Below, piece after piece: positions 1-64,000 of a DNA stretch of 64,000 bases (positions are counted from its first letter, which is position 1; each line of letters starts with the position of its first letter). The stretch covers positions 2,241 through 66,240 of the forward strand of contig DASZTD010000005.1 of NCBI GenBank assembly GCA_035548355.1. Reading direction: 5' to 3'. Source of the DNA: Pseudorhodoplanes sp. GTDB taxonomy: Bacteria; Pseudomonadota; Alphaproteobacteria; Rhizobiales; Xanthobacteraceae. The notes below the pieces were generated by a model. That model was not told the DNA's origin. It ran no database searches and saw only the letters and a program-made list of their open reading frames with translations. Made by a program: the position numbers and the translations under genes.

Positions 1-1
1 G

Positions 2-172
2 GAGGCGATGCTGCCGCAGGTGACGGCCATCGTCCTGCCGGACATGCCGAACTCGATCGCTCCCCTGGTCTATGCCATCCCGGTCCAGCTTCTCGCCTAT
101 CACGCGGCCGTCAGCCTTGGAACCGACGTGGACCAGCCTCGCAATCTTGCAAAGTCGGTCACGGTTGAGTAA
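2..172 (+). CDS. glmS: Glutamine--fructose-6-phosphate aminotransferase, C-terminal fragment (runs off window start)
   Basis: Manual translation ...[36 protein letters not shown]; [11 protein letters not shown] is the conserved GlmS C-terminus. Confidence 0.95.
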
Positions 173-282
173 CCGCGGCAGCAGACAGGGCGGCCGGGCA
201 TAGGATCGCCGCGCCGGCCGCTCTATATTTCTATATTATTGCATATCGCGGCCAAACCGACTCGAACCTCGCGTAATCCTCG

Positions 283-1053
283 ATGACGACCGAAACGCCT
301 CCGCAGCAGCCTGCCGACATTCTCGAGGTCGATCAGCCGCCTTCGGGTTTCGGCGCCCGCATCCGCAACTATTTCCTGACCGGCCTCGTGGTGGCGGGGC
401 CGCTCGCGGTGACCGCTTGGCTCGTGTGGTCCTTCGTCACCTGGGTGGACAACCTGGTGCGGCCGCTCATCCCCGACATCTACCGGCCGGAGACCTATCT
501 GCCCTGGCAGATCCCGGGATCGGGGCTGGTGATCGCCTTCTTCGCACTGACCCTGCTTGGCTTCCTCACCGCCAATCTCGTCGGGCGCACGCTGCTCCAG
601 CTCAGCGAAAGCGTGCTCGACCGCATGCCGATCGTGCGGCCGATCTACAAGACGGTGAAGCAGGTCTTCACCATGCTGTTCTCGAAATCGGGAACGAGCT
701 TCCGCAAGGTCGGGCTGGTCGAGTTTCCGGCTCCGGGCATGTGGTCGCTCGTATTCCTGTCGCAGCCGCCGGGTCCGGATGTGGCGGCGCGGTTGCCGGA
801 GGGCGACGACCAGATCTCGGTCTTTCTGCCATGCACGCCGAACCCGACGACCGGCTTCTTCTTTTTCCTTCCGCGCCGCATGATCATCGAGCTGGACATT
901 CCGGTCGAGGCGGCGGCGACGCTGCTGATGTCGGCGGGGATGGTGCAGCCGGGCGGCGGCAACGCCGATCAGCAGAAGCTCGCCTCGCTCGCCGCAACCG
1001 CGCGCGCGGCGCAGAGCGCGCGGGCAAAGCCGCAGACCGAGCAGGTGCCGTGA
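283..1053 (+). CDS. DUF502 family membrane protein
   Basis: RNYFLTGLVVAGPLAVT, two TM segments, VFLPCTPNPTTGF motif; usual position after glmS. Confidence 0.88.
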   Translation: MTTETPPQQPADILEVDQPPSGFGARIRNYFLTGLVVAGPLAVTAWLVWSFVTWVDNLVRPLIPDIYRPETYLPWQIPGSGLVIAFFALTLLGFLTANLVGRTLLQLSESVLDRMPIVRPIYKTVKQVFTMLFSKSGTSFRKVGLVEFPAPGMWSLVFLSQPPGPDVAARLPEGDDQISVFLPCTPNPTTGFFFFLPRRMIIELDIPVEAAATLLMSAGMVQPGGGNADQQKLASLAATARAAQSARAKPQTEQVP

Positions 1054-1077
1054 GCTTGGCGGCGGGGGCGAGGGCAA

Positions 1078-1440
1078 ATGAATTTCTTCGACGCGATCCG
1101 GTCCGTGCTGACGAATTACGTTACCTTTTCCGGCAGGGCCTGCCGCTCGGAATACTGGTATTGGGTCCTCTTTGCCGTCATCGCAAGCGCGGTGCTCAAC
1201 GTTCTCGATGCCGCAATCTTCAACGCGGACAAGGGCCCGCTGCAGGCCGTGTTCGCAATCGTCACGCTTCTTCCCGCGCTGGCGGTGGCCGTCCGCAGGC
1301 TTCACGACATCGACCGCGCCGGCTGGTGGCTTCTGATCACCTTCACGATCGTCGGCGTCTTTCTGCTGCTCTACTGGGCTTGCCTGAAAGGCACGCAGGG
1401 GCCGAACCGGTTCGGCTCCGATCCGCTCGCCCGCGCGTGA
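1078..1440 (+). CDS. DUF805 (YhaH-like) inner membrane protein
   Basis: FSGRACRSEYW, RRLHDIDRAGWW, GPNRFG motifs. Confidence 0.9.
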   Translation: MNFFDAIRSVLTNYVTFSGRACRSEYWYWVLFAVIASAVLNVLDAAIFNADKGPLQAVFAIVTLLPALAVAVRRLHDIDRAGWWLLITFTIVGVFLLLYWACLKGTQGPNRFGSDPLARA

Positions 1441-1443
1441 CCG

Positions 1444-3555
1444 TCAGCCGGCTCTGATAAGGCGCACGGCCTCGTCGCGCTCGAACAGGTAGAGCAGGTG
1501 CCGCAGCGCCTCCCCGCGCGCGCTGGAGAGGTGCGGATCGCGCGCCAGGATCAGCGCCGCGTCGTCGCGCGCCGCCGCCAGCATGTCCGCGTGCACGGCG
1601 AGCCGTGCGATACGGAAACCCGGGTCGCCGCTCTGGCGGGTGCCGAGCACGTCGCCTTCGCCGCGCAGCTTCAGATCCTCCTCGGCGATGCGGAAGCCGT
1701 CCTCGGTCTCGCGCATGATGGCGAGGCGCGCCTTCGCCGTCTCCCCGAGCGGGGGCTTGTAAAGCAGCAGGCAGGTGGACCGCGCTTCGCCGCGTCCGAT
1801 GCGTCCGCGTAGCTGGTGAAGCTGCGCCAGCCCGAAACGCTCGGCATGTTCGATGACCATCACCGTCGCCTCGGGCACGTCGACGCCGACTTCGATCACG
1901 GTCGTCGCGACGAGCAGCCGGCTTTCGCCGCGCGCGAAGCGAGCCATCGCCGCATCCTTGTCGGCCCCGCGCATTCGGCCGTGCACGAGATCGACCCGCT
2001 CGCCGAACCGCCGCTGCAGCGACGCGAACCGCTCCTGCGCCGCGGCGAGATCGCCGGTTTCCGATTCCTCGACCAGCGGACACACCCAATACACGCGCTG
2101 GCCCTCGTCGATCGCGCGGCCCACCGCATCGACGGTTTCCGCGAGGCGGTCGAGCGGGATGGCGCGGGTGTCGATCGGCTTGCGCCCGGCCGGCTTTTCA
2201 CGCAGTTCCGAGACGTCCATGTCGCCGAAATAGGTCAGCACCAGCGTGCGCGGGATCGGGGTTGCGGTCATCACCAGCACATCGACGGCCTCCCCCTTGC
2301 GCGCGAGCGCGAGGCGTTGATGCACGCCGAAGCGGTGTTGCTCGTCCACGACCGCGAGCCCGAGATCCTTGAACGCAACCTCGTCCTGGAACAGCGCGTG
2401 CGTGCCGACAATAAGATCGAGTTCTCCGCGCGCGAGCTTGCCGAGAATGTGCTCGCGCGCGGCGCCGCGTTCGCGGCCGGTCAGGATCGCGGCGCGGATT
2501 CCGGCAGCTTCGGCGAGCGGGGCGATGGTTTTCATGTGCTGACGGGCGAGAATTTCGGTGGGCGCCATGAGCGCGGCCTGTCGTCCCGCCTCGATGACGG
2601 CGGCGGCCGCGAGCAGGGCGACGACCGTCTTGCCCGAGCCGACATCGCCCTGAAGCATGCGCAGCATCCGCTGCGGTTTGGCGAGATCGGCCACGATCGC
2701 GTCGAGCGCGGCGCGCTGGGAAAGGGTCAGCGAATAGGGAAGGGCGGCGGCGATCGCCTTGCGCAGACGGCCGTCGCCGGCGCTACCGCGACCGGACTGA
2801 CGCCGCAGGTGGGCGCGAACCAGCGCCAGCGCCACCTGGCCGGCGAGCAGTTCGTCGTAGGCAAGCCGCGCCCAGGCGGCACCGGCGGGTCCGATATCGC
2901 CGGGGGCCGCCGGCCGATGCAGCGCGGCGAGCGCTGCCCTGAAAGAAGGAAATCCTCTCTCGTTGAGCCACGCCGTGTCCTGCCATTCGGGCAGGTCAGG
3001 GACGGCGGCGAGCGCGGCCTCCGCCGCGCGCCGCACCTGGCTGGCGTGCAGGCCTTCGGTCAGCGGATAAACGGGCTCGATCAGTGGGAGGCCGGCGAGG
3101 CCGGCCGCGTCAACCACGCGATCGGGATGCACCATCTGCAACATCCCGTCATAGAGCTGCGCGGTGCCGGACACGTAGCGCGTCTCGCCGATCGGCAGCG
3201 CCTTTTCCAGCAATTCCTTGCGGCCGTGGAAATAGGTGAGGACGATATCGCCAGTGTCGTCGCTGGCGTAGACCAGATACGGCACGCGCCCGCGCCCGGG
3301 CGGCGGCGGCCGATGGCGGTCGATCGTCACCTCGACGGTGACCACGGTGCCCGGCACCACGTCGCGCAATTTCGGGCGCGCGCGGCGGTCGATCGCGCCA
3401 GTCGGCAGGTGGAACAGGATATCCACGACGCGCGCCTCGTCCTCGCGGCCGAACAGGCGGCGAAAGAGCTTCTCCACCTTCGGGCCGACGCCCGGCAGGG
3501 TGCGGATCGAGGCAAAAAAGGGCGAGAGGAGCGTGGGGCGCATCGGGCGTGACAT
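1444..3555 (-). CDS. recG: ATP-dependent DNA helicase RecG
   Basis: QGDVGSGKT, DEQHRFGV, MTATPIPRTL, QLHQLRGRIGRG; 703 aa. Confidence 0.97.
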   Translation of the reverse strand: MSRPMRPTLLSPFFASIRTLPGVGPKVEKLFRRLFGREDEARVVDILFHLPTGAIDRRARPKLRDVVPGTVVTVEVTIDRHRPPPPGRGRVPYLVYASDDTGDIVLTYFHGRKELLEKALPIGETRYVSGTAQLYDGMLQMVHPDRVVDAAGLAGLPLIEPVYPLTEGLHASQVRRAAEAALAAVPDLPEWQDTAWLNERGFPSFRAALAALHRPAAPGDIGPAGAAWARLAYDELLAGQVALALVRAHLRRQSGRGSAGDGRLRKAIAAALPYSLTLSQRAALDAIVADLAKPQRMLRMLQGDVGSGKTVVALLAAAAVIEAGRQAALMAPTEILARQHMKTIAPLAEAAGIRAAILTGRERGAAREHILGKLARGELDLIVGTHALFQDEVAFKDLGLAVVDEQHRFGVHQRLALARKGEAVDVLVMTATPIPRTLVLTYFGDMDVSELREKPAGRKPIDTRAIPLDRLAETVDAVGRAIDEGQRVYWVCPLVEESETGDLAAAQERFASLQRRFGERVDLVHGRMRGADKDAAMARFARGESRLLVATTVIEVGVDVPEATVMVIEHAERFGLAQLHQLRGRIGRGEARSTCLLLYKPPLGETAKARLAIMRETEDGFRIAEEDLKLRGEGDVLGTRQSGDPGFRIARLAVHADMLAAARDDAALILARDPHLSSARGEALRHLLYLFERDEAVRLIRAG

Positions 3556-3752
3556 TAGCGCGTTTCATTTCGTCCCGCTTCCGCGGGCGCCCCGGGCGAA
3601 CGCGGATTTGCCCGCGGCGCTTCACCTTTGCTTCCGCGCTGACCGTAGAGCTGCCTTCCTAGGGGAAGGAAATGACTGACAAATCGCAACGACCGCTTAT
3701 ATAAAGCATCGCCCGGCCCGTCCGGGCTTTTGGCGTTGCGCAGCGAGGAAAA

Positions 3753-4043
3753 ATGACTGGCTCCATGCGGTCGAGCGAAGGTTTGGACGAAAGGCGGCGG
3801 CGCCTGCTGTTCCGCTCCTGGCATCGCGGCATCCGGGAAACCGATCTGCTGCTCGGCCGATTCGCCGACGCGCATATCGCTTCGCTGAGCGAGGCCGAGC
3901 TTGCCATTTACGAGCGCCTGCTCGAGGTGCCCGATCACGATCTTTATTTGTGGGTGACGGGCGACGGCGGCGCCCCGCAGGAACATGACACCGCGCTGTT
4001 GCGCAGCCTGCGCGCCTTCCACCGCGGGATGAAGGTGAGCTGA
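3753..4043 (+). CDS. sdhE: Succinate dehydrogenase flavin assembly factor (SdhE/Sdh5)
   Basis: RRRRLLFRSWHRGIRETDLLLG; conserved recG-sdhE-mfd order. Confidence 0.9.
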   Translation: MTGSMRSSEGLDERRRRLLFRSWHRGIRETDLLLGRFADAHIASLSEAELAIYERLLEVPDHDLYLWVTGDGGAPQEHDTALLRSLRAFHRGMKVS

Positions 4044-7000
4044 TGGCGCCTTCTCCGGCCGACAGTCTCAAGGCGGGGCGGCCGCTGACGCTCGCCGGCG
4101 TCGCCGACGGCGCGGAAGGGCTCGTGCTCGGCGATCTCGCGCGCGCGATTGCTGCGCGGCCGGATGCGCCCTCCGTCAGCCTCGTGGCGATCTGCCGCGA
4201 CGCGCCGCGCATGGCGGCGCTGGCGCGGGGGCTTGCCTTCTTCGCTCCCGATGTCGCGACGATCGAATTTCCCGCCTGGGACTGCCTGCCTTACGACCGC
4301 GTGTCGCCGCATGGCGCCATACTCGCCCAGCGCATGACCACGCTGTCGCGGCTTGCGCATGTGCAGGGGCGCGACCGGCCCTCGATCCTCCTGACCACCG
4401 TCAACGCCATCGTGCAGCGCGTTCCGCCGAAAAGGACGTTGGCCGGACAGACGCTGTCCGCCGCGCCCGGCAATGTCCTCGGCATGGAGAATATCGTCGG
4501 CTGGCTCGAGCTGAACGGCTTCGTGCGCACATCGACGGTGCGCGAGCCCGGCGAATATGCCGTGCGCGGCGGCATTCTCGATCTTTTCCCCCCCGGCCTC
4601 GACGACCCGGTGCGGCTCGATTTTTTCGGCGACCAGCTCGAAACGATCCGCAGCTTCGACACCGACAGCCAGCGCACGATGGGGGAATTGCGCCATCTCG
4701 ATCTCGTCCCGGCGGCGGAATTTCAGCTCACCACGGAAACGATCGGCCGCTTCCGCACCGGCTATGTCGCCGCGTTCGGCGCGCCCTCGCGCGACGATCT
4801 CCTGTACGAGGCGATCAGCGAGGGCCGCAAATATGCGGGCATGGAGCATTGGCTGCCGCTGTTCCACGAGCGTCTCGATACGCTGTTCGACTACGTGCCG
4901 GGCTCGCCGATCGCGATCGAGCCGCTGTCGGAGGACGCCGCACACGAACGTTTCGCCCAGATCGCCGACTATTATGAGGCGCGCCGCAATCCGCTCGATG
5001 CCGGATCGGGAGTGCCCTACCATCCGCTGCCGCCGGAGCGGCTTTATCTGACCGAGGACGAGTGGAAGCGCCGGCTCGGTGCGACGGCGGTTGCGCGCAT
5101 CACCCAATTCCTCGTGCCCGACGCCGGCGACACGATCGAGATCGGTGCGCGGCAGGGCCGCAACTTTTCCGCCGAGCGCGCCGAACCGAACGCCAATGTC
5201 TTCGATGCCGTCGGCAAGCATGTCGCCGCGCTGCAGGAGCAGGGCAAGCGGGTAACGATCGCGCTGTGGAGCGAGGGCGCGCGCGAGCGCATGAGCCACG
5301 TGCTGCGCGACCACGGGCTTGCCAATCTCGCCAATGTCGGCTCTTGGCGCGAGGCGCTTTCGCGACCGAAGCCGGAAGTGTCGCTGGCGATCCTCGGCAT
5401 CGAATCCGGATTCGAGACGGCGGATGCGGCGATCATCAGCGAACAGGACATCCTCGGTGACCGGCTCGTGCGCCGGCGCAAGTCGGCCAAGCGGGCGGAG
5501 AATTTCATCGCCGAGGCGACCGCGCTCTCAGCCGGCGATCTCGTGGTTCATGTCGATCACGGCATCGGGCGCTTCGCCGGCCTGAAAACGATCGAAGCGG
5601 CGGGGGCGCCGCACGATTGTCTTGAAATCCGCTACGCCGACGACAACAAGCTCTATCTGCCGGTCGAGAATATCGAGCTTCTCTCCCGCTACGGTTCGGA
5701 GGAGGCGGGCGCGCAGCTCGACCGGCTCGGCGGCGGGGCGTGGCAGGCGCGCAAGGCGCGCATGAAAAGCCGCATCCGCGAGATGGCGCATGAGCTGCTC
5801 AAGGTTGCCGCCGAACGGCAGCTTCGCGAGGCGCCGCGGCTCTCCGTGGAGCCCGGCCTATACGACGAATTCTGCGCCGGCTTCCCCTACGAGGAGACGG
5901 AAGACCAACAGGCGGCGATCGACGCCGTGCTCAAAGACCTCGACGCGGGGCGGCCGATGGACCGGCTGGTCTGCGGCGATGTCGGCTTCGGCAAGACGGA
6001 GGTCGCGCTGCGCGCGGCTTTCGTCGCGGCGATGGGCGGAAAGCAGGTCGCCGTGGTCGTGCCGACCACGCTGCTCGCGCGGCAGCACTTCAAAACCTTT
6101 AGCGAACGTTTCCGGCATTTCCCGGTTAAGGTCGCGCTCGCCTCGCGTCTGGTGTCCAATACCGAGATGGCGAAGACAAAGGCGGCGCTCGCCTCCGGAG
6201 AGCTCAACATCGTCGTCGGCACGCATGCGCTGCTGGGCCGCGGGGTGAGGTTCAAGGACCTCGGCCTGATCGTCATCGACGAGGAGCAGCATTTCGGCGT
6301 CGCGCACAAGGAAAAGCTGAAACAGTTGCGGGCGGAGGTGCACGTGCTGACGCTGACGGCGACGCCGATCCCGCGCACGCTCCAGCTCGCGCTGACCGGC
6401 GTGCGCGACCTGTCGATCATCGCTTCGCCTCCCGTGGACCGGCTCGCGGTGCGGACCTTCGTCTCGCCGTTCGATCCGCTCGTGGTGCGCGAGGCGCTGC
6501 TTCGCGAACGCTATCGCGGCGGGCAATCCTTCTATGTCTGTCCTCGCATCGAGGATCTCGCCGGCGTCAAGGATTTCCTCGACAAGAACGTGCCGGAGGT
6601 GAAGGTCGCGGTGGCGCACGGGCAGATGGCCGGGACCATGCTCGAGGACATCATGTCCGCCTTTTACGACGGCAAATACGACGTGCTGCTCTCGACGACG
6701 ATCATCGAATCCGGCCTCGACATTCCGACTGCCAATACGCTGATCGTCCATCGCGCGGATCGTTTCGGCCTCGCCCAGCTCTACCAGCTTCGCGGCCGGG
6801 TGGGGCGCGCCAAGCTGCGCGCCTATGCGCTGTTCTCGCTGCCGGAGAAGAAGCGCATCACCGCGCAGGCCGAGCGGCGGCTGAAAGTACTGCAATCGCT
6901 CGATACGCTCGGCGCGGGCTTTCAGCTCGCCTCGCACGATCTCGATATCCGCGGCGCCGGCAACCTGCTCGGCGAAGAACAGTCCGGCCACATCAAGGAA

Positions 7001-7543
7001 GTCGGTTTCGAGCTTTACCAACAGATGCTGGAGGAAGCGGTGATGTCGCTGAAGGCCGGCATCAGGGAGCCGGTGGCGGACCGCTGGTCGCCGCAGATCA
7101 CGATCGGCATGCCGGTGCTGATCCCCGACCATTATGTGGCCGATCTATCGGTCCGGCTTTCGCTCTATCGCCGGCTGGCCGAAATCGATGACGAGCGGGA
7201 GATCGAGCCGTTCGCCGCCGAGCTCGTCGATCGGTTCGGACGCATGCCCGAGGAAACCGAGCATCTGCTCAAGATCGTCGCCATCAAGGCGTTGTGCCGC
7301 AAGGCCAATGTCGAGAAGGTCGATACCGGCCCGAAGGGCGCGGTGCTGTCCTTCCGCGACAACACCTTCGCCAATCCGGAGGCGCTGCTGCGCTTCATTG
7401 CCGGGCATGACGACGCCAAGGTGCGGCCGGACATGAAGGTCGTCTTCTTCGAGGATTGGGAGAATCCGGAGCAGCGGCTCGCCGGCACCGCGGCGATCCT
7501 GCGCGAACTGGTCAAGCTCGTGCAGCCGGCGAAAGCCGCCTAG
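4043..7543 (+). CDS. mfd: Transcription-repair coupling factor
   Basis: CGDVGFGKTEVA, DEEQHFGV, HDLDIRGAGNLLG; 1166 aa. Confidence 0.97.
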   Translation: MAPSPADSLKAGRPLTLAGVADGAEGLVLGDLARAIAARPDAPSVSLVAICRDAPRMAALARGLAFFAPDVATIEFPAWDCLPYDRVSPHGAILAQRMTTLSRLAHVQGRDRPSILLTTVNAIVQRVPPKRTLAGQTLSAAPGNVLGMENIVGWLELNGFVRTSTVREPGEYAVRGGILDLFPPGLDDPVRLDFFGDQLETIRSFDTDSQRTMGELRHLDLVPAAEFQLTTETIGRFRTGYVAAFGAPSRDDLLYEAISEGRKYAGMEHWLPLFHERLDTLFDYVPGSPIAIEPLSEDAAHERFAQIADYYEARRNPLDAGSGVPYHPLPPERLYLTEDEWKRRLGATAVARITQFLVPDAGDTIEIGARQGRNFSAERAEPNANVFDAVGKHVAALQEQGKRVTIALWSEGARERMSHVLRDHGLANLANVGSWREALSRPKPEVSLAILGIESGFETADAAIISEQDILGDRLVRRRKSAKRAENFIAEATALSAGDLVVHVDHGIGRFAGLKTIEAAGAPHDCLEIRYADDNKLYLPVENIELLSRYGSEEAGAQLDRLGGGAWQARKARMKSRIREMAHELLKVAAERQLREAPRLSVEPGLYDEFCAGFPYEETEDQQAAIDAVLKDLDAGRPMDRLVCGDVGFGKTEVALRAAFVAAMGGKQVAVVVPTTLLARQHFKTFSERFRHFPVKVALASRLVSNTEMAKTKAALASGELNIVVGTHALLGRGVRFKDLGLIVIDEEQHFGVAHKEKLKQLRAEVHVLTLTATPIPRTLQLALTGVRDLSIIASPPVDRLAVRTFVSPFDPLVVREALLRERYRGGQSFYVCPRIEDLAGVKDFLDKNVPEVKVAVAHGQMAGTMLEDIMSAFYDGKYDVLLSTTIIESGLDIPTANTLIVHRADRFGLAQLYQLRGRVGRAKLRAYALFSLPEKKRITAQAERRLKVLQSLDTLGAGFQLASHDLDIRGAGNLLGEEQSGHIKEVGFELYQQMLEEAVMSLKAGIREPVADRWSPQITIGMPVLIPDHYVADLSVRLSLYRRLAEIDDEREIEPFAAELVDRFGRMPEETEHLLKIVAIKALCRKANVEKVDTGPKGAVLSFRDNTFANPEALLRFIAGHDDAKVRPDMKVVFFEDWENPEQRLAGTAAILRELVKLVQPAKAA

Positions 7544-7566
7544 CGCCCCCGCGCGATGATGCACTG

Positions 7567-8226
7567 CTATTGCGCGGCCTGCGCAGCCTCGCGCCGCGTC
7601 GCCTCGCCCGCCGCCCGCTCGATGGCCCCGGCCAGATATTCGGGCGCCTGCGCGCCCGACACGGCGAGGATGCCGCCGAAGATGAAGCAGGGCACGCCGT
7701 CGATGCCGGCTTCCTTCGCCGCTTCTGCTTCCATCGTGACGCGCTCGATATCGGCATCGGTCGCAAGCCGCGCCTCGATCTCGGCGCGGTCGAGGCCGCA
7801 ATCGGCCGCCGCCTGAACGAGAACGGCCTTGTCGGTCAGGTCGCCGCCCTCGGTGAAATACAGATCCATGAGGCGCTGCTTCATACGCGCGGCGTCGCGG
7901 CCCGCCCATGCGATCAGCCGATGGCAGTCGGTCGTGTTGGGCTGCCGCGCGATGCGGTCGGGATTGTACACGAGCCCTTCCTGCGCCGCGGCCGCGACGA
8001 TGCGCTGGGCGATCTCCCGGTACCGTTCGGCCGAGCCGAATTTCCTGGTGAGGTATTCCACGCGGCTCATGCCTTCACGCGGAACCCAGTCGTTGAGAAA
8101 ATAGGGGCGGTAGCGCACCTCGACCGCGATGTCAGGCTTCAGCGCCAGCGCCTTTTCCAGCCGCCGCTTGCCTATAAAGCACCACGGACAGACCACGTCG
8201 GACACGACATCGATCGCAAGCGTCAT
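7567..8226 (-). CDS. DsbA family oxidoreductase (FrnE-like)
   Basis: DVVSDVVCPWCFIGKRRL and GVPCF cis-Pro loop. Confidence 0.9.
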   Translation of the reverse strand: MTLAIDVVSDVVCPWCFIGKRRLEKALALKPDIAVEVRYRPYFLNDWVPREGMSRVEYLTRKFGSAERYREIAQRIVAAAAQEGLVYNPDRIARQPNTTDCHRLIAWAGRDAARMKQRLMDLYFTEGGDLTDKAVLVQAAADCGLDRAEIEARLATDADIERVTMEAEAAKEAGIDGVPCFIFGGILAVSGAQAPEYLAGAIERAAGEATRREAAQAAQ

Positions 8227-8268
8227 GGCGGAACCCTTTCTGTTCCGCCTAACCTATGTGTCCGGCCT

Positions 8269-9516
8269 TCAAGCCGCAATCTGGGGGGCGAGCACGCGCG
8301 TCAGCAGCGAGACGACGTTGTCGGAGGGCTTGCGCGCGGTGAGGGTAACCTGCGGGGCGAGGGCGGGATGCTGTCCGCCGCTCAGCATCGTCTGCTTGAG
8401 GATGCTCGCGAGCCTGCGCGCCACGACATGGGCGTGCTGCAGATCGGTTTCGGCGAAGGTCACGAGGATCGAGCCGTCATCCTGGCGGCAGCCGAAATCG
8501 CCGCCGCGCACCAGCCGGCTCAGCAGCCGTGCCGCGTCGAGATTGCCGCGTTCGTTCAAGTCGTCGGGGAACGAAAACCTCGCCACCGACAGGCCGACGC
8601 CACGCTCGTCGGCGGACTGGATCGCGCGCTCGAGTTCGCGGGTGAAATTCTCCGGCCGCAGCAGGCCGGTATCGGGGTCGATCATGCCTTCCTGTTCGAG
8701 CGACTGCAGCAGGCGCTTGAGCCGCGCCTCGAAGGCGTGCAGCCGCACATAGGGCAGGAGATGGGCGATCAGCAATTCCGGATCGGTGCCGACGACGATG
8801 TGCAGATCGTGCTCAAGCTCGATGCCGGGCTTGGCGAGAACGCCGATCGGCATGTCGCGGAAGCGGGTATCCTCGCCGAGCACCGTCAGAAGACTGTCGA
8901 CCGCCGTCGCCGAAAATCCGTCGCCGATGACCAGTCCGTCGGCGTCGCGTCCCTTGAGATAGCGCGCGGCGGTTTCGATGGTCAGCGCGCCGATCAGCCC
9001 GGCCTTCTCTCCGACCGGAAGCGTCAGCGCCGGATAGGTGCGGCCGCGCCCGGCAACGATCACGATGGCGTCGCCCAGCGGGTCGTTCCTCGGCACCGCC
9101 GGAACGGCATGGCCTTCGTCTCTCGCGATCTGCGAGCGGCGCAGGATCGCCGCATGCAGCGTGCGCACCCGCACTGCTCTCGACACCGCGTAGCATGTGG
9201 CCGATATGAGCGTGTTGTCGTGAACGGGTAACGCCTCGCGATAGGCGGGATGGGCGGTCTCGCGCAGGCGCGCGATCACCGGGATGATCGGTGTCGCCGC
9301 AGTGACCGTTTCGGCAAGCGCCCGGGCAAGGGAAGCATCTTCGGATGCCGTGGAGTCTGCGAGCACGACGGCTTCCGGCCGGGCCGCTTCAATGGCGGCG
9401 ATAGCATCGGAGGGCGCCGCCTCGATCACCGGGAAGGCGCCGGCCGCGGCCAGAGCGCCCACGAGCTTTTCGGAGGGTTTCTCGGCAACGACGACGAGCG
9501 AACCTTGAAGAGACAT
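8269..9516 (-). CDS. PleD/PopA-like protein: two degenerate receiver domains plus degenerate GGDEF domain with RxxD I-site
   Basis: IDPDTGLL (DxLTGL-like), RGGDFGCRQDDGSI aligning to RxxDxxxRxGGDEF; ATG at 9516 chosen. Confidence 0.7.
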   Translation of the reverse strand: MSLQGSLVVVAEKPSEKLVGALAAAGAFPVIEAAPSDAIAAIEAARPEAVVLADSTASEDASLARALAETVTAATPIIPVIARLRETAHPAYREALPVHDNTLISATCYAVSRAVRVRTLHAAILRRSQIARDEGHAVPAVPRNDPLGDAIVIVAGRGRTYPALTLPVGEKAGLIGALTIETAARYLKGRDADGLVIGDGFSATAVDSLLTVLGEDTRFRDMPIGVLAKPGIELEHDLHIVVGTDPELLIAHLLPYVRLHAFEARLKRLLQSLEQEGMIDPDTGLLRPENFTRELERAIQSADERGVGLSVARFSFPDDLNERGNLDAARLLSRLVRGGDFGCRQDDGSILVTFAETDLQHAHVVARRLASILKQTMLSGGQHPALAPQVTLTARKPSDNVVSLLTRVLAPQIAA

Positions 9517-9567
9517 CGGACCTGCTGCGACTGGGATTTCAATCACGCAAGCATAGGCCGTGCCGAC

Positions 9568-9583
9568 TTAATGACGGGTCAAC
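9568..9583. promoter_or_regulatory. Putative CtrA-binding box upstream of the GGDEF-like gene
   Basis: TTAA-tgacggg-TCAAC (one mismatch to TTAA-N7-TTAA); additional GTTAAC half-site at 9605-9610. Confidence 0.45.
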
Positions 9584-9616
9584 GCGATCGCTGAGTTTTG
9601 GCGCGTTAACGATATA

Positions 9617-11161
9617 TCAGGGCAAATCGCGCCGCATTCGTTCGCGGAACGCGCGCACGATGAGCGGATTGGCGCCGATCGCTTCGAGCGCGTCGCGCGT
9701 GGCGGCTCGGTCCGGGGAATGACCGGCGAGGCGATGGCCCATCGTCCGGTCGGGAAGCGCGGCGATGGTCGCCCCGGAATCTGCGCCGGCCACGAGATCC
9801 TGCAATTCGCGCCACGCGAAACGATAACCGCCGACACTGACCAGCCCGGAAGGCGGGCCGGTGACGATCAGCGAACCGGTTTCGCGGATGGCGCGGCACG
9901 GATAGCCGGTATTCACCATGCCGTCGGCGGCGACGCGCAGGAAGGCACGGCCCCTGCGCTCGGCATCCGGCGGGAAAGGGTAGCGCGGAACCATCGGCCC
10001 ACCGGCGGCCAGCGTGCCGGCCGAGGTCCGGGCGAGATCGGCGACGCGTATTGCGCCGGGTTCTCCGCGCGGAACCATGACCGGGCCGAAGGGCAGCGGC
10101 AGCGGTCTTCCGTCCTCCTCCCGGCGTCCGGCAACAACGGCGGTTTCGCCGAGGGCGACGATGTCGGTCATGGCGATCGCGGGATGGCGCCAGCCGGCCG
10201 TTCCGATCAGCCGTTCCGCCGCTCGCCACACGGCGAGCAAGTTCGTCACGCGATGCCCAGGCGGCAGAAAATCGGTTCCGGCGAGATGCGCCGCGAGCGG
10301 TCCGGGTAGCACGACCGTATCGCATCCATGGCCGACGACCTGTGCGGCGAAAATGTCCAGCGAGAAGGCATGGTGGAGCACGAGGGTTCCGCCAGACAAA
10401 AGCCAAGGGAGCAGCCCCGCCGAGAGGCCTGCGAGGGAGGACGGCTCGACGGTGGAGAGGATCGCCGGATGTGGCGGCAGCCTGCTTTCGAGCAGGACGG
10501 CCGTTCCGGCGGCGGCGAGCTCGCGATGACTGCGCGCGACGGCGATCAGGCCATCGGCCGTCACGTCCCAGGTGATGGCGGCGACATGCGCGGCCGGCAC
10601 CTCGTCATGCGCGCGGGCGGGCGGCGGGGGATCGAAGCTGACGCCCTCGTAAAGGTCGTCCAAGGGGATGATTCCGTCGGGAACCTGCGGACCGAAGCCG
10701 CAGACATGCCGGATCGAGAAAATCTCGGCGGCGGTCTGCATCGCGATCCGGAAATGCTCGGCGCCGCCATGCGCGCCGCGGGTGATCAGCGCCCGCGCGC
10801 CGGCAAGCGACAGCGCGGCGACGCAGTCCGCGCGCCTCCACAGGAGCGGCAGCGGCGCCGCGATCATGCCTGCGCGCAGTGTACCGAGAAAGGCGAGAAC
10901 GTGGTCGATGGTGTTTGGCAATTGCAGCCCGATCACCGCGTCGGTCGAAAGCCCGAGGCGATGGAGGCGCGCGGCGATCGCCGACACGATCCGGTCGGCT
11001 TGCGCAAAGGAGAGACGGCGCGGCGCAGCATCCCGCGCGGGATCCGGCAAATCGACGAGGGCCGCCGCGTCGGGGTGTTCCTGCGCCGCGCGCCGCAGCA
11101 TTTCGTCGAGCGTGACGCGATTGGCGGATCGTGCGTCCGATATGGCGTCGCCCGGGATCAT
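9617..11161 (-). CDS. Class I adenylate-forming (AMP-binding) fold protein with degenerate catalytic motifs
   Basis: N-terminal TLDEMLRRAAQEHPDAAALVD...LSFAQAD...LGTLRAGMIAAPLP typical of ANL enzymes; ATGA overlap with upstream SBP stop. Confidence 0.75.
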   Translation of the reverse strand: MIPGDAISDARSANRVTLDEMLRRAAQEHPDAAALVDLPDPARDAAPRRLSFAQADRIVSAIAARLHRLGLSTDAVIGLQLPNTIDHVLAFLGTLRAGMIAAPLPLLWRRADCVAALSLAGARALITRGAHGGAEHFRIAMQTAAEIFSIRHVCGFGPQVPDGIIPLDDLYEGVSFDPPPPARAHDEVPAAHVAAITWDVTADGLIAVARSHRELAAAGTAVLLESRLPPHPAILSTVEPSSLAGLSAGLLPWLLSGGTLVLHHAFSLDIFAAQVVGHGCDTVVLPGPLAAHLAGTDFLPPGHRVTNLLAVWRAAERLIGTAGWRHPAIAMTDIVALGETAVVAGRREEDGRPLPLPFGPVMVPRGEPGAIRVADLARTSAGTLAAGGPMVPRYPFPPDAERRGRAFLRVAADGMVNTGYPCRAIRETGSLIVTGPPSGLVSVGGYRFAWRELQDLVAGADSGATIAALPDRTMGHRLAGHSPDRAATRDALEAIGANPLIVRAFRERMRRDLP

Positions 11162-13032
11162 GGCTTGTGCCACCAGGTTTCGGGCAGATAGCCGAACAGC
11201 GACGTCCTTGCCGGATGCTCGATAAAGGCGCGGCGGGCGACCCACTGGTCCGGCAGATGGAAGAGCGGCACGACGTAGAATCCGGATACCAGCACGCGGT
11301 CGAGCGCGCGCACGGCGGAGACGAATTCGGAACGCTCGCGCGCCTGCAGCAGCGCGGCGATCATCGCGTCGATCGCCGGATTTTTCGCGCCCATATAGTT
11401 GCGCGTGCCCTGTGCATCGGCGGCGGCGCTGCTCCAGTAGAAGCTCTGCTCGTTGCCGGGCGACAGCGACTGGTCCCACTTGTACTGGATCATGTCGTAG
11501 TCGTAGGTGAGCTTGCGGCGGTCAAACTGGACCGCATCGACCGCGCGCACATGCGCGGCTATTCCCGCGCGCTTGAGGTCGCGCGCGAAGGCGAGCGCCA
11601 GCCTCTCCTGGTCCTTGGTGACGACGAGAATCTCGAATTCGAACGGCGTCCCGTCGGCGCGCGAACGCAGCACCGTTCCGTCGAGGTCGAAACCCGCCTG
11701 CGAGAACAGCGCCAACGCTTTTTTCAGGTTGGCCCGGTCGCGGCCGGTGCCGTCATTGACCGGGGGATGCCATGAGCCGTCCATCACATCGGGGCGCACC
11801 GTGCCGGGAAAGGGGGCGAGCAGGGCGCGCTCACGCGGATCGGCGGGGTGGCCGGAAAAGGACAGCTCCGACCCCTCGAAATAGCTGACCGTGCGGCGAT
11901 AGGCGTTGAAATAGAAATTCTTGTTCAACCACTCGAAATCGAACAGGAGGCCGATCGCCTCGCGCACGCGGATGTCGGCGAAAAGCGGACGGCGCGTGTT
12001 GAAGACGAAGGCGTCGAGCGGCTTGGGCAGCGCATAAGGAAAGCTCTCCTTGACCACGCGCCCGTCGCGCAGGGCGGGAAAATCGTATTGCGTGGCCCAG
12101 CGACCCGGATCGCTTTCTGCGCGCACGTCGTAAAGCCCTTTCTTGAACGCCTCGAAATAGGTGTTGGCGTCCCGATAATAGTCGAAGCGCAACTCGTCGA
12201 AGTTCCAGAAGCCGCGATTGATCGCAAGATCGCGTCCCCAGTAATTCGGATCGCGCGTGAAGGTAACGCTTTCGCCCGGCTTCACCGCGGTCACCCGGTA
12301 AGGCCCGCTGCCGATCGGCGGCTCAAAACTCGTCTCCTCGAAGGTATCGGCGTTGACCGCGTGCCTGGGCAGCACCGGCATCAATCCGAGGATCAGCGGC
12401 AATTCGCGATCGTTGGCGCCCGCGAGATCGAAGCGCACCGAGCGGCCGACGATCTGCGCCTTATTGACCTTGGCGTAATAGGTGCGGTGATTGGGGCGGC
12501 CCTTGTCGCGCAGCAATTGCCAGGAGAAGACCACGTCCTGCGGCGTGACCGGCTTGCCGTCGGAAAATCGCGCGCGCGGATCAAGCGTGAAGGTGACGAA
12601 GCTGCGTTCGTCGTCGGTCTCGACGCTTTGCGCGAGCAGGCCGTAGAGCGTGAACGGCTCGTCGTAACCGCGCGCGAGCAGGCTTTCGATCACGTAGCCG
12701 CGGATGCTTTGCGCCGGCAGGCCCTTCACAATCAACGGATTGAGGCTGTCGAATGTGCCGAGCACGCCCTGGACGAGGCGGCCGCCTTTCGGCGCCGCCG
12801 GGTTCGCGTAGGGAAGGTCGGAAAAGCCCGGCGGCCAGGCGGGCTTGCCGTGCATGGCGATTGCGTGAGCGGGCTCGGCGATGCCGGAGGTTGCCGTGAC
12901 GGACAAAGCGCAGGCGAGCGCGAGGGCGGCGAAAAGCCCCGTCGGCGAAATCTTGCCGCGGGCAGGAACGGCGCGGAAATCCTTCAGCGGCATCGCGTTT
13001 TTCGGTTTGATTCTCGCCGGTCGGTGCTTCAT
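11158..13032 (-). CDS. ABC-type extracellular solute-binding protein family 5 (YejA-like); exact start uncertain
   Basis: HAIAMHGKP, YANPAAPKGG, GTFDSLNP, ARFSDGKPVT, SPGNEQ; signal-peptide-like N-terminus. Confidence 0.9.
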   Translation of the reverse strand: MKHRPARIKPKNAMPLKDFRAVPARGKISPTGLFAALALACALSVTATSGIAEPAHAIAMHGKPAWPPGFSDLPYANPAAPKGGRLVQGVLGTFDSLNPLIVKGLPAQSIRGYVIESLLARGYDEPFTLYGLLAQSVETDDERSFVTFTLDPRARFSDGKPVTPQDVVFSWQLLRDKGRPNHRTYYAKVNKAQIVGRSVRFDLAGANDRELPLILGLMPVLPRHAVNADTFEETSFEPPIGSGPYRVTAVKPGESVTFTRDPNYWGRDLAINRGFWNFDELRFDYYRDANTYFEAFKKGLYDVRAESDPGRWATQYDFPALRDGRVVKESFPYALPKPLDAFVFNTRRPLFADIRVREAIGLLFDFEWLNKNFYFNAYRRTVSYFEGSELSFSGHPADPRERALLAPFPGTVRPDVMDGSWHPPVNDGTGRDRANLKKALALFSQAGFDLDGTVLRSRADGTPFEFEILVVTKDQERLALAFARDLKRAGIAAHVRAVDAVQFDRRKLTYDYDMIQYKWDQSLSPGNEQSFYWSSAAADAQGTRNYMGAKNPAIDAMIAALLQARERSEFVSAVRALDRVLVSGFYVVPLFHLPDQWVARRAFIEHPARTSLFGYLPETWWHKP

Positions 13033-13243
13033 ACACGCAATCCACGCTCAGGCCTTTGCCAAGACAGGGTAATCACCATTATTCGCTCTGAGCGCTTTAT
13101 TGGCGCCGGAAATTCAGGTATCAGGCGGACTCAAGGCGTCACGCTGTTGCCTTTATTTGCGTCAAGACACGCCCTTTCCGGGCGCCGGTCGGGGCGGCCC
13201 CAGCGCCTTCGGAACGCCAAAAACTAAAGAGGAACGAAGTCCA

Positions 13244-13999
13244 ATGACTTATCGGATCGCGTCCGCGTTTGCGGCCGCCAGTATTTTGGCGATGGCAAGC
13301 GCGGGGGTCGCGGAGGCGCAAACGCAGCCGGCGAAACCCGCTCCGGCAAAACCCGCTGCCCCAGCCAAGCCGGCCGCACCCGCCCAGGCCCAGCCGAATG
13401 CGCCCGCGGCTCCGGCCGGCCAGCCGCAGCAGGGCGAAGTGCAGCTCATCTATTCCCCCTGGACCAAGTTCTGCCTCAAGGGCCAGGACTCGAGCGCCAA
13501 GCAGGTTTGCTTCACCGGCAAGGACGCGCGGCTCGAGTCCGGCATGCCGGTCGTCGCCGCCGTGCTGATCGAGCCGGAAGGCGAGCAGAAGAAGATCCTG
13601 CGCGTCACGCTGCCGCTCGGCATGCAGCTCGTGCACGGCACGCGCACGATTATCGACCAGGGCCAGCCGGCGCAGGCGCCCTACGTGATCTGCTTCACCA
13701 ATGGCTGCATGGCCGATTACGAGGCCAATGCCGATCTGGTGCAGAGGCTCAAGAAGGGTCAGCAGCTCGCGGTGCAGGCGATCAACGGCAACGGCCAGCC
13801 GGTCAGCCTGCTGCTGCCGCTCGCCGACTTCGCCAAGGCCTATGACGGCCCGCCGACCGATCCGAAGGTTTTCGAGGAGCAGCAGAAGAAGCTGCAGGAC
13901 GAGTTGCAGGCGCGCGCAGACAAGGCGCGCAAGGAACTCGAAGCCAAGAGCGGATCGGCTCCGGCTCAAGGCGCTCCGGCTCCCGCGCCGAAGCAGTAA
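13244..13999 (+). CDS. Invasion associated locus B (IalB) family exported protein
   Basis: Signal peptide, Pro/Ala linker, WTKFC, VTLPLG, CFTNGC. Confidence 0.85.
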   Translation: MTYRIASAFAAASILAMASAGVAEAQTQPAKPAPAKPAAPAKPAAPAQAQPNAPAAPAGQPQQGEVQLIYSPWTKFCLKGQDSSAKQVCFTGKDARLESGMPVVAAVLIEPEGEQKKILRVTLPLGMQLVHGTRTIIDQGQPAQAPYVICFTNGCMADYEANADLVQRLKKGQQLAVQAINGNGQPVSLLLPLADFAKAYDGPPTDPKVFEEQQKKLQDELQARADKARKELEAKSGSAPAQGAPAPAPKQ

Positions 14000-14016
14000 G
14001 AGCGCGCTCATTGCGG

Positions 14017-14047
14017 AAAAAGGCGCGTCCGCCGGGCGCGCCTTTTT
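14017..14047. terminator. Rho-independent terminator, probably bidirectional
   Basis: AAAAAGGCGCGTCC-gcc-GGGCGCGCCTTTTT between convergent ialB-like and hspQ genes. Confidence 0.85.
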
Positions 14048-14083
14048 CTTTTGTTTTTTGTCCGGCCGGAGAAACGGGCCGGA

Positions 14084-14458
14084 TCAGTTGACGAGAAAAT
14101 CGCGCGGGCGGAAGCCGCCATGCGCATCCTCGATGAAGACCTCACGTACCTGCGGGTGACGGATCGGCTCGCCGGACGTGTCGGGCAGGAGGTTCTGCTC
14201 CGACACATAGGCGATGTATTCGTTCTCCGCGTTCTCGGCGAACAGGTGATAGAAGGGCTGGTCCTTGTGCGGCCGCACTTCCTCGGGGATCGACAGCCAC
14301 CATTCCTCAGTGTTGTTGAATACCGGATCGATGTCGAAGACGACGCCGCGGAACGGAAAGACACGGTGGCGCACCACGTCGCCAATGCGATACTTGGCGA
14401 CGCGCGGCTTGAACGCGGCGCGCTTCGGGTCGGCCTTCGGGGTATGGCTTTTGCTCAT
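14084..14458 (-). CDS. hspQ: Heat shock protein HspQ (YccV-like)
   Basis: AKYRIGDVVRHRVFPFRGVVFDIDP, KDQPFYHL, AYVSEQNL. Confidence 0.92.
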   Translation of the reverse strand: MSKSHTPKADPKRAAFKPRVAKYRIGDVVRHRVFPFRGVVFDIDPVFNNTEEWWLSIPEEVRPHKDQPFYHLFAENAENEYIAYVSEQNLLPDTSGEPIRHPQVREVFIEDAHGGFRPRDFLVN

Positions 14459-14498
14459 ACGCGGCAACATAGGTGGCGATTGAGGCGGATAACAGGCC

Positions 14499-15539
14499 TC
14501 AAAATCCGTAGGCCTTCCCGAGATCGGGGTCCTTCCTGGCGACGAGGGCGGCAAGATCGAGCACAACCTTGGCTTGCTTCCAGGTTGCATCGTCCTGCAT
14601 CTTTCCGTCGATCATGACCGCGCCGGTTCCGTCCGGCATCGCCTCGACGATCCGGCGGGCGAAGGCGACTTCCTTGGGATCGGGCGAGAAGACGCGCTTG
14701 GCGATGGCAATCTGCGAGGGATGAAGCGACCAGGCTCCCGCGCAGCCCATCAGGAAGGCGTTGCGGAACTGAACCTCGCAGCCCTGCGGATCGGAGAAGT
14801 CGCCAAAGGGACCGTAGAACGGCTTGATGCCGGCGGCGGCGCAGGCATCGACCATTTTCGCGATCGTGTAGTGCCACAGATCCTGCTGGAAGGCGGGCCG
14901 CGCCGCGTCGCCGGAGGCGTCGGCGAGCACCTTGTATTCGGGATGGCCGCCGCCGACGCGCGTCGTTTTCATGGCGCGCGAGGCGGCGAGATCGGCCGGC
15001 CCGAGGCTGATGCCGTGCATGCGCGGAGACGCGGCGGCGATCGCTCGCACATTGTTGACGCCCTCGGCGGTTTCGAGGATGGCGTGGATGAGGATCGGCT
15101 TGCCGACCCTGTGCTTCGCCTCGAGCTGCGCGAGCAGTTGATCGAGATAGTGAATGTCCCACGGACCATCGACCTTCGGCAGCATCACCACGTCGAGCTT
15201 GCCGCCGACCGCGCCCACGATCTGGGTGATGTCGTCGAGCATCCAAGGGGAATTCAGCGCGTTGATGCGCGTCCACAGGCCGGTCGCGCCGAAATCGAAG
15301 GCTTTCGCCATCTCGATGAAGCCCGCGCGCGCGGCCTCCTTGGCATCGGCGGGGACCGCGTCTTCCAGGTTGCCCAGCACCACATCAACCTGCCGGATCA
15401 GCTCGCCGGCTTTCGCCCGCAGCTTTTCGACATGCGGCGGAACGAAATGGATCATGCGCTCGAGCCGAACCGGCAACTCGCGCAAGGGTTCGGGCGCACC
15501 GATGGCGAGCGGCTTGAAAAACTGACGCGGCAATTTCAT
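14499..15539 (-). CDS. CoA-ester lyase, malyl-CoA/beta-methylmalyl-CoA/citramalyl-CoA lyase type (CitE/HpcH superfamily)
   Basis: [47 protein letters not shown]. Confidence 0.85.
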
Positions 15540-15734
15540 GCCTCACCTGCCTTGTATCGCGCCCGCACGCGCCGCGGGCCTTGCTGTGGGGGCCGGCGGC
15601 GGGAAGGCCGGACCTGCGGCGGGATTTGCATGTATTGCGGCGGGGAACGCAAGGTCCGCCCCGGCTCGGGGCCGGCTTTTCTTGACCGTTCGGGCGGGGG
15701 CCGTTACCCCCGAATGCCCGCCCGCCCACTTCCC

Positions 15735-16694
15735 ATGACCGACGTCCTCAACCTGGCGCTGCCCTATTTCGGCCTGATCTTTCTCGGCTATGCCTGCGGG
15801 CGCTTCAGGCCGATGCCCGAGTCCGGGCTCGCGTGGATGAATTTCTTTCTCATCTACGTCGCTCTGCCCTGTCTCTTTTACCGGATCGTGGCGACGACGC
15901 CGTTCGAGGAACTGAACAACGTTTCCTTCATTCTCGGCACGACGCTCGCGACCGGGTCGGCCTATGCGCTCGCCTTCGCCGCCGGCATGGTCATGATGCG
16001 CGGGGAGAAGGCGCCGGCGGCGATGGCGGGACTCGCCGGGGCCTATGGCAATGTCGGCTATATGGGCCCCGGGCTCGCGCTCGCCGCGCTCGGGCCGCAG
16101 GCGACCGCGCCGGTCGCGCTGATCTTCTGCTTCGACAACATCCTCGTATTCTCGCTCGCGCCGTTTCTCATGGCGCTCGCCGGGACCGAGCACAAGACGT
16201 TCGGCGCGATCGCGCGCGACGTGACCATGCGCATTGCGCTGCATCCCTTCATCATCGCCACCGCCCTCGGCGTGCTCTCGGCGGCCGCGCATTTCCAGCC
16301 GCCGGTCGCGCTCGATCGACTCATGGCGTTCCTGCAGAACGGGGCGGCGCCTTGCGCGCTGTTCGTGATGGGTGTGACCGTGGCGTTGCGTCCGCTGCGA
16401 TCGGTCCCGTGGGAGGTGCCGGTCGTTCTCCTCGTCAAGCTCGCCGTGCATCCGCTGATGGCGCTTGCGCTCCTCAGCCTGCTCGGGCCGTTCTCGCAAA
16501 CCTGGATACACGCCGCCGTGCTGATGGCGGCATTGCCGCCGGCCCTCAACGCATTCATTATTGCGCGGCAATACGACACCTGGGTGGAGCAGGCTTCCGG
16601 TTCGGTATTGCTCGGCACGCTCGTGTCCGTGGTGTCGCTGACCGCGGTGATGTGGCTCGTCAAGACCGGCATGCTGCCGACGAAGCTTTTTTGA
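15735..16694 (+). CDS. AEC family (malate/malonate permease-like) transporter
   Basis: Many TM segments; YVALPCLF, GNVGYMG, LMAALPPALN; ATG at 15735 within longer ORF. Confidence 0.88.
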   Translation: MTDVLNLALPYFGLIFLGYACGRFRPMPESGLAWMNFFLIYVALPCLFYRIVATTPFEELNNVSFILGTTLATGSAYALAFAAGMVMMRGEKAPAAMAGLAGAYGNVGYMGPGLALAALGPQATAPVALIFCFDNILVFSLAPFLMALAGTEHKTFGAIARDVTMRIALHPFIIATALGVLSAAAHFQPPVALDRLMAFLQNGAAPCALFVMGVTVALRPLRSVPWEVPVVLLVKLAVHPLMALALLSLLGPFSQTWIHAAVLMAALPPALNAFIIARQYDTWVEQASGSVLLGTLVSVVSLTAVMWLVKTGMLPTKLF

Positions 16695-16702
16695 GTCCGA
16701 TC

Positions 16703-17824
16703 ATGCAGCCGCTTGCAGGCCTCCTTGTGGTCGATCTGACGACGCTGTTGCCCGGCCCGCTGGCTACGCTGATGCTGGCGGAGGCCGGGGCCGAGGTCAT
16801 CAAAGTCGAAAAGCCGGGCGGGGAGGACATGCGCCGCTTCGAGCCGAGCCTGGGCTGCGACGGCGCCGCCTTTGCGCTGCTGAACCGGGGCAAGAGGACG
16901 ATCGTCCTCGATCTCAAGGCCGACAGCGGGCGCGAACGACTTAAATCGTTACTTCAGCGAGCTGACATTCTGGTTGAGCAGTTCCGACCAGGCGTGATGG
17001 ACCGTCTCGGCTTCGGCTTCGACGCGGCGAGAGCGATCAATCCCCGGCTGATCTATTGCTCGATTTCCGGTTACGGCCAGAGCGGACCGCGGGCGCAGGA
17101 GGCCGGGCACGACATCAATTACATTGGCAATACCGGGCTGCTCGGGCTGCAGGCGAGCCCGCCGGGGCAGCCCGTCGTGCCGCCGGCGCTGATCGCCGAT
17201 ATCGGCGGGGGCACCTTCCCGGCGGTGATCAACATCCTGCTCGCCCTGCGCGAGCGGGACCGGACCGGCGAGGGCTGCCATCTCGACATCGCCATGACCG
17301 ACGCGATGTTTGTCTTCGCCTGGCATGCGCTGGCGCAAGGCGCGGCGACCGGGGCCTATCCGCGGAGCGGCGAGGGCTTACTGACCGGAGGATCGCCGCG
17401 CTACCAGCTCTATCCCGCGCGGGACGGGAAGCTGATCGCCTGCGGCGCGCTCGAGGATCATTTCTGGCGCCGCTTCACGCAGGTAATCGGCCTCGACGCC
17501 GCGCTCGCCGACGACGACGCCGATCCGAAAGCGACGCGGGCGGCGGTCGCCCGCATCATCGCGTCGAGGACAGCGGAGGAATGGAGACCGGTTTTCGCGC
17601 AGGCGGATTGCTGCGCCACGATCGTCGCCTCGCTTGAGGAGGCGATGCGCGACCCCCATTTCGCCGGGCGCGGCTTGTTCGCGCGCAAGGTTCATGTCGC
17701 CTCGGGCGAGACCATGCCGGCCTTGCCGGTTCCCGTCGCCCCGCGTTTCCGCGGCGATCCGGGCGAAGCAAGGGCGGCGCCACCGCTCGATTCCCGGCAA
17801 TCAACGGTGCGCGACAATCAATAA
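16703..17824 (+). CDS. CaiB/BaiF family III CoA-transferase (alpha-methylacyl-CoA racemase-like)
   Basis: LPGPLATLMLAEAGAEVIKVE, LNRGKR, EQFRPGVMDRLG, GHDINY, ADIGGG. Confidence 0.88.
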   Translation: MQPLAGLLVVDLTTLLPGPLATLMLAEAGAEVIKVEKPGGEDMRRFEPSLGCDGAAFALLNRGKRTIVLDLKADSGRERLKSLLQRADILVEQFRPGVMDRLGFGFDAARAINPRLIYCSISGYGQSGPRAQEAGHDINYIGNTGLLGLQASPPGQPVVPPALIADIGGGTFPAVINILLALRERDRTGEGCHLDIAMTDAMFVFAWHALAQGAATGAYPRSGEGLLTGGSPRYQLYPARDGKLIACGALEDHFWRRFTQVIGLDAALADDDADPKATRAAVARIIASRTAEEWRPVFAQADCCATIVASLEEAMRDPHFAGRGLFARKVHVASGETMPALPVPVAPRFRGDPGEARAAPPLDSRQSTVRDNQ

Positions 17825-19035
17825 GGAGCGAGCGCCTCGCCGCGCATCAGGCGGGGCTGCGACGACGACGGCGCGATGCCTTCGCGCATCACCGCGCGGC
17901 GCAGCGGGCCGACGGAATTCATCAGCAACATGCCGAGCCCGCGCACACCCTGGAACGGCAGGAAGCCGGAGAGCAGCGTGCGGTTGAGCAGATCGACCGC
18001 GAATGTGCGGCTCGCCACGTCCGCGCGGCGCCCGCGTTCGTAGCGCGCGAGCAGCTCCACAGCGCCGATGTCGCGGTTCTGACCTACCGCCTGCGCGGCC
18101 AACTCGGCGATCAGCGCCGCGTCGCGCAGCCCCAGATTGAGACCCTGCGCCCCGATCGGGGGAATCCGGTGCGCGGCTTCGCCGACAAGCGCGATCCGGC
18201 GGGCGGCGAAGCTTTCCGCCGTCTCGACAGCGAGCGGGAAATAGCCGACGCCCGCTTCCGCCTGCATGCGGCCGAGAATCGAATGCGAGCGCCGCTCCAT
18301 CTCCGCCGCCAGCGCCTCGGCGTCGAGGCCGCGCAGCATCTCGCCCTCGGCCGGATCGACCACGCAGACGATGCTCGAGCGATTGCCGCGCAGCGGCACG
18401 AGGGTGAAGGGGCCGGTTTCGGTGTGGAACTCGGTGGAGATATCGTCGTGAGGGCGGGCGTGACGGACAGTCAGGGCGAGGGCGGCCTGCGGATAGCTCC
18501 ATCCGCTGGTTTTGATGCCGGCGGCGGCGCGGCAGAGGGACTTGCGTCCGTCGGCGCCGACAACGAGCCGGGCGCGCAGGGCCTCGCCGTTGCAAGCGCG
18601 CACCGTCACCGCTTCGTCGTCGATCTCGACCGCGTCGGCCTCGTCATCAAGGCGGGTTAGCTTCGCAAGCGCCGCCGCGCGGCTTTCCAGGGCGGCGACC
18701 AGGTGGCGGTTCTCGATATTCTCGCCGAAGGAGTCGAGGCCGAGTTCGCCGGCTTCGAACCGCGCCTGCGGCGCGCGGATGAGACGCGCCGTGTCGTCGA
18801 CGATCCGCAGGGTGCGAAGCGGCGCCGCCTGCGCGCGCGCCTGCTTCCAGACGCCGAGCGTTTCGAGCGCGGTGACCGATCCGCCGAGAAGGGCGGTCGT
18901 GCGATTGTCGTCGGGGGCGGGGCGGCCGACCAGGACCGTCTCGATGCCGGCGGACGCGAGCGCGATCGCGGCGGTGAGACCGGCGGGGCCGGCGCCGACG
19001 ACGACCGATTGCGTCGGTTGCGGGGACGTTGTCAT
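17818..19035 (-). CDS. UbiH/UbiF/UbiL family FAD-dependent hydroxylase
   Basis: VVGAGPAGL, GADGRKS, LVGEAAHRIPPIGAQGLNLGLRD. Confidence 0.9.
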   Translation of the reverse strand: MTTSPQPTQSVVVGAGPAGLTAAIALASAGIETVLVGRPAPDDNRTTALLGGSVTALETLGVWKQARAQAAPLRTLRIVDDTARLIRAPQARFEAGELGLDSFGENIENRHLVAALESRAAALAKLTRLDDEADAVEIDDEAVTVRACNGEALRARLVVGADGRKSLCRAAAGIKTSGWSYPQAALALTVRHARPHDDISTEFHTETGPFTLVPLRGNRSSIVCVVDPAEGEMLRGLDAEALAAEMERRSHSILGRMQAEAGVGYFPLAVETAESFAARRIALVGEAAHRIPPIGAQGLNLGLRDAALIAELAAQAVGQNRDIGAVELLARYERGRRADVASRTFAVDLLNRTLLSGFLPFQGVRGLGMLLMNSVGPLRRAVMREGIAPSSSQPRLMRGEALAPY

Positions 19036-19147
19036 GGTTACGCTTCTAGCCCGCTGCGCCCGCTTTGGGGAGAGTGGAAACCATGGCAAAGGCTGGCGTT
19101 TCCGTTCCGCGGGCGCATGCGTTAGGAAGGCGTCAGGAGCCTCTCCC

Positions 19148-20020
19148 TTGACCGACGTCCGGACCGACTTTTCCCACCTGACGCCCGGTGCCGCCCGCCT
19201 CGGCGCGATCGCGGCCAAGCCGCGCGCCGCCGCCGTCCTGTGCGTGCTGGTCCTGACCGGGGCCGGCTGGCTCTATCTCGGGATCGTGGCCGGCGCGGCG
19301 CTCGCTCAGGGGGGCGGGGTCGCCGGATTGTTCCGCGCCCTTTGCGCGCCGCTCGGCGCAAGCTTTGGAATGCCGTCGGCCTCTGCCGGCGAGCTTTTGC
19401 GGCTGCTGCTGGTCTTTGCCATGTGGGTGGCGATGGCGCTGGCGATGATGCTTCCGAGCGCGGCGCCGATGATCATGACCTATGCCGAGATCGCCGATAC
19501 CGCCGCGCGCCGGCGCCAGCCGGTGATCACGCCCCTGGCGCTCGCCGCCGGCTACGCGGCGGTGTGGATTGCTTTCGCGGGCGCCGCCGCGCTGCTGCAG
19601 ATCGTGCTGACGCGGTTTGCGGTTCTCAACGTGGCGATGACGCCCGAAAGCCTGCTGGCGTCGGGATTGCTGTTCGTGCTGGCCGGCGCATACCAGTTTT
19701 CCTCGCTCAAGCAGTCTTGCCTGCGCGCCTGCCAGCGTCCGTTTCCGTTCTTCTTCGCCAACTGGAAGACGACCGCGCGCGGGGTGTTCGGGCTCGGCCT
19801 GCGGCAGGGGCTGCATTGTCTCGGCTGCTGCTGGGCGCTCATGCTGCTGATGCTCGCGGTCGGGGTGATGAATGCCGTGTGGATGGCGGGGCTCGCCGTC
19901 GTCATGACGCTGGAGAAGCTGTCGGCGACCTCGAGGCTCAGCCGGGCGATCGGAATTCTTCTTGTTGCAATTGGCGTGGCGTTGGCCGGCGCGGACCTCC
20001 TCGCGGCGGCCCGGAGTTGA
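19148..20020 (+). CDS. DUF2182 predicted metal-binding integral membrane protein
   Basis: MWVAMALAMMLPS, YQFSSLKQSCLRACQRP, CLGCCWALM; TTG start 8 nt after AGGAG. Confidence 0.85.
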   Translation: MTDVRTDFSHLTPGAARLGAIAAKPRAAAVLCVLVLTGAGWLYLGIVAGAALAQGGGVAGLFRALCAPLGASFGMPSASAGELLRLLLVFAMWVAMALAMMLPSAAPMIMTYAEIADTAARRRQPVITPLALAAGYAAVWIAFAGAAALLQIVLTRFAVLNVAMTPESLLASGLLFVLAGAYQFSSLKQSCLRACQRPFPFFFANWKTTARGVFGLGLRQGLHCLGCCWALMLLMLAVGVMNAVWMAGLAVVMTLEKLSATSRLSRAIGILLVAIGVALAGADLLAAARS

Positions 20021-20023
20021 GGA

Positions 20024-20647
20024 GTGTCTTTCGTGGAGCAATGGTCGATCAGGGGCGAGCTTGCCTTGTCCTGTTCGTGTGACGTCTTTTGTCCCTGCGT
20101 GCTTTCGCTCGGCAATCATCCGCCGACCGAGGGTCATTGCCAGACTTGGGCGGGCCTACGCATCGACGAGGGGCGGTTCGGCGAGACCGACCTTTCCGGC
20201 GTCAAGGCGGGACTGATGATCGAAATTCCCGGTCTAATGTCGCGCGGCAACTGGACCGCGGCGCTGTTCGTGGACGAAAAGGCGTCGGTCTATGCGGTCA
20301 AGGCGCTGACCCGCATCTTCATGGGTAAGGTGGGCGGCTCGACACATCTGCTGTCGATCCTCGTCGGTTCCTTTCTGGGCGTTCGGCAGGCGCCGATCGT
20401 GTACGACGTGCAGGACCAGACGCGCGTCATCAAGATCGACAAGATCGTCGATGGCGCGATCACGCCGATCCGCGGCAGAGAAAAGGGAAGCAACGTCGTG
20501 ATCCGCAACAGCGAATACTGGATCGCCCCCGACGTGACCGTCGCGCGCGCCGACAAGTCGCGTTTCCGCGCATTCGGACGGAACTGGAATTTCGCCGGAA
20601 AATCCGCCGAGATCTGCCAGATCGACTGGGGTAACAGGAATGGCTAG
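20024..20647 (+). CDS. DUF1326 domain protein (Cys-rich)
   Basis: CSCDVFCPC, PTEGHC, GNWTAALFVDE; typical partner of DUF2182. Confidence 0.85.
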   Translation: MSFVEQWSIRGELALSCSCDVFCPCVLSLGNHPPTEGHCQTWAGLRIDEGRFGETDLSGVKAGLMIEIPGLMSRGNWTAALFVDEKASVYAVKALTRIFMGKVGGSTHLLSILVGSFLGVRQAPIVYDVQDQTRVIKIDKIVDGAITPIRGREKGSNVVIRNSEYWIAPDVTVARADKSRFRAFGRNWNFAGKSAEICQIDWGNRNG

Positions 20648-21362
20648 GCAGCGGCGCGGTTCGGGGAAGGCGATTTCGCCCGCCCTTGCGATTGCGCCGG
20701 CCATGGCCGTCCATCTTTTCACCGCGCTCGGCGCCGCCTGCGCACTGCTCGCGCTGCTGGCCGCCGGCCGCGGCGATTTTGTCGCGATGTTCTGGTGGCT
20801 CGGGGCGGCGCTTTTCATCGACGGTGTCGATGGAACGCTCGCGCGTCGCGCCGGCGTCGCGCGCATCGCCCCGCGCTGGTCCGGCGACATTCTCGACTTC
20901 GTCGTCGATTTCACCACCTATGTGTTCGTTCCCGCCTACGCGCTGGCGGTGGGCGGGCTGCTGCCGGAGGAAGCCGCGCTGCCGCTTCCGCTCGCCATCG
21001 TCGTCACCGGCGCGCTCTATTTCGCCGACCGCGAGATGAAGACGCCGGACAACTATTTCAGGGGATTTCCGGCGCTGTGGAACGCGGTTGCGTTTCACCT
21101 GTTTCTGCTGAGGCCGCAACCGTGGCTCTGCGCGCTCGCGGTGCTGCTGCTGCTGGCGCTGACCTTCGCGCCGATCCGCTTCGTGCATCCAATGCGCGTT
21201 TCGCGGCTGCAGCCGCTGACGATCGGCGTTGTCGTGTTGTGGGCCGCGCTGTCGATGGCGGCGCTGCTCGCGCGGCTGAGCCCACCCTCGGCGGTGGCGT
21301 GGGCCGCCACGGCCTGCGCTCTTTATCTTGTCACGATCGGCGCGCTGGCGCCGAGACGGTGA
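20640..21362 (+). CDS. pcs: Phosphatidylcholine synthase (CDP-alcohol phosphatidyltransferase)
   Basis: VHLFTALG, DGVDGTLAR, LDFVVDFTTYVFVPA, YFRGFPALWN, FVHPMRV. Confidence 0.85.
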   Translation: MARQRRGSGKAISPALAIAPAMAVHLFTALGAACALLALLAAGRGDFVAMFWWLGAALFIDGVDGTLARRAGVARIAPRWSGDILDFVVDFTTYVFVPAYALAVGGLLPEEAALPLPLAIVVTGALYFADREMKTPDNYFRGFPALWNAVAFHLFLLRPQPWLCALAVLLLLALTFAPIRFVHPMRVSRLQPLTIGVVVLWAALSMAALLARLSPPSAVAWAATACALYLVTIGALAPRR

Positions 21363-21524
21363 GGCCGATGGCGTGCGGCGGCTTCGCGCTTCGTTGCGGC
21401 CCGGCAAGCCCGCCGGACGTCATGGCTCCCCGCCCTGCAATGCAGCGGCCCGGCTTGCGGCAGCCGGCCTTTTCCCAATGATGAGGAGCCGGGATCGGCC
21501 CGGGCCCGTAAGCATGAGGACGTC

Positions 21525-22259
21525 ATGAATCCTGTTCTGCTCGTCACCGGCGGAAGCCGGGGCATCGGCGCGGCTATCGCAAGGCTCGCCGGCGCGCATG
21601 GCTACGATGTCGGCGTGAACTACAAGAGCGATGCCAAGGCCGCGCAGGCGGTCGTCGCGGATATCGAGAAGGCCGGCGGCAAGGCGGTGGCGCTGCAGGG
21701 CGACATGAGCGTGGAGGCGGATGTTGAACGGGTCTTCCGGGAAACCGATGCCAGGCTCGGCCGGCTGACCCATCTCGTTTACAACAGCGGCATCGTCGGC
21801 AAGCCCTCGCGCGTCGAGGCGGTCGAGACGAGAACGCTGCGCGAGGTGATCGACCTCAATCTGCTCGGCGCCTTCTTCTGCGCGCGCGCCGCCATTCCGA
21901 GAATTTCGAAAAAACATGGCGGGCGGGGCGGAGCGATGGTGCTGATCTCCTCGATCGGCGCGGTTCTCGGCGGTCCCGGGGAATATGTCTGGTACGCGGC
22001 GACCAAGGGCGGGATCGACACCATGACGGTCGGCCTGTCAAAGGAGCTTGCCGACGACGGCATCCGCGTCAACGCGGTGGCGCCGGGGCTGATCGACACG
22101 GAAATCCATGAGCCCGGGCGGCTCGAGCGCATCGCGCCGCTGATCCCGATGAAGCGCCCGGGCACGGCCGGGGAGATCGCCGATTCCGTGCTGTTCCTGA
22201 TGTCGGAAGGCGCCAGCTATATCAGCGGGGCAGTCCTGCGCGTGACGGGCGGCCGCTAG
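21525..22259 (+). CDS. Short-chain dehydrogenase/reductase
   Basis: TGGSRGIG, YAATK, IRVNAVAPG. Confidence 0.92.
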   Translation: MNPVLLVTGGSRGIGAAIARLAGAHGYDVGVNYKSDAKAAQAVVADIEKAGGKAVALQGDMSVEADVERVFRETDARLGRLTHLVYNSGIVGKPSRVEAVETRTLREVIDLNLLGAFFCARAAIPRISKKHGGRGGAMVLISSIGAVLGGPGEYVWYAATKGGIDTMTVGLSKELADDGIRVNAVAPGLIDTEIHEPGRLERIAPLIPMKRPGTAGEIADSVLFLMSEGASYISGAVLRVTGGR

Positions 22260-22348
22260 CGTTCGCGGAAGCTTGCGCGGGTCCGGCGCGTCCCTATGAT
22301 CGCGCACGCTCGCCTCGGGCGGGGCGTCGCAAATTGGAGCGAATGACG

Positions 22349-23326
22349 ATGGTTGCTGCAGTTCGAGTTCACAAGACCGGCGGTCCGGACGTCCTGACCT
22401 TCGAGGACATCGACATCGGCGCGCCGGGACAGGGGCAAATCCGCATCCGGCAACACGCGTGCGGCATCAACTTTATCGACACGTATTTCCGCTCGGGCCT
22501 CTATCCGTCGCCGACCGGCCTGCCTTTCGTGGTCGGCAACGAGGGGGCGGGCGAGGTGACGGCGGTGGGCCCAGGCGTCACCGACATCAAGGCCGGTGAC
22601 CGCGTCGCCTATGTGGTCGCGCTCGGCGGATACGCGGCCGAGCGACTGCTGCCCGCCGAGCGCGCGGTAAAGCTGCCGTCGTCGATCTCCTACGAGCAGG
22701 CGGCCGGCATGATGCTGAAAGGCATGACCACGCAGTATCTGCTGCGCCGGACCTTCAAGGTGGAAAAGGGGCACACCGTGCTGGTGCATGCCGCCGCCGG
22801 CGGCGTCGGCCAGATTCTCTGCCAGTGGGCGAATGCCCTCGGCGCGACCGTGATCGGCACCGTCGGTTCGAAAGACAAGGCGGACATCGCGAAGGCCAAT
22901 GGCTGCCATCACGCGATCCTCTACCGCGACGAGGATTTCGTGGCGCGGGTGAAGGAGATCACCGGCGGCAAACTCTGCGACGTCGTCTATGACGGAGTGG
23001 GCAAAGCGACATTTCCCGCCTCGCTCGACTGCATCCGGCCGCTCGGCATGTTTGTTTCTTTCGGCTCGTCGTCCGGGCCGATCGAGGCGTTCAATATCGG
23101 ATTGCTGCAGGCCAAGGGCTCGCTGTTCGCGACGCGTCCCACGCTCAACACCTATACCGCCAGGCGGGAGGATCTTGTCGCCACCGCGAACGACTTGTTC
23201 GATGTCGTGACCGGCGGCAAGGTGAAAATTCCGGTCAGCAAGACCTATGCGCTCAAGGATGCGAAGCAGGCGCATGTCGACCTCGAAGGTCGAAAGACCA
23301 CCGGTTCGCTGATCCTGAAGCCGTGA
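22349..23326 (+). CDS. qor: NADPH:quinone oxidoreductase (zeta-crystallin family)
   Basis: GINFIDTYFRSGLYP, HAAAGGVG, YDGVGK, GRKTTGS. Confidence 0.9.
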   Translation: MVAAVRVHKTGGPDVLTFEDIDIGAPGQGQIRIRQHACGINFIDTYFRSGLYPSPTGLPFVVGNEGAGEVTAVGPGVTDIKAGDRVAYVVALGGYAAERLLPAERAVKLPSSISYEQAAGMMLKGMTTQYLLRRTFKVEKGHTVLVHAAAGGVGQILCQWANALGATVIGTVGSKDKADIAKANGCHHAILYRDEDFVARVKEITGGKLCDVVYDGVGKATFPASLDCIRPLGMFVSFGSSSGPIEAFNIGLLQAKGSLFATRPTLNTYTARREDLVATANDLFDVVTGGKVKIPVSKTYALKDAKQAHVDLEGRKTTGSLILKP

Positions 23327-23364
23327 GCGGCCAGTCCGCGCGGCGGATGGACGCGGGAAGGGAA

Positions 23365-23387
23365 GGCGCGGGCCGGCAGCCCGCGCC
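23365..23387. terminator. GC-rich hairpin between convergent genes
   Basis: GGCGCGGGC-cggca-GCCCGCGCC perfect 9-bp stem; no U tract. Confidence 0.5.
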
Positions 23388-23393
23388 CTCGAT

Positions 23394-23714
23394 TCAATCG
23401 CAAATCAGCCGGCCGAAGGCATCGTAGCCGCAGGGCGCGACGGGTTCGTCGGTCTCGGTGACATAGGTCGCCCCGGTGCCGTCGACCGCCTCGATCACGC
23501 GCCGCTCGATTCCCGGCCGCACGACGCGCCGCTCGTAGGTCACCGGCGGATAGGACAGCACGATCTCCCGTTCCTCGATGACGTAGCTGTCCGCGGGCGC
23601 GACATAGGCGGGCGGCGGGCCGTAACGCTCGACGTAAACCGTCTGTGCTGCCGCGCTGCCGGCGCCACCGAGCACCGCGGCGAGGGTTACCGCGCTCATC
23701 AAGCGATAGGTCAT
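23394..23714 (-). CDS. Small secreted hypothetical protein (106 aa) with C-terminal Cys pair
   Basis: GGAGG RBS, signal peptide MTYRLMSAVTLAAVLGGAGSAAA, ends CGYDAFGRLICD. Confidence 0.75.
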   Translation of the reverse strand: MTYRLMSAVTLAAVLGGAGSAAAQTVYVERYGPPPAYVAPADSYVIEEREIVLSYPPVTYERRVVRPGIERRVIEAVDGTGATYVTETDEPVAPCGYDAFGRLICD

Positions 23715-23747
23715 GTGGAACCTCCATGCTTGCCATTGCCGGAGGCC

Positions 23748-23772
23748 AATGAACGCGCGCGGCGAACGTTCC
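23748..23772 (-). promoter_or_regulatory. EcfG (general stress sigma)-type promoter
   Basis: Minus strand GGAAC-N16-CATT, -10 about 33 nt upstream of ATG. Confidence 0.55.
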
Positions 23773-23822
23773 GGCCGCATATGCGGCGTTTTCGTCACGA
23801 AAAATCCGCACCGCGCGGGAAG

Positions 23823-25145
23823 TCAGAATCCGACCACCGTCCCGTGCAGGTCGTATTCGTCCGCGCGCTCGATTTTGACAGTGGCGATTTCGCCCACCTT
23901 GAGCGGACGACGGCTCGCCACGTGGACCACGCCGTCGATTTCCGGGGCGTCGGCTTTGCTGCGGCCCTTGGCACCGGAGGGGTCGATCTCGTCGACGATG
24001 ACCTGCTGGCGCGTCCCGACCTTGCGCTTGAGCCTCCTCAGCGAAATCCTCTGCTGCCTTTCCATGAATCGCTGCCGGCGACGCTCCTTCACCTCTTCGG
24101 GCACCGGGGCGGCGAGCTCGTTGGCGGCGGCTCCGTTCACCGGTTCGTATTTGAAGCAGCCGACCCGGTCGAGCGCGGCCTCCTCGAGCCATTCGAGCAG
24201 AAACTCGAAATCCTCGTCGGTCTCGCCCGGAAAGCCGACGATGAAGGTCGAGCGGATCGCGAGATCGGGACAGATCTCGCGCCAGCGCCGGATGCGCTCC
24301 AGCGTCTTTTCCTGCGCCGCCGGACGGCGCATGCGCTTCAAGATTTCAGGCGCGGCATGCTGAAACGGGATGTCGAGATAGGGCAGAATCTTTCCTTCCG
24401 CCATCAGCGGTATGACGTCGTCGACATGCGGATAGGGATAGACGTAATGCAGCCGCACCCAGATGCCGAGTTCGCCCAGCGCGCGGACGATGTCGATAAA
24501 TTTCGCGCGCAGCGGCGCGCCCTTCCAGTCGCTTTCGGCATAGCGAATATCGACGCCGTAGGCCGAGGTGTCCTGGGAAATCACCAGCAGTTCTCTGACG
24601 CCCGCCGCCGCCAGCCTTTCCGCCTCGCGCATCACGTCGGCGGCCGGACGCGACACGAGGTCGCCGCGCAGTTTCGGAATGATGCAGAAGCTGCACCGGT
24701 TGTTGCAGCCTTCGGAAATCTTCAGATAGGCGTAATGGCGCGGCGTGAGCTTGATCCCCTGCGGCGGCACGAGATCGAGAAAGGGATCGTGGCGCGGCGG
24801 CGCGGCGCGATGCACCGCGTCGAGAACGCTTTCAAATTGCTGCGGGCCGGTGATCGCCAGAACGTTGGGGAAGCGCCCGGCGATTTTCTCCGGCTCCGCG
24901 CCCATGCAGCCGGTGACGATCACCTTGCCGTTCTCCGCCAGCGCCTTGCCGATCGCGTCGAGCGATTCAGCCTGCGCGCTGTCGAGAAAGCCGCAGGTAT
25001 TCACCACGACGAGATCGCTGCCCTTGTGCTCGCGCGCAAGCTCGTAGCCTTCCGCCCGCAACCTCGTGATGATGCGTTCAGAATCGACCAGCGCCTTGGG
25101 ACAGCCGAGCGAGACGAAAGAAATGCGCGGCGCGGATGCGCTCAT
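23823..25145 (-). CDS. rimO: Ribosomal protein S12 methylthiotransferase RimO
   Basis: [25 protein letters not shown] radical SAM motif, TRAM-like C-terminus. Confidence 0.96.
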
Positions 25146-25340
25146 GGTGCGATGAAACCTCGTGTGGGCCTGCGGGGGTAGGCGAGAGCGCGGTCTGCGT
25201 CAACCGGGCGGGGCGGCAGCGGGCGGGCGGGTGAGATTCGCCGCGCGGCTCGAGCCCCGCCGCCCGAACGGTATTCCCTTCGGCCGAGCTCTCCATGAAA
25301 AGGCCCGGATTTCAAGGCTTTGAGAAGGGCTCGGGGCGGC

Positions 25341-25356
25341 TTTAGCAATTGTTAAC
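25341..25356 (+). promoter_or_regulatory. Putative CtrA-binding box
   Basis: TTTA-gcaattg-TTAAC, one mismatch to TTAA-N7-TTAAC, in the rimO / LysM-lipoprotein divergent region. Confidence 0.5.
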
Positions 25357-25445
25357 CGTCGTGGCTGTCTCTTGGCGCTGCACCTGTTCCGCGTCGCAAC
25401 CCGCCAACGCCCGGCGGCCTCCGCTCCCATCAGAATCCGGACTGC

Positions 25446-26372
25446 GTGACTCGGAATCTCAGCCTCGCCTTTCTCCTTCTCTGCAGCCTCGCCACGGCGG
25501 GATGCGGCACGATGAATTTCGTGGACACGATGACGACCGGCTCGATCGCGGCGGAGCCGCAGGCCGAGGGCAGGGGGCATGTCTATATCTTTCGCGGTGT
25601 CGGCGGAAAGCTGGCGACGATGGACCTCGACCGCCTCGCCGACAGGATCAATGCGCAGGGCGTCAGCGCCAAGGTCTATGACTTCATGGAATGGCGGATG
25701 CCGGCGCAGGAGGCGATCGCGCGCTACCGTTCGGAGGCGCGTCCAAGCCCGATCGTCCTGCTCGGGCATTCGGCCGGGGCCGATGTCGCGCTGAGCTTCG
25801 CCGAAAGGCTGAAGGAGGAGCGGATACCGGTCAGCCTCGTGATCACGCTCGACCCCACCCGGCTGCCGCACGACGTGCCGCCCAATGTCGACCGGTTCAT
25901 CAACATCTACGCCTCGATGAATTTCTTCGGCGGCGGCAATGTCAGCTCGGGCGGAGACTATCGCGGGCATTTCGCTAGCATCGATCTGAAGAATTACTGG
26001 GAGGTGCCGCATGTGCGCATGCTGCGGATTGGCGGGCTGGACGACCGGCTGGTGGAGAAGATCGTGCGCGTAGCGACCGCGCAGCCGAACCTGGAGGGGA
26101 TCACCGTTCCGATCCGCTACGTGATGCCGCGCGGCATGAAGGTGGAGCTGTGGGATTCCGGCGTCCCGGTCCGCGCCGAAGCCGGCGACACGGCGGGGCG
26201 GATCGCCGCCCGTTACGGAGTGCCGGCCTGGATAGTCGCGCAGCTCAACGATGTGGACGAAGCCTCGCCGCTCGAACCCGGCCGACGGATCGTGATACCG
26301 CGCGATCTCGACGCCGCGCCTCCGCCAGCCGTCGGTGGCCCGCTGACGAGCTACGTGCCGCCGGCGCGCTAG
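25446..26372 (+). CDS. Putative lipoprotein with alpha/beta-hydrolase-like domain and C-terminal LysM domain
   Basis: Lipobox-like TAGC, LLGHSAGA nucleophile elbow, GDTAGRIAARYGV...LN...LEPGRRIVIP LysM pattern. Confidence 0.75.
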   Translation: MTRNLSLAFLLLCSLATAGCGTMNFVDTMTTGSIAAEPQAEGRGHVYIFRGVGGKLATMDLDRLADRINAQGVSAKVYDFMEWRMPAQEAIARYRSEARPSPIVLLGHSAGADVALSFAERLKEERIPVSLVITLDPTRLPHDVPPNVDRFINIYASMNFFGGGNVSSGGDYRGHFASIDLKNYWEVPHVRMLRIGGLDDRLVEKIVRVATAQPNLEGITVPIRYVMPRGMKVELWDSGVPVRAEAGDTAGRIAARYGVPAWIVAQLNDVDEASPLEPGRRIVIPRDLDAAPPPAVGGPLTSYVPPAR

Positions 26373-26534
26373 CGCGATTTGCGGAGGCGGCGGGCTGGAT
26401 CGGGGCCGGGCCGCGCCGGGAAGCGGCCGCGCCCGCCCGTCCCGCGACGGATGTCGGCGCGACGGGGGCGGGGCTCGGCCGCGATTTCTCTTTCGCCCAA
26501 ATTGAACCGTGCTAAATGTCGGCGCCCCAACCGC

Positions 26535-26624
26535 GGAAGGGTGGCCGAGTGGTTTAAGGCAGCGGTCTTGAAAACCGCCGTACCCGCAAGGGTACCGTGA
26601 GTTCGAATCTCACCCCTTCCGCCA
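26535..26624 (+). tRNA. tRNA-Ser (anticodon TGA)
   Basis: GGAAGGG/CCCTTCC acceptor stem, GCGGT-cTTGAAa-ACCGC anticodon arm, long variable arm, GTTCGAATC, G-CCA end; 90 nt. Confidence 0.97.
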
Positions 26625-26831
26625 GGCGTTCTGATATTCCCGATTTTGCAGATGGTTCGCCGAGCACGCGGGAGTAGCGCTCCGCGTGTTCATTTCGCGT
26701 CGGGGGCCGTGGCGGTCGGGCAGCCATATTTGATACACGCATCGGAGATTTGAGGGGGGGCGGCGGATGAAAGCGGCGGACCGGAAAGTGCCGGACAATC
26801 CGTCCGAGAAGCGGCGCGCGCCGTAACGCGC

Positions 26832-27725
26832 ATGCATCAGGATAGTTTCGTCCTTTACTGCAAAACCTATGAAGGAGACGCACGGCGTCTGGCACGGCTC
26901 GCGGACAGCATCCGCCGGTTCAACGCGGATAATATCCGCTTCTATGTCAGCGTTCCGTCGAAGGATCGCCCGTTGTTTCGCGACATTCTGGGAAACGATT
27001 TCGACCTTCTAGACGACGAGGAGATCATCGCCGCCAATCCGCGCGCGGTCGTATCCCGATACGCCTCAATGGACGGCCGGATCACGCAACAGATCGTCAA
27101 AAGCGAATTCTGGCGCCTCGTTCCCTGCCGCGCCTATCTTTGCGTGGATTCGGACGGGAAGTTCCTGCGCCCGTTCCGTCGCGGCGACTTCATCGACAGC
27201 GACGGCATCGCCTTCACCGTCATTCACGAGAACAAGGAAGTTCTCGACATGGCGATACGCAAGGGCAGGCACAAGGTCGCGGAAGACTTTGCGCGTGACT
27301 CCGAACGCATGAAAGCGCGCTTCGGACGAAAGGGCCCGAACTACCTGTTCGGTCCGCCGCCCTTCCTGTGGTCGGCCGCCGTCTGGCGCGATCTCGACGA
27401 GAAATATCTGCAACCGCGCGGCATGACGTTCTGGGATGCGATTGACGAGGATGCGTGCGAGTGGCGCTGGTATGCCGAAGCGCAACTCGCCTTCAACAGC
27501 ATCCCGATGAAGCCACGCGGTCCCTATTTTCGTTTCTATCATTACGACTGGCAGTGGCGGGAAATGCGCAAGCGCGGGGAAACCGAGGAGACGATCGCGC
27601 GCGACTATCTCGGCGTCGTGTATCAGTCGAACTGGGAATTCGAGATGGACGCCGGCTCCAAGGTCCGTCCGGCAGGTTCGCGCCTGATACGTCGCTTCAA
27701 GCGATGGATGAACGGTTTCATCTAG
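26832..27725 (+). CDS. DUF6492-like / GT-A glycosyltransferase-like protein
   Basis: QQIVK and YLCVDSD (DxD) motifs; looks less GC-rich than neighbours. Confidence 0.6.
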   Translation: MHQDSFVLYCKTYEGDARRLARLADSIRRFNADNIRFYVSVPSKDRPLFRDILGNDFDLLDDEEIIAANPRAVVSRYASMDGRITQQIVKSEFWRLVPCRAYLCVDSDGKFLRPFRRGDFIDSDGIAFTVIHENKEVLDMAIRKGRHKVAEDFARDSERMKARFGRKGPNYLFGPPPFLWSAAVWRDLDEKYLQPRGMTFWDAIDEDACEWRWYAEAQLAFNSIPMKPRGPYFRFYHYDWQWREMRKRGETEETIARDYLGVVYQSNWEFEMDAGSKVRPAGSRLIRRFKRWMNGFI

Positions 27726-27900
27726 CCGATCCAACAACGTCCGATTGTCGATTATTTCCAAGAACTTGGATGTATTTTTCACACCCATCAGTTGCGTTCT
27801 GTATGTATTAACACTTACGCGGTAATCTGTGCCGGTCGTTATGGCGCGGCAGCCGGGGGGTATCTTGAACCCTGTCCGACCCGCCGGCGGGACTTGCGAG

Positions 27901-29022
27901 ATGTACGCACAGACTTCGTTGATGGCCGAGCTTGAAGACGCGATGCGGCACGGATCGAGCGACAAGCGCATCGCCACGCTGCGACGCGTGACCAACCTTT
28001 TCCTGATGAAAAGCGAACGGCTGAACGAAGACCAGATCCAGGTCTTCGACGAAGTGCTTTGCCATCTGATGGCGAGGGTGGAGGCGAGGGTGCTGGCCGA
28101 GCTTGGGGAACGGCTCGCGCCGATTCACAACGCGCCGGTGGAGGCGATCCGTGCACTCGCGCGGCATGACGAGATTGCCGTGGCCGGTCCGGTGCTCGCG
28201 ATTTCGGAGCGGCTCGCGCCGCAGGACCTCGTTGACATCGCACGGACCAAGGGGCGGCAACACCTGTTGGCGATCTGCAAGCGCAAGATGCTGAGCGAAC
28301 CGGTCACCGACGCGCTGATCGAGCGCGGGGATGCCGAGGTCGTCAGCCGTCTCGTGGACAATGCCGGCGCGGCGTTTTCCGACAGCGGCTATACGCGGCT
28401 GGTCGAGAAGGCGCGTTCCGACGAGGCGTTGTGCGAAGGCGTCGGCCTTCGCGCCGACATTCCGCTCCACATCTTCCGCGATTTGCTCGAACACACGACC
28501 GACTCCGTCCGCAGCCGTTTGCTCTCGCTCGCCTCAGCGGAAAAGCGCGAGGAAATTCGCGCCATCCTGCGAGACATCCCGAACGGCGTTCCGGCTCACG
28601 ATCGCGCGGCGCCCGATTTCGCCGAATCGGAGCAGCATGTGCGGCGGCTGAACGAGGCGGGCCAACTCAATCAGCTTGCACTGCTGGAATTCGTGCACAC
28701 CGGCCGCTACGCCGAAAGCGTCGTGGCGCTGGCGCTGATGTGCGGGGCGCCGGTCGAGCTGATCGAACGCATTTTCAACGATGCGCGCAGCGAGTCGCTT
28801 TTGATCCCGTGCAAGGCCGCGGGCCTGTCGTGGATGACCCTGCGCGCGCTCATTCTTCTCCAGTCCGGCAAGCGAGGGATCAACGCGCAGGACCTCGGCA
28901 AGATCAAGAACGATTATGCGCGGTTGTCGCAGGCGACGGCGCAGCGGGTCTTGCGGTTCTGGGCTACCGAGCAGACGCTGCGGGATCCGGACAGCGGCTC
29001 CGGCGACAAGGCGAGCGCATGA
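27901..29022 (+). CDS. DUF2336 domain protein
   Basis: LRRVTNLF, LARHDEIAVAGPVL, HLLAI, VTDALIERGD, CKAAGLSW. Confidence 0.85.
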   Translation: MYAQTSLMAELEDAMRHGSSDKRIATLRRVTNLFLMKSERLNEDQIQVFDEVLCHLMARVEARVLAELGERLAPIHNAPVEAIRALARHDEIAVAGPVLAISERLAPQDLVDIARTKGRQHLLAICKRKMLSEPVTDALIERGDAEVVSRLVDNAGAAFSDSGYTRLVEKARSDEALCEGVGLRADIPLHIFRDLLEHTTDSVRSRLLSLASAEKREEIRAILRDIPNGVPAHDRAAPDFAESEQHVRRLNEAGQLNQLALLEFVHTGRYAESVVALALMCGAPVELIERIFNDARSESLLIPCKAAGLSWMTLRALILLQSGKRGINAQDLGKIKNDYARLSQATAQRVLRFWATEQTLRDPDSGSGDKASA

Positions 29023-29303
29023 CCATCCGTCCGATCGGCCGGCAATCTCCCCGCGCCAATGTGCGGCAGTTCGTCCGCATGATCGACACCGCTGAAAACC
29101 TCGTCGGCCTCGGCTTCCTCGTCAACGTGTCGGCGGGCGGGGCGAAAATCGAGACCAAGTCGCCGGAAGACATCCCCGAGGTCTTCATGCTGCTGCTCTC
29201 GGTCGACGGCAAGGTGAGACGCGATTGCACGGTCGTGTGGCGCGGAGCGGGTTGCCTCGGCGTCAAATTCGCGGCCGGGGGGCCGGGCTCCTCCCTCGAT
29301 TGA
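29019..29303 (+). CDS. Stand-alone PilZ domain protein
   Basis: RQSPR (RxxxR), NVSAGG (D/NxSxxG), CTVVWR...GVKF; ATGA overlap with DUF2336 stop. Confidence 0.8.
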   Translation: MTIRPIGRQSPRANVRQFVRMIDTAENLVGLGFLVNVSAGGAKIETKSPEDIPEVFMLLLSVDGKVRRDCTVVWRGAGCLGVKFAAGGPGSSLD

Positions 29304-29417
29304 CGGAGCGCCGCGCGGGCGCGGTACCTTCCGCCGCAGGGGAATGGGCGGCTCCTTGCTTGAATTCGGGGTGCATTTCCCTCAACGTCCGGTGCCCGCA
29401 TCAATCGAACGGACGCC

Positions 29418-30302
29418 GTGGATCTCAATAGAACCGCTCTTCAAAAGAGGCAGGCGCTGCCTCGCTCGAACGATTTTTCCATCGTCGAATTGCAGCAGAT
29501 GCCACCGTATTTCGGCTGGGTGGAATGCTGTCCTGCGCCCGGCGTCGCCTTCAGGATGCTGCTCGGAGGCGCCGACGACGGCGTGGCGTTGAGGTTTTTT
29601 TGGAACGGCGGATACGAGCGCAAGACGCTTGCGCTCTGGACGCAGTTCGCCGCGCGCGATGGATGGGTTATCGATGTCGGCGCCCATACGGGAGCCTATA
29701 CGCTTGCGGCGCTGGCGGTGAAGAAGAAGCCGAGGGTGATTTCGTTCGAGCCTCATTTCATGAACTATGCGAGGCTCAACCTCAATCTGCGCGCAAACGG
29801 TTTCGTCACCGATCATGCCTTCATGCTCGCCGCCGGGGCGAGGAACGAGCAGCGGGTTTTCACGGTCAGGGCGACGCGCGATTATCTCTCGACCGGCGGC
29901 TCGCTCGATGCGCGTCCGGGGGACGAACGCTGGCAGCGAAGCTATGTGCAGGTCGCAAGTCTTGATTCATTCGTCGCCGCGCAGTCGGCGGAGATCGCGC
30001 TTCTCAAGCTCGACGTGGAGGGCCATGAAGCCGACTGCATCGAAGGGGCGCGCAACCTCATCGCCCGATCCGAGCCCGACATCTTCTTCGAGACGGTGAC
30101 GCAGCCGGTGGCGACGCGCGTGCAAACGCTGCTCGGCGGGCTCGGCTACCGCTTTTTCGAGATCGACGACCTGGCCGGGACGGTGGCCGAGACGGATACC
30201 GTCACATCCTACCGGGACGCCTCCGGCCGGCCGGTCATGTCGCGGCTCAATTGCATCGCCTCCAGGCGGAACGTGGATCTCCTCGCCGCAGCCGCACCGT
30301 AG
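29418..30302 (+). CDS. FkbM family SAM-dependent methyltransferase
   Basis: IDVGAHTGAYT, SFEP, LKLDVEGHE. Confidence 0.88.
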   Translation: MDLNRTALQKRQALPRSNDFSIVELQQMPPYFGWVECCPAPGVAFRMLLGGADDGVALRFFWNGGYERKTLALWTQFAARDGWVIDVGAHTGAYTLAALAVKKKPRVISFEPHFMNYARLNLNLRANGFVTDHAFMLAAGARNEQRVFTVRATRDYLSTGGSLDARPGDERWQRSYVQVASLDSFVAAQSAEIALLKLDVEGHEADCIEGARNLIARSEPDIFFETVTQPVATRVQTLLGGLGYRFFEIDDLAGTVAETDTVTSYRDASGRPVMSRLNCIASRRNVDLLAAAAP

Positions 30303-30486
30303 CGCGAAGGCAGGGGCGCGCGGCCGAAGGCCTGGCACCGCGGCGGCGCAACCGGCCGTTTACCACGTCCGGCGACCGGCCATTTCCGTGGCTTTCGGGC
30401 CACGGTATGGTGAATTTGGCGGACGGAGGGGAGAGCATCCGGAATCCGGCCTTTTTCCGCGCCGACTGAACGCCCAGGCGTTCCGG

Positions 30487-31413
30487 ATGGGGACCATGAT
30501 GAGTCGGGTTGAGGGGGACAGGACCGGGGGGCTGCCGCGCGCCGTCGCGGCGATCGGCCTTTGCCTCCTGGTCGCCAATTGCGCCTCCTCCAACAAGTTT
30601 GCCGCCAAGGTCGATCCCAAATACGGGGTCAGTTCGAGCCCCAGGGTCGTCGATGCGGGCCAGCCGGTCCCGAAAGGGGGCGGTACCTATCGCGTCGGCA
30701 AGCCCTATGTCGTGGCCGGGCGCACCTACATTCCCGAGGAGAATGCGAGCTACCGCGACGAGGGTCTGGCGTCCTGGTACGGCGACGATTTTCATGGCCG
30801 CCTGACGGCCAACGGCGAGGTCTTCGACAAGGACGCAATCTCGGCGGCGCATCCGACCCTGCCGCTGCCGTCCTATGTCCGCGTCACCAATCTCGCCAAC
30901 CGCCGCTCGATCATCGTGCGGGTCAACGATCGCGGCCCCTATCACGGCAATCGCGTCATCGACGTGTCGCACAAGGCGGCGAGCCTGCTCGGTTTCCGCG
31001 AAAACGGCATCGCGCGGGTCAGCGTGGAATATGTCGGACGCGCCCCGCTCGAAGGCACCGACGACCGCATTCTGATGGCGACGCTGCGGCAGAACGGGCC
31101 GGCCCCCGCGCCCTCGCCGATGATGGTCGCCTCGGCCCAGGCATTCCCGCTGCCGCCGCAGGGCGGGCGGCGCGGCGCTTCGCTGCGCGATACCCCGCCT
31201 TTCCCGGTCGAGCGTCCCTATACGCTCGGAGAAGAACAGGCCGAGCAGAGCGTTCGCCTATCGCGCGCGACGTCGACGGACATGGCCGCGATGCCGCGCC
31301 GGACCGGATCGGATGACGGCCTCGGAGCGGCGCGACGGATGGCGGTTTCGACTTCCGCGCCCGCGCGCTATGATCCGGTCGCGGCCTATCTCAGCGGCCG
31401 CGGGCTTTATTAA
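30487..31413 (+). CDS. rlpA: Septal ring lytic transglycosylase RlpA family lipoprotein
   Basis: VANC lipobox, YRVGKPY, GLASWYG, TANGE, AAHPTLP, VNDRGP. Confidence 0.92.
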   Translation: MGTMMSRVEGDRTGGLPRAVAAIGLCLLVANCASSNKFAAKVDPKYGVSSSPRVVDAGQPVPKGGGTYRVGKPYVVAGRTYIPEENASYRDEGLASWYGDDFHGRLTANGEVFDKDAISAAHPTLPLPSYVRVTNLANRRSIIVRVNDRGPYHGNRVIDVSHKAASLLGFRENGIARVSVEYVGRAPLEGTDDRILMATLRQNGPAPAPSPMMVASAQAFPLPPQGGRRGASLRDTPPFPVERPYTLGEEQAEQSVRLSRATSTDMAAMPRRTGSDDGLGAARRMAVSTSAPARYDPVAAYLSGRGLY

Positions 31414-31415
31414 GC

Positions 31416-32666
31416 GTGCCGCAAAACCGGCGCTTTCCGGCCCCCCGATCGAACAGGCTGTTTGGGACTTTCGCCTTGCGCGCCACGTTTGTCATTGGTT
31501 TTCTCGGTCTTGCGCTCTGCGGCGCCGCGCTGGCCGCCAACCCTCCGAGCGGGCCGAAGAAGGAGGACAATCAGACCAACGTTCCCTATGCGATCTTGAT
31601 CGAGGCCAAGACCGGCACGATCCTGTACGAGAAGAACGCCGATCAGCTCATCCCGCCGGCAAGCCTTGCCAAGCTGATGACCACGGAGGTGGTCTTCAAC
31701 GAGATCAAGGAAGGTAATCTCAGTCTCGATGACGAGTTCGTCGTCAGCGAGAATGCCTGGCGCCGCGGCGGCGCGCCGTCCGGCGGATCGACAATGTTCG
31801 CCGCGCTCCACAGCAAGATCAAGGTGAGGGACCTGCTGCACGGCGTGATCATCCAGTCGGCCAATGACGGCTGCATCATCCTGGCCGAGGGAATCGCCGG
31901 CAACGAGACGGACTTCGCGCGGCTGATGAACGGCCGGGCGCGCGAGATCGGGCTTACCCAGTCGAACTTCACCAATTCGACGGGGCTTCCCGACAAGGAC
32001 ATGCGCGTGACCGTTCGCGAGCTTGCGAGGCTCGCACAGCATCTGATCGCGACCTATCCGGAATTCTATTCGTGGTACGGCGAGCGCGAATTCACTTGGA
32101 ACAAGATCCGCCAGCAGAATCGCAATCCGCTCCTGACCAACATGACCGGCGCGGACGGGCTCAAGACCGGCTACACCGCGGAGGCGGGCTATGCGCTGGT
32201 CGGCTCGGCCGTCCAGAACGGGATGCGTCTGATCGTCGTGCTGAGCGGGGCGAAATCGGACAAGGAGCGCGCCGACGAAGGCAAGAAGCTATTGGAATGG
32301 GGATTCCACAGCTTCGAGAGCCGCCCGCTTTTCGCCGACGGGCAGGCGATCGGAGATGCGCGAGTTTACGGCGGGACGCGCTCCAGCGTGCCGCTTGTCG
32401 CCAGCGGACCGGTCGATCTGCTCGTGCCGCGCAATCTGACGGAGAAAATCGTCGCGCGGATCGTCTATCGCGGACCCGTCATGGCGCCGGTCAGGAAGGG
32501 CCAGAAGATCGGGCTGCTGCGCGTCTGGCGCGGCGAGAATGTCGTTCTGGAAACGCAGCTCGAAGCGGGAGAGGATGTCGGGCCCGGCGGCATGGTCGGG
32601 CGGGCCTTCGACGCCGCGCGCGAGCTTGTGGCGGGCGCCGTCCGCGCCGGCGTGAAGAAACTCTAG
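31416..32666 (+). CDS. dacA: D-alanyl-D-alanine carboxypeptidase (PBP5/6)
   Basis: PASLAK (SxxK), SAN (SxN), KTG motifs. Confidence 0.92.
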   Translation: MPQNRRFPAPRSNRLFGTFALRATFVIGFLGLALCGAALAANPPSGPKKEDNQTNVPYAILIEAKTGTILYEKNADQLIPPASLAKLMTTEVVFNEIKEGNLSLDDEFVVSENAWRRGGAPSGGSTMFAALHSKIKVRDLLHGVIIQSANDGCIILAEGIAGNETDFARLMNGRAREIGLTQSNFTNSTGLPDKDMRVTVRELARLAQHLIATYPEFYSWYGEREFTWNKIRQQNRNPLLTNMTGADGLKTGYTAEAGYALVGSAVQNGMRLIVVLSGAKSDKERADEGKKLLEWGFHSFESRPLFADGQAIGDARVYGGTRSSVPLVASGPVDLLVPRNLTEKIVARIVYRGPVMAPVRKGQKIGLLRVWRGENVVLETQLEAGEDVGPGGMVGRAFDAARELVAGAVRAGVKKL

Positions 32667-32670
32667 CGCC

Positions 32671-33351
32671 ATGAGGGCGATGCGCGGAAACTTCATCACG
32701 TTCGAAGGCGGCGAGGGCGCGGGAAAATCCACGCAAGCCGCGCTGCTGGCCGAGCGGCTGCGCAAGCTCGGCATCGGCGTCGAACTGACGCGCGAGCCGG
32801 GCGGCTCGCCCGGCGCGGAGATCATTCGCCACGTTCTCCTGTCCGGAGCCGCCAAGCCTCTCGGCCCGGAGGTCGAGACGCTTCTTTTCGCGGCGGCGCG
32901 CGAGGAGCACCTCAACGAGAAGATCCGGCCGGCGCTGGCGCGCGGCCGCTGGGTGATCTGCGACCGGTTCTCCGATTCCACGCGCGTCTATCAGGGCGTG
33001 CTGGGTAAGGTCGATCCGCGGGTGATCCGCGCGCTCGAGCGCCTGACGGTCGGGCGCACCAAGCCCTCGCTCACTTTCATTCTTGATCTGCCGCCCGAGC
33101 TTGGCCTCCTGCGCGCCAGGAAGCGGCGCGGCGGCGCGCGGCCGGACCGTTTCGAGCAGGAAGACATCGTCTTCCACCAGAAGCTGCGCGATGCCTACCG
33201 GCAGATCGCGCAGGAGGAGCCGCAGCGTTGCGTCGTGATCGACGCGACCGAGGAGCCTGATTTCATCGCCAACCAGATCTGGCGCGTGGTCGAAAACCGT
33301 CTCTCTCCGGCGACGGCCGATTTCTATCTCGAAGAAAGCACGCAGCGGTGA
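32671..33351 (+). CDS. tmk: Thymidylate kinase
   Basis: FITFEGGEGAGKST, TREPGG, CDRF. Confidence 0.96.
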   Translation: MRAMRGNFITFEGGEGAGKSTQAALLAERLRKLGIGVELTREPGGSPGAEIIRHVLLSGAAKPLGPEVETLLFAAAREEHLNEKIRPALARGRWVICDRFSDSTRVYQGVLGKVDPRVIRALERLTVGRTKPSLTFILDLPPELGLLRARKRRGGARPDRFEQEDIVFHQKLRDAYRQIAQEEPQRCVVIDATEEPDFIANQIWRVVENRLSPATADFYLEESTQR

Positions 33352-34385
33352 CGGTGCAGGACGACCAGAACGACGACATCCCGCTGGCATGCGCGAACGC
33401 GTCGCTATTCGGCCATTCCGAGGCGGAGCGCGCGCTGCTCGAGGCCTATCGCGGCGGTCGCATGCCGCATGCCTGGCTGATCGGCGGCCCCCCGGGCATC
33501 GGCAAGGCGACGCTCGCATTCCGCATGGCGCGTTTCGTGCTGGCGCATCCCGACCCGGCCGATCGCGCCGTGCAGCAGGCCCGTTCGCTCGCAGTTTCCC
33601 CGGAGCACCCGGCGGCGCGCAAGATCGCGAACCTGTCGCATAGCGGGCTGCTCCTGCTCAGGCGCGAGATCAACGAGGAGACGGGCAAGCTCTACAAGGA
33701 CATCCGCGTCGAGGACGTGCGGCGCGCGCTCGGATTCTTCGGCCGGACCGCAGGCGAGAGTGGATGGCGCGTGGCGATCATCGACTCGGTCGATGAGCTG
33801 AACGCGGCGGGAGAGAACACCATCCTGAAAATTCTGGAAGAGCCGCCGGCCAATTCGTTGCTGCTGCTGGTCAGCCACGCGCCCGGGCGGGTTCTGCCGA
33901 CCATCCGCTCAAGGTGCCGCAGGCTGATTTTGCGCCCGCTCGCCGATGACGACATCGCGCTCGCGGTCGCGTCCGTCGCGGACCGCAAGCCGGACGACGA
34001 GGACGTTGTCGCAGCCTCGCAACTCGCCGAGGGCAGCGTCGCGCGCGCCGTGACGCTTCTCGATGAGGAGGCGCGGGAGATGCGCCGGCGCATCGGGGCG
34101 CTGCTGCAACGACTGCCCGCGCTCGACGCGCGCGCGCTGCACGCGCTCGGGGACGCGCTCGGCGGGGCGGACCCGCGCGCGTTCGAGGCGTTCATGGATT
34201 CGGTGAATGCGTGGCTGTCCGCGCAATTGCGCGCGCAACCGCAGGACCCGCGCCGCCTCGCGCGGCTGGCCGATGCCTGGGAGCGCGCCAATCGCGCCGC
34301 CGCCGAAGCGGAGGCCTTCAATTTGGATCGAAAGCCGCTGATTTTCAGCATGTTCGGTCAACTTGCCCAAGCGGCGAACGGTTGA
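33348..34385 (+). CDS. holB: DNA polymerase III subunit delta'
   Basis: HAWLIGGPPGIGKAT, LKILEEPP, TIRSRC; between tmk and metG. Confidence 0.93.
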   Translation: MTVQDDQNDDIPLACANASLFGHSEAERALLEAYRGGRMPHAWLIGGPPGIGKATLAFRMARFVLAHPDPADRAVQQARSLAVSPEHPAARKIANLSHSGLLLLRREINEETGKLYKDIRVEDVRRALGFFGRTAGESGWRVAIIDSVDELNAAGENTILKILEEPPANSLLLLVSHAPGRVLPTIRSRCRRLILRPLADDDIALAVASVADRKPDDEDVVAASQLAEGSVARAVTLLDEEAREMRRRIGALLQRLPALDARALHALGDALGGADPRAFEAFMDSVNAWLSAQLRAQPQDPRRLARLADAWERANRAAAEAEAFNLDRKPLIFSMFGQLAQAANG

Positions 34386-34468
34386 TACCTATCCCCGTCC
34401 TGGCCGGGCGAACGCGATGCTCATCGTCGCGATGAAGTCCCGGCCACATTTTTGAATTGATCCGTCGC

Positions 34469-36283
34469 ATGGCCAAGAAAAAGAAATCGAAGGCGAAGCG
34501 CCCCGTTTCGGTCTCGCGCCGCAAGCGCCAGAGCAAGGCCGGCGCGAGCAGGACCAGGCGCAAGGCCGCCCGGAAGACCGCGCGCGCGGCCACGACCGTT
34601 CGCAGGAAGGCGCCGGTCGGAGCCAAGGGGTCGAAGGGCGGGGCGAAGCGGCGCAAGGCGCCCGGCGCGAAAGCCGCCGCGAAGCGGCCCACCGCCAAGC
34701 AGCCGGCCGCCACGAAGCAGCCGCCCACCCGGCAGCGCCGGCCCTATTACATCACTACGGCGATCAGCTATCCGAACGGCGCGCCGCATATCGGCCACGC
34801 CTATGAAGCGGTCGCCACCGATGCGATCGCACGCTTCCAGCGTCTCGACGGGTACGATGTCTTTTTCCAGACCGGCGTGGACGAGCACGGCCTGAAGATG
34901 ACGCAGACCGCAGCGAAGGAGGGCCTGTCGCCGCGCGAATTGTCGGACCGGAACACGCCGCTGTTCAAGGAGATGTGCGACAAGCTCAACGTCTCCTACG
35001 ACCGCTTCATCCGCACGACGGAGGAGGCGCATTACCGGTCCTCTCAGGCGATCTGGCAGAGGATGGCGGAGGCCGGCGACATTTATCTCGGCAATTACGA
35101 AGGCTGGTATTCGGTGCGGGACGAGGCCTTCTACGCGGAGTCCGAGACGATTGTCGGCGCCGACGGCGTCCGGCGCGGACCGCAGGGCACGCCGGTCGAA
35201 TGGACGAAGGAGGAGACCTATTTTTTCCGCCTGTCCGCCTATCAGGACAAGCTGCTCGCCCATTACGAGGCCCATCCGGATTTCATCCTGCCGGAGACGC
35301 GCCGCAACGAGGTCGTGAGCTTCGTCAAAGGCGGATTGCAGGACCTGTCGGTGTCGCGCACCACGCTCAACTGGGGCGTGCCCGTGCCCGGCGCGCCGCG
35401 GCACGTGATGTATGTGTGGGTCGATGCGCTGACGAACTACATTACCGGCGTCGGCTATCCCGACACCGGATCGCTGGCCTTCAGGACATTCTGGCCCGCC
35501 GATCTGCACGTGATCGGCAAGGACATCGTGCGCTTCCACGCGGTTTACTGGCCGGCCTTTCTCATGTCGGCGGGCATCGCCTTGCCGCGGCGCGTGCACG
35601 GGCACGGATTTCTGTTTAATCGCGGCGAGAAGATGTCGAAATCGGTCGGCAACGTGGTCGATCCCTTCGCGCTCGCGGATGCCTACGGCGTCGATCAGTT
35701 CCGCTATTTTTTCCTGCGCGAGGTCCCCTTCGGCCAGGACGGCAATTACAGCCACGAGGCGATTGTCAATCGCATCAACGCCGACCTTGCCAACGACCTC
35801 GGAAATCTGGCGCAGCGGTCGCTGACCATGATCGCGCGGCAGATGGAGGGAAGGCTGCCGCAGCCCGGCGCTTTTTCCGAGAGCGACAAGGCCATGCTGG
35901 CGGCCGCCGACGGCATGCTCGCGGCGGCGCGCGAGGCGATGAAGACGCAGCAATTGCACCTGATGCTGAACGCGGTCTGGGCGGTGGTGGCGGAGGCCAA
36001 TCGCTATTTCGCGGGCGAGGCGCCCTGGGCCCTGGCCAAGACGGACCCGGCCCGCCAGCGCACGGTGCTTTACGTCACCGCCGAGGTGCTCCGCCAGGTG
36101 GCGATCCTCGCCCAGCCGGCGATACCCTCATCGGCCGCGCGGCTTCTCGATATTCTCGGCATACCGGCGGACAGGCGCGATTTCGCCGCGCTCGCCGAGC
36201 GCATTGCGCCCGGCACGGTGCTGCCGCCGCCTGCTCCGATTTTCCCGCGATACATCGAGCGCGAGGCGGGCGCGCCCGCATAG
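34469..36283 (+). CDS. metG: Methionine--tRNA ligase with Lys/Arg/Ala-rich N-terminal extension
   Basis: [20 protein letters not shown] motifs. Confidence 0.96.
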
Positions 36284-36285
36284 CC

Positions 36286-37080
36286 ATGCTGATCGACAGT
36301 CATTGCCACCTGGATTTTCCGGATTTCGCGCAGGAGCTCGACGCCGTGGTAGCGCGTGCGCGCGCGGCGGGCGTTGGCCGCATCGTGACAATTTCGACGC
36401 GCGTGCGCGAACTGCCGCAACTTCTCGCCATCGCCGACCGCTATGCGGATGTGTTCTGCTCGGTCGGTACGCATCCGCACCATGCGCACGAGGAGCCCGA
36501 CGTCACCGCCGCCGACCTCGCCGCGCATGCGCGCCATCCGAAGGTGGTGGCGATCGGCGAAGCCGGCCTCGACTACCATTACGACAACTCGCCGCGCGAG
36601 GCGCAGGAACGCGGATTCCGCGCGCATATCGCCGCCGCCCGGGCGACCGGCCTGCCGCTCGTGATCCATGCGCGTGAGGCCGATGCCGACGTGGCGCGGA
36701 TCCTTGAGGAGGAAACGGGGAAGGGGGTATTCCCCGCCGTGCTACATTGCTTTACCGGCGGGCGCGACCTAGCGATGCGCGCCATCGCGCTCGGGCATTT
36801 CATTTCGTTCACCGGCATCCTGACGTTCAGGAATTCCGGCGCCTTGCGCGAGATCGCGGCGGCTTTGCCGGCGGATCGAATTCTCGTGGAGACCGACGCG
36901 CCTTATCTCGCGCCGGCGTCCCGGCGCGGCAAGCGCAATGAGCCGGCCTATGTGGCGGAAACCGCGGCGGTGCTCGCGGATGCGCGCGGGGTCGCCGTCG
37001 AGGAGATGGCGCGGCAGACCACGGAAAACTTCTTCCGCCTGTTCGGTAAGGTGCCGCGCGACCTGCCCGCCGCCGCATGA
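36286..37080 (+). CDS. tatD: TatD family hydrolase
   Basis: DSHCHLD, GEAGLDY, HCF, ETDAPYL. Confidence 0.92.
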   Translation: MLIDSHCHLDFPDFAQELDAVVARARAAGVGRIVTISTRVRELPQLLAIADRYADVFCSVGTHPHHAHEEPDVTAADLAAHARHPKVVAIGEAGLDYHYDNSPREAQERGFRAHIAAARATGLPLVIHAREADADVARILEEETGKGVFPAVLHCFTGGRDLAMRAIALGHFISFTGILTFRNSGALREIAAALPADRILVETDAPYLAPASRRGKRNEPAYVAETAAVLADARGVAVEEMARQTTENFFRLFGKVPRDLPAAA

Positions 37081-37877
37081 CGCTGACGTTTACCATTCTC
37101 GGATGCGGATCATCGGCCGGCGTGCCGCGTCCGGCTCTCGGCTGGGGCGCCTGCGATCCGGCCAATCCCAGGAACCGGCGCCGCCGCTGCTCGCTGCTGG
37201 TCGAACGCCGTTCGCCGTCCGGCGGCCGCACGCGCGTGCTGGTCGATACGTCGCCGGACCTGCGCGAGCAATTGATTGATGCCGGGGTCGAATGGCTGGA
37301 CGGCGTGCTGTTCACGCACGAGCATGCCGATCATACCCACGGCATCGACGATCTGCGCTCGCTGTTCATTCACAGGCGCAGGCGCATCGACGTTTACCTC
37401 GACAGCAAGACGTCCGGCATGATGCACGCGCGCTTCAGCTATTGCTTCATCAGCGCGCCGGGCAGCGACTATCCGCCGATCCTGACCGAGAACCAGATCG
37501 CGCCGATGCAGCCCGTGACCGTCGACGGCGAAGGCGGCCCGATCACCGCGCTGCCGGTCCCGCTGCGGCACGGATCGATCTCCGCGCTCGGCTTTCGCTT
37601 CGGCAACGTTTTCTATTCGCCCGACATCAGCGGCATCCCGGACGAAAGCCTCGAGGCGCTGCTGGGCCTCGATGTCTGGATCGTGGATGCCTTGCGCTAT
37701 GCGCCGCATCCGAGCCATTTCAGCTTCTCAGAAGCGGTTGAGGCGGTGCGGCGTCTGGGCGCGCGGCGGGCGATCCTGACGCATCTGCATGCCGATCTCG
37801 ACTATGAGGCGATGCGCGCGAAGCTGCCGACGCATATCGAGCCAGCCTATGACGGGCTGACCTTCGACGCCGCCTGA
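37077..37877 (+). CDS. MBL-fold metallo-hydrolase (PhnP-like)
   Basis: LGCGSSAGVP, THEHADHTHGIDD. Confidence 0.9.
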   Translation: MTLTFTILGCGSSAGVPRPALGWGACDPANPRNRRRRCSLLVERRSPSGGRTRVLVDTSPDLREQLIDAGVEWLDGVLFTHEHADHTHGIDDLRSLFIHRRRRIDVYLDSKTSGMMHARFSYCFISAPGSDYPPILTENQIAPMQPVTVDGEGGPITALPVPLRHGSISALGFRFGNVFYSPDISGIPDESLEALLGLDVWIVDALRYAPHPSHFSFSEAVEAVRRLGARRAILTHLHADLDYEAMRAKLPTHIEPAYDGLTFDAA

Positions 37878-37952
37878 CGCGAAGATATCGACGATATTCC
37901 AGTTACTTGCCGGATAAAAATGAAGTGCTGCGGGACATTACCTGATCCGCGG

Positions 37953-37980
37953 ATATTCCATAATATGTCTTATGCGAATC
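37953..37980 (-). other. dif: Probable chromosome dimer-resolution site dif (XerC/XerD)
   Basis: Minus strand GATTCGCATAA-GACATA-TTATGGAATAT; 11-6-11 layout matching GCATAA-N6-TTATG core of E. coli-type dif. Confidence 0.85.
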
Positions 37981-38003
37981 GCGTCGATTGGCACCGGCGG
38001 GCC

Positions 38004-38029
38004 GGAACCCGGGCGCGGTCCGAGCCGTT
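38004..38029 (+). promoter_or_regulatory. EcfG-type promoter of dps
   Basis: GGAAC-N17-CGTT, 35 nt upstream of dps GTG. Confidence 0.75.
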
Positions 38030-38064
38030 GGTGGGCCGTCCTGTCCCACCAGAGGTCCAAAGCC

Positions 38065-38604
38065 GTGAGCAAAGTCCGCAGCCTCGCGCCGCAGCGCGAA
38101 CCCGATGCCCGTCTCGACACGCCAACCGATCTTTCGCCCGAGGCCGTCAGCGAGATTGCCGGGGCCCTGAACGCGATCCTGGCGGACGCGTTTGCCCTCT
38201 ATCTCAAGACCAAGAATTTCCACTGGCACGTCAGCGGACCGAATTTCCGCGACTACCATTTGCTGCTGGATGAACAGGCCACGCAGATATTCGCAACGAC
38301 CGACGCGCTCGCCGAGCGTGTGCGCAAGATCGGCGGCCTCACGCTTCGTTCGATCGGCGACATCGCGCGGCATCAGACGATTAGCGACAATGACGACAGC
38401 TTCGTGGCTCCGCTCGAGATGCTTCGCGAGCTGATGGCGGATAACAAGCACGTGGCGCAGGCACTGCGCGAGGCGCATGAGATCTGCGAGAAGTACGACG
38501 ATGTGGCGAGCGCAAGTCTCATCGAAACCTGGATCGACGACGCCGAGCGCCGAACATGGTTCCTGTTCGAGGCGAGCCGCTCGGCCGACCGCTCCGGGCA
38601 TTAA
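38065..38604 (+). CDS. dps: DNA starvation/stationary phase protection protein (Dps)
   Basis: LYLKTKNFHWHVSGPNFRDYHLLLDEQ, AERVRKIGG, RRTWFL. Confidence 0.93.
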   Translation: MSKVRSLAPQREPDARLDTPTDLSPEAVSEIAGALNAILADAFALYLKTKNFHWHVSGPNFRDYHLLLDEQATQIFATTDALAERVRKIGGLTLRSIGDIARHQTISDNDDSFVAPLEMLRELMADNKHVAQALREAHEICEKYDDVASASLIETWIDDAERRTWFLFEASRSADRSGH

Positions 38605-38711
38605 CTCTTCGGCTTTACCGTTGTCTCCGGCACCAGCCGGGCGATTCTGCTTTCCTGTGGAGGACGGCAACCGAGGTCGCCGATCGCGCGCGCATTTGCT
38701 AGCGTCGCGCG

Positions 38712-39509
38712 ATGAAGCCGTCCCGCGATATCGCCCGTCTGCTCGAGATCATGGCCGCTCTGCGCACGCCCGGCAGCGGCTGTCCGTGGGACCTGAAGCA
38801 GAATTTTGCGACGATCGCGCCCTACACCATCGAGGAAGCCTATGAGGTCGCCGACGCGGTCGCGCGCGGGAATTTCGACGACCTGCGGGAGGAACTGGGC
38901 GATCTTCTGCTGCAGGTGGTTTTCCATGCGCGGATGGCCGAGGAGCAGGAACGGTTCGACTTCGGCGGCGTAGTCGAGGCGATCACCGAAAAGCTGATCC
39001 GGCGCCACCCGCATGTCTTCGGCGGTGGGAGCGGATTGTCGCCGCAGGACGTCGAGTCGCTGTGGCAGCGGATCAAGGCGGAGGAAAAGGCGGCCCGGCC
39101 CGATCGCGGCAAAGGCGCCCTCGCCGGGATTGCGGCCGGCTTCCCCGCCTTGATGCGCGCGCTGAAGCTGCAGCAGAAAGCGTCCGAGGTCGGTTTCGAT
39201 TGGAACGATCCGCGCGCGGTGCTCGACAAGATCCGCGAGGAAAGCGAGGAGATCCGCGCGGCGGTCGCGCGCGGCAGCCGCGACGAGATGGAGGACGAGA
39301 TCGGCGACCTTCTTTTCGCCGTCGTCAATCTCGCGCGTCATCTCGCGATCGACCCGGAGAGCGCGCTGCGCCGGACCAATGCAAAATTCGAGCGCCGCTT
39401 CGCGCGCATCGAGCATCGGCTCGCGGCGCGGGGCAAGGCGCCGCAAGACGCCACGCTCGAGGAAATGGACGCCTTGTGGAACGAGGCCAAGACGGACGAG
39501 CGACGATGA
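38712..39509 (+). CDS. mazG: Nucleoside triphosphate pyrophosphohydrolase MazG
   Basis: GCPWD, EEAYEV, EELGDLL, RRHPHVF, second EIGDLLF. Confidence 0.95.
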   Translation: MKPSRDIARLLEIMAALRTPGSGCPWDLKQNFATIAPYTIEEAYEVADAVARGNFDDLREELGDLLLQVVFHARMAEEQERFDFGGVVEAITEKLIRRHPHVFGGGSGLSPQDVESLWQRIKAEEKAARPDRGKGALAGIAAGFPALMRALKLQQKASEVGFDWNDPRAVLDKIREESEEIRAAVARGSRDEMEDEIGDLLFAVVNLARHLAIDPESALRRTNAKFERRFARIEHRLAARGKAPQDATLEEMDALWNEAKTDERR

Positions 39510-39524
39510 GGCCGCGGCGGCGGC

Positions 39525-40889
39525 TCAGTGGGGGATGCCCGCGGGAAATCTGGCTCTGACCTGCGCGAGCTTGGAGGGATCGGCGCGCACTTTCATCGCG
39601 AGCCCGCCGTCTGGCTGCAGCGATTTTTCCAGCACCTCCGTGTTGCGATAGAGCCAGCTCGCGCCGGCGCCGTCGGCGGGGTCGATCACGATGTCGAGCT
39701 CGACGCGGTGCGCGGCGAGCCGCCGCTCGACGGCATCGAGGAGCGTCTCGATCCCCTCGCCGGTCAGCGCCGAAACCAGCACCGGCTTGCCCTCGGGCCG
39801 CTGGCGTTCGGCGAGATTGGAGAGCCGCGCGCGCGTGTCCGGTGGCAGGCGATCAATCTTGTTCCAGACCTCGATCAGCCGCGGATCGTTCTGCTCGATT
39901 CCGAGCGAGCGCAGCACGTCCTCGACGTCGTGACGCTGGGCGTCGGCATCCTCGTGCGACACATCGCGCACGTGCAGGATCACGTCCGCCTCGATCACCT
40001 CCTCGAGCGTTGCACGGAAGGCGGCGACCAGCATGGTCGGCAGGTCGGAGATGAAACCGACCGTGTCGGACAGGATCGCCGACGTCCCGTGCGGCAGCTT
40101 CACCGCCCGCAGCGTCGGATCGAGCGTGGCGAACAGCATGTCCGCCTCAAGCACGGCCGCCCGCGTCATCCGGTTGAAAAGCGTGGACTTGCCGGCATTG
40201 GTATAGCCGACGAGCGCCACGATCGGATAAGGCACGCGCCGCCGGCTCTGCCGGTGAAGCTTGCGGCGGTTCTTCACCTTCTCCAGCTCGGCCTCGATAC
40301 GCGCGATTCGTTCCTGGATTTGCCGCCGGTCGGCCTCGATCTGGGTTTCGCCGGGGCCGCCGAGAAAGCCGAATCCGCCGCGCTGGCGCTCGAGATGCGT
40401 CCAGGACCGCACTAGCCGGCTTTTCTGATAGGTCAGATGCGCGAGCTCCACCTGCAGCACGCCTTCCCTCGTATGCGCGCGCCGCCCGAAAATTTCCAGG
40501 ATCAGCCCGGTGCGGTCGAGCACCTTGGCGTTCCACGCCTTTTCGAGATTGCGCTGCTGCACCGGCGACAGCGGCGCATCGACAACGACAAGACCCGCCT
40601 CCTCGCTTTTCGCGAGGCCCGCGATCTCGTCCACCTTTCCCTTGCCGATATAGGTGGAGGGCCGGATTTCGCTCAACGGCACGAGGCCCGAGCCGACGAC
40701 GTCAAGGTCGATGGCGCGCGCGAGCCCGACCGCCTCCTCAAGCCTCGCGGCGGGCTCCCGCTCCGCCTCGCGGCGCGGCGACCCCGGCGCGGCCGGGCCG
40801 CGCAGATAAGGGCGCAGAACGATCGCGCGTGCGGTGTGCGAGCTTTCGCCCGTCAGCCTGGCATGCGGATCACGCGGACGCTGCTCCAA
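39525..40889 (-). CDS. hflX: GTPase HflX
   Basis: GPGETQIE, GYTNAGKST, DTVGF, NKID. Confidence 0.96.
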   Translation of the reverse strand: MEQRPRDPHARLTGESSHTARAIVLRPYLRGPAAPGSPRREAEREPAARLEEAVGLARAIDLDVVGSGLVPLSEIRPSTYIGKGKVDEIAGLAKSEEAGLVVVDAPLSPVQQRNLEKAWNAKVLDRTGLILEIFGRRAHTREGVLQVELAHLTYQKSRLVRSWTHLERQRGGFGFLGGPGETQIEADRRQIQERIARIEAELEKVKNRRKLHRQSRRRVPYPIVALVGYTNAGKSTLFNRMTRAAVLEADMLFATLDPTLRAVKLPHGTSAILSDTVGFISDLPTMLVAAFRATLEEVIEADVILHVRDVSHEDADAQRHDVEDVLRSLGIEQNDPRLIEVWNKIDRLPPDTRARLSNLAERQRPEGKPVLVSALTGEGIETLLDAVERRLAAHRVELDIVIDPADGAGASWLYRNTEVLEKSLQPDGGLAMKVRADPSKLAQVRARFPAGIPH

Positions 40890-41153
40890 CTAGACCTTTT
40901 CCCCTGCCGGCGCGCCCTCCTCGGCTCCCTCGAACAGCTGAATCGGGTGCCCCGGCATGATTGTCGAGATCGCGTGCTTGTACACGAGCTGCGAATGCCC
41001 GTCGCGCCTGAGCAGCACGCAGAAATTATCGAACCAGGTGACAACGCCCTGCAGCTTCACCCCGTTCACGAGAAATATGGTGAGCGGAATTTTCGCCTTG
41101 CGGACATGGTTGAGAAAGGTGTCTTGGAGATTTTGAGCGCGCTCGGACGCCAT
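40890..41153 (-). CDS. hfq: RNA chaperone Hfq
   Basis: [27 protein letters not shown]. Confidence 0.97.
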
Positions 41154-41324
41154 TGCCATTGTTCCTTATTGCCGCGCCCCCTGTGATCCGCGGCCGCTTT
41201 TTGCCAAGTCTCATCGTCCCTCGTATTTCCCGCACGAGGACTTGGGGCAAAGCCATTAGATTGTACGAAAGGCGGGTGCGCAAGGCCTCTTTGCACCCCG
41301 TCCAGAGGCTTAAGAGCAGCAAAA

Positions 41325-42188
41325 TCAGGAGAATTCGGCGTAACGGTGGAAATCCCGCCGCAATTGACCGGCCAGGAGCCCCGGTGCCCCGTTGCCGACG
41401 GGGTGGCCGTCGATCCGGACCACGGGCATCACGAGCTGGCTGGCCGAGGTCAAAAACGCCTCCCGGGCCTCGATGGCCTCAGCGACGGTAAAGGGCCGCT
41501 CCTCCAGCGTCAGGCCCTGGGCCCTGATCGCCTCGATCACGACCGTCCGGGTGATGCCTTTCAGGATGCCGTGGTCGGCGGGCCGGGTGACCACCCTGCC
41601 GTCGCGGGTGACAATCCAGGCATTCGACGACGAACCCTCGGTCACATATCCCGCCTTGTCCACAAACCAGGCTTCCCGCGCCCCCTGCTCGCGCGCCGCC
41701 TGCTTGGCGAGCACGTTCGGCAGCAGCGACACGGATTTGATATCAACCCGCTCCCAGCGGTTGTCCGGCACGGTGACCACGGCAACTCCCGCCGCGGCCA
41801 CCGCCTCGGCTTTCTCGAAATCGAGATTGTTGGCGGTCACCACGACGCTCGGCCGCGTGCCGGGCGCGGGAAACGCGTGATCGCGCCGCGCCACCCCGCG
41901 CGTGATCTGCAGATAGACGATGCCGTCGCTGACGCGGTTGCGCCGAATCGTCTCGTGCAGGACGACGCTGAGCGCCGAACGCGGCATCGGCAGCGGGATG
42001 CGCAATTCGCCGAGAGAGCGCATCAGCCGATCGATGTGGCGTCGCTCGTCCACCAGGCGGCCGCCGCGCACCTCGCACACCTCATAAACGCCGTCGGCGA
42101 ACTGGTATCCCCGGTCCTCCACATTCACGGCGGCCTCGCGGCGCGGCACGTAGCGGCCGTTCACATAGGCGATCCGCGACACTGCCAT
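41325..42188 (-). CDS. dat: D-amino-acid transaminase (class IV aminotransferase)
   Basis: EDRGYQFADGVYEV, DIKSVSLLPN, TEGSSSN, ILKGITR. Confidence 0.88.
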   Translation of the reverse strand: MAVSRIAYVNGRYVPRREAAVNVEDRGYQFADGVYEVCEVRGGRLVDERRHIDRLMRSLGELRIPLPMPRSALSVVLHETIRRNRVSDGIVYLQITRGVARRDHAFPAPGTRPSVVVTANNLDFEKAEAVAAAGVAVVTVPDNRWERVDIKSVSLLPNVLAKQAAREQGAREAWFVDKAGYVTEGSSSNAWIVTRDGRVVTRPADHGILKGITRTVVIEAIRAQGLTLEERPFTVAEAIEAREAFLTSASQLVMPVVRIDGHPVGNGAPGLLAGQLRRDFHRYAEFS

Positions 42189-42197
42189 TCCCCCGCG

Positions 42198-43568
42198 TCA
42201 GCCGATTCCGAGCACCTTGAGCTTGCGGTGCAGGGCCGAACGCTCCATTCCCACAAACTCCGCCGTGCGCGAAATGTTGCCGCCGAAGCGGCTGATCTGC
42301 GCCTGTAGATATTCGCGCTCGAACATTTCGCGCGCCTCGCGCAGCGGCAATCCCATGAGCTGCTCGCCGCCATTGCCGTTCGGCATGTTCGGCACCATCG
42401 AGCCGACATCCTGCGGCAGCATGCTGGCATTGATCGTCGCCGACGGATCCCCGCCGGCGAGAATCATCAGGCGCTCCACATTGTTGCGCAGCTGGCGGAC
42501 ATTGCCGGGCCAATCATGCGACTGCAGCACCGCCATCGCATCGTCGCCGATGCTGCGCTTGGCGAGCCCGGTCGCCTGTGAAATCTGATCCATGAAAAAA
42601 TCAATAAGCAGCGGAATGTCCTCGCGCCGCTCGGCGAGCGGAGGCACCCGGATCGGCACGACCGAGAGGCGATGATAGAGATCCTCGCGGAACTTGCCGG
42701 AGGCGATGTCGGCCTCGAGATTGCGCGCGGTGGAGGAAATGATCCGCACATCGACCGACACCCTGGCGCTTCCGCCCACACGCTCGAAGGTCTGCTCGGT
42801 GAGCACGCGCAGGATCTTGCTCTGCGTTTCGCGCGGCATGTCGGCGATCTCGTCGATGAACAGCGTGCCGCCGTGCGCCTCCTCGAGCGCGCCGACCTTG
42901 CGGCTGTCCGCGCCGTTGACCTGCTCGACGCCGAACAACTCGGTCTCCATGCGTTCCGGCGTCATTGCCGCGGCGTTGATGACCACGAACGGGCCGTTGG
43001 CGCGTGCCGACAGCGCGTGGATGGTGCGTGCCGTCAGTTCCTTGCCGGCGCCGGAAGGGCCGATGATCAGGATGCGGCTGTTAGTCGGGGCTACCTTCTC
43101 GACGGTTTGGCGGAGTTGATTGATGGCGCCGGACTTGCCGACGAGCCCGTTGGCGAGCGGACCGAGCTGCTTGAGCTCCTTGACCTCGCGCTTGAGCCGC
43201 GACGCCTCGAGCGCTCGGTCGGCAACGAGCAGTAGACGATCCGCCTTGAACGGCTTCTCGATGAAATCATAGGCCCCGCGCTTGATCGCGGCGACGGCGG
43301 TCTCGATGTTGCCGTGTCCGGAAATCATCACCACGGGCAGATCGGGGTGCTCGGCGCGCGCGGCATCGAGAAGCTGCAGGCCGTCGAGTTTGCTGCCCTG
43401 CAGCCAGATATCGAGAAAGAGAAGGTTCGGTCGCCGCGCCTTGATCGCGGCGAGCGCGGCATCGCTGTCGCGGGCGACGCGGGTCGAATATCCTTCATCC
43501 TGCAGAATGCCCGACACCAGTTCGCAGATATCGCTTTCGTCGTCGACAATGAGAATATCGGCCGCCAT
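42198..43568 (-). CDS. ntrX: Response regulator NtrX
   Basis: REC (LDIWL), AAA+ lacking GAFTGA, MERSALHRKLK HTH; downstream of ntrY. Confidence 0.93.
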   Translation of the reverse strand: MAADILIVDDESDICELVSGILQDEGYSTRVARDSDAALAAIKARRPNLLFLDIWLQGSKLDGLQLLDAARAEHPDLPVVMISGHGNIETAVAAIKRGAYDFIEKPFKADRLLLVADRALEASRLKREVKELKQLGPLANGLVGKSGAINQLRQTVEKVAPTNSRILIIGPSGAGKELTARTIHALSARANGPFVVINAAAMTPERMETELFGVEQVNGADSRKVGALEEAHGGTLFIDEIADMPRETQSKILRVLTEQTFERVGGSARVSVDVRIISSTARNLEADIASGKFREDLYHRLSVVPIRVPPLAERREDIPLLIDFFMDQISQATGLAKRSIGDDAMAVLQSHDWPGNVRQLRNNVERLMILAGGDPSATINASMLPQDVGSMVPNMPNGNGGEQLMGLPLREAREMFEREYLQAQISRFGGNISRTAEFVGMERSALHRKLKVLGIG

Positions 43569-43591
43569 AGGTCGTTTTCCGCACTCTTGGG

Positions 43592-45814
43592 TTACGCAGC
43601 ATCATCGCGGGTGGGAGTCGCCACGGGATCGACGGCGAAGCGAAGGCGCATCCAGGCACCCCGCTGCCCGTCCCGCTTCTCGGACGCGTCGTGAAGTTCG
43701 ATCCCTCCGCCGTGATCTTCAAGAATCTTGCCGACGATGGCCAAACCAAGGCCTGTCCCCTTTTCGCGCGTCGTCACATAGGGCTCGAGCAGCCGGCTTC
43801 GATTTTCCTTCGGCAATCCAATGCCGTTGTCCACGACATCGATCATGACCTGGTCTCCCTCACGGGATACCGAAATGTCGATCCTCCCCTTGCCGGCGCC
43901 TTCGGGCAGCGCGGCGATCGCCTCGGCGGCATTCTTGATGATGTTCGTGAGCCCCTGCGAGATCAGGCGGCGGTCGAAATGCGCCATCAGCGGGTCTTCC
44001 TTGATGGAGACCTCGATATCGATATCGGGATGGGCCACGCGCATCAGGAATACGGCCTGGCGTACCGTGTCGGCCACGTCCTCGGCCGCCATGACCGGCT
44101 TCGGCATGCGCGCGAAGCGCGAGAACTCATCGACCATGCGCCGAATATCGTCAACCTGCCGGATGATCGTATCGGTGCATTGCTCGAACACCGCCCGATC
44201 GTCGGTGATGCTTTTCCCGTATTTACGGCGTAGCCGCTCGGCCGAAAGCTGGATAGGGGTCAGCGGATTCTTGATTTCATGCGCGATGCGCCGGGCTACG
44301 TCGGCCCAGGCCGAAGTGCGTTGCGCGGTCACGAGATCGGTGATGTCGTCGAGCGTCACCACGTAGCCGTGCTCCGCCGCCGACTGCTCCGTCGCGACGC
44401 GCACCGACACGTTGCGGTCGCGCCCCTTGCGGCTGATCGTCATCTGGCCCTGCACCAGGCGATGATTGCCCTCCTTGATGCCGGAAATGATTTCGTCCAG
44501 CTCCGGCACGACTTCGATCAGCGGCTTCCCGAGCGCCTCGGTTTCGCCGCAGCCGATCAGCTTTTCGGCGGACCGGTTGAGAATGCTGATGCGCCCCTGC
44601 GCGTCGACACCGATCACGCCCGCGCTGGCGCCAGCGAGTACCGCCTCGGTGAAGCGGCGGCGGCTGTCGATCAGGTCGCGGGCGTTGAGCAGGTCGTCGT
44701 GCTGGCTGCGCAGCTCCTGCGTCATCTTGTTGAACGTCTCGCCGAGTTGGGCGAGATCGCCTTCGGATTTTCGTACCGGCACCTGCACATGCAGGTTGCC
44801 GGTGGCCACGATATTGGCGGCGCCGATCAGCCGGCGGATCGGCGCGACGAGCTGATTGGCGAAATTCAGTCCGATCCATACCGCGGACAGGAGCACGATC
44901 AGCGCGATCACCGTGTACATCAGCGCGAAGGCGACCTGCACGCCGAGGCGGCGCGCTTCGAGCGCGGCATATTCCGACACGCTGGCGCGCGTGCGTTGCA
45001 ATTGGCCGATGACCTGCGGATCGAGCGAGCGGGTCACGTAAAGATAGAGATTGTCGTAGTTGCGCAGCTTGACAATTGCGGCGACGTAATTCGATTCCGG
45101 AATCAGGGCAATCTGCGGCTCTTCTTCCGATACGAGGCTGAGGGCGGCCTTGGACGGCGCAACGAAATCCTGCGTCACCCGCAGATCGCTGCGCTCCACC
45201 ACCTGCAGGTCGCCGTCCAGAATGACCGCCGCCGGCAGCCCGCGAATGGAGGCCTGCGCCGTCAGAAACTGGCGGAACCGCGGCCGATCCTGCTCGAACA
45301 ATTGCTTGGCGCGCGTCACGTCGAACGACATGGCCAGGATGTCGCCGCGGATCGTCTGCACGTGTTCGCGCACATAGGACTCGGCGACGCCGAGCGAGCT
45401 TTCGATCACCGCGCGGGTACGGGTTGAAAACAGCCGGTCGAGGCCCCGGTCGAGCGTCACGCTCGCCACGATGGCGACGAGGATGGCGGGCGCCGCCGCC
45501 ACGACCGAAAACAGGGCAACCACGCGCACATGCAGCCGCGCGCCCGCCCGCCCCCGCCGCCAGGCCTGCAGCATGAGCCAGACTTCCCGGCTGATAACCG
45601 CGACGAGCACCAGCACGGTCGCCGCGTTGATCATCAACAGCGTGACGACAACCTCGTGCGAGGGCGCGACCGGCGTAAGCCCGGCGAGGACCAGAAAGGT
45701 GGCGAGCGCCGACAGCAGCGCGACTGCTACCGCGACTGGCCCGGCGACCCTGAGCGCCGCCCGTGTCGGAAAACCGACATTCTCTAGCGTCGCAGTCTGG
45801 TCCGCGCTCGTCAT
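43592..45814 (-). CDS. ntrY: Sensor histidine kinase NtrY
   Basis: TM-HAMP-PAS-kinase; [27 protein letters not shown]. Confidence 0.93.
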   Translation of the reverse strand: MTSADQTATLENVGFPTRAALRVAGPVAVAVALLSALATFLVLAGLTPVAPSHEVVVTLLMINAATVLVLVAVISREVWLMLQAWRRGRAGARLHVRVVALFSVVAAAPAILVAIVASVTLDRGLDRLFSTRTRAVIESSLGVAESYVREHVQTIRGDILAMSFDVTRAKQLFEQDRPRFRQFLTAQASIRGLPAAVILDGDLQVVERSDLRVTQDFVAPSKAALSLVSEEEPQIALIPESNYVAAIVKLRNYDNLYLYVTRSLDPQVIGQLQRTRASVSEYAALEARRLGVQVAFALMYTVIALIVLLSAVWIGLNFANQLVAPIRRLIGAANIVATGNLHVQVPVRKSEGDLAQLGETFNKMTQELRSQHDDLLNARDLIDSRRRFTEAVLAGASAGVIGVDAQGRISILNRSAEKLIGCGETEALGKPLIEVVPELDEIISGIKEGNHRLVQGQMTISRKGRDRNVSVRVATEQSAAEHGYVVTLDDITDLVTAQRTSAWADVARRIAHEIKNPLTPIQLSAERLRRKYGKSITDDRAVFEQCTDTIIRQVDDIRRMVDEFSRFARMPKPVMAAEDVADTVRQAVFLMRVAHPDIDIEVSIKEDPLMAHFDRRLISQGLTNIIKNAAEAIAALPEGAGKGRIDISVSREGDQVMIDVVDNGIGLPKENRSRLLEPYVTTREKGTGLGLAIVGKILEDHGGGIELHDASEKRDGQRGAWMRLRFAVDPVATPTRDDAA

Positions 45815-45828
45815 CCCCCCGCCCGAGC

Positions 45829-45908
45829 TGTTGCAAAATTGAAAGATCAATCAACGCCTTGTAAGGCGTAATGTGATGTATTTCTACAACAATGTTGCGA
45901 AATTGAGA
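45829..45908. repeat. Direct/inverted repeats in the ntrC-ntrY intergenic region (candidate regulator sites)
   Basis: TGTTGCAAAATTGAAA (45829) and TGTTGCGAAATTGAGA (45893); near-palindrome TGATGTA-tttc-TACAACA; IR ACGCCTT-gt-AAGGCGT. Confidence 0.55.
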
Positions 45909-45932
45909 CAAATCCGGGGCGGGGCAACAGCT

Positions 45933-47375
45933 TTAATTGCTGGTGCGGATCACCTGGATGTCGAGATCGCGGATTTTCTTGCGCAGCGTGTTGCGGTTGA
46001 CCCCGAGAAGGTCAGCCGCGCGGATCTGGTTGCCCCGCGTTGCGGCGAGCGCGGCGGACAGGAGCGGATATTCGACCTCCCGCAGGATGCGATGGTAGAG
46101 GCCGGGCGGCGGCAGGCCGTCGCCGAAGCTCGCGAAATAGCGCGACAGGTTGCGCTCGACCGCGGCCGAAAGATTGTCATTGGCGGAGCCGTCGGGTTCG
46201 GCGGCGACCGGCGGCTGGGCCAGCTCGGCGTCGATCACCGCCGCCGAGATCACTTCCTGCGGATAGAGCGCGGCGAGCCGGCGCGCGAGATTTTCAAGTT
46301 CGCGCACATTGCCCGGCCACGGATAGCGTTTGAGGCGCTCGATCGCCGCCTGGTCGATCTGCTTGGCTGGCAGCCCTTCGCGCTCGACCATAGCGAAGAA
46401 ATGGCGGATCAGGTCGGGGATATCCTCGGCGCGCTCGCGCAAGGGCGGCAGGCGCAGCGGCACGACGTTCAGGCGGAAGAACAGATCTTCGCGGAACAGC
46501 CCCTGCTGGATCAGCACGCGCAGGTCCTTGTTGGTCGCCGCGATAATGCGCACGTCGGTCTTGATCGGCGTGCGGCCGCCGACCGTCGTGTACTCGCCCT
46601 GCTGCAACACGCGCAGCAAGCGCGTCTGCGCCTCCATCGGCATGTCACCGATCTCGTCGAGAAACAGCGTGCCCCCTTCGGCCTGCTCGAAGCGGCCGCT
46701 CGAGCGCGTGTTGGCGCCGGTGAAGGCGCCTTTCTCGTGGCCGAACAATTCGCTTTCGATCAGGTCACGCGGAATGGCGGCCATGTTGATGGCAACGAAA
46801 GGTCCGTTGCGCCGCTTGCCGTAATCGTGCAGTGCGCGCGCCACCAGTTCCTTGCCGGTGCCGGACTCGCCAGAAATCATCACCGTCAGGTCGGTCTGCA
46901 TCAGGCGGGCGAGCAGGCGGTAGATTTCCTGCATCGCCGGCGAGCGGCCGACGAGCGGAATGTTGTCGAACTCATCGGGCTTCTGCGCAGCCGGCCGCTG
47001 CCGGTCCTTCGGCTCGGACAGCGCGCGGCCGACGATCGCGGTCAACTCCTTCAGGTCGAAGGGCTTCGGCAGATATTCGTAGGCGCCGCGTTCCGACGCC
47101 CGGATCGCGGTCATGAAGGTGTTCTGCGCGCTCATGACGATGATCGGCAGATCCGGGCGCAGTTTCTTGATGCGCGGGATCAGCTCGAAGGCGTTCTCGT
47201 CCGGCATCACCACGTCGGTGATGACGAGATCTCCCTCCCCCTGGCTCACCCAGCGCCAGAGCGTCGCCGCGTTCCCGGTGGAACGCACCTCGTAACCCGC
47301 GCGCGACAACGCCTGATTGAGCACCGTGCGGATGGCGCTATCGTCGTCGGCGACCAGAATGCTTGCGGAGGGCAT
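45933..47375 (-). CDS. ntrC: Nitrogen regulation protein NR(I) NtrC
   Basis: [26 protein letters not shown]. Confidence 0.96.
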
Positions 47376-47399
47376 GCTAATTGTCCTTCCGTGCTCTCA

Positions 47400-48551
47400 T
47401 CATTTGTTCGCCTTGCCGCCGTTTTTCGGCGCGCTCGGCGCCTCGATTTCATGCTGCGCATAGATCGGCATCAGCACCCGGAATATCGTCTGTCGAGGCT
47501 GGGACTCGCATTCGATGATGCCGCCGTGATCGCCGATGATCTTGGCAACCAATGCAAGACCCAGACCAGAACCGCTGGGCTTGGTCGTCACGAACGGGTC
47601 GAACAGATGCTGCGCAAGGTCGGGAGGTACTCCCGGACCGTTGTCCTTGATGCAGAATTCCAGCGGCAGCGACACGCGCGCCTTGCTGCCCGGCAATGAT
47701 AGGCGCACGCCCGGCCGGAACGCGGTGGTGAGCTGGATTTCCCCGTCGATCGCATCGACGCCAATGGCTTCGGCCGCGTTCTTCACGAGATTGAGAAAGA
47801 CCTGGACGAGCTGGTCGCGGTTGGCGAGCACCGGCGGCAGCGACGGGTCGTAGTCCTCGACGAACTTGATGTGGCGGGCGAATCCCGACTGGGCGAGCCG
47901 CTTCACATGATCGAGCACGACGTGAATGTTGACCGGCTCGCGCTCAACCGGCCGCTCGTCGGCGAACACTTCCATCCGGTCCACGAGCTTCACGATTCGG
48001 TCGGCCTCGTCGCAAATCAGGCGGGTCAAGGTCCGGTCCTCATCGGCGGCCGATTGCTCGAGCAATTGTGCCGCCCCGCGAATCCCGGAAAGCGGATTCT
48101 TGATTTCATGGGCGAGCATGGCGGCCAGCGCAACGACCGAGCGCGCCGCGCCGCGATGCGTCAATTGCCGGTCCATCTTGTCGGCGATGGTGCGCTCCTG
48201 CAACATCACGATGACGTCACCGGGCCGTTCGGGAAGCGGGGCGACGTGCAGATCCACGACGTGATCGCCGGGATTGCGCGGCGTGCCGAGATCGACGCGA
48301 TACTCGTTCACCGCGGCTCCGCGCGTGCGAACCTGTTCGACCAGCGCGAGCAGCGGCGAGCCGAAGGGCACGAGATCGCGCAACTGGTTGCGGCGCAGAA
48401 GCGAGGCCGACATTTCGAAGAAGGCTTCAGCCGCGACATTGGCGTCCGCGATCCGCCCGTCGGCGCCGACGACGAGCACCGGCAGCGGAAGCGCGTTCAC
48501 AACCGCATCCGCCACCTTCGGCCGTTCGACGATGCCCGAATCCATGCTCAT
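47400..48551 (-). CDS. ntrB: Nitrogen regulation sensor kinase NtrB
   Basis: PAS + [25 protein letters not shown]. Confidence 0.95.
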
Positions 48552-49636
48552 GCCGCCGCCTGCATCCTTTCGCGATCGTCATGGCGGCCGGCCCCGCTTT
48601 CGGCAAAGGCTGAGTAGGCCGCGGCGAGATTGGCCTGCACTTGCCTCGGATCCTCGGCAGTGAGCACGCGATGGCGCCAAGCCTTGAGCTCCGCGGCGCC
48701 GGCGCCGCAGGTCGCCGCGGCGACGTCGAGCGCCGAAGCGACATGCTTGCGCGCATGCTTGCGCCCGATTTCGAGGCCGTGATGCGCCAGCATTTCCTCG
48801 TAAAGTGCGCTGATCCAGGCAAGCTGCGTCGCCAGATCGGGATCCGTTTCGCGTCGGCCGGTTTCGAGATAGCGCGCGATTTGGCCGGGCAACCAGGGGC
48901 GTCCCTGGGCTGCTCGCCCCACCATCACGAGATCGGCCCCGGACCGCGCCAGCGCCAGCTCCGCCTCCTCGATCGTGGCGATGTCGCCATTGGCGACAAC
49001 CGGAATCGACACCGCGTTTTTGACGTCGCGGATCGCGGCCCAGTCGGCACGGCCCTTGTAGAACTGGCAGCGCGTGCGGCCATGCACGGTGACGAGCCTG
49101 ATGCCCGCCTGCTCGGCGCGACGCGCGAGCTGGGCGGCATTGCGGCTTCGATCGTCCCAACCAAGGCGCATCTTCAGCGTGACCGGCACCGACACTGCCG
49201 CGACCGTGGCCTCGATCAGCGTCAGCGCATGATCGAGGTCGCGCATCAACGCCGAGCCCGATTGCCCGCCGACGACGTGCTTTGCCGGGCAACCCATATT
49301 GATGTCGATCACGTCCGCGCCCGACTGCTCGGCAATGCGGGCGGCCTCGCCCATCCATCGTGCGTCGCAGCCGGCGAGCTGCACGACATGCGTGCCGACC
49401 CCCTGTCCTTCGCTGCGCAGCCGCGCATCGCGCCGGCCCTCAATGAGCTTGTCGCTCGCCGTCATCTCCGACACGACGAGTGCGGCACCCAGCCGCGCCA
49501 CCAACCGGCGAAACGGCAGATCGGTGACGCCCGACATCGGCGCGAGGATGACGCGATTGGCCAGCTCTATCGCGCCAATAGAGATGCTCAATTTAGTTGG
49601 CACAATTTTGGTCACATTTGCACACAAAACAGGCAT
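48548..49636 (-). CDS. dusB: tRNA-dihydrouridine synthase DusB (NifR3); true start may be a downstream GTG/TTG (49615/49603/49591)
   Basis: [27 protein letters not shown]. Confidence 0.93.
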
Positions 49637-49663
49637 ATGGAGAGATTGCTTACAGTTTAGCCA
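49599..49663. promoter_or_regulatory. Three NtrC-like binding boxes upstream of dusB-ntrBC
   Basis: GGCAC-N7-GTCAC, TGCAC-N7-AGGCA, TGCTT-N7-AGCCA with A/T-rich spacers versus TGCAC-N7-GTGCA. Confidence 0.55.
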
Positions 49664-49780
49664 AATCCTCCGACGTCAACAAGTGCTGCGGTGCAAAAAT
49701 TCCATCGCTTCGTGAATTTGGTTTCCGGGGCGCGGCCCAGGCGCTAAAGCGTCGTGTTCCGGCGAACGAGGACTGTTTTT

Positions 49781-50968
49781 ATGGCTCTTTCGGTTGCCGC
49801 CCTGATCGTCGCGGCGGGCCGCGGCATACGAAGCGGCGGCGGAATCCCCAAGCAATACCGGCAGGTCGCTGGCGACCCGGTGCTGCGGTTATCGGCGGGC
49901 CATTTTTTGAGGCACCCGCAAATTGGGCAGGTGCAGGCTGTCATCCATCCTGACGACCGCGAGCTTTACGATCGCGCCACCGCGGGACTCGGGCTCCTCC
50001 CACCGGTTGCGGGCGGGGCGACGCGGCAGCTTTCCGTCAAGGCCGGTCTCGAAGCCCTCGCGCAGAGCAGGCCCGATCTGGTCCTCGTGCACGACGCGGC
50101 GCGTCCCTTTCTGACCGCCGCGCTGGTGTCGCGCGCTATCGACGCGGCGCAAGCATCCGGCGCGGCAATTCCCGCCCTGCCGGTGACCGATACGATGAAA
50201 CGCGTCGATGCCGGCGGCAGGATCCTCGAAACGCTCGACCGCGCGACCTTGCGCAGCGTACAGACCCCTCAAGCCTTCAGCTTCGAGGCACTGCTGTCGG
50301 CACATCGGCGGGCGGCGGCGGCGGGACGCGACGACTTCACCGACGACGCCTCGCTAGCGGAATGGGCGGGGCTCGCAGTCACGACATTCGAAGGCGAAGC
50401 AGACAACGTGAAACTGACCACCTCCGACGATTTTCTTCGTGCCGAGGCGCTGCGCGGCGGGACCATGCTGGAAAGCCGCACCGGCTTCGGATTCGATGTC
50501 CATGCCTTCGCCGACGGCGACCACGTCACGCTCGGCGGCGTTCGCATTCCCCACTCGCAGGCGCTTGCCGGGCATTCCGATGCCGATGTCGGATTGCACG
50601 CCCTCGTCGATGCCATTCTGGGCGCGCTCGCCGAGGGCGATATCGGCGATCATTTCCCGCCCTCCGATCCGCAATGGCGGGGCGCAACTTCCGACCGGTT
50701 TCTTCGTTTTGCCGTGGATCGCGTCAGGGCGCGCAATGGCCGCATCGTGCATCTCGACCTCACATTCGTCGCCGAGGCGCCGAAGATCGGGCCGCACCGC
50801 GACGCCATACGCGCGCGTATCGCGGAGATCGCCGGCATTGCTGCCGGGCGTGTCGGCGTGAAGGCGACCACCAACGAAAAGATGGGATTCATCGGCAGGC
50901 GCGAAGGCATGGCGGCCTATGCGACGGCGACGATCGCCCTGCCACGGACGGACAACGATGCTGGATGA
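49781..50968 (+). CDS. ispDF: Bifunctional IspD/IspF
   Basis: AAGRG...PKQY, VHDAARP, QTPQ; GFDVH, GHSDADV, KATTNE. Confidence 0.95.
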
Positions 50969-51485
50969 CGATATCGTCGAAGCGGCGAAACGCCTGCTCG
51001 ATATTTGCAGACGGAAAAATCTGCTCGTCGCCACCGCCGAGTCCTGCACCGCCGGTCTCGTCGCCGGCACCCTGACCGAAGTCCCCGGGACCTCGAGCAT
51101 TCTAGACCGTGGCTACATCACTTATTCGAACGACGCCAAGCACGAGATGCTAGGCGTTTCGCGCGACACCCTGAAGACATACGGCGCGGTCAGCGGCGAA
51201 ACTGCCGAAGCGATGGCCCGCGGCGTGCTCGGCCGCGCCCCGGTCGATCTGGCCGTCGCGGTGACCGGGATCGCCGGCCCGGACGGAGGCACCGACGAGA
51301 AACCGGTCGGCCTTGTGCATTTCGCCGTGGCGACGCGCGCGGGCGTGCTCGTGCGGGTGGAACGCCGTTTCGGCAATATCGGGCGCGCCGACATCCGAAA
51401 GAAATCGGTGCTGCAGGCCTTCCGCATGCTGCACGACGTCGCCGAGAAAGAGCATGCAAGGCCGCCGCGCGCGGAACGCGGCTAG
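50958..51485 (+). CDS. CinA C-terminal domain / PncC-like NMN deamidase
   Basis: AESCTAG, TYSN, GAVS, TGIAGP, KPVG. Confidence 0.9.
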
Positions 51486-51943
51486 GCGTTCCCGGCTCCG
51501 TAGATCTGATCGGCCCGTTGCTCGAAGGCCTGCGCGAAGCGGCGGAACGCCGCCTCGAATACCGTGCCCATCAGCATGGCGAGCGTGCGGCTCCTGAACT
51601 CGTAGGCGATGAAGAAACGTACGTCGCAGGATTTCTCGCCCGCCGGCTGAAACTCCCAGCGATTCTCCATCTTTCTGAACGGGCCTTCGAGATATTCGAC
51701 GAGAATGCGGAGATTGGGCCGATCCAGCGTGACACGGCTGCGGAAGGTCTCGCGCAGAAGCTTGTAGCTCACCGTCATGTCGGCGACGACGACCTCGGTG
51801 CCCCGCGGCCCCGGATTGCGCTGCCGGACGACGAGCGACTGGCACAGCGGCACGAATTGGGGATAACGCTCGACATCGGCGACGAGGTCGAACATGTGGG
51901 ACGCCGCATGGCGCACGCGCCGGGTCGTGGCAAATTCGGGCAT
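51482..51943 (-). CDS. RatA/Coq10 START-domain protein
   Basis: MFDLVADVERYPQFVPLC, GPFRKMENRW, AFEQRA. Confidence 0.9.
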   Translation of the reverse strand: MPEFATTRRVRHAASHMFDLVADVERYPQFVPLCQSLVVRQRNPGPRGTEVVVADMTVSYKLLRETFRSRVTLDRPNLRILVEYLEGPFRKMENRWEFQPAGEKSCDVRFFIAYEFRSRTLAMLMGTVFEAAFRRFAQAFEQRADQIYGAGNA

Positions 51944-51946
51944 AGA

Positions 51947-52933
51947 TCAGCGGGTCGATGCGGCCCGCGCGGCGCGCAGCTTCTCAAAGTCTTCCCCGGC
52001 GTGGTGCGAGGAGCGCGTCAGCGGCGAGGCGGACACCATGAGGAAGCCCTTGGCATAGGCGATCGACTCATAGGCCTTGAACTCGTCCGGCGTCACGAAC
52101 CGCACGACCGGATGATGCTTGCGGGTCGGCTGGAGATACTGGCCGATCGTCAGGAAATCGACATTGGCGGCGCGAAGATCGTCCATGAGCTGCAGCACCT
52201 CGTTGCGCTCCTCGCCGAGGCCCACCATGATGCCCGACTTGGTGAACATCGTCGGGTCGATCTCCTTCACCCGCTGCAGCAGCCGGATGGAATGGAAATA
52301 GCGCGCGCCGGGGCGCACGGTCAGGTATTTCGACGGCACCGTTTCGAGATTGTGGTTGAACACGTCCGGCTTCGCGCGCGCGACGGTTTCGATCGCCCCC
52401 TCCTTGCGCAGGAAATCCGGCGTCAGCACCTCGATCGTGGTGCCGGGACAGCGGTCCCGGATCGCGGCGATGGTGTCAGCGAAATGGCGCGCCCCGCCGT
52501 CGGAAAGATCGTCGCGGTCAACCGAGGTGACAACCACATGCCGCAGACCGAGCTTCGCGGTCGCTTCGGCGACATGGGCGGGCTCCTGCGGATCGAGCGG
52601 CCCCGGCAGGCCGGTCTTGACGTTGCAGAAGGCGCAGGCCCGCGTGCAGGTGTCACCCATGATCATGAAGGTGGCGTGCTTCTTGTCCCAGCACTCGCCG
52701 ATATTCGGGCAGCCGGCCTCCTCGCACACGGTCACGAGCTGGTTCTCGCGCACGATCCGCTGGGTATTGGCGTAGCCGGCCGAGGTCGGCGCCTTGACAC
52801 GAATCCAGCCTGGCTTGCGCTGGATCGGCGTATCCGCGCGATGCGCCTTTTCCGGGTGGCGCGGCCGGTTCACGGTGTCGAGAAGAACGACCAAGGGAAT
52901 GCCCTCCGGCGGGTGATCCGCCAGAAGACTCAT
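51947..52933 (-). CDS. lipA: Lipoyl synthase
   Basis: [26 protein letters not shown]. Confidence 0.97.
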
Positions 52934-52969
52934 ACTTACGAAGCACGAGCTTCAATCGCAAGCGCGTGC

Positions 52970-52998
52970 CCAGGGCGGGCCGGAGAGACCCGCCCTGG
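52970..52998. terminator. GC-rich hairpin downstream of small secreted protein gene
   Basis: CCAGGGCGGG...CCCGCCCTGG 10-bp stem. Confidence 0.5.
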
Positions 52999-53021
52999 CT
53001 TTCACGGGGCTGCTATGCCGA

Positions 53022-53339
53022 TTAGTTGCCGCCCGTACCGCCGTCGCAGGTCGCGCGACGGCCATAGCCGTCATCGGTCCAGCACTGGGTCGGCGAGTTG
53101 ACGAAGCTCGGATCGGCAAAGCCTTCCGAACCGTAACGGTACTGCGCGCCATAGGCGTCGTACCCGCGACGGAGTTGATTCTGACCGCCATACGCATAGG
53201 CGCCTGTGCCGGTCGAACCTTCCATATAGACCTGCGGCCCGACGCCCCGCACCCCGCGTGCGAGCGAAGGCGTGATGAAGGCAAGACCCGTCGCCGCGGC
53301 GAGGGTCAACGCGATCGTTCGTTTGGTGATCGTGTTCAT
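53022..53339 (-). CDS. Small secreted Gly/Tyr-rich hypothetical protein (105 aa) with C-terminal Cys pair
   Basis: Signal peptide MNTITKRTIALTLAAATGLAFITPSLA; ends CWTDDGYGRRATCDGGTGGN. Confidence 0.75.
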   Translation of the reverse strand: MNTITKRTIALTLAAATGLAFITPSLARGVRGVGPQVYMEGSTGTGAYAYGGQNQLRRGYDAYGAQYRYGSEGFADPSFVNSPTQCWTDDGYGRRATCDGGTGGN

Positions 53340-53467
53340 GTCGTTCTCTGCTAATGAACCCGCGATGCGGGCGCTATGTTGAGGAAGTCGGCGGATCGGC
53401 GGGAGCATTGTGCTTTCTGTGCCGAAGCCAGCCGAGACGAACCTCCCCTGCGCTTCCCTACAGCACG

Positions 53468-53492
53468 AACATCTCAGGGCGCACGGCGTTCC
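53468..53492 (-). promoter_or_regulatory. EcfG-type promoter
   Basis: Minus strand GGAAC-N16-TGTT; perfect palindrome TCACATCGATGTGA at 53525-53538 just upstream. Confidence 0.5.
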
Positions 53493-53610
53493 CTCCCGCG
53501 AGCGCAGCACGCGCCGTGCTTCATTCACATCGATGTGATGTCGTGAAGCGCGGCGACGCGGATGGGCAAAGCCTTGGTGAAGAGAACGCGACGCAAATGC
53601 GGCGAATTTG

Positions 53611-55032
53611 TCAAATATTCAGGGCGCGGCCGAACGCGTCGAGCACGGCTTCCTTCATTGTCTCCGACAGGGTCGGATGCGGGAAGATCGTGTGCATCAG
53701 CTCCTCTTCCGTCGTCTCCAGATTCATCGCGACGACGAATCCCTGGATCAGTTCCGTCACCTCGGGCCCGGCGAGATGCGCGCCGAGCAACTGCCCGGTC
53801 TTCTTGTCGAAAATGACCTTCGCGAGCCCCTGATCCTCCCCGAGCGCTACCGCCTTGCCGTTGCCGACAAAGGGAAAGCGCCCGACGCGTACCTCCTTGC
53901 CCGCCTCCTTCGCCTTGGCCTCGGTGAGGCCGACGGACGCGATCTGCGGATTGCAATAGGTGCAGCCGGGTATCATCAGCTTGTTCATCGGATGCGGCTG
54001 CAATCCCTTGATCGCCTCGACGCAGATCACGCCTTCGTGCTCGGCCTTGTGCGCCAGCATCGGCGGGCCGGCGACGTCGCCGATCGCGTAGATGCCCGGC
54101 ACGTTGGTCCTGCACAGGCCGTCGATCGCGATGGTGCCGCGGTCGATCTTGACGCCGAGCTTCTCGAGCCCGATCCCCTCGACATTGCCGACCACGCCGA
54201 CGGCGGAGATGACGCGATCGACCGTCACGGTCTGCGTGCCGCCCTTGCCGTCCTCGAACGTCGCCACCACACTGTCGCTCTTCTTGTCGAGCTTCGTCAC
54301 CTTCGCCCCGGTGAAAATCTTCATGCCCTGCTTCTCGAAAGCCTTGCGCGCGAAGGCGGCGATCTCGGCGTCCTCGACCGGCAGGATCTGCGGCAGCACC
54401 TCGACGACGGTGACGTCCGCGCCCATGGTCCGATAGAAACTGGCGAATTCGATGCCGATCGCGCCCGAGCCGACGACCAGCAGCGATTTCGGCATCCGGT
54501 CCGGGTTCATCGCCTCGAAATAGGTCCAGACCAGTTTCTTGTCGGGCTCCAATCCGGGCAACGCGCGCGGGCGCGCGCCGGTGGCCACAATGATGTGCCT
54601 AGCCTGGTAGGAGCCCGGCCCGAGCGCGTCCTTAGGCGCCTGGACCTGTGACGCCTTGACCGTGATCCGGCCGGGAGCGTCGATGACCGCATCGCCCCAG
54701 ATCACCGAGATTTTGTTCTTCTTCATCAGGAAGGAGACGCCGCTGTTCATGCGGCCGGCGACACCGCGCGAGCGCCTGATCACCTGGGCCGCGTCGAAGG
54801 TCACGTTGTCGGCCGAGAGCCCGTAATCCTTCGCGTGCTGCATGTAGTGGTAGATTTCCGCCGAGCGCAGCAGCGCCTTGGTCGGGATGCAACCCCAGTT
54901 TGAGCAGATGCCACCGAGGAAGGCGCGCTCGACGATCGCCGTCCTGAACCCGAGCTGTGCCGCCCGGATCGCGGTGACGTATCCGCCCGGTCCCGATCCG
55001 ATGATGATGATGTCAAAGGTCGTGTCTGCCAC
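53611..55032 (-). CDS. lpdA: Dihydrolipoyl dehydrogenase (E3)
   Basis: GSGPGGY, GGICSNWGCIPTK, HPTLSE. Confidence 0.96.
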   Translation of the reverse strand: MADTTFDIIIIGSGPGGYVTAIRAAQLGFRTAIVERAFLGGICSNWGCIPTKALLRSAEIYHYMQHAKDYGLSADNVTFDAAQVIRRSRGVAGRMNSGVSFLMKKNKISVIWGDAVIDAPGRITVKASQVQAPKDALGPGSYQARHIIVATGARPRALPGLEPDKKLVWTYFEAMNPDRMPKSLLVVGSGAIGIEFASFYRTMGADVTVVEVLPQILPVEDAEIAAFARKAFEKQGMKIFTGAKVTKLDKKSDSVVATFEDGKGGTQTVTVDRVISAVGVVGNVEGIGLEKLGVKIDRGTIAIDGLCRTNVPGIYAIGDVAGPPMLAHKAEHEGVICVEAIKGLQPHPMNKLMIPGCTYCNPQIASVGLTEAKAKEAGKEVRVGRFPFVGNGKAVALGEDQGLAKVIFDKKTGQLLGAHLAGPEVTELIQGFVVAMNLETTEEELMHTIFPHPTLSETMKEAVLDAFGRALNI

Positions 55033-55082
55033 GCGCATCTCCACTGGCTAAAAGCCGGTCCGGTTTCTCACGCGCGGACCCG

Positions 55083-55340
55083 TCAATCAAGCGGCTCCTC
55101 GCGCTCCGCCGCGCGCCGCGCCATCAGAAGGCGGCGCAGGGTCCACTCCGCCAGGCCGAGCGCGAGCAGCGCGCCGGCCACGATCAGCACGATCGGGCCC
55201 AGGAGGCTGCGGGACAATTGTTCGCCGGAAAACAGCCCGACCCGGATGAAATCGAGCCCGACCGGATTGAACGCGACCAGAAGGGCGATCGCCATCGTGA
55301 TCCACGGCCATCGCTGCAGGGCCAAGGTACGCTTGTGCAT
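55083..55340 (-). CDS. Small two-TM hypothetical membrane protein
   Basis: Two hydrophobic segments, basic flanks; fills gap between lpdA and TPR gene. Confidence 0.6.
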   Translation of the reverse strand: MHKRTLALQRWPWITMAIALLVAFNPVGLDFIRVGLFSGEQLSRSLLGPIVLIVAGALLALGLAEWTLRRLLMARRAAEREEPLD

Positions 55341-55384
55341 CGGCCGACGCTTGCGCGGCACCGCGCCAAAAGTCAAATTGCGGC

Positions 55385-56221
55385 ATGACCGGGGCCGCTC
55401 ATCTTCCGCCCTCCGCCGACGAATCAATCCGCCGGGCGGCGGCCGCCTTTTCGCGCGGCGCGCTGCTGGAGGCCGAGCAGCTCGCGCGCGAGGCGCTCGC
55501 CCGCGATCCGCGCCATCCGGTCGCCCTGCACATGGTCGGCGTCGCGCTGCTCGTGCAGGGCCGGCCCGCGGACGCGATAGCGCCCTTGCGCGCGGCGCTC
55601 GGGTTGCAAAGCGATCCGGCGGTGGCGACGCAACTGGCGACGGCGCTAAGGCTCACGGGCAATCTCGCCGAAGCGGAAAAACTGCTGCGGCCGATCATCG
55701 GGCAGACGCCGCCCTATCCCGCCGCCTTCCATGAACTCGCCGCCCTCCTGCACGCGGACCGCCGTTTCCGGGAAGCGGACGAAGTGGCCGCGCGCGGCCT
55801 TGCGATCGCGCCGGGCCTGCCGGATTTGTGGATCGTGTCCGGCATGAGCAAGCTCGATGTCGGGGATCGCGCCGCCGCGCGCGCGCAGCTTGCCAACGCG
55901 CTGTCGCTTGCGCCCGAGCACCCGCGCGCCCTGCTCGGCATGGGCGTTGCGTGGCTCGAGGACGGACAATTTTCCGAGGCGGCCGATTTTCTGCAAAGGG
56001 CGATACGAACCGGCCAGGCGCCGGCGCAGGCATTCCTCAGCCTCGCCGCGAGCCTGCTCGAACTTCGACGCGGCGAAGAGGCGCTCGACTGCCTGCGGCG
56101 CGCCGTCGCCGCCGATCCCGGCCTTTATCCGAAGGCGCTGAAGACTCTCGTCACCGCCGGCCGCGGTCAATTCGCGCTGAAGCCATCGGACATGGAAAGA
56201 CTGCTGAAGCCGCGAATCTGA
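55385..56221 (+). CDS. Tetratricopeptide repeat protein
   Basis: Repeated helical TPR patterns (ALARDPRHPVALHMVG, ALSLAPEHPRALLGMG). Confidence 0.8.
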   Translation: MTGAAHLPPSADESIRRAAAAFSRGALLEAEQLAREALARDPRHPVALHMVGVALLVQGRPADAIAPLRAALGLQSDPAVATQLATALRLTGNLAEAEKLLRPIIGQTPPYPAAFHELAALLHADRRFREADEVAARGLAIAPGLPDLWIVSGMSKLDVGDRAAARAQLANALSLAPEHPRALLGMGVAWLEDGQFSEAADFLQRAIRTGQAPAQAFLSLAASLLELRRGEEALDCLRRAVAADPGLYPKALKTLVTAGRGQFALKPSDMERLLKPRI

Positions 56222-56222
56222 T

Positions 56223-56945
56223 CTATCGCTTGGCGGCCCGAAACTGGCGGCGATAGGTGCCGGGCACATGCGTGATTGCCTCGGACACCTCTTTCAGGCG
56301 CGGAACGCGTTCGCCGGAAAACACATCGAATTGCGCCACCCACGCATCGCGCTTGATCGGGATGCACTGGGCGACAGGCGTGCCCTGCGGCAAGGTTCCC
56401 CGGAAACCCTCGTCGCGCCACAACGCGGGAAAGTTGACGAAATTGTCGATATAGAGGTCGGCATCGACCAGGCCCGTCAACGTCAGGAAAGGCAGGTCGA
56501 TGCGGTTGACCGGATGGGTGACCAGCAGCGAATAGCCTGGCGGAAGCTCGATTGCCCACAGATTGTTGAACTTCAGGGCGAAGCGATCCTCGGCGAAGAA
56601 CGGCGTGCCCACGAGCTGGCTGTTGTGATGGAAATCAATCGGCGAGCGCGAATAGTTGACGATCGCGCCCCCCGGCCATTGCTGCTCCCAGGCGAAGCGG
56701 CCGTCCTCGACGTGAAGATCGGTCATCAGCGGCATGAGAAAGCCCGCCGTCATCGCGTCGATGAAAGGCGGGCATTTCTTGACCGTGAAATTGTCCGTGC
56801 CGGTCAGCGCGCTGAATGCTTTTTGCGGCATCGCCTTGAACCAGTCGGGCAACCCGGCGAAGGCGGGGATAGGCCGCGGCAAAACGCTTTCAAGTTCGGG
56901 CGGGCAGCGGAAGGTGATGATCGGACCGTCAGCTCGCTCGGACAT
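56223..56945 (-). CDS. DUF6065-like hypothetical protein
   Basis: LPDWFK, TVKKCPPFIDAMTAGF, LPPGYSLLVTHPVN, TGLVDAD, GTPVAQCIP. Confidence 0.65.
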   Translation of the reverse strand: MSERADGPIITFRCPPELESVLPRPIPAFAGLPDWFKAMPQKAFSALTGTDNFTVKKCPPFIDAMTAGFLMPLMTDLHVEDGRFAWEQQWPGGAIVNYSRSPIDFHHNSQLVGTPFFAEDRFALKFNNLWAIELPPGYSLLVTHPVNRIDLPFLTLTGLVDADLYIDNFVNFPALWRDEGFRGTLPQGTPVAQCIPIKRDAWVAQFDVFSGERVPRLKEVSEAITHVPGTYRRQFRAAKR

Positions 56946-56956
56946 CGAAACTCCGA

Positions 56957-58297
56957 TCACGCCACCATCATAACCGGGCTCTCGATCAGCGTCTTGAATG
57001 CGCGGATCAGTTCCGCGCCGAGCGCGCCATCAACCGCGCGGTGATCGCAGGACAGCGTCACGCTCATGATTTGCGCGACCTCGATCTTGCCGTTAATCAC
57101 GACCGCCCGCTCCTCGCCGGCGCCGACCGCGAGAATGGTCGCGTGCGGCGGATTGATTACGGCGGTGAAATCCTTGATGCCGTACATCCCGAGATTGGAT
57201 ACGGCGGTCGTGCCGCCCTGGTATTCGTGCGGCTTGAGCTTGCGGGCGCGCGCCCGCGCGGCCAAATCCTTCATCTCGTTTGAAATCACCGAAAGCGACT
57301 TTGCTTCGGCATTGCGGATGATCGGCGTGATCAGGCCGCCCGGCAGCGCCACCGCCACGCCCACATCCGCATGCTTGTGCTTGAGCATTCCGCCTTCGGT
57401 CCAGCTCACATTCGCATCAGGCACGCGCTGCAAGGCAAGCGCCAGTGCCTTAATGACGAAATCGTTCACCGACAGCTTGTAGGCGGGCTTGCCTTCCTGG
57501 TCCTTGGGCGCGGCGGCATTGATCTCCTCACGCGCGGCAAGGAGTCTGCCGATGTTGCAATCGAGCGTGAGATAGAAATGCGGAACGGTCTGCACCGAAG
57601 CGGTGAGGCGCTGGGCGATCGTGCGGCGCATGTTGTCGTGCGGCACGATCTCGTAGCTGCCGTCTTCGTAGAGGGCGCGGATCTGCTGATCCGACATCGA
57701 CGGTGCGATCATCGGGGCTCCGGCCGCGGGCGCGTTCAGCGCGCCGCCGGCGCGCGCGCTCTCAATGTCGCGCGCGATGACACGGCCGTGCGGGCCGGTG
57801 CCCTGGATGCGAGAAAGGTCGATGCCAAAATCCTTGGCGAGGCGCCGCGCCAGAGGGGACGAGAAAACACGCGCGCCGCCCGGCGCAGTCTCGGGAGCGG
57901 GCTGCTGCGCGGGCGCGCGCGAAACCGCGGCGGGGGCGGCCTGCGGAGCGGGAGCAGCCGCAATCTCGGTCCTTGCAGGCTGCGCCTGTGAGCGCGCCGC
58001 CGGCGATGGCGATGGCGCACTCGTCGCGCCAGCGGCGGCCGATTTGACGTCCTCGCCCTCCCCGGCCAGCACCGCGATGACCTTGTTCACCGGCACATCG
58101 GCCGAGCCTTCCGGCACGACGATCTTGGCGAGTGTCCCTTCGTCGGCCGCTTCCACTTCCATGGTCGCCTTGTCGGTTTCGATCTCAGCGATCACATCCC
58201 CGGACTTGATCTTGTCGCCCTCCTTCTTCAGCCACTTGGCGAGGTTTCCCTTCTCCATCGTGGGCGACAGGGCCGGCATGAGGATGTTGATCGGCAT
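56957..58297 (-). CDS. pdhC: Pyruvate dehydrogenase E2 dihydrolipoamide acetyltransferase
   Basis: ETDKA lipoyl domain, SPLARRLA, DHRAVDG. Confidence 0.96.
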   Translation of the reverse strand: MPINILMPALSPTMEKGNLAKWLKKEGDKIKSGDVIAEIETDKATMEVEAADEGTLAKIVVPEGSADVPVNKVIAVLAGEGEDVKSAAAGATSAPSPSPAARSQAQPARTEIAAAPAPQAAPAAVSRAPAQQPAPETAPGGARVFSSPLARRLAKDFGIDLSRIQGTGPHGRVIARDIESARAGGALNAPAAGAPMIAPSMSDQQIRALYEDGSYEIVPHDNMRRTIAQRLTASVQTVPHFYLTLDCNIGRLLAAREEINAAAPKDQEGKPAYKLSVNDFVIKALALALQRVPDANVSWTEGGMLKHKHADVGVAVALPGGLITPIIRNAEAKSLSVISNEMKDLAARARARKLKPHEYQGGTTAVSNLGMYGIKDFTAVINPPHATILAVGAGEERAVVINGKIEVAQIMSVTLSCDHRAVDGALGAELIRAFKTLIESPVMMVA

Positions 58298-58301
58298 GGC
58301 G

Positions 58302-58595
58302 TCAGGAATTCCGTTCGACCGGGGCGATGACCGCCTGGTTTGAAGGCGAGTCGATCTCCGTCGAGAAGGCGGTGCGGATGTCGTTGATCACGTCGGCTTC
58401 GATCGAGCCCTGCTGACCGTAGACGCGCGCGACCTGATGCGCGACGTCGGCGAGCAGCACGCCCCAGGCGCGCGGATCCTCGAAGGCCCTGCGTAAGGTC
58501 ACGTGCAGGCCCCCCTCGATCACCGCGGCGCGCAGCACCTCGATGCCGTCCTTGCCCGCAGCCCCGGGAGGAATTTGCAACGCGTTGTAGCCCAT
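58302..58595 (-). CDS. DUF5076 domain protein
   Basis: EVLRAAVIEGGLHVTLRRAFEDPRAWGVLLAD. Confidence 0.75.
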   Translation of the reverse strand: MGYNALQIPPGAAGKDGIEVLRAAVIEGGLHVTLRRAFEDPRAWGVLLADVAHQVARVYGQQGSIEADVINDIRTAFSTEIDSPSNQAVIAPVERNS

Positions 58596-58608
58596 GATGG
58601 CAAGCCTC

Positions 58609-60012
58609 CTAGCGGTAACAGACGGCCTTGGCCGCTTCCACGACTTCCTCGACCGACGGCAAGGCGAGCTTCTCCAGGTTGGCCGCGTAAGGCATCGGCG
58701 CGTCCTTGCCGGTCACGCGCGTCACCGGCGCATCGAGATAGTCGAACGCCTCGCTCATCACGCGCGCGGCGATTTCGGCGCCGACACCGGATTGCGGCCA
58801 GCCTTCCTCCACCGTTACGAGGCGGCCGGTCTTCTTTACCGATTCGACGATCGTCTCGATATCCATCGGGCGGATGGTGCGAAGGTCGATGACCTCCGCC
58901 ATGATGTGCTTCTTGGCAAGCTCCTCCGCGCCTTTGAGCGCGTAGGTCATGCCGATCGACCACGAGACGATGGTGACGTGGTTGCCCGGCCGCACGACCT
59001 TCGCCTTGCCGATCGGCACGAGATAATCGTCAAGCTTGGGCACCGGGAAGCTGTGCCCGTACAGGATTTCGTTTTCCAGGAACACGACCGGATTTGGATT
59101 GCGGATGGCCGACTTCAGCAATCCTTTCGCGTCGGCCGCCGTATAAGGCGACACGACGATCAGTCCGGGAACGTGCGAATACCAGGACGTGTAATCCTGA
59201 CTGTGCTGCGCGGCGACCCGCGCGGCCGCCCCGTTCGGTCCGCGGAAGACGATCGGCACGCTGACCTGGCCGCCGGACATGTAGCGCGTCTTCGCCGCCG
59301 AGTTGATGATCTGGTCGATCGCCTGCATGGCGAAGTTGAAGGTCATGAATTCCACGATCGGCTTGAGGCCGCCAAGCGCGGCGCCAACCCCAAGCCCGGC
59401 GAATCCGTGCTCGGTAATCGGGGTATCGACCACGCGGCGCGCCCCGAATTCCTGCAGCAAGCCCTGCGTGACCTTGTAGGCGCCCTGATATTCCGCGACC
59501 TCCTCGCCCATCACGAAGACGTCCTGGTCGCGGCGCATTTCTTCGGCCATAGCATCGCGCAACGCCTCGCGCACCGTCATCATCACCATCTCGGTACCGG
59601 CCGGCACGTCGATCTCGGGCGCAGCGTCCGCCCGCGGCGGCTGCGGCACGGCGCCGACCGCCGGTTTCGGCTGATCGGGCGCGGCGGGAGCCTTCTCCTC
59701 CTGGGCCTTGGCCTGCTGCGCGGGCGAGCCGCGGCCATTGCCCGTTTCCCTGATCGCCGACGCATCCTCGCCGGAAGCAAGAATCATGGCGATCGGCGTG
59801 TTGACGGCGACATCCACCGTTCCTTCCGGGACCAGGATCTTGCCAAGCGTGCCCTCGTCGATGGCCTCGACCTCCATCGTCGCCTTGTCCGTCTCGATCT
59901 CGGCGATCACGTCGCCGGATTTCACCGTGTCGCCCTCCTTCTTGAGCCACTTGGCAAGATTGCCCTTTTCCATCGTGGGCGAGAGTGCTGGCATCAATAC
60001 GGGTGTCGGCAT
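58609..60012 (-). CDS. pdhB: Pyruvate dehydrogenase E1 beta subunit with N-terminal lipoyl domain
   Basis: [26 protein letters not shown]. Confidence 0.96.
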
Positions 60013-60054
60013 GATCGGCTTTTCAAGAACATCAGTTCGCGGTTGGCGCCGCAC

Positions 60055-61065
60055 TCATTGAAGGATGTCGGTGTAGAGCTCGGACGAATCCGGCTCCGGA
60101 TCGTTGGTGGCGAATTCTGCCGCCTCGTTGACGATATTGCGAACCTGCGAGTCGATCTTCTTCAGCTCGTCCTCGCTCGCCCACTTTTTCTGCAGGATCC
60201 GACTCCGCACCTGCTCGATCGGGTCGTGCTCGTTGCGAACCTTCTCGACCTCTTCGCGCGTACGGTATTTCGCGGGGTCGGACATCGAATGTCCGCGATA
60301 GCGGTAGGTCATCATTTCAAGAATATAGGGACCGTTGCCCTCGCGGCACCAGGTGATTGCCTTGCGGCCGGCCGCATACACCGCGCGGACGTCCATGCCG
60401 TCCACCTGTTCGCCGGGGATGTTGAACGACACGCCGCGCTTGGAAAAATCCGTCTGCGCCGACGAGCGGTTCACCGAAGTGCCCATCGCGTAACGATTGT
60501 TCTCGATGACATACACAACGGGCAGCTTCCACAGCTCCGCCATGTTGAAGCTCTCGTAAACCTGTCCCTGGTTGGCCGCGCCGTCGCCGAAATAGGTCAG
60601 CGTGACCAGATCGTTGCCGCGATACTTGTTGGTGAAGGCAAGGCCGGTGCCGAGCGACACTTGTGCCCCGACGATGCCGTGGCCGCCGTAGAAATTCTTC
60701 TCGACGGAGAACATGTGCATCGAGCCGCCCTTGCCCTTGGAATATCCGCCGCGGCGTCCGGTCAGTTCCGCCATCACCCCTTTCGGATCCATGCCGCAGG
60801 CCAGCATGTGGCCGTGATCGCGATAGCCGGTGATGACCTGGTCGCCCGGCTTCAGCGCCATCTGCATGCCGACGACGACTGCTTCTTGTCCGATATAGAG
60901 ATGGCAGAACCCGCCGATCAGCCCCATGCCGTACATCTGCCCGGCCTTTTCCTCGAACCGGCGGATATGCAGCATGTCCCGATACGCGGCGAGCTCCTGC
61001 TCCTTCGTGAATTCGGCAATTCCTGCCTTGTCGGACGCTGCTTGCGTCTTCTTGGCCAGAGCCAT
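60055..61065 (-). CDS. pdhA: Pyruvate dehydrogenase E1 alpha subunit
   Basis: GFCHLYIGQE, GDGAANQGQ, YRGHSMSDP. Confidence 0.97.
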   Translation of the reverse strand: MALAKKTQAASDKAGIAEFTKEQELAAYRDMLHIRRFEEKAGQMYGMGLIGGFCHLYIGQEAVVVGMQMALKPGDQVITGYRDHGHMLACGMDPKGVMAELTGRRGGYSKGKGGSMHMFSVEKNFYGGHGIVGAQVSLGTGLAFTNKYRGNDLVTLTYFGDGAANQGQVYESFNMAELWKLPVVYVIENNRYAMGTSVNRSSAQTDFSKRGVSFNIPGEQVDGMDVRAVYAAGRKAITWCREGNGPYILEMMTYRYRGHSMSDPAKYRTREEVEKVRNEHDPIEQVRSRILQKKWASEDELKKIDSQVRNIVNEAAEFATNDPEPDSSELYTDILQ

Positions 61066-61218
61066 TCGTTTCCTCGGGGCTTTAGGGTGGGCCTTTGGCC
61101 TATCCCATAGCGGAATTCTGCCCGGCGCGAAAGCTCAAGGCGCGCCGCGGGTTAAGATGGGGCTCTTGTGGAAATCTCTGAAATCGCAACCGAATCGCCG
61201 CCGCCGGGAGGCCGGCGG

Positions 61219-61536
61219 TCAGCGCGCCTTGCGCATCAGGATGACGTCCCGCGGATCGGCATAATCGAGCAAGGCCCGCGCCCGCTCGTCGAGCATGTCG
61301 GGATCGATGCTGTCGGAGCGCAAGAGTGCCACGCGGCGCTGCCACTGGGCGCGCTCGGCCTTCAGCCGCGCGATTTCGGCGGTCAGTTCCTCGGCCTGCT
61401 GCTCGATCGCCTCGCGCGCCTTGAGGCCGCGATTGCCGGTGAAGGCGTTCACGCCGAAATAGCCGATCATCAATGCGGCTAGCGCATAGAGGGCCAGCGC
61501 CGTCAGGACCGATTTCAGCCGCTTGCGCGATACCAT
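61219..61536 (-). CDS. ftsB: Septum formation initiator (FtsB/DivIC)
   Basis: One TM, GNRG, coiled coil, DPDMLDERAR; eno-ftsB-pdhA order. Confidence 0.88.
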   Translation of the reverse strand: MVSRKRLKSVLTALALYALAALMIGYFGVNAFTGNRGLKAREAIEQQAEELTAEIARLKAERAQWQRRVALLRSDSIDPDMLDERARALLDYADPRDVILMRKAR

Positions 61537-61559
61537 GAGGCGACGATGCCGCCCCGGGC

Positions 61560-61575
61560 GTTAAGACGAGCCTAA
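61560..61575 (-). promoter_or_regulatory. Putative CtrA box upstream of ftsB
   Basis: Minus strand TTAG-gctcgtc-TTAAC, about 24 nt upstream of ftsB ATG. Confidence 0.5.
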
Positions 61576-62375
61576 CGGCGGTTGCGGAACTCGTTCAGCA
61601 GGAAATTGCCCAGACGCTTGCCGCGGTTGCGCAAGATGCGCAGCGCCCCGTGATCGACGAAATAGGTCAGCAGGATCGAATCGCGCGTCCGGACCTCCGG
61701 TCCGACCGGATCGGCCGAGTGCCAGGTGTCATCGCCGACGGCGAAGGCATAACCGCTGTTGGGAACGAACGGCATCTGCACGACCTTCGGCATCGAACGA
61801 TCGGCCTTCTTCTCGTGAAAAATCGTGCCGATGTTCGAGTTGGATTTGTCGCGAGGCAGATAGAACTGGATCGTCATGCCTTTCCAGTGCGTGTCGGTAT
61901 GCGGCGGAATTCGGTAGCCGGGTATGTCGCGCGTCAGGATCGGAATGGGATACATGCCGATGTCGGCGTGCGCGGCGCCGAAGCGCTTCCGCAGGCCCGG
62001 CGAGAGGCGGCGCATGAACGCCTTCTTCACCGGTTCGGACGTGAGCGCGCGGCCGACCACGTCCCACAGCGAACGCTTCTCCGCCGGAAGGTGGCGGATG
62101 TATTCGGGAAAGAGATCGATCTTCACTCGGGTACGCGTGCCATCGCTGAGATCGTGGCCTTTGCTGCGGCCATGCATCGGCCGGTAGTCGGACGATTCCG
62201 GCATCAGCTCGACCATGCGCGCATACATGTCGTCGGGGAATACGTGGTCGAACTCCAGATGAAAGAAAGGATTCGCGCTCTCGCGCGCCTTCTCGATCGA
62301 CGACACGATGTGTTGCGTCAGGCTCTCAACGGCGTCGCGGCGCTCGCGCGATGTCCAGGCGATTTGCTGATCCAT
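61572..62375 (-). CDS. 2-oxoglutarate/Fe(II)-dependent oxygenase
   Basis: PHTD (HxD), WHS, distal R in TRDS; NPFFHL/FPDDMY N-terminal pattern. Confidence 0.8.
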   Translation of the reverse strand: MDQQIAWTSRERRDAVESLTQHIVSSIEKARESANPFFHLEFDHVFPDDMYARMVELMPESSDYRPMHGRSKGHDLSDGTRTRVKIDLFPEYIRHLPAEKRSLWDVVGRALTSEPVKKAFMRRLSPGLRKRFGAAHADIGMYPIPILTRDIPGYRIPPHTDTHWKGMTIQFYLPRDKSNSNIGTIFHEKKADRSMPKVVQMPFVPNSGYAFAVGDDTWHSADPVGPEVRTRDSILLTYFVDHGALRILRNRGKRLGNFLLNEFRNRR

Positions 62376-62466
62376 GGTACACTCGTCGGTCGATAGGAAA
62401 CTCGTAATGTCTTGCCAAATCGCCGCCGATGCAAGCAGGCATTGACGGCGGGGAACCGGAACCGCT

Positions 62467-63804
<1,338 letters not shown>

Positions 63805-63839
63805 TCATGCCCCGCCGCGCCGGGGCATGGATGTGCCCG

Positions 63840-64000
63840 ATGGCCAAGGAAAAACTTCAGCTCGGGCGGCCGGCGCCCATTCCTGCCTCGCCCGACAGGG
63901 CGGTGCTCGACCGCGTCGCCAATCCGCACCCGGACACGAACTATCTCGCCCGCTTCACCATGCCGGAATTCACCGCGCTTTGTCCGATTACCGGCCAGCC
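63840..64000 (+). CDS. queF: PreQ0 reductase QueF, N-terminal fragment (runs off window end)
   Basis: Manual translation MAKEKLQLG...[20 protein letters not shown]; EFTxLCPxTGQP QueF motif. Confidence 0.92.

What the first reader, a model, noticed from the sequence alone, without database searches (positions are those of the whole stretch)
8269..9610. PopA-like c-di-GMP effector: dead GGDEF, intact I-site, CtrA-like boxes upstream
Seen: 415-aa protein with two receiver-like segments lacking clear phospho-acceptor motifs, then IDPDTGLL and RGGDFGCRQDDGSI. This aligns to RxxD-xxx-R-x-GGDEF: the I-site (nt 8497-8508) is kept and the A-site is replaced by DDGSI (nt 8467-8481). The 100-bp upstream gap holds TTAA-N7-TCAAC and a GTTAAC half-site. 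Known: Caulobacter PopA has this REC-REC-degenerate GGDEF layout, binds c-di-GMP through the I-site and acts as a ClpXP adaptor for CtrA; as I recall it is usually described as absent from rhizobia. Inference: an uncharacterised cell-cycle c-di-GMP receptor or adaptor in Hyphomicrobiales.
Basis: partly seen in the sequence, partly recalled or inferred. Interest (0 to 1): 0.75.

Follow-up and report, generated by a model that had tools for sequence, protein, structure and literature searches.

The report
Hidden PopA orthologue under CtrA control
This gene is a distant orthologue of the Caulobacter cell-cycle protein PopA, found in a bacterial family (Xanthobacteraceae, including Bradyrhizobium) outside the range the literature gives for it; it likely senses the messenger c-di-GMP to help destroy the master regulator CtrA, and is predicted to be switched on by CtrA itself.

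Summary
Window 9516-8269 (-) encodes a 415-aa REC-REC-GGDEF protein (AF2 pLDDT 90; best fold match full-length PleD). Its catalytic site is dead. The c-di-GMP I-site triad R337/D340/R368 is kept in 121 of 121 and 110 of 110 orthologues.

It is more than PopA-like. It sits in the popA>frnE><mfd<sdhE block that holds Caulobacter popA, aligns end to end with Caulobacteraceae PopA (HHalign E 6e-27), and groups with PopA; a separate origin from PleD is rejected (AU p=0.00015). It occurs in 43 of 60 family genomes, always with RcdA, and in Bradyrhizobium. Similar genes sit at this locus in other alphaproteobacterial families, although print says PopA is limited to Caulobacter and close relatives.

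A CtrA-type box lies upstream in 77 of 79 promoters, in activator geometry. Caulobacter popA is listed under GcrA, not CtrA. The extra GTTAAC half-site is not conserved.

c-di-GMP binding, RcdA binding (weak model support only) and CtrA delivery to ClpXP are inferred, not shown. Ozaki 2014 could not be read.

The parts
8269..9516 (-). popA orthologue, 415 aa (REC-REC-degenerate GGDEF)
9157..9504 (-). REC1 pseudo-receiver (about residues 5-120), Ala53 at the phospho-acceptor position; predicted RcdA-binding end
   Evidence: RcdA contact only weakly modelled
8731..9075 (-). REC2 pseudo-receiver (about residues 148-262); most conserved part in the clade (AGRGR, DG..IGDGF, EDxRFRDLP)
8281..8688 (-). 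degenerate GGDEF domain (about residues 277-412); metal-binding Asp replaced by R313, about 10 residues of the GTP-binding stretch deleted
8497..8508 (-). I-site R337-G-G-D340
   Evidence: invariant in 121 of 121 and 110 of 110
8413..8415 (-). R368, third I-site residue (PleD R390)
   Evidence: invariant also in 55 of 55 class-wide rows
8467..8481 (-). dead A-site DDGSI in place of GG[DE]EF
   Evidence: 0 of 121 and 0 of 110 carry GG[DE]EF
9568..9582 (-). CtrA-type box TTGA-N7-TTAA
   Evidence: TTNA-N7-TTAA in 77 of 79 promoters, shuffle mean 0.53; 25 of 31 family-wide
9550..9555 (-). -10-like hexamer TATGCT at position 28 counted from the box's first base (predicted)
   Evidence: YANNNT at position 27-28 in 63 of 77; no transcription start was mapped
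9605..9610 (.).
7567..8226 (-). frnE/DsbA-family gene 42 bp downstream; synteny marker
   Evidence: directly downstream in 76 of 78 loci; same place in Caulobacter
4043..7543 (+). mfd, convergent; synteny marker
3753..4043 (+). sdhE (Sdh5), upstream of mfd; synteny marker

Best explanation
The gene encodes a catalytically dead, divergent orthologue of Caulobacter PopA that likely binds c-di-GMP at its intact I-site and likely works as the last adaptor (with RcdA and CpdR) delivering CtrA to ClpXP, and its promoter is predicted to be activated by CtrA. SHOWN here: REC-REC-GGDEF fold, lost A-site, invariant I-site triad, orthology by position, profile and tree, a conserved CtrA-type box, and genes for CtrA, RcdA (PopA-binding basic residues kept), CpdR, PleD and PopZ in the same genome. 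INFERRED from Caulobacter work: (1) PleD-made c-di-GMP rises at G1-S and binds R337/D340/R368; (2) the protein dimerises and docks on PopZ at the old pole; (3) its receiver end binds a monomer of RcdA on CpdR-primed ClpXP and brings CtrA in. INFERRED from the promoter: CtrA~P would stock both adaptors (popA and rcdA) in predivisional cells, a delayed negative loop that fires only when c-di-GMP rises. My odds: orthology about 0.9, c-di-GMP binding about 0.85, CtrA binding at the box about 0.8, retained CtrA-adaptor role about 0.55.
For: Position: Caulobacter NA1000 has popA(+) frnE(+) mfd(-) sdh5(-) (CCNA_01918-01921; supplement rows of PMC8959179), the same order and orientation as the window; frnE follows in 76 of 78 and mfd in 52 of 70 named loci with room. 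Profile: clade alignment A2 vs Caulobacteraceae PopA alignment A3, probability 99.7, E 6.4e-27, 413 columns, 20% identity; close homologues of A3's first row are named 'cell cycle response regulator PopA' by JGI. The A2 profile scores Caulobacteraceae PopA (69-120 bits) and other Hyphomicrobiales PopA (89-147) mostly above PleD (36-70). Trees: all 49 PopA-like rows split from 12 PleD rows, SH-aLRT 100; forcing our clade with Hyphomicrobiales PleD is rejected, p-AU 0.00015. A separate canonical pleD lies beside divK. I-site triad: 121/121, 110/110, 32/36 most diverse, 54/55 class-wide. Partners: rcdA keeps R47/K51/R55 = Caulobacter R49/K53/R57, the PopA-binding cluster of bioRxiv 2020.06.12.148478; ctrA, cpdR and popZ are present. 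Co-occurrence in 60 family genomes: 43 of 43 PopA+ have strong RcdA and 41 of 43 have PleD; all 8 genomes with missing or weak RcdA lack PopA, and 9 of 11 without PleD lack it. Complex model REC1-REC2 + RcdA: weak support, score 0.36 (runs 0.00/0.36/0.46) vs best control 0.00, runs share at least 30% of contacts, partner pLDDT 74-78; the mark was reached by 116 of 157 solved and 2 of 215 mismatched pairs, but at 0.60 or under by only 18 of 157 and by both mismatches. Promoter: box in 77 of 79 (shuffles mean 0.53, max 3), including 4 perfect TTAA-N7-TTAA; absent from the 8 frnE loci (9 stretches) where popA is cleanly deleted; similar boxes precede rcdA in 30 of 30 and sciP, flgB, flgI, flagellin, ftsW, pbpC, a pdhS-like kinase and motA in this genome; a -10-like hexamer sits at position 27-28 in 63 of 77, which would put the box near -39 as at CtrA-activated promoters (PMC4287350).
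Against: No binding or degradation data exist here. Identity to Caulobacteraceae PopA is only about 20% and the clade has a long stem (1.65-2.14 changes per column), so partners may have changed. REC1, the recalled RcdA-binding domain, is the least conserved part and lost its Asp. PleD's secondary I-site R313 is not kept (aligns to S301). The complex score is in the range that is more often wrong than right. RcdA's basic cluster is conserved regardless of PopA, and 8 of 60 family genomes keep RcdA and PleD without PopA, so CtrA turnover can presumably run without it. The co-losses come from a few probably related genera and are not independent. In Hyphomonas, which has popA, CtrA is not controlled by proteolysis (PMC7200025). 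clpX was not found in this 89%-complete assembly, though present in 5 of 5 congeners. The first half of the box is TTGAC, which also resembles a sigma-70 -35 element. The tree is rooted on PleD only.
Confidence: 0.6

Rival explanations
1. It is a PopA orthologue and c-di-GMP receptor, but its output has changed: it acts at the pole on flagellar assembly, polar adhesin or other RcdA/ClpXP substrates rather than CtrA.
For: Caulobacter PopA has a second, ClpXP-independent role at the flagellated pole (PMC8020655). A CtrA-activated promoter is typical of flagellar and polar genes. Long stem branch and clade-specific conserved motifs in REC2. Hyphomonas has popA without regulated CtrA proteolysis. 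Dispensable in 8 genomes that keep RcdA and PleD.
Against: PopA was never found without strong RcdA (43 of 43). rcdA carries the same kind of box (30 of 30). Weak model support for an RcdA contact, 0.36 vs control 0.00.
Confidence: 0.3
2. It arose independently from a duplicated pleD in Xanthobacteraceae and only converged on the PopA layout.
For: About equal pairwise identity to PopA (21%) and to the genome's own PleD (19%). Long branches can attract each other in trees (warning).
Against: Same chromosomal slot as Caulobacter popA and as less diverged PopA-like genes of other families. AU test rejects grouping with Hyphomicrobiales PleD (the group was named after the first tree was seen). The profile prefers PopA rows over PleD rows.
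Confidence: 0.04
3. It is still an active or phosphorylation-controlled diguanylate cyclase.
For: Annotated 'GGDEF domain-containing protein' by sources. An Asp follows one residue after the canonical site in both REC domains (D54, D199).
Against: GG[DE]EF absent in 121 of 121 and 110 of 110. Metal-binding Asp replaced by Arg313, GTP-binding stretch deleted, C-terminal AKxxGRN motif missing. Pfam GGDEF score 13 bits, below the cut-off of 23.8.
Confidence: 0.02
4. The protein reading is right but the upstream motif is a plain sigma-70 promoter (TTGAC = -35), or CtrA represses rather than activates there.
For: 68 of 79 promoters have exactly TTGAC as first half, stronger conservation than CtrA half-sites need.
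Against: The spacer TTAA is invariant in 77 of 77 aligned. 4 promoters have perfect TTAA-N7-TTAA and 5 have TTCAC. The -10-like hexamer lies 20-21 nt after TTGACN, too far for a 17-nt spacer. The sigma-70 scan found nothing.
Confidence: 0.15

Closest known systems
PopA of Caulobacter vibrioides (CCNA_01918), c-di-GMP effector and ClpXP adaptor for CtrA
   Same: REC-REC-degenerate GGDEF, RxxD I-site (R357 there, PMC8020655), PleD paralogue, same gene neighbourhood (frnE, mfd, sdhE), same tree group, co-occurs with RcdA.
   Different: About 20% identity to Caulobacteraceae PopA (the NA1000 sequence itself was not fetched). About 25 residues shorter, with a deletion in the GGDEF domain. REC1 Asp replaced by Ala. 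Conserved CtrA-type box, whereas NA1000 popA is in the GcrA dataset and not in the CtrA-motif datasets of PMC4287350, and only 1 of 30 loci from that order had such a box.
PleD (REC-REC-GGDEF diguanylate cyclase; PDB 1W25, 2V0N, 2WB4, 9G85/6)
   Same: Whole three-domain fold and primary I-site R359/D362/R390.
   Different: No GGEEF, no metal ligands, no phospho-Asp, secondary-site R313 not kept, not beside divK; the genome has its own canonical pleD.
'PopA-like receptors' of alphaproteobacteria (PMC10333796, Fig. 5a legend)
   Same: That review already shows PopA-like I-site receptors beyond Caulobacter species.
   Different: Only the legend was seen; it names no Xanthobacteraceae or Bradyrhizobium member, synteny or promoter. 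Overlap with the less diverged class-level genes found here is possible.
FcrX of Sinorhizobium meliloti (PMC11929396)
   Same: Proposed factor linking CtrA to ClpXP/RcdA/CpdR in a hyphomicrobial species.
   Different: Described there as weakly FliJ-like and used where PopA is said to be absent; not compared by sequence here.

Membership tests
PopA | Tandem receiver domains plus GGDEF domain, paralogous to PleD | tested here: met
   AF2 model and fold searches; separate pleD
PopA | Degenerate A-site, no cyclase motif | tested here: met
   DDGSI; 0 of 121 and 0 of 110 with GG[DE]EF
PopA | Intact RxxD I-site | tested here: met
   R337/D340/R368 in 121/121, 110/110
PopA | Common descent with Caulobacter popA (position, profile, tree) | tested here: met
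   proxy sequences from Caulobacteraceae, not NA1000 itself
PopA | Binds c-di-GMP through the I-site | not testable with these tools
   inferred from the residues only
PopA | Binds RcdA 1:1 | tested here: inconclusive
   weak model support, 0.36 vs control 0.00; RcdA basic cluster kept; never without RcdA in 43 genomes
PopA | Needed for CtrA degradation by ClpXP | not testable with these tools
   ctrA, cpdR, rcdA present; clpX not found in this assembly, present in 5 of 5 congeners
PopA | Polar localisation through PopZ and PodJ | not testable with these tools
   popZ family gene present; podJ not searched
PleD | GG[DE]EF active site with metal ligands | tested here: not met
PleD | Phospho-acceptor Asp in REC1 and position beside divK | tested here: not met
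   A53; neighbours are frnE and an AMP-binding-family gene
CtrA regulon (full-site promoter) | TTAA-N7-TTAA-like site with its 5' base near -35/-39 | tested here: met
   77 of 79, -10-like hexamer at 27-28 in 63 of 77; start site itself not mapped
CtrA regulon (full-site promoter) | CtrA occupancy and CtrA-dependent transcription | not testable with these tools
   no ChIP or expression data for this lineage were examined

The most novel reading that the evidence does not exclude
PopA is not a Caulobacter invention but an old alphaproteobacterial gene at the frnE-mfd locus, lost many times. In Xanthobacteraceae, including Bradyrhizobium, it diverged beyond recognition and moved under direct CtrA control, so CtrA transcribes its whole own adaptor pair (popA and rcdA) and c-di-GMP alone times its destruction: a feedback loop Caulobacter does not have.
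Probability: 0.4. Interest if true: 0.68.

Novelty: new variant of a known kind. Interest (0 to 1): 0.5.

Why it matters
A preprint states that CpdR and RcdA are conserved across alphaproteobacteria while PopA is present only in Caulobacter and close relatives, and that unknown adaptors must fill its role elsewhere (10.1101/2020.06.12.148478). This names a concrete candidate in a large family of soil and symbiotic bacteria, so the question whether c-di-GMP times CtrA proteolysis outside Caulobacter becomes testable in cultured Bradyrhizobium. It does not solve the question for Sinorhizobium, where PopA is reported absent. It also suggests rewiring of one cell-cycle node from GcrA to CtrA control, and explains why annotation misses the gene: 0 of 120 top homologues are named PopA, and the Pfam GGDEF score is below cut-off. 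The kind of system is known, so the surprise is moderate.

Tried and rejected
Single-sequence searches failed: no PDB hit, and only sub-threshold Pfam/NCBIfam hits; profiles were needed. Duerig 2009, Joshi 2015 and Ozaki 2014 were not held, so PopA's ATEVF motif, D55 and the REC1-RcdA assignment are recalled, and Ozaki's list of PopA-bearing species is unseen. Ten literature searches listed no paper describing PopA in Bradyrhizobium, Rhodopseudomonas or Xanthobacteraceae; the library lacks most subscription papers, and I read only some listed papers. The NA1000 PopA sequence was not obtained; Caulobacteraceae proxies were used. A C-terminal AA ClpX degron was considered: the window protein ends in AA, but only 21 of 121 homologues do (87 end AAE), so it was rejected as a family trait. 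The GTTAAC half-site was rejected as a conserved element. The pleD promoter control (0 of 14 boxes) is weak because pleD lies behind divK. The sigma-70 scan found no site. Earlier scan findings: none by sequence or words. Four guessed CpdR candidates gave no CpdR match; the family search then found it. Order- and class-level searches scored only 18 and 5 candidates per genome, so absences mean 'not found in those searched'.

Full report
1. Observation. The finding covers one ORF, 9516-8269 on the minus strand, 415 aa. All quoted motifs are at the stated coordinates. Single-sequence searches barely see it: Pfam GGDEF 13 bits, NCBIfam PleD E 0.004, no PDB hit. A profile of 121 homologues finds PleD structures first (E 1.9e-6). 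The AF2 model (pLDDT 90.1) matches full-length PleD (Foldseek E 2.6e-18; VIA Z 21.7, 391 aligned, rmsd 16 A), and its last domain matches isolated GGDEF domains at about 3 A. So REC-REC-GGDEF is established.

2. Dead enzyme, kept pocket. Against PleD, R337/D340/R368 match the primary I-site R359/D362/R390, and DDGSI replaces GGEEF. R313 stands where the metal-binding Asp would be, and about ten residues of the GTP-binding stretch are gone. The triad is kept in 121 of 121 close homologues, 110 of 110 genome loci, 32 of 36 most diverse rows and 54 of 55 class-wide rows; none of the 121 or 110 has GG[DE]EF. PleD's secondary-site R313 is not kept. Both receivers lack Asp at the canonical place (A53, G198). 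Selection has kept a ligand pocket, not a catalyst.

3. Orthology to PopA. (a) Position: supplement rows of PMC8959179 give Caulobacter NA1000 popA(+), frnE(+), mfd(-), sdh5(-); the window has gene > DsbA/FrnE >< mfd < sdhE. In 80 named GTDB loci (Pseudorhodoplanes, Rhodoplanes, Xanthobacteraceae and unnamed alphaproteobacterial MAGs; the best 80 of 338) frnE follows in 76 of 78 and mfd in 52 of 70 with room. (b) Profile: a class-wide search gave a protein beside mfd whose relatives are named PopA by JGI and come from Phenylobacterium; their alignment matches ours end to end (probability 99.7, E 6.4e-27, 20% identity). (c) Trees: 49 PopA-like rows versus 12 PleD rows, SH-aLRT 100, our clade on a long stem; on 26 of those 61 rows, joining our clade to Hyphomicrobiales PleD is rejected (p-AU 0.00015; group named after seeing the first tree; rooted on PleD only). 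The genome has its own pleD beside divK. The NA1000 protein itself was not fetched.

4. Distribution. Found in 23 of 24 congeneric genomes, 43 of 60 family genomes and Bradyrhizobium (WP_315832791.1, MDR3484381.1; 41% identity, triad kept). In the order, 18 of 90 genomes had a clear PopA-like gene, 2 a weak one, and 3 second hits were not inspected. Of 78 stretches downstream of mfd, 7 held a clear and 2 a weak one; several keep the flanking genes with popA missing. In 8 family genomes the AMP-binding-family gene abuts frnE. Among the top 29 class-level loci inspected (300 genomes searched), 24 were PopA-like and 21 of these lay beside frnE or mfd. The simplest reading is an old gene lost repeatedly. 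Searches scored few candidates per genome, so absences are provisional.

5. Partners. The genome encodes CtrA, RcdA, CpdR and PopZ. clpX was not found in this 89%-complete assembly but is in 5 of 5 congeners. RcdA keeps R47/K51/R55, equal to Caulobacter R49/K53/R57, the residues needed for PopA binding (passages of bioRxiv 2020.06.12.148478). In 60 family genomes, 43 of 43 PopA carriers have strong RcdA and 41 have PleD; all 8 with missing or weak RcdA lack PopA; 8 others keep RcdA and PleD without PopA. The co-losses come from few, probably related genera. A complex model of residues 1-275 with RcdA gave weak support: 0.36 (runs 0.00, 0.36, 0.46) against best control 0.00, runs agreeing in at least 30% of contacts, partner pLDDT 74-78. 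That mark was reached by 116 of 157 solved and 2 of 215 mismatched pairs, but at 0.60 or under by only 18 of 157 and both mismatches. It shifts my odds little.

6. Promoter. TTNA-N7-TTAA lies upstream in 77 of 79 promoters (78 loci plus the window; 2 of the 80 loci were cut at the 5' end and dropped): 68 TTGAC-N6-TTAA, 4 perfect TTAA-N7-TTAA, 5 TTCAC; shuffles give a mean of 0.53, maximum 3. Family-wide it is in 25 of 31, in other Hyphomicrobiales 4 of 17, and in 2 of 53 distinct PopA-like loci of other orders. It disappears where popA is deleted (0 of 9 stretches). The same pattern occurs at 42 places in this genome, 38 outside predicted ORFs, before rcdA, sciP, flgB, flgI, flagellin, motA, ftsW, pbpC and a pdhS-like kinase among others (54 ORFs scanned, many unnamed or unrelated), and before rcdA in 30 of 30 relatives. 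A -10-like hexamer starts at position 27-28 of the box frame in 63 of 77, which would put the box near -39, the activating geometry described in PMC4287350 (passages). In that paper's supplements (12 of 20 files searched, including the CtrA datasets S5-S7) popA appears under GcrA (S12) and not under CtrA, while rcdA appears under CtrA. Hyphomonas popA is also reported not CtrA-regulated (PMC7200025 passages).

7. Mechanism. By analogy with Caulobacter (PMC8020655, abstract and introduction; PMC10212136 passages), c-di-GMP from PleD would bind the I-site, the protein would dimerise and dock at the pole, bind RcdA on CpdR-primed ClpXP, and deliver CtrA. The promoter suggests CtrA~P makes both adaptors in advance, with c-di-GMP as trigger. 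Fold, residues, orthology, box and partner genes are shown; every binding and proteolysis step is inferred. The main rival is a c-di-GMP receptor with a changed output (0.3).

8. What is known. [quoted passage not shown] PMC10333796 shows 'PopA like receptors' in alphaproteobacteria (legend only), so the wider range is partly anticipated. PMC12700997 reports joint loss of popA, rcdA, cpdR and pleD in non-dimorphic Caulobacterales (passage), like the co-loss seen here. PMC3577659 (one passage) added nothing on range. Ozaki 2014, Duerig 2009 and Joshi 2015 were not available; Ozaki's species list could lower the novelty. Ten searches listed no description of this clade.

9. Verdict. A real, well-conserved, unannotated PopA orthologue with a lineage-specific CtrA-type promoter: a new variant of a known kind. 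Interest 0.5: it corrects a stated range and gives a direct test of c-di-GMP-timed CtrA proteolysis outside Caulobacter, but function is untested.

Noticed in passing
window 9617-11479 (-): AMP-binding-family (PF00501) gene whose P-loop signature [TS]SG[ST]TG is missing in 69 of 69 orthologues, replaced by [ILV][TS][WF][DE] in 64. It stays in the mfd-frnE-SBP5-ialB block even where popA is lost: a conserved possible pseudo-enzyme of unknown role.
   Followed up: partly
L021, L279-L308 (rcdA promoters): A CtrA-type TTNA-N7-TTAA box, mostly TT[TA]A, lies upstream of rcdA in 30 of 30 family genomes and in the own genome.
   Followed up: partly
G482, G485, G493, G497, G500, G518, G525, G527, G532: Nine near-complete family genomes lack matches to PopA, PleD and the FrnE query, and have missing, weak or lower-scoring RcdA: a lineage that seems to have shed the c-di-GMP cell-cycle module.
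   Followed up: partly
L033:598-1938 (-), L060:1492-2826 (-): Two proteins at the PopA locus in other orders still carry GGDEF; possible intermediates between PleD and PopA.
   Followed up: no
L237:2962-3852 (+), L269:3530-4768 (-): Very eroded PopA-like ORFs near frnE in two other Hyphomicrobiales families.
   Followed up: no
window 25341-25355: A second CtrA-type box (TTTA-N7-TTAA) in the window, between rimO (23826-25145, -) and an unnamed 308-aa ORF (25446-26369, +).
   Followed up: no
G000 whole assembly: No clpX match, though 5 of 5 congeners have it; probably an assembly gap at 89% completeness.
   Followed up: partly
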